A stretch of DNA of 12,850 nucleotides from Candidatus Fervidifonticultor quintus (lineage in GTDB: Bacteria; Sysuimicrobiota; Sysuimicrobiia; Sysuimicrobiales; Humicultoraceae), in NCBI GenBank assembly GCA_031459535.1, contig JAVKIJ010000083.1:1-12850 (forward strand). The letters run 5' to 3'. The position numbers and the translations under genes are program-made. Below the pieces are notes generated by a model, which was not told the DNA's origin, did no database searches, and worked only from the letters and a program-made list of their open reading frames with translations. This document shows positions 1 through 12,850 of the stretch, piece by piece. Within the stretch, counting starts at the first letter, position 1. Every line of letters begins with the position of its first letter.

Positions 1-1
1 G

Positions 2-967
2 CCGGGCCGCGCCGATGTGCTGATCAGGGTGGCCGCCGGCGGGATCTGCGGTACCGACCTCCCCATCTACCGGTGGGACCCGTGGGCCCAATCGCGCATC
101 CGACCGCCCCGCATCATCGGTCATGAGTTCTGCGGCACCGTGGCGGCGATCGGGGCCGATGTGACCGCGGTGGCCGTGGGTGACCGCGTCGCGGGTGAGT
201 GCCACATTGCCTGCGGGTGGTGCAGCCGCTGCCGGCACGGCCAGGCTCATATCTGCGAACGGCTTGAGATCGTCGGCGTCGATCGGGACGGTGCCTTCGC
301 CGAGTACGTGGTGCTGCCGGCGACGAACGCCTGGCGCCTGGACCCGGCGATCCCGCTGGAGATCGCCGCCATCATGGACCCGTTGGGCAACGCCGTGCAC
401 ACCGCGCTCGCGACGGACATCACCACGAAGGCCGTGGCAATTACGGGCTGCGGCCCCATCGGGCTGATGGCCATCCCCGTCTGCCGGATGGCTGGCGCCG
501 CGCTGGTGGTGGCCTCGGACGTGCGGCCCGGCCGGCTGGCGCTGGCCCGTCGCATGGGTGCGGATGTGACCATGGACGCCCGTGGTGAGGACGTGGTGAA
601 GCGCATCCGCCGCCTCACCGACGGGCAGGGCGCCGACGCCGTCCTGGAGATGTCGGGACATCCTGCCGGCATCCGCGATGCGCTGCGGGCCGTGCGCAGC
701 GGGGGATGGGTGGGCCTGCTGGGTCTGCCGAGCGCGCCGGTGGAGCTCGACCTGGCCAACGACATCATCTTCAAGGCTGTGCGGGTCGAGGGCATCTTCG
801 GCCGGCGCCTGTGGCAGACCTGGGAGCAGATGACGGTGTTGCTCAAGCGCGGGCTCGACATCTCGCCTGTCATCACCCACCGGTTCCCCCTGGAGCGCTT
901 CGAGGAGGCCTTCGCGCTGCTGGAGTCCGGTGAGGCCGGGAAGGTGATTCTGACCATTGAGTCCTGA
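2..967 (+). CDS. tdh: L-threonine 3-dehydrogenase (Zn-dependent MDR family), 5'-truncated by the window edge
   Basis: The frame is open from base 2 (PGRADVLIRV...). Motifs: catalytic Zn GICGTD and GHEFCG, structural Zn CGWCSRC...C, DPLGNAVHT, NAD-binding GCGPIG, GIFGRRLWQTW. Lies directly upstream of kbl, the usual tdh-kbl pairing. Confidence 0.92.
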   Translation, partial: PGRADVLIRVAAGGICGTDLPIYRWDPWAQSRIRPPRIIGHEFCGTVAAIGADVTAVAVGDRVAGECHIACGWCSRCRHGQAHICERLEIVGVDRDGAFAEYVVLPATNAWRLDPAIPLEIAAIMDPLGNAVHTALATDITTKAVAITGCGPIGLMAIPVCRMAGAALVVASDVRPGRLALARRMGADVTMDARGEDVVKRIRRLTDGQGADAVLEMSGHPAGIRDALRAVRSGGWVGLLGLPSAPVELDLANDIIFKAVRVEGIFGRRLWQTWEQMTVLLKRGLDISPVITHRFPLERFEEAFALLESGEAGKVILTIES

Positions 968-2153
968 GCGTGCCTCTCCCCTGGGTTTCATCGAAGACGA
1001 ACTGCACGACCTGCGGGCGCGGGGTCTGTGGCGCTGGCCCCGGGTGCTGGAAGGCGCGCAGGAGCCCGTGGCGCGCTACGACGGCCGCGAGGTCATCAAC
1101 CTCTGCTCGAACAACTACCTGGGACTGGCCACGCACCCCGCGTTGAAGGCGGCCGCCCTGGAAGCGGTGGCCACCTACGGAGTGGGTTCCGGGGCCGTGC
1201 GGACCATCGCCGGCAACATGGCGATCCACCAGCAGCTCGAAGCCGAACTGGCGACCTTCAAGCACACCGAGGCGGTCCTGCTCTACCAGTCAGGCTTCAC
1301 GGCCAACGCGGGCACGGTAGCGGCTCTGCTGGGTAAGGAGGACGTGGTGGTCAGCGACGAGCTGAACCACGCCAGCATCATCGACGGCTGCCGGCTCTCG
1401 GGCGCCCAGAAGAAGATCTTCCCGCACAAGGATGTGGCCGCGGCGCGGGCGCTGCTGGCCTCCTCGCGCGGCGCCCGGCGCGTGCTCCTCATCACCGACG
1501 GGGTCTTCAGCATGGACGGCGATATCGCCCCCCTGCCGGACCTGGTGGAGGCTGCCGAGGAGTTCGGCGCCATCATGATGGTGGACGATGCCCACGCCAG
1601 CGGGGTGCTCGGCCGCGACGGCCGCGGGACGGTGGACCACTTCGGGGTGCACGGCCGCGTCCACATTCAGGTCGGCACCCTGTCCAAGGCGTTCGCGGGC
1701 CTGGGAGGCTATGTGGCCGGCAGCCGGGCGCTCATCGACTATCTGATGTGCCGGGCTCGGCCGCTGCTGTTCTCGACCTCGCACCCGCCGTCAGTGGCTG
1801 CCTCGGCGCTGGCCGCGGTGCGCCTCGTGCAACAGCACCCGGAACTGATCTCCAGGCTGTGGGAGAACACGACGTTCTTCAAGCAGGGGCTGCGCCGCCT
1901 GGGATTCGATACAGGGCAGAGTGAGACGCCCATCACCCCGGTCATCGTCGGCGATGAGCGCCGCGCCATGGAGCTGTCCGATCGCCTGTTCGAAGAAGGT
2001 GTCTTCGCCCTGGGCATCGCGTTCCCCACCGTGCCCCGGGGCCGAGCCCGTGTGCGCACCATCGTCACCGCCGCGCACACTCGGGAGCACCTCGAGCGCG
2101 CGCTGGAGGCCTTTGCCCGTGCCGGCCGCGCCGTGGGAGTGACTGGGACCTGA
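957..2153 (+). CDS. kbl: Glycine C-acetyltransferase (2-amino-3-ketobutyrate CoA ligase), PLP-dependent AONS/KBL family
   Basis: Motifs NLCSNNYLGLA, SDELNHASIIDGCRLS, TDGVFSMDGDIA, DDAH and GTLSKAF (PLP lysine). TTG start overlaps the tdh end by 11 nt, with GGAAGG upstream. The tdh context favours kbl over bioF. Confidence 0.88.
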   Translation: MSPERASPLGFIEDELHDLRARGLWRWPRVLEGAQEPVARYDGREVINLCSNNYLGLATHPALKAAALEAVATYGVGSGAVRTIAGNMAIHQQLEAELATFKHTEAVLLYQSGFTANAGTVAALLGKEDVVVSDELNHASIIDGCRLSGAQKKIFPHKDVAAARALLASSRGARRVLLITDGVFSMDGDIAPLPDLVEAAEEFGAIMMVDDAHASGVLGRDGRGTVDHFGVHGRVHIQVGTLSKAFAGLGGYVAGSRALIDYLMCRARPLLFSTSHPPSVAASALAAVRLVQQHPELISRLWENTTFFKQGLRRLGFDTGQSETPITPVIVGDERRAMELSDRLFEEGVFALGIAFPTVPRGRARVRTIVTAAHTREHLERALEAFARAGRAVGVTGT

Positions 2154-3397
2154 CGAGGCGGTCGCGGGCGTTCGGGCCCCTCCCGACACCGGCCGAGGCC
2201 CGGTCGCGCTATCTTGCCGCGCTCGCGCTCGCCCCTCGCGGGACTGAGCGGGTCCCCATCGCCGAGGCCCTGGGTCGGGTGCTGGCCGAGGACGTCGTGG
2301 CGGCGATTGACCTCCCGCCCTTCGAGCGATCGGCGGTCGATGGCTGGGCCGTGCGGGCGGCGGATACAGCGTCCGCAGCCCCTGACCTGCCCGTGCGGCT
2401 CCGGGTCGCGGGAGAGGTGGACATGGGGGCGGCACCCGCCGTGGTCGTCGCTCCCGGCACGGCCGTCCGCGTGCCGACCGGGGGCATGCTCCCGCCGGGC
2501 GCCGACGCCGTCGTCATGCAGGAGGATGTCCTCGAAGAGGACGGCCACGTTCACGTCCGCGGGGCCGCGCGCGCTGGCGGAAACGTGATTCCCCGCGGCC
2601 TGGACGTACGCGCCGGAGAAGTGGTGCTGGCGCGGGGTCGGCGGTTGCGCCCGGCGGACCTGGGCGTCCTCGTCGGCGAGGGACTGACCCACGTGGCGGT
2701 CTACCGGCCGCCCCGCGTGGCCATCGTGGCCACGGGCGATGAGGTGGTCCCGGCTGGCGCTCCGCTGGGGCCCGGCCAGGTACGCGACACCAACAGCGTC
2801 GCGCTGGCCGGTGCCGTGCGAGAGGCAGGAGGGCATCCCGTCCAGCTCGGCATTGTTCCAGACGAGCTGGACGCCACGGTGGCCGCGTTGCGTCAGGCGC
2901 TGGATGGTCACGACATGATCGTGATCACCGGCGGGTCATCCGTGGGAGCCCGCGATATCGTCGGCCCGGCCATCGCGGCCCTTGGCCCGCCCGGGATCAT
3001 CGTCCACGGAATCGCCGTGCGCCCTGGAAAGCCCACGATTCTGGCGGCGTCGGGTCGAGTGCCGGTGATCGGCCTGCCGGGCAACCCGGTTTCAGCGTTG
3101 GTGATCTTCGAACTGTTCGCGAAGCCCGTGCTGAACCAACTCGCCGGACTTGACCCCTCCTCCGGGCCGTGGCGACTGACGCGGGCCAGGCTGGCCGCAC
3201 CCCTCCAGCCCGCCCCGGGCCGCGAAGACCACCGCCGGGTGCGGCTCGAAGCACGTCCCGACGGATGGTGGGCTGTTCCGCTGCCGGCAGGTTCACAGGT
3301 GTTGACCTCGCTGGTCCGTGCGCACGGCATCGTGGCCGTGCCGGCCGGTGGGGGATACGACCGCGGTGACGAGGTGGAGGTGTATCTGCTGGGATGA
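2150..3397 (+). CDS. moeA: Molybdopterin molybdenumtransferase MoeA (gephyrin E-domain family)
   Basis: Motifs [71 protein letters not shown]. MoeA-like sequence continues in frame upstream of the ORF-track start (2279). The start given here is the CTG at 2150, overlapping the kbl TGA; it is inferred. Confidence 0.9.
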
Positions 3398-3882
3398 AGG
3401 GGTTGACACATCTCGACCGCCGCGGTCGGGCCCGCATGGTGGATGTCTCCGGCAAGCCTCCCACCGCCCGTGAGGCGGTCGCACGGGCCCTGGTGCGCAT
3501 GCGGCCGCAGACGCTGGCATTGATCCGGCAGAAGCGGATCGTCAAGGGCAGTGTGCTGGAGGTGGCCCAGCTCGCGGGCATCATGGCCGCGAAGCGCACG
3601 GCCGAGCTGATTCCGCTCTGTCATCCCATCGCCCTGACCGATGTCCAGGTGCGGGTGGTGCCCGCCCCTGATGCCGGTGGCGTGGCCATTGAGGCCACGG
3701 CGCGCACCGTGGACCGGACGGGCGTCGAGATGGAAGCCCTGGTGGCAGCCAGCGTGGCGGCCCTGACGGTCTACGATATGTGCAAGGCCCGGGACCGCGG
3801 CATGCTCATTGATGCGGTACGACTGGTGCGCAAGCGCGGCGGACGCAGCGGCGAGTACCGCCGGCCCGGCGAGCCGCCGTGA
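3394..3882 (+). CDS. moaC: Cyclic pyranopterin monophosphate synthase MoaC
   Basis: Motifs [61 protein letters not shown] overlap with moeA. Confidence 0.96.
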
Positions 3883-4439
3883 CGCCGGTTGGAACTCAGC
3901 CAGCCGGATCAGACCGCGCCCTGGCCGGCGTGAGGGTCGCCGTGCTCACGCTCTCCGATACCGTGGCCGCCGGACGCGGCCGCGATGACAGCGGCGACCT
4001 CATCGTCTCCGCCCTCGAGGTGCGCGGCGCAACCATCGTTGCCCGCCAGGTGCTGGGCGACGATCGTGATGCGATCGTGCGGGCGCTGGTGCGATATGCC
4101 GACGAGGACCGCGCCGCGCTGGTCCTGACCACCGGGGGCAGCGGCCTGGGGCCCCGCGACGTGACCCCCGAGGCGACCCTGGCCGTGGTCGACCGTCTGG
4201 CGCCTGGATTCGTGGAGGCGGCTCGCATGCGTACCCTGGCACACACGCCCATGGCGATGCTCTCTCGCGCGGTGGCCGGCGTGCGGGGCCAGACGCTCAT
4301 CATCAATCTCCCCGGCAGCCCGAAGGCTGTGGCGGAGTGGCTGGAGGTCTTGCTGCCCGTGCTGCCGCACGCGATCCGCACGCTGCGCGGCGAGGGCGGC
4401 CCGTGGGGAACGGACCACCGTTCGGAGCTCGGGCAGTAG
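3879..4439 (+). CDS. MoaB/MogA family molybdopterin adenylyltransferase
   Basis: Motifs [52 protein letters not shown] overlap with moaC. moaB and mog cannot be told apart by eye. Confidence 0.9.
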
Positions 4440-4440
4440 T

Positions 4441-4456
4441 CCGCCGCTTCCGGCGG
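4441..4456 (+). terminator. GC-rich hairpin just after the Moco genes (possible terminator or mRNA 3' protector)
   Basis: CCGCCG-CTTC-CGGCGG begins 2 nt after the moaB/mog stop. There is no U-tract, so terminator function is uncertain. Confidence 0.3.
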
Positions 4457-4584
4457 CCGCTCCCACCCTCAGGGGAAGATCGGTTCCGAAACCGATAGCC
4501 CGCGCATTGCCCCGGCGGTTATGGTGGGGATGGTGTGTTTGCGTCGCGCGTACCCGCCACAGCGCACCGATCCGGAGGAACAGC

Positions 4585-6294
4585 GTGCGCACGTATACCC
4601 ATGACGTGCTGATCCTGGGCAGCGGCCTGGCCGGGCTCCGCGCCGCACTGGAGGTCATGCGCACTGCGCGCGGCGAGCTCGACATGGCCATCCTCTCCAA
4701 GGCGCAACTGATGCGGGCGCACTCGGTGTGCGCCGAAGGCGGCACCGCCGCGGTCTTGCGCCCAGAGGACGGCGACAGCATGGATCTCCACGCCTGGGAC
4801 ACGGTGAAGGGCGCCGACTTCCTGGCCGATCAGGACGTGGTCTGGCGCTTCGTCGAGGCATCCCCCCGGGAGATCCTTCAGCTCGACCACTGGGGTACGC
4901 CCTGGTCCCGCCAACAGGACGGCCGCCTTGACCAGCGGCCCTTCGGCGGTCACAGCTATCCGCGTGCGACCTTTGCCGCCGACAAGACCGGGTTCTTCGA
5001 GATGCAGACGCTGTACGACACGCTGCAGCGCTATCCGCGCCTGGCCCGGTATGAGGAGTGGGTGGCCACGCGCATGTTCCTTCGCGATGGTGCCTTCGCC
5101 GGGGTGGTCGCGTGGAGCCTGACGACCGGCGAGCTGGCGCTGATCAGGGCCAGAGCGGCCATTGTTGCCACCGGCGGGTTCTGCCGGCTGTTCGGCTTTA
5201 CCACGTATTCCCACTCGGTGACCGGTGACGGCCTGGCCATGGCCTACCGGGCCGGCCTGCCCCTGAAGGACATGGAGTTCGTCCAGTTCCACCCCACCGG
5301 GCTGGTGCCATCCGGCATCCTGATCACCGAGGCCGCCCGCGGCGAGGGAGGGTATCTGCGCAACAGCGAAGGCCGCCGCTTCATGGAGGACTACGCGGCC
5401 AAAATGATGGAGCTGGCTCCCCGCGACATCATCAGCCGGGCCGAGATGACCGAGATCGAGTCCGGCCGCGGGTTCGTACACCCAAGCGGCCTGGGCCACG
5501 TGCAGCTCGATCTCACTCACCTGGGCCGCGACCGGATCCTAGAACGCCTCCCGCTCATCCGTGAGGTCGCTATCAAGTTCAACGGCATTGACCCCGTTGA
5601 GGGTCCTTTGCCGGTGCGACCTGCTGCGCACTACTCCATGGGCGGCATCGCCTGCGACATCGACGGCCGGGTCACAGAGGGCCTGTGGGCCGCCGGTGAG
5701 GCGGCCTGCATGTCGTTGCACGGCGCCAACCGGCTGGGCACCAACTCTACCGCGGAGTGCCTGGTCTGGGGAGCCATCACCGGACGCGAGGCCGCCCGGT
5801 GGGCCCAGGCGCACCGGGCGATTCCGGACGCGCCGATTGCCGAGGCAGAGGAGGAGCAGGCGCGCCTGACGCGGATCCTCCAGTCGCGCGGCCGGGAGAA
5901 CCAGTACGATATCCGCCGGCGCCTGCGGCAGCTCATGGATGAGAAGGTCGGCGTGTTCCGCACGGGCCAGGGCTTGCAGGAGGCCCTGGACGAGGTGCGC
6001 CACCTGCGGGCCCAGGCAGCCGAGATCCACCTGGACGACCGGAGCTGGATCTACAACACCGACCTGGTCTCGGCCTTGGAGCTGGAGAACCTGCTGGATC
6101 TGGCGGAAGTGGTGATCTGTGGGGCCCTGGCCCGGACCGAGTCGCGCGGGGCGCATGCGCGGCGCGACTTCCCAGCGCGCGACGATGAGCGCTGGCTCGT
6201 GCATACCATGGCGTATGCCACGCCCCGGGGCCCAAGGTTGGAGTACCAGCCGGTGACCATCACGACCTGGAAGCCGGTGGAGCGCAAGTACTGA
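4585..6294 (+). CDS. sdhA: Succinate dehydrogenase/fumarate reductase flavoprotein subunit
   Basis: FAD-binding DVLILGSGLAGLRAA, covalent-FAD His motif RAHSVCAEGG, QFHPTG, LITEAARGEGG, ELAPRD, HYSMGG, HGANRLG, RTESRGAH. Start moved from 4507 to the GTG at 4585, which has SD GGAGGA at 4574-4579. Catalytic direction (sdh or frd) cannot be determined. Confidence 0.93.
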   Translation: MRTYTHDVLILGSGLAGLRAALEVMRTARGELDMAILSKAQLMRAHSVCAEGGTAAVLRPEDGDSMDLHAWDTVKGADFLADQDVVWRFVEASPREILQLDHWGTPWSRQQDGRLDQRPFGGHSYPRATFAADKTGFFEMQTLYDTLQRYPRLARYEEWVATRMFLRDGAFAGVVAWSLTTGELALIRARAAIVATGGFCRLFGFTTYSHSVTGDGLAMAYRAGLPLKDMEFVQFHPTGLVPSGILITEAARGEGGYLRNSEGRRFMEDYAAKMMELAPRDIISRAEMTEIESGRGFVHPSGLGHVQLDLTHLGRDRILERLPLIREVAIKFNGIDPVEGPLPVRPAAHYSMGGIACDIDGRVTEGLWAAGEAACMSLHGANRLGTNSTAECLVWGAITGREAARWAQAHRAIPDAPIAEAEEEQARLTRILQSRGRENQYDIRRRLRQLMDEKVGVFRTGQGLQEALDEVRHLRAQAAEIHLDDRSWIYNTDLVSALELENLLDLAEVVICGALARTESRGAHARRDFPARDDERWLVHTMAYATPRGPRLEYQPVTITTWKPVERKY

Positions 6295-6316
6295 CAGACG
6301 GAGGCAGAGGAGGAGC

Positions 6317-6781
6317 ATGGCCTCGCACAGCGCTGTGTCGGTGGATCGCAAGGTGCCCCCGCGCGCAGGCGGCCGTCTGGGTCTGCGCGGTTGGGTCTAT
6401 GCGGGCCGCTACCCGATCGAACGCTATCTGTACACCCTGCACCGCGCGACGGGACTGGGGCTGATCGTGTACCTGCCGCTCCATGTCTGGGTCACCGGTC
6501 GGCGACTGGCCGGGCCGGACGTCTGGGAACAGACGATCGCGACGCTTCGACACCCGGTGCTGGTGGCAGGCGAGTTCCTCGTGCTCGTGGGATTCGTCTT
6601 TCACGCCCTCAACGGCGTCAGGCTCCTGCTCGGCCACCTGGGCTACACCCTGGGCCGGCCGGGTCATCCGGTCTATCCGTACGCCGTCGCGCTGCACCGG
6701 CAGAGGCCCCTGACGGTGGCGTTGATGGTGCTGGCCGGCGTGTTCATCGCCCTCGGCGCCTGGGGATTCGTGACGCGATGA
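6317..6781 (+). CDS. sdhC: Succinate dehydrogenase/fumarate reductase cytochrome b membrane anchor, SdhC-like
   Basis: LHRATG motif, LHVW, FHALNGVR, three hydrophobic segments. SD GAGGAGG. Confidence 0.85.
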   Translation: MASHSAVSVDRKVPPRAGGRLGLRGWVYAGRYPIERYLYTLHRATGLGLIVYLPLHVWVTGRRLAGPDVWEQTIATLRHPVLVAGEFLVLVGFVFHALNGVRLLLGHLGYTLGRPGHPVYPYAVALHRQRPLTVALMVLAGVFIALGAWGFVTR

Positions 6782-6809
6782 GGGACCGCGACGCGGGGAG
6801 GGAGGCCAC

Positions 6810-7184
6810 GTGAGGGAGTCCAGGCTCTGGGCGCTGCATCTGCTGGCGGGGGCCGCGCTGCTGGTCTTGTTAGGCATCCACATGGCCATCATGCACTACG
6901 ATGTCGTTCTCCAATTTCTCGGCGCCGCGCACGAGCCGGTCCTGACGTTTGGAGCCGTGCTCGCCCGGGACCGCGACGCCGTCATGCGGGTGTTGTACGT
7001 GCTCCTCCTGGGCTGCGCGTTGTATCACGGACTGTACGGTCTCCGCGGCATCCTCCGGGAGATCTGGCCGTCGGAGCGGGCCGGCCGGGCAGTAGCTGCC
7101 GCGGTGGTCATCGTGGGCTTGGTGGTGTTCGTCTACGGCGTGGCCGTAGTGGCGGAAGCGGGACGGCGGGCGGCCGTCCTGTGA
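6810..7184 (+). CDS. sdhD: Succinate dehydrogenase/fumarate reductase hydrophobic anchor, SdhD-like
   Basis: WALHLLAG, GIHMAIMH, LYHGLYGLRGIL, three hydrophobic segments. SD GGAGG at 6801-6805. Confidence 0.82.
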   Translation: MRESRLWALHLLAGAALLVLLGIHMAIMHYDVVLQFLGAAHEPVLTFGAVLARDRDAVMRVLYVLLLGCALYHGLYGLRGILREIWPSERAGRAVAAAVVIVGLVVFVYGVAVVAEAGRRAAVL

Positions 7185-7197
7185 TGGAGAGTTCGTC

Positions 7198-8031
7198 ATG
7201 GGCGTAGCGGCGAGCGCGCGCGGAGCGACGACGCTGACCGTCAGGGTCAGGCGATACCAGCCCGACGGCGATGGCGGCCAGCGCACGGACACATGGACGA
7301 TTCCGGCATCGCCGGGCATGACGGTGCTGGACGCGTTGTTTGCCGTCAAGGAGCACCACGACGGCTCGCTGGCCTTCCGGTGTTCTTGCCGGATGGGCGT
7401 ATGCGGGTCGTGCGGCATGATGATCAACGGCAAGCCGCAGCTGGCCTGCAACACCCAGGTGAGCGCGCTGGGCCCTCTCATTGAGGTCAGCCCGCTGCCG
7501 AACCACGATGTGATCAAGGACCTCGTGCCCGAGCTGGCCGCGACCTTCGCCCGGCACGCGTCTGTGCGGCCGTACATCATTCGCCGCGATGCCGCAGAGC
7601 TGGACGCCCCGACTCGGGAGTTCCGCCAGACGCCCGAGGAGTTGCTCAGGTATGTGCAGTTCAGCTACTGCCTGAAGTGCAGCCTCTGCCTGGCCGCCTG
7701 TCCCACGGAAGCCAAGGCCGCGGCGTTCCTTGGGCCGCAGGCACTGGCGGCCGCGTATCGCTATACCGCTGACAGCCGCGACGAGGGCCTGGACGATCGC
7801 GCCCGCATCGTGGACGCCGTGGGGGGTGTGTTTGGCTGCCACCTGGCCGGCGCGTGCAGCGAGGCGTGCCCCAAGGGCGTGGATCCGGCCCTGGCGATCC
7901 AACTGCTCAAACGCGCGTTGTTGTTCGGTCCGCCGCATCGCGCGGCGGCAGAGGTCGTGCCCGCCGTGCCGGAGGAGTACCGGACGGCCAGGGCGGAGTC
8001 GATCCCCAAGGCGCCCGCACCCAGCGTGTAG
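7198..8031 (+). CDS. sdhB: Succinate dehydrogenase/fumarate reductase iron-sulfur subunit
   Basis: [2Fe-2S] motif SCRMGVCGSC...LACNT, VIKDLV, [4Fe-4S] motif CLKCSLCLAACP, [3Fe-4S] motif CHLAGACSEACPKG. Confidence 0.93.
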   Translation: MGVAASARGATTLTVRVRRYQPDGDGGQRTDTWTIPASPGMTVLDALFAVKEHHDGSLAFRCSCRMGVCGSCGMMINGKPQLACNTQVSALGPLIEVSPLPNHDVIKDLVPELAATFARHASVRPYIIRRDAAELDAPTREFRQTPEELLRYVQFSYCLKCSLCLAACPTEAKAAAFLGPQALAAAYRYTADSRDEGLDDRARIVDAVGGVFGCHLAGACSEACPKGVDPALAIQLLKRALLFGPPHRAAAEVVPAVPEEYRTARAESIPKAPAPSV

Positions 8032-8072
8032 ACGTTCGGCGCTGGCAGGGGCGCAAGGAGGGCTACGCAACG

Positions 8073-9530
8073 ATGGCTGGCATCCCCGGTTCCAGAGAGA
8101 GCAGCCCTCGCACGAACCGTCAGCTCTCCCGCGCTCTGGTGCCGATCGTGGTGGCGATCGTCATCGCCCTGATCCCCGCGCCGTCGGGGCTCGAACCGTC
8201 CGCCTGGCGGTACTTCGCGCTCTTCGTGGGCGTCATCCTCGGCCTGATCCTGGAGCCGGTGCCGGCGGCCCTGATTGGTATGATCGGGGTCACGCTGGGC
8301 GCGCTGCTCGGCCTGGTGACCCCCAAGCCGGCGGACGCCGTCCGATGGGCGCTGTCGGGCTTCACGGACACCACGGTCTGGCTCATCTTCACCGCGTACA
8401 TGCTCGCGCTCGGCTATCAAAAGAGCGGTCTGGGGCGGCGAGTGGCGCTGTTCCTGGTGCGCCGTCTGGGCGCCAGAACCCTCGGGCTGGGGTACGCCGT
8501 GGCGCTGTCCGACCTGGTCGTGGCGCCGTTCACGCCCTCCAACACCGCCCGCAGCGGTGGCATCATCTATCCGGTGATCCAGAACATCCCGCCGCTCTAC
8601 GGCTCCGAGCCCGGCCCGACCGCGGGGAAGGTGGGGGCCTTCCTGATGTGGACGGCGTTTGCCAGCACCTGTGTCACGAGTTCGATGTTCATTACCTCCC
8701 TGGCCCCGAACGCGCTGACGCTCTCGCTCATCCTGAAGGGCGCCAACATCCAGGTGTCGTGGACCGAATGGTTCGTCGGGTTCCTTCCGGTCGGCGTCGT
8801 GCTGTTCGTCTTGACGCCGCTGCTGGTCTACTGGCTGTATCCACCGCAGGTGAGGGTCAGCACCGAAGTGCCGGAGTGGGCCGGGCAGGAGCTAGGCAAG
8901 ATGGGGGCGGTGAGCCGTCGCGAGTGGACCATGGCCGGGCTCGCGCTGCTGGCCCTCGTGCTCTGGATCTTCGCAGCTGCCCGGATCAACACCACCACGG
9001 TGGCCCTGGTGGTTCTGATCCTCATGGTGCTGCTCGGGGTCATCAGTTGGGACGACGTGCTGGCCAACAAGCAGGCCTGGAACGTCCTGGTTTGGTTCGC
9101 CACGCTGGTGACCATGGCTGGCGGCTTGAGCCAGGTGAATTTCCTGGAATGGCTCGCCAAGGGCGTGGCCTCGTCGCTGGCGGGCATCGCGGTGGGAGCC
9201 ATGGTGGTGTTGTTCGTGGCCTCCTACTTCGTGGTGCACTACATGTTCGCGAGTCTGACGGCGCACGTGACAGCGCTGCTGCCGGCCCTGCTGGCCGTGG
9301 CGGTGGCCGTGCCGGGGATGCCGGCGCGTATGCTCGCCTTGCTGCTCGCCTACAGCCTGGGGCTGATGGGCATCCTGACACCGTACGCGACCGGGCCTGC
9401 GCCGATCTACTACGGGAGCGGGTACATCGCCCGCAGGGACTTCTGGAGGCTGGGGTTGATCTTCGGGCTGATCTACCTGGTGGCCTTGTTGGTCATCGGC
9501 ATCCCGTACCTCGGGGCCATCGGCCGTTGA
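8073..9530 (+). CDS. DASS family di/tricarboxylate transporter (CitT/TtdT-like anion permease)
   Basis: Highly hydrophobic. Motifs WALSGF, SGLGRRVAL, APFTPSNTARSGGIIYP, TSSMFITSLAPN, HYMFASLTAH, LTPYATGPAPIYYGSGY. Start is the ATG at 8073 with SD AAGGAGG at 8055-8061; the ORF-track start at 7854 lies inside sdhB. Confidence 0.9.
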   Translation: MAGIPGSRESSPRTNRQLSRALVPIVVAIVIALIPAPSGLEPSAWRYFALFVGVILGLILEPVPAALIGMIGVTLGALLGLVTPKPADAVRWALSGFTDTTVWLIFTAYMLALGYQKSGLGRRVALFLVRRLGARTLGLGYAVALSDLVVAPFTPSNTARSGGIIYPVIQNIPPLYGSEPGPTAGKVGAFLMWTAFASTCVTSSMFITSLAPNALTLSLILKGANIQVSWTEWFVGFLPVGVVLFVLTPLLVYWLYPPQVRVSTEVPEWAGQELGKMGAVSRREWTMAGLALLALVLWIFAAARINTTTVALVVLILMVLLGVISWDDVLANKQAWNVLVWFATLVTMAGGLSQVNFLEWLAKGVASSLAGIAVGAMVVLFVASYFVVHYMFASLTAHVTALLPALLAVAVAVPGMPARMLALLLAYSLGLMGILTPYATGPAPIYYGSGYIARRDFWRLGLIFGLIYLVALLVIGIPYLGAIGR

Positions 9531-9557
9531 GCGCTTCCGGTAGGAGGGAGTGGCATC

Positions 9558-10043
9558 ATGGAGATCACCGTGGTCCCCATCGAGAAGCCCGAGGCCGCCA
9601 ACGTCATCCTCGGGCAGTCCCACTTCATCAAGACGGTGGAAGACCTGCACGAGGCGCTGGTGACCGCGGTGCCTGGCATCAAGTTCGGGCTGGCCTTCTG
9701 CGAGTCCAGCGGGAAGCGGCTCATCCGGCGGTCGGGTACGGACGAGGCGTTGGTGGAGCTGGCCACCAGAAACGCGCTGGCCGTCGGCTGCGGCCACTTT
9801 TTCATCATCGTGTTGGGCGAGGGGTTCTTTCCCGTCAACGTCCTGGCCGCCGTCCGGGCCTGCCCCGAGGTGGTGGGCATCTACTGCGCGACGGCGAATC
9901 CCGTCGGGGTGGTCGTCGCGCAGGAGGGCGAGCAACGCGGCGTGCTGGGCGTGCTAGACGGCCTCGTGCCGCTGGGGGTCGAGGATGCGGCCGAGGTGTC
10001 CTGGCGCAAGGACCTGCTGCGGCGCTTGGGCTACAAGCAGTAA
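9558..10043 (+). CDS. Adenosine-specific kinase family protein (DUF355 / PAE2307-like)
   Basis: NVILGQSHFIKTVEDLHEAL, FGLAFCESSG..LIR.SG.D, GHFFII, FPVNVL, IYCATANP, GVLGVLDG, RKDLLRRLGYK. SD AGGAGG. Family recognised from memory; the in vivo function is not established. Confidence 0.85.
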   Translation: MEITVVPIEKPEAANVILGQSHFIKTVEDLHEALVTAVPGIKFGLAFCESSGKRLIRRSGTDEALVELATRNALAVGCGHFFIIVLGEGFFPVNVLAAVRACPEVVGIYCATANPVGVVVAQEGEQRGVLGVLDGLVPLGVEDAAEVSWRKDLLRRLGYKQ

Positions 10044-10046
10044 AGG

Positions 10047-10799
10047 CTACGCACCGGGTCGGGCGGCGGTCGCTACGCGGACCGGGATGCGCCGCCAGAC
10101 CGAGATCGCCCGCGGGCTGACCCGGCACGTATAGGCCACCAGCACGACGCCCGCTCGCCTGGCGCGGGCGGCGGCGCGTGCCAGCGCCGGGTCTGCCGCC
10201 GCGTCCACCCGCAGGGCACGCGCGTCGGGGCGCTGCACGAACCAGACCACGGCTGCGCGCATCCCCTGCCCGGCCGCCTGCGCCAGGGCCAGGAGGTGGC
10301 GGGCCCCCCGAGCCGTCGGGGCGTCTGGAAACAGCGCTTCGCCGGACTCCACGCGATTGCAGGACTTGGCCTCAACGAGCCAGGTAATGGCACCGGCCTG
10401 CATGACGAAGTCGATGCGCACGCCGCGCAGGCGAACCTCCTGACGCCAGGCGGCTGGCTCGGGCAGCGGCGGTAGCGGCCTGCAACGCAGCGACGCGGCC
10501 AGCAGACGGTTCGGGAGCGTGGCGTCCAGCCCCACCCACTGTCCCCTGTGCCGGATGAGCACCATGGTGCCGTGTGTGCGACGCGCGCCTCTCCTCGTCA
10601 GGTGAACGAGAGCGATGGCGCCTGGCACCAGCAGCTCGGTCATTCTCCCGGAGTTCGGCAGGTGGGCGTAGATCAGGGCGCGGCTGTCCTCCAGGCGCAG
10701 GGACGCGGCGAACCGGTTGATCCGTCGCACGAAGGCGGCCCGGCGCAGCGGCCGGGGCAGAGGGACCGCAATGGGTCCTCGTCGGGCGCTCGATGCCAC
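10047..10799 (-). CDS. sfsA: DNA/RNA nuclease SfsA (sugar fermentation stimulation protein)
   Basis: RRINRF, HLPNSGRMTELL, RIDF, VEAKSC (PD-(D/E)XK-like), FPDAPTARGARHL, FVQRPD. The start is uncertain: GTG at 10799 was chosen because the longer ORF-track version runs across the opposite-strand promoter. Confidence 0.88.
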   Translation of the reverse strand: MASSARRGPIAVPLPRPLRRAAFVRRINRFAASLRLEDSRALIYAHLPNSGRMTELLVPGAIALVHLTRRGARRTHGTMVLIRHRGQWVGLDATLPNRLLAASLRCRPLPPLPEPAAWRQEVRLRGVRIDFVMQAGAITWLVEAKSCNRVESGEALFPDAPTARGARHLLALAQAAGQGMRAAVVWFVQRPDARALRVDAAADPALARAAARARRAGVVLVAYTCRVSPRAISVWRRIPVRVATAARPGA

Positions 10800-10868
10800 G
10801 CCAGCAGAGTTCGTCAGTGGACGCCGGGGTCTTGCCGTGCGCCAGCAGACGGGGCGCGATTCGTCGAG

Positions 10869-10898
10869 TTGACGCTGTTTCCCACCGACGTCTATAAT
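10869..10898 (+). promoter_or_regulatory. Sigma70-type promoter for the T-box/tRNA-Ala/ilvE/leuS transcript
   Basis: TTGACG (10869-10874), an 18-nt spacer, then TATAAT (10893-10898). Near-consensus in a GC-rich background and about 30 nt upstream of T-box Stem I. Confidence 0.85.
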
Positions 10899-11094
10899 CC
10901 CACTGATAGACAACCTCATACGGTGCTGGCAATGACCGGGAGCAGTAGGCGCCTGTGCCGCCGCAGAGCGAGTCGGGACTAGTGGGAGCCGACCGGCGGG
11001 GTCGCTGAACTCGCCCGGGAGCCGCGGGGACGATGGGAAGCGTGCCGTAGTCCTCGCCGGGGCCCCACGAGATGGGGATGAGCGGACAGGGTCC

Positions 11095-11169
11095 GGGCCA
11101 GTAGCTCAGCGGGAGAGCGCCCGCTTGGCGTGCGGGAGGTCGGGGGTTCAATTCCCCTCTGGTCCACCA
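11095..11169 (+). tRNA. tRNA-Ala(GGC), 75 nt, CCA encoded
   Basis: Acceptor stem GGGCCAG/CTGGTCC with the G3:U70 alanine determinant, then A73-CCA. D arm GCTC-AGCGGGA-GAGC. Anticodon arm CCCGC-TTGGCGT-GCGGG, anticodon GGC at 11127-11129. Variable loop AGGTC. T arm GGGGG-TTCAATT-CCCCT. Confidence 0.96.
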
Positions 11170-11207
11170 GATTCTCGAACCCTGTCAACCGGGGTGGTAC
11201 CGCGGAG

Positions 11208-11243
11208 GCCGTCTTCGTCCCTTGGACGAGACGGCGTTTGTGT
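11208..11243 (+). terminator. T-box conditional terminator, mutually exclusive with the antiterminator
   Basis: GCCGTCTTCGTCC-CTT-GGACGAGACGGC (12 bp, one bulged U), followed by GTTTGTGT. Its 5' arm contains CGTCC, which in the antiterminator pairs with GCG (11202-04) and the G run at 11191-94 around the UGGUACC bulge. Confidence 0.82.
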
Positions 11244-11263
11244 CCTCGGGGAGGGATATCCGC

Positions 11264-12196
11264 GTGAAAGCGTCGAGCCGCATCTGGATGGACGGCAGGT
11301 TCGTGCCCTGGGACGACGCGACGGTGCACGTGGCGGCCCACGTGGTGCACTACGGGTCCAGCGTCTTCGAGGGCATCCGTGCATACGACACGGTCGCGGG
11401 GCCGGCGGTCTTCTGTCTGGGACCGCATGTGCGGCGCTTCGAGGACTCCTGCCGGATCTTTCGGATGCCGCTGCCGTACTCACGCGACGAGATCGGCGCG
11501 GCCATCCTGGAGACCGTGCGGATCAACGGCCACCGGAGCTGTTACATCCGGCCGGTGGCCTTCCGCGGTGTCGAGTCGCTGGCCGTGGACCCGCGCAAGT
11601 GCCCCATCCACGTGGCCATTCTCACCATCGAGTGGGGCCGGTACCTGGGGCCGGAGGCCATCGAGCAGGGGGTGGACGTGATGGTGACCTCGTGGCGGCG
11701 CATGGCGCCCGATACGCACCCGGGCATGGGCAAGATCGGCGGCAACTACGTCAACTCCGCCTTCGTGGTCATGCAAGCCGTTGACAACGGCTTCGCCGAG
11801 GGCATCGCCCTGGATGTGCAGGGATATCTCAGCGAGGGCAGCGGCGAGAACCTGTTTCTGGTCCGGGACGGGGTCGCCTACACCCCGCCCATGGCGGCCT
11901 CGATCCTGGGCGGTGTGACCCGGGGGGTCGTCCTCGCTCTGTGCCGGGACGCTGGCATCGAAGTGCGAGAGACCCCCATCCCGCGGGAGATGCTCTACAT
12001 CGCCGATGAGGCTTTCTTCACGGGCACGGCGGCGGAGATCACGCCGATCCGGTCAGTGGATCGCCAACCGGTCGGGTGCGGCCGTCGCGGCCCGATCACG
12101 GCGCGCCTGCAGGAGGAGTTCTTCGGCATCACCGAGGGCCGGATTCCCGACCGGCACGGCTGGCTGACACCCGTCCCGGTCGCCGCGGGTCCGTAG
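11264..12196 (+). CDS. ilvE: Branched-chain amino acid aminotransferase
   Basis: [40 protein letters not shown] (PLP lysine), [34 protein letters not shown] start at 11264 with SD GGGGAGGG at 11248-11255; the ORF-track start at 11222 falls inside the terminator. Confidence 0.94.
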
Positions 12197-12222
12197 CGAA
12201 CCCTCGGTCCGGGAGGGCACCT

Positions 12223-12850
12223 GTGGCAACGGTGCGGTACGATCCTTCGGTCATCGAACCCAAGTGGCAGCGTCGCTGGGAGGCGGACCAGCTCTACCAC
12301 GCTCCCGACCACGATCCGCGGCCCAAGTTCTACCTGCTGACCATGTATCCGTATCCCTCGGGGGACCTGCACGTGGGACACTGGTATCCCATGGCACCGT
12401 CGGACGCCATTGCGCGCTACAAGCGGCGGCGCGGGTACAACGTGATGCTCCCCATCGGCTTCGACGCCTTCGGCCTGCCGGCGGAGAACGCGGCCATTGA
12501 GCGCGGCATTCACCCGTACCGGTGGACCATGGACAACATCGAGCGGATGCGCCGGCAGCTGCGCTCCATGGGCGCCATGTGGGACTGGGCGCGCGAGGTG
12601 GTCACGTGCGACCCGGAGTACTACCGGTGGAACCAGTGGTTCTTCCTGAAGATGTACGAGAGAGGCCTGGCGTACCGGGCGCTGGCGCCGGTGGACTGGT
12701 GCCCCAAGGACAACACGACCCTGGCCCGCGAGCAGGTAGTGGGCGACCAGCGCGTTTGCGAGCGCTGCGGCACCCCGGTCGTGAAGAAGAACCTGGAGCA
12801 GTGGTTCTTGAGGATCACCGCCTACGCCGATGAGCTGCTGGACTTCTCCA
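12223..12850 (+). CDS. leuS: Leucine--tRNA ligase, N-terminal part (3'-truncated by the window edge)
   Basis: Absent from the ORF track because there is no stop codon in the window. GTG at 12223 with SD GGGAGG at 12211-12216. Translates [20 protein letters not shown]...[19 protein letters not shown] (HIGH motif)...[16 protein letters not shown]...YYRWNQWFF...[14 protein letters not shown]...CERCG...[14 protein letters not shown]. Confidence 0.96.

What the first reader, a model, noticed from the sequence alone, without database searches (positions are those of the whole stretch)
10928..11243. An intact tRNA-Ala(GGC) gene nested in Stem III of a leucine T-box riboswitch
Seen in the sequence: a full T-box Stem I with a CUC specifier (10928-11023), Stem II, then an 8-bp helix GACAGGGT (11085-11092)/ACCCTGTC (11179-11186). 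This helix ends immediately before the T-box AACCGGGGTGGTACCGCG, which is the Stem III position. Its loop is almost entirely a canonical 75-nt tRNA-Ala with G3:U70 and an encoded CCA. Established: T-boxes bind an uncharged cognate tRNA in trans, using Stem I (anticodon and elbow) and the Stem III-antiterminator region (acceptor end), and the distal part of Stem III is variable. Inference: this is a dual-purpose RNA, a riboswitch that senses tRNA-Leu(GAG) while also being the precursor of a different tRNA. Terminated leaders, normally waste, would be recycled into tRNA-Ala, which would be made from the strong promoter whether or not ilvE-leuS is read through. I do not recall this nested architecture being described, but I cannot search the literature.
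Basis: partly seen in the sequence, partly recalled or inferred. Interest (0 to 1): 0.92.

Follow-up and report, generated by a model that had tools for sequence, protein, structure and literature searches.

The report
tRNA-Ala gene nested inside a T-box
A working alanine tRNA gene sits inside a hairpin loop of a leucine-sensing T-box riboswitch, and the same arrangement recurs in many bacteria of several phyla, so one transcript appears to serve as both gene switch and tRNA precursor.

Summary
ARAGORN and Rfam call a tRNA-Ala(GGC) at 11095-11169 (66.1 bits). The Rfam T-box model aligns end to end over 10923-11225 (57.8 bits, E 3.9e-12; gathering score 93). Its only large insertion, 88 nt, falls in the Stem III loop. 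The specifier is CUC (Leu). ilvE and leuS follow.

It is not a one-off or an artefact. The same nesting, always tRNA-Ala(GGC) in a CUC T-box ahead of leuS or ilvE-leuS, occurs in 28 of 29 relatives' loci. It also occurs in 65 of 80 loci from a scan of species-representative genomes: Chloroflexota mainly, some Bacillota, Atribacteria. The flanking Stem III helix covaries. All 94 nested tRNAs keep G3:U70 and A73. In this genome and in five near-complete relatives it is the only tRNA-Ala(GGC) detected.

Some close relatives have an ordinary Stem III with the tRNA just upstream, so the switch does not need the insert.

Best reading: a functional Leu T-box whose leader is also the pre-tRNA-Ala, with Stem III acting as a leader-trailer helix. 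Transcript processing is inferred, not shown. Ten literature searches found no description.

Rating: new variant of a known kind, high interest.

The parts
10869..10898 (+). Promoter-like site TTGACG-18 nt-TATAAT of the leader
   Evidence: 11 of 12 matches; the only site found in 10600-11400; 0 in 50 shuffles. TATAAT-like boxes sit at the same place in several relatives' leaders (alignment).
10923..11243 (+). Whole T-box leader, which is also the pre-tRNA-Ala transcript, up to the end of the terminator U-tract
   Evidence: RF00230 model 1-219 aligned to 10923-11225. Terminator and U-rich tail read and folded.
10929..11022 (+). Stem I (decoding domain) with AGUA/GAA specifier loop and distal AGCGAG / GUGGGA motifs
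   Evidence: CM alignment. Conserved in 28 of 29 rows of alignment A1.
11010..11012 (+). Specifier codon CUC (Leu), followed by purine G 11013
   Evidence: The context GAA(N)CTC[AG]YC is present in 87 of 94 nested leaders. tRNA-Leu(GAG) is present in the genome.
11025..11069 (+). Stem II (11025-11056) and Stem IIA/B region (11058-11069)
   Evidence: CM alignment.
11080..11092 (+). RRRNG motif GAGCG (11080-11084) and Stem III 5' strand GACAGGGT (11085-11092)
   Evidence: The motif name comes from the TBDB paper's text.
11095..11169 (+). tRNA-Ala(GGC) gene: anticodon 11127-11129, G3:U70, A73, encoded CCA 11167-11169
   Evidence: All four arms are 100% paired, with compensatory changes, in 29 sequences.
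11179..11188 (+). Stem III 3' strand ACCCTGTC (11179-11186) and the conserved AA (11187-11188)
11191..11222 (+). T-box sequence and antiterminator, with UGGU bulge at 11195-11198
   Evidence: CM alignment. Pairs 99-100% kept in 29 sequences.
11208..11243 (+). Terminator hairpin (11208-11220 / 11224-11235, one bulge) and tail GUUUGUGU. It overlaps the 3' half of the antiterminator.
   Evidence: Read; predicted in the MFE fold. The pattern scan did not list it.
11264..12196 (+). ilvE (branched-chain amino acid transaminase), GTG start, SD GGAGGG at 11251-11256
   Evidence: NF005146 410.2 bits (cut-off 279) and TIGR01122 398 bits. Pfam Aminotran_4.
12226..12849 (+). 5' part of leuS, which runs off the window
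   Evidence: best family TIGR00396 leuS_bact, 297.9 bits on a 208-aa fragment; tRNA-synt_1.

Best explanation
This is a transcription-terminating leucine T-box riboswitch (specifier CUC, ligand tRNA-Leu(GAG)) that controls ilvE-leuS. The loop of its Stem III carries the genome's only detected tRNA-Ala(GGC) gene.

One promoter drives both. RNA polymerase transcribes Stem I and II, the 5' strand of Stem III, the whole tRNA, the 3' strand of Stem III, then the T-box sequence. Stem III therefore doubles as the 5'-leader/3'-trailer helix of a pre-tRNA, and the T-box terminator doubles as the terminator of the tRNA gene.

When tRNA-Leu is charged, the transcript ends near 11243, and this ~340-nt RNA is a pre-tRNA-Ala. 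RNase P and 3' processing would release the tRNA. When tRNA-Leu is uncharged, the antiterminator is stabilised and the same transcript runs on into ilvE-leuS. The tRNA is made either way.

The insert sits where a T-box tolerates extra RNA, at the distal end of Stem III. It is a passenger rather than a working part of the sensor.

Shown: the anatomy, conservation, covariation, sole gene copy, and the presence of tRNA-Leu(GAG) and RNase P RNA. Inferred: co-transcription from the single promoter, the order of the decision and processing, and the response to tRNA-Leu.
For: Anatomy.

Real tRNA:
- 66.1 bits.
- 94 of 94 nested tRNAs have a 7-bp acceptor stem, G3:U70 and A73; 70 of 94 encode CCA.
- The arms are 100% paired, with compensatory changes.
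- It is the only tRNA-Ala(GGC) in G000. ARAGORN's two other 'Ala ggc' calls are malformed and absent from the 36 Rfam tRNA hits.
- There is exactly one per genome, the nested one, among 27 typed tRNA-like loci in 5 relatives that are 96-98% complete.
- GCC is the commonest Ala codon, 48% in a crude ORF set.

Real T-box:
- Full-length CM alignment in the window.
- The CM spans the tRNA in 16 of 20 relatives' loci and in 8 of 8 loci from other phyla. Three of those exceed Rfam's gathering score despite the insert: 104.7, 103.1 and 100.7 bits.
- CUC context in 87 of 94 leaders.
- tRNA-Leu(GAG) with A73-CCA matches the UGGU bulge.

Stem III:
- On 92 leaders, an anchored helix of at least 5 bp in 87 and at least 7 bp in 62, with 76 distinct helix sequences.
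- Mean length 7.34 bp, against 5.44 for mismatched partners (n=1728).
- 5 of 8 pairs change on both sides in 29 sequences; 94.6% of cells are paired overall, against 50.6-58.8% with slid partners.

Passenger status: relatives in the same family (G006, G007, G017, G021, G023) have a compact CUC T-box of 220-250 nt (45.6-78.2 bits) with an ordinary Stem III hairpin. Their tRNA-Ala(GGC) lies 0.12-3.3 kb upstream on the same strand.

Single promoter: only one promoter-like site in 10600-11400.

Processing machinery: RNase P RNA is present, 258.1 bits.

RNA libraries: a 324-nt contig from a hot-spring metatranscriptome covers 10887-11210 with one mismatch. A contig from a sludge RNA library carries a relative's Stem III 5' strand, tRNA and T-box in one piece.

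Regulated genes fit leucine: the first downstream ORF is leuS-like in 46 and ilvE-like in 9 of the 60 loci with a callable ORF, out of 65.
Against: - No direct evidence that the mature tRNA comes from this transcript, or that read-through responds to tRNA-Leu.
- The RNA-library evidence is assembled contigs only. Neighbouring genes are covered at similar depth (3.5-6), so DNA carry-over is not excluded. The bridging contig starts at 10887, upstream of the expected start site.
- The window's T-box score (57.8) is below Rfam's gathering score of 93. So are all 10 T-box hits of this genome.
- Stem III ends only 2 nt from the RNase P site. That could hinder cleavage (inference from what is known of RNase P substrates).
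- The terminator's U-tract is weak (GUUUGUGU), and the pattern scan did not list it.
- The assembly is 88.85% complete, so a second tRNA-Ala(GGC) could be unassembled.
- The promoter scan covers only sigma-70-type consensus sites.
Confidence: 0.8

Rival explanations
1. The insert is mainly a tRNA-shaped processing or structural module of the riboswitch, not a passenger. RNase P and 3' cleavage at the tRNA would be a built-in step. It would cut the decoding domain (Stem I/II, with bound tRNA-Leu) away from the expression platform. That would reset the switch and leave the terminator hairpin at the new 5' end of ilvE-leuS mRNA as a stabiliser. Alternatively, the ~86 nt would act as a co-transcriptional delay before the termination decision.
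For: - The position is strictly conserved: always the Stem III loop, always the same tRNA, in several phyla.
- Precedents quoted in PMC7913692 (passages): B. subtilis thrS leader cleavage just upstream of the terminator stabilises the mRNA, and RNase P cleaves an adenine riboswitch.
- RNase P RNA is present.
Against: - Close relatives run the orthologous CUC T-box with an ordinary Stem III and the tRNA outside it, so the module is dispensable for the switch.
- The tRNA keeps every feature of a decoding tRNA and is the only GGC isoacceptor detected. Selection on the tRNA alone explains its conservation.
- No data on cleavage or stability.
Confidence: 0.12
2. The tRNA has its own promoter inside the leader (Stem II/linker region) and only shares the terminator. 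The nesting would then be a matter of gene packing, not of a shared transcript.
For: A relative (G011) does have a TTGACG-17-TATAAT promoter about 20 nt upstream of the tRNA, but there Stem I and II are gone. The promoter scan is a simple sigma-70 consensus search.
Against: - No promoter-like site in 10600-11400 other than the one upstream of Stem I.
- 11024-11094 is conserved as T-box Stem II, IIA/B and Stem III structure.
- In Sysuimicrobiota the 5' strand of Stem III ends 0-4 nt before the tRNA.
- RNA-library contigs bridge Stem I to the tRNA (weak evidence).
Confidence: 0.05
3. The T-box around the tRNA is a decaying relic that no longer senses tRNA-Leu. The locus would then be simply a tRNA gene with leftover flanks and a constitutive terminator.
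For: The score is below the Rfam gathering threshold. A derivative without a decoding domain exists in G011, and probably G025, where only Stem III, the T-box sequence and the terminator remain.
Against: - The window aligns to the full model with specifier, S-turn motifs, distal loop motifs, antiterminator and terminator intact.
- These elements are conserved with covariation across phyla.
- Un-nested T-boxes of the same genome and family score just as low, so the low score reflects lineage and composition, not decay.
- The essential gene leuS lies behind the terminator.
Confidence: 0.03
4. Assembly or binning artefact that joins a tRNA to a T-box.
For: The genome is a 138-contig MAG with 5.24% contamination.
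Against: The same junctions are found in dozens of independent assemblies, including isolate genomes (Tengunoibacter tsumagoiensis, Dictyobacter alpinus) and a single-chromosome MAG. They are also found in RNA-library contigs.
Confidence: 0.005

Closest known systems
Canonical transcriptional T-box riboswitch (Rfam RF00230; e.g. Bacillus tyrS, glyQS, leuS leaders)
   Same: Stem I with specifier loop, Stem II and IIA/B, Stem III framed by RRRNG...AA, the 14-nt T-box sequence with a UGGN bulge, competing antiterminator and terminator, and control of an aminoacyl-tRNA synthetase gene (motif wording from the TBDB paper).
   Different: The Stem III loop is not a few nucleotides but an 86-nt insert made of a complete tRNA gene for a different amino acid. 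The leader is therefore also a tRNA precursor.
Staphylococcus aureus met-leader T-box with a 150-nt insertion (Wencker et al. 2021, PMC7913692; passages read)
   Same: A functional T-box that tolerates a large lineage-specific insertion in the linker/Stem III region. Ribonuclease cleavage of the leader affects the fate of the mRNA.
   Different: [quoted passage not shown] It is not inside Stem III, not a gene, and specific to staphylococci. Cleavage there is by RNase III in the terminator.
B. subtilis thrS T-box leader processing (Condon et al. 1996, as quoted in PMC7913692) and RNase P cleavage of the pbuE adenine riboswitch (Seif & Altman 2008, reference list only)
   Same: The riboswitch leader is cut just upstream of the terminator or expression platform. 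The remaining hairpin can protect the mRNA.
   Different: Here the cut sites would be defined by a genuine tRNA substrate and would yield a useful product. Processing has not been shown here.
tRNA genes co-transcribed with other genes (E. coli thrU-tyrU-glyT-thrT-tufB operon; tRNA-Ile/Ala in rRNA operon spacers) - recalled, not from a call
   Same: A tRNA is excised from a longer transcript that also carries another gene product. Flanking leader-trailer helices occur.
   Different: In those cases the tRNA lies beside the other element, not inside its folded sensor domain, and the downstream gene is not gated by a riboswitch wrapped around the tRNA.
mascRNA in MALAT1 / MEN-beta (Rfam RF01684; weak hit at 11095-11165, 19.3 bits, due only to its tRNA-like shape)
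   Same: A tRNA-shaped element inside a longer RNA is a substrate for RNase P and RNase Z, and so defines RNA ends.
   Different: It is eukaryotic, tRNA-like and not a decoding tRNA, with no riboswitch. Not a family member (score far below 42.5).

Membership tests
T-box leader (RF00230) | Covariance-model match at or above Rfam's gathering score (93 bits) | tested here: not met
   57.8 bits, E 3.9e-12, full model 1-219. All 10 T-box hits in this genome are below 93. Orthologous nested leaders in other phyla reach 100.7-104.7 bits. The shortfall reflects lineage, composition and the insert penalty, not missing parts.
T-box leader (RF00230) | Stem I with specifier loop (AGUA ... GAA + codon + purine) and distal tRNA-elbow platform motifs | tested here: met
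   alignment: AGUA, GAA-CUC-G, AGCGAG and GUGGGA aligned to the consensus. CUC context in 87 of 94 nested leaders.
T-box leader (RF00230) | A cognate tRNA whose anticodon matches the specifier and whose discriminator matches the N of UGGN | tested here: met
   tRNA-Leu(GAG) at G000 C1:74016-74101 with A73-CCA; T-box bulge UGGU.
T-box leader (RF00230) | Stem III framed by RRRNG and AA directly before the T-box sequence | tested here: met
   GAGCG-GACAGGGT...ACCCTGTC-AA. RRRNG found in 52 and AA in 75 of 92 leaders by a simple ungapped search. Covariation. Motif definition from the TBDB text.
T-box leader (RF00230) | Conserved T-box sequence forming an antiterminator that competes with an intrinsic terminator | tested here: met
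   GGGGTGGTACCGCGGA at 11191-11206. Antiterminator pairs 99-100% kept. The terminator shares 11214-11220 with the antiterminator. The U-tract is weak, and the pattern scan did not list the terminator.
T-box leader (RF00230) | Read-through induced by uncharged cognate tRNA | not testable with these tools
   Needs in vitro antitermination or in vivo reporter assays.
tRNA (RF00005), alanine isoacceptor GGC | Cloverleaf match above the gathering score, with anticodon GGC | tested here: met
   66.1 bits against 29. ARAGORN gives anticodon ggc at position 33.
tRNA (RF00005), alanine isoacceptor GGC | G3:U70 alanine identity pair and A73 (identity rule recalled from established knowledge) | tested here: met
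   Window: drawing. 94 of 94 nested tRNAs; 29 of 29.
tRNA (RF00005), alanine isoacceptor GGC | Needed for decoding, i.e. no other gene for this isoacceptor | tested here: met
   Only credible copy in G000 (assembly 88.85% complete). One per genome, the nested one, in G003, G004, G008, G012 and G039.
tRNA (RF00005), alanine isoacceptor GGC | Mature, aminoacylated tRNA present in cells | not testable with these tools
   Only assembled contigs of RNA libraries were available.

The most novel reading that the evidence does not exclude
The tRNA is not a mere passenger. The leuS T-box of these lineages would be an integral part of an alanine-tRNA transcription unit. In 27 of 65 loci, Stem I/II is the whole spacer between tRNA-Ala(CGC) and tRNA-Ala(GGC). 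On this reading, tRNA maturation by RNase P and 3' nucleases is a programmed step of the switch. It would sever the decoding domain from the expression platform, release the bound tRNA-Leu, trigger clearance of terminated leaders, and leave the terminator hairpin as a protective 5' end on leuS mRNA. That would be the first riboswitch whose output is shaped by tRNA-processing enzymes acting on a gene inside it. It might also be a living trace of how T-boxes arose from tRNA operon leaders and trailers.
Probability: 0.3. Interest if true: 0.92.

Novelty: new variant of a known kind. Interest (0 to 1): 0.82.

Why it matters
T-box riboswitches and tRNA genes are both textbook elements. A functional RNA gene housed inside the folded sensor of a riboswitch is, as far as my searches reach, not described.

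It matters for four reasons.

1. Annotation. Such leaders fall below Rfam's threshold in many genomes, or overlap a tRNA call, so pipelines miss or mis-split them. That hides the regulation of leuS across Chloroflexota and related phyla.

2. Mechanism. It gives a natural test of how much extra RNA the T-box discriminator domain tolerates at Stem III. It also tests how a co-transcriptional decision coexists with RNase P and 3' processing of the same nascent RNA.

3. Economy. The abundant prematurely terminated leader becomes the precursor of the tRNA that reads the commonest alanine codon.

4. Evolution. Several states exist among relatives: nested, un-nested with the tRNA still upstream, stripped of its decoding domain, and flanked by tRNA-Ala(CGC). 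Together they form a rare series for studying how riboswitch and tRNA genes merge and separate.

Tried and rejected
- Rfam at gathering thresholds reports only the tRNA. The T-box appears only in the E-value scan.

Natural un-nested relatives were used instead.

- The pattern scan for terminators found none in 10600-11400. The hairpin was read by eye and appears in the MFE fold. That fold does not reproduce the cloverleaf.

- The first Stem III search used only 16 nt upstream of the tRNA and failed outside the window's phylum. It was replaced by an anchored search over 70 nt. That search is ungapped, so bulged helices are under-called.

- I considered that GCC, directly after CUC (CUCGCC), might be a cis specifier for the nested tRNA's GGC anticodon. 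Rejected: those bases are the conserved purine plus the first pairs of the lower Stem I helix, and many relatives have GUC there.

- Other tRNAs nested in T-boxes: 15 of the 80 pattern loci lacked tRNA-Ala(GGC). Ten of these were scanned with Rfam, and none has a T-box overlapping a tRNA. L059, L068, L105, L114 and L117 were not scanned.

- RNA runs X2 and X3 hold only small shares and related sequence. They give no support. The uncovered stretch 10805-10865 in X1 is not evidence of a transcript start.

- Sub-threshold 'tmRNA' rows at the tRNA arise because tmRNA has a tRNA-Ala-like domain. They are not tmRNA genes.

- Papers not held: PMC2271356 (Vitreschak 2008) and PMC2650889 (MMBR review). 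These are the two surveys most likely to mention such a leader.

T-box lists in the supplements of TBDB (PMC7778990) and of Sun et al. 2013 (PMC3766115, Chloroflexi regulons) could contain these leuS leaders, and I could not see them.
Full report
**1. What is in the window**

ARAGORN finds one tRNA in the 12.85-kb window: tRNA-Ala(GGC) at 11095-11169. Rfam's tRNA model scores it at 66.1 bits against a gathering score of 29.

Rfam's gathering scan reports no T-box. In an E-value scan of 10850-11300, the T-box model RF00230 aligns over its whole length (positions 1-219) to 10923-11225, at 57.8 bits and E 3.9e-12. The single large insertion, 88 nt, falls exactly in the loop of Stem III.

The alignment shows these elements:
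- Stem I, with the AGUA/GAA specifier loop.
- The specifier CUC at 11010-11012, followed by G.
- Stem II and Stem IIA/B.
- GAGCG, then Stem III GACAGGGT (11085-11092) paired with ACCCTGTC (11179-11186), then AA.
- The T-box sequence with a UGGU bulge.
- An antiterminator that shares 11214-11220 with a 12-bp terminator hairpin, followed by GUUUGUGU.

An MFE fold of 11079-11245 contains both the Stem III helix and the terminator.

A near-consensus promoter-like site, TTGACG-18-TATAAT at 10869-10898, is the only one found in 10600-11400.

Downstream lie ilvE (11264-12196; NF005146 410 bits, cut-off 279) and the start of leuS (best family TIGR00396).

The Stem III loop therefore consists of 2 nt, the 75-nt tRNA with its encoded CCA, and 9 nt.

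**2. The tRNA is a real, needed gene**

The assembly (G000) has 3.1 Mb in 138 contigs, is 88.85% complete and has 68.7% G+C. ARAGORN lists three 'Ala ggc' genes in it. The two outside the window are malformed, with mismatched stems and lengths of 83 and 95 nt. Neither is among the 36 Rfam tRNA matches. The nested gene is thus the only credible tRNA-Ala(GGC).

I repeated the test in five relatives that are 96-98% complete: G003, G004, G008, G012 and G039. All 27 loci that match the window's tRNA at E <= 1e-3 were typed with ARAGORN. Each genome has exactly one tRNA-Ala(GGC), the nested one. The rest are Ala(TGC), Ala(CGC), Val, Gly, Arg and so on, and one locus holds no tRNA.

GCC is the most used alanine codon, 48% in a crude set of 808 long ORF-like stretches.

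The genome also holds a tRNA-Leu(GAG) with A73-CCA, which fits the CUC specifier and the UGGU bulge. It holds an RNase P RNA at 258 bits.

**3. The arrangement is conserved, first within the window's own phylum**

A DNA search of 60 relatives with the leader found one continuous match, spanning Stem I, the tRNA and the T-box, in all 5 genomes of the same genus and in many genera of the family and order.

- ARAGORN finds tRNA-Ala(GGC) in 29 of the 30 loci L011-L040. L011 is the window itself. The exception, L039, has no tRNA call; its match lies at the end of the stretch held.
- The Rfam T-box model spans the tRNA in 16 of 20 of these loci. Three give only a Stem I-region match, and one gives none at E <= 1e-3.

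In an alignment of 29 leaders (A1), 94.6% of the cells of Stem III, the four tRNA arms and the antiterminator are paired. The figure is 85.8% after shuffling (0 of 500 shuffles reach the observed value) and 50.6-58.8% with slid partners. Five of the eight Stem III pairs change on both sides. The two innermost columns are alignment artefacts. G3:U70 is present in 29 of 29.

One row of this alignment (L036) comes from the unpublished genome G022. No conclusion depends on it.

Named records whose leaders are about 80% identical to the window's (L060, L115) are titled Candidatus Fervidifonticultor, phylum Ca. Sysuimicrobiota. That is probably the window's lineage.

**4. It is also conserved far beyond that phylum**

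I scanned one genome per prokaryotic species for a tRNA T-loop followed 36-66 nt later by the T-box sequence.

- 65 carry tRNA-Ala(GGC) at the match.
- 7 carry other tRNAs.
- 8 carry none.

Ten of those 15 were scanned with Rfam. None has a T-box overlapping a tRNA. The nesting is therefore specific to this one tRNA.

By their record titles, the 65 loci are mostly Chloroflexota: Ktedonobacteria (including the isolates Tengunoibacter tsumagoiensis and Dictyobacter alpinus), Thermomicrobiales, Sphaerobacteraceae, Limnocylindria, Chloroflexia, Anaerolineae and Caldilineales. There are also Bacillota (Syntrophomonadaceae and others), an Atribacteria single-cell genome and an Armatimonadota-labelled MAG.

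In 8 of 8 loci chosen across these groups, the T-box model aligns full-length across the tRNA. Three exceed Rfam's gathering score despite the insert: 104.7, 103.1 and 100.7 bits.

Over all 94 nested tRNAs (29 + 65), one search gives:
- a 7-bp acceptor stem, G3:U70 and A73 in 94 of 94;
- CCA encoded in 70 of 94;
- the specifier context GAA(N)CTC[AG]YC in 87 of 94. Two of the others have a truncated upstream region, and three have CAACTC or AAACTC.

An anchored search on 92 leaders finds a Stem III helix of at least 5 bp in 87 and at least 7 bp in 62. There are 76 different helix sequences. The mean length is 7.34 bp, against 5.44 bp when 5' and 3' sides of different leaders are combined.

The first downstream ORF is leuS-like in 46 loci, ilvE-like in 9 and something else in 5. 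Three of four of those 'other' ORFs tested are GNAT acetyltransferases. In 5 of the 65 loci no ORF could be called.

The pattern matches 29 of 94 genomes of the window's phylum and 51 of 401 genomes sampled evenly from the phylum of Tengunoibacter. The reversed control pattern matches none. These are lower bounds, because the pattern is exact and its gap range is limited.

**5. Natural variants that bear on mechanism**

(a) Un-nested relatives. In three genera of the window's own family (G006, G007, G017, G021, G023), the orthologous CUC T-box is compact, at 220-250 nt and 45.6-78.2 bits. The alignment shown for G007 has an ordinary Stem III hairpin. In these genomes tRNA-Ala(GGC) lies 0.12-3.3 kb upstream on the same strand. 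In G007, a TTGACT-17-TACAAT box separates the two. It shows that the switch does not need the insert. It also shows that the low Rfam scores of this lineage are not caused by the insert alone.

(b) A decoding-domain-less derivative. In G011, Stem I and II are gone and a consensus promoter sits about 20 nt before the tRNA. A short flanking helix, the T-box sequence, the terminator and ilvE-leuS remain. G025 shares G011's tRNA-to-T-box string, so the same probably holds there.

(c) A second tRNA directly upstream. In 27 of the 65 loci from other phyla, a tRNA-Ala(CGC) gene lies 193-370 nt upstream of the nested tRNA on the same strand. T-box Stem I and II therefore fill the spacer between two tRNA-Ala genes. 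In L058 only about 18 nt separate the first tRNA from the start of the T-box match, and in L116 about 36 nt. There the riboswitch sits inside a tRNA operon. The window itself does not have this feature: its tRNA-Ala(CGC) is on another contig.

**6. RNA evidence**

One hot-spring metatranscriptome (X1) holds 81% of the sampled words of 10850-11300. A 324-nt contig of that run covers 10887-11210 with one mismatch, so it joins the promoter-proximal leader, Stem I, the tRNA and the T-box sequence. A 151-nt contig of a sludge RNA library carries a relative's Stem III 5' strand, tRNA and T-box in one piece.

These are assembled contigs. Neighbouring genes are covered at similar depth, and DNA in the libraries cannot be excluded. 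This is a weak hint of co-transcription, no more.

**7. How it most likely works**

Shown:
- A complete Leu T-box and a complete, unique tRNA-Ala(GGC) share one stretch of DNA.
- Only one promoter-like site is detected.
- The helix that closes the tRNA insert is the T-box's Stem III.
- All parts are under selection across phyla.

Inferred:
- The leader is transcribed at a high rate from the near-consensus promoter.
- The T-box decides co-transcriptionally whether the polymerase stops near 11243 or continues into ilvE-leuS.
- Either product contains the tRNA, which RNase P and 3' nucleases then release.

On this reading Stem III is at once the pre-tRNA's leader-trailer helix and part of the T-box discriminator domain. 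The T-box terminator is also the tRNA gene's terminator. The distal end of Stem III is known to vary in sequence and length (PMC7913692, passages). The conserved contacts lie at its base, in the RRRNG and AA motifs (TBDB paper, passages). An insert there is therefore plausible structurally.

The un-nested relatives argue that the tRNA is a passenger. Once it became the only GGC copy, it would have been locked in place.

I put 0.8 on this reading. The main alternative (0.12) is that processing at the tRNA is itself part of the regulation: it would separate the decoding domain from the expression platform and leave a protective 5' hairpin, as described for B. subtilis thrS (quoted in PMC7913692). 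The other rivals are listed in their own section: an internal promoter (0.05), a relic T-box (0.03) and an artefact (below 0.01).

**8. Comparison with what is known, and novelty**

The element works like, and by its features is, a class I transcriptional T-box. It meets every structural criterion tested. It misses only Rfam's score threshold in this G+C-rich lineage, while orthologues elsewhere pass it.

The closest precedent for a big insertion is the S. aureus met leader. That leader has 150 nt of plain stem-loops before Stem III, said there to be absent from all other T-boxes analysed (PMC7913692). tRNAs co-transcribed with mRNAs or rRNAs are familiar (recalled), but they lie beside the other gene, not inside a sensor fold.

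Ten full-text searches found no paper that describes a tRNA gene inside a T-box. Nor did passages of the TBDB paper, Wels 2008, Sun 2013 and a 2025 riboswitch survey.

Two key surveys, Vitreschak 2008 and the 2009 MMBR review, are not held. 'Not in print' therefore stays provisional.

I rate it a new variant of a known kind, of high interest.

Noticed in passing
L041, L045, L049, L052, L058, L061, L064, L065, L071, L072 and 17 more loci: In 27 of 65 nested loci (by record title mostly Ktedonobacteria, Anaerolineae and Caldilineae), a tRNA-Ala(CGC) gene lies 193-370 nt upstream of the nested tRNA-Ala(GGC), on the same strand. T-box Stem I/II is thus the spacer between two tRNA-Ala genes. In L058 only about 18 nt separate the first tRNA from the T-box start.
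   Followed up: partly
L161-L165 (G007, G017, G023, G021, G006): Relatives in the same family have an un-nested, compact CUC T-box with tRNA-Ala(GGC) 0.12-3.3 kb upstream on the same strand. In G007 the Stem III is an ordinary hairpin, and a TTGACT-17-TACAAT box lies between the tRNA and the T-box.
   Followed up: yes
L033 (G011); probably also G025: Stem I and II are lost. A TTGACG-17-TATAAT promoter sits about 20 nt before the tRNA. The T-box sequence, terminator and ilvE-leuS are retained. This is a derivative without a decoding domain, and its regulation is unclear.
   Followed up: partly
L050, L055, L092 (also L119; L051 has a different 478-aa ORF with no Pfam hit): In these loci (three of the five titled Candidatus Limnocylindria), the first ORF after the nested T-box is a GNAT acetyltransferase of about 190 aa, not leuS or ilvE.
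   Followed up: partly
G000 C46:41525-41854 (L008): Another unusually long T-box match in the window's genome (330 nt, 38 bits). ARAGORN finds no tRNA on that contig. The nature of the extra length was not examined.
   Followed up: no
G000 C64:1799-1881 and C73:55072-55166: ARAGORN calls two further 'tRNA-Ala(ggc)' of 83 and 95 nt, with mismatched stems. They are absent from the Rfam tRNA list and are probably false positives in G+C-rich DNA.
   Followed up: yes
window 10047-10919 (- strand): An sfsA-like gene (Pfam SfsA and SfsA_N) is the divergent upstream neighbour. Its 5' end, as listed by the ORF finder, would overlap the leader promoter, so the real start is probably further in.
   Followed up: no
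window 11095-11221 in runs X1 and X4: RNA-library contigs from a hot spring and from sludge carry relatives' versions of the nested junctions. Their loose ends read Stem III 5' strand then tRNA, and tRNA 3' end then Stem III 3' strand.
   Followed up: partly
L017, L019, L022-L024, L026, L028-L030, L042, L050, L107, L116: Rfam's clan competition labels some of these tRNA-Ala genes as sub-threshold 'tmRNA' (41-46 bits, gathering score 47). This is an artefact of tmRNA's alanine-tRNA-like domain.
   Followed up: yes
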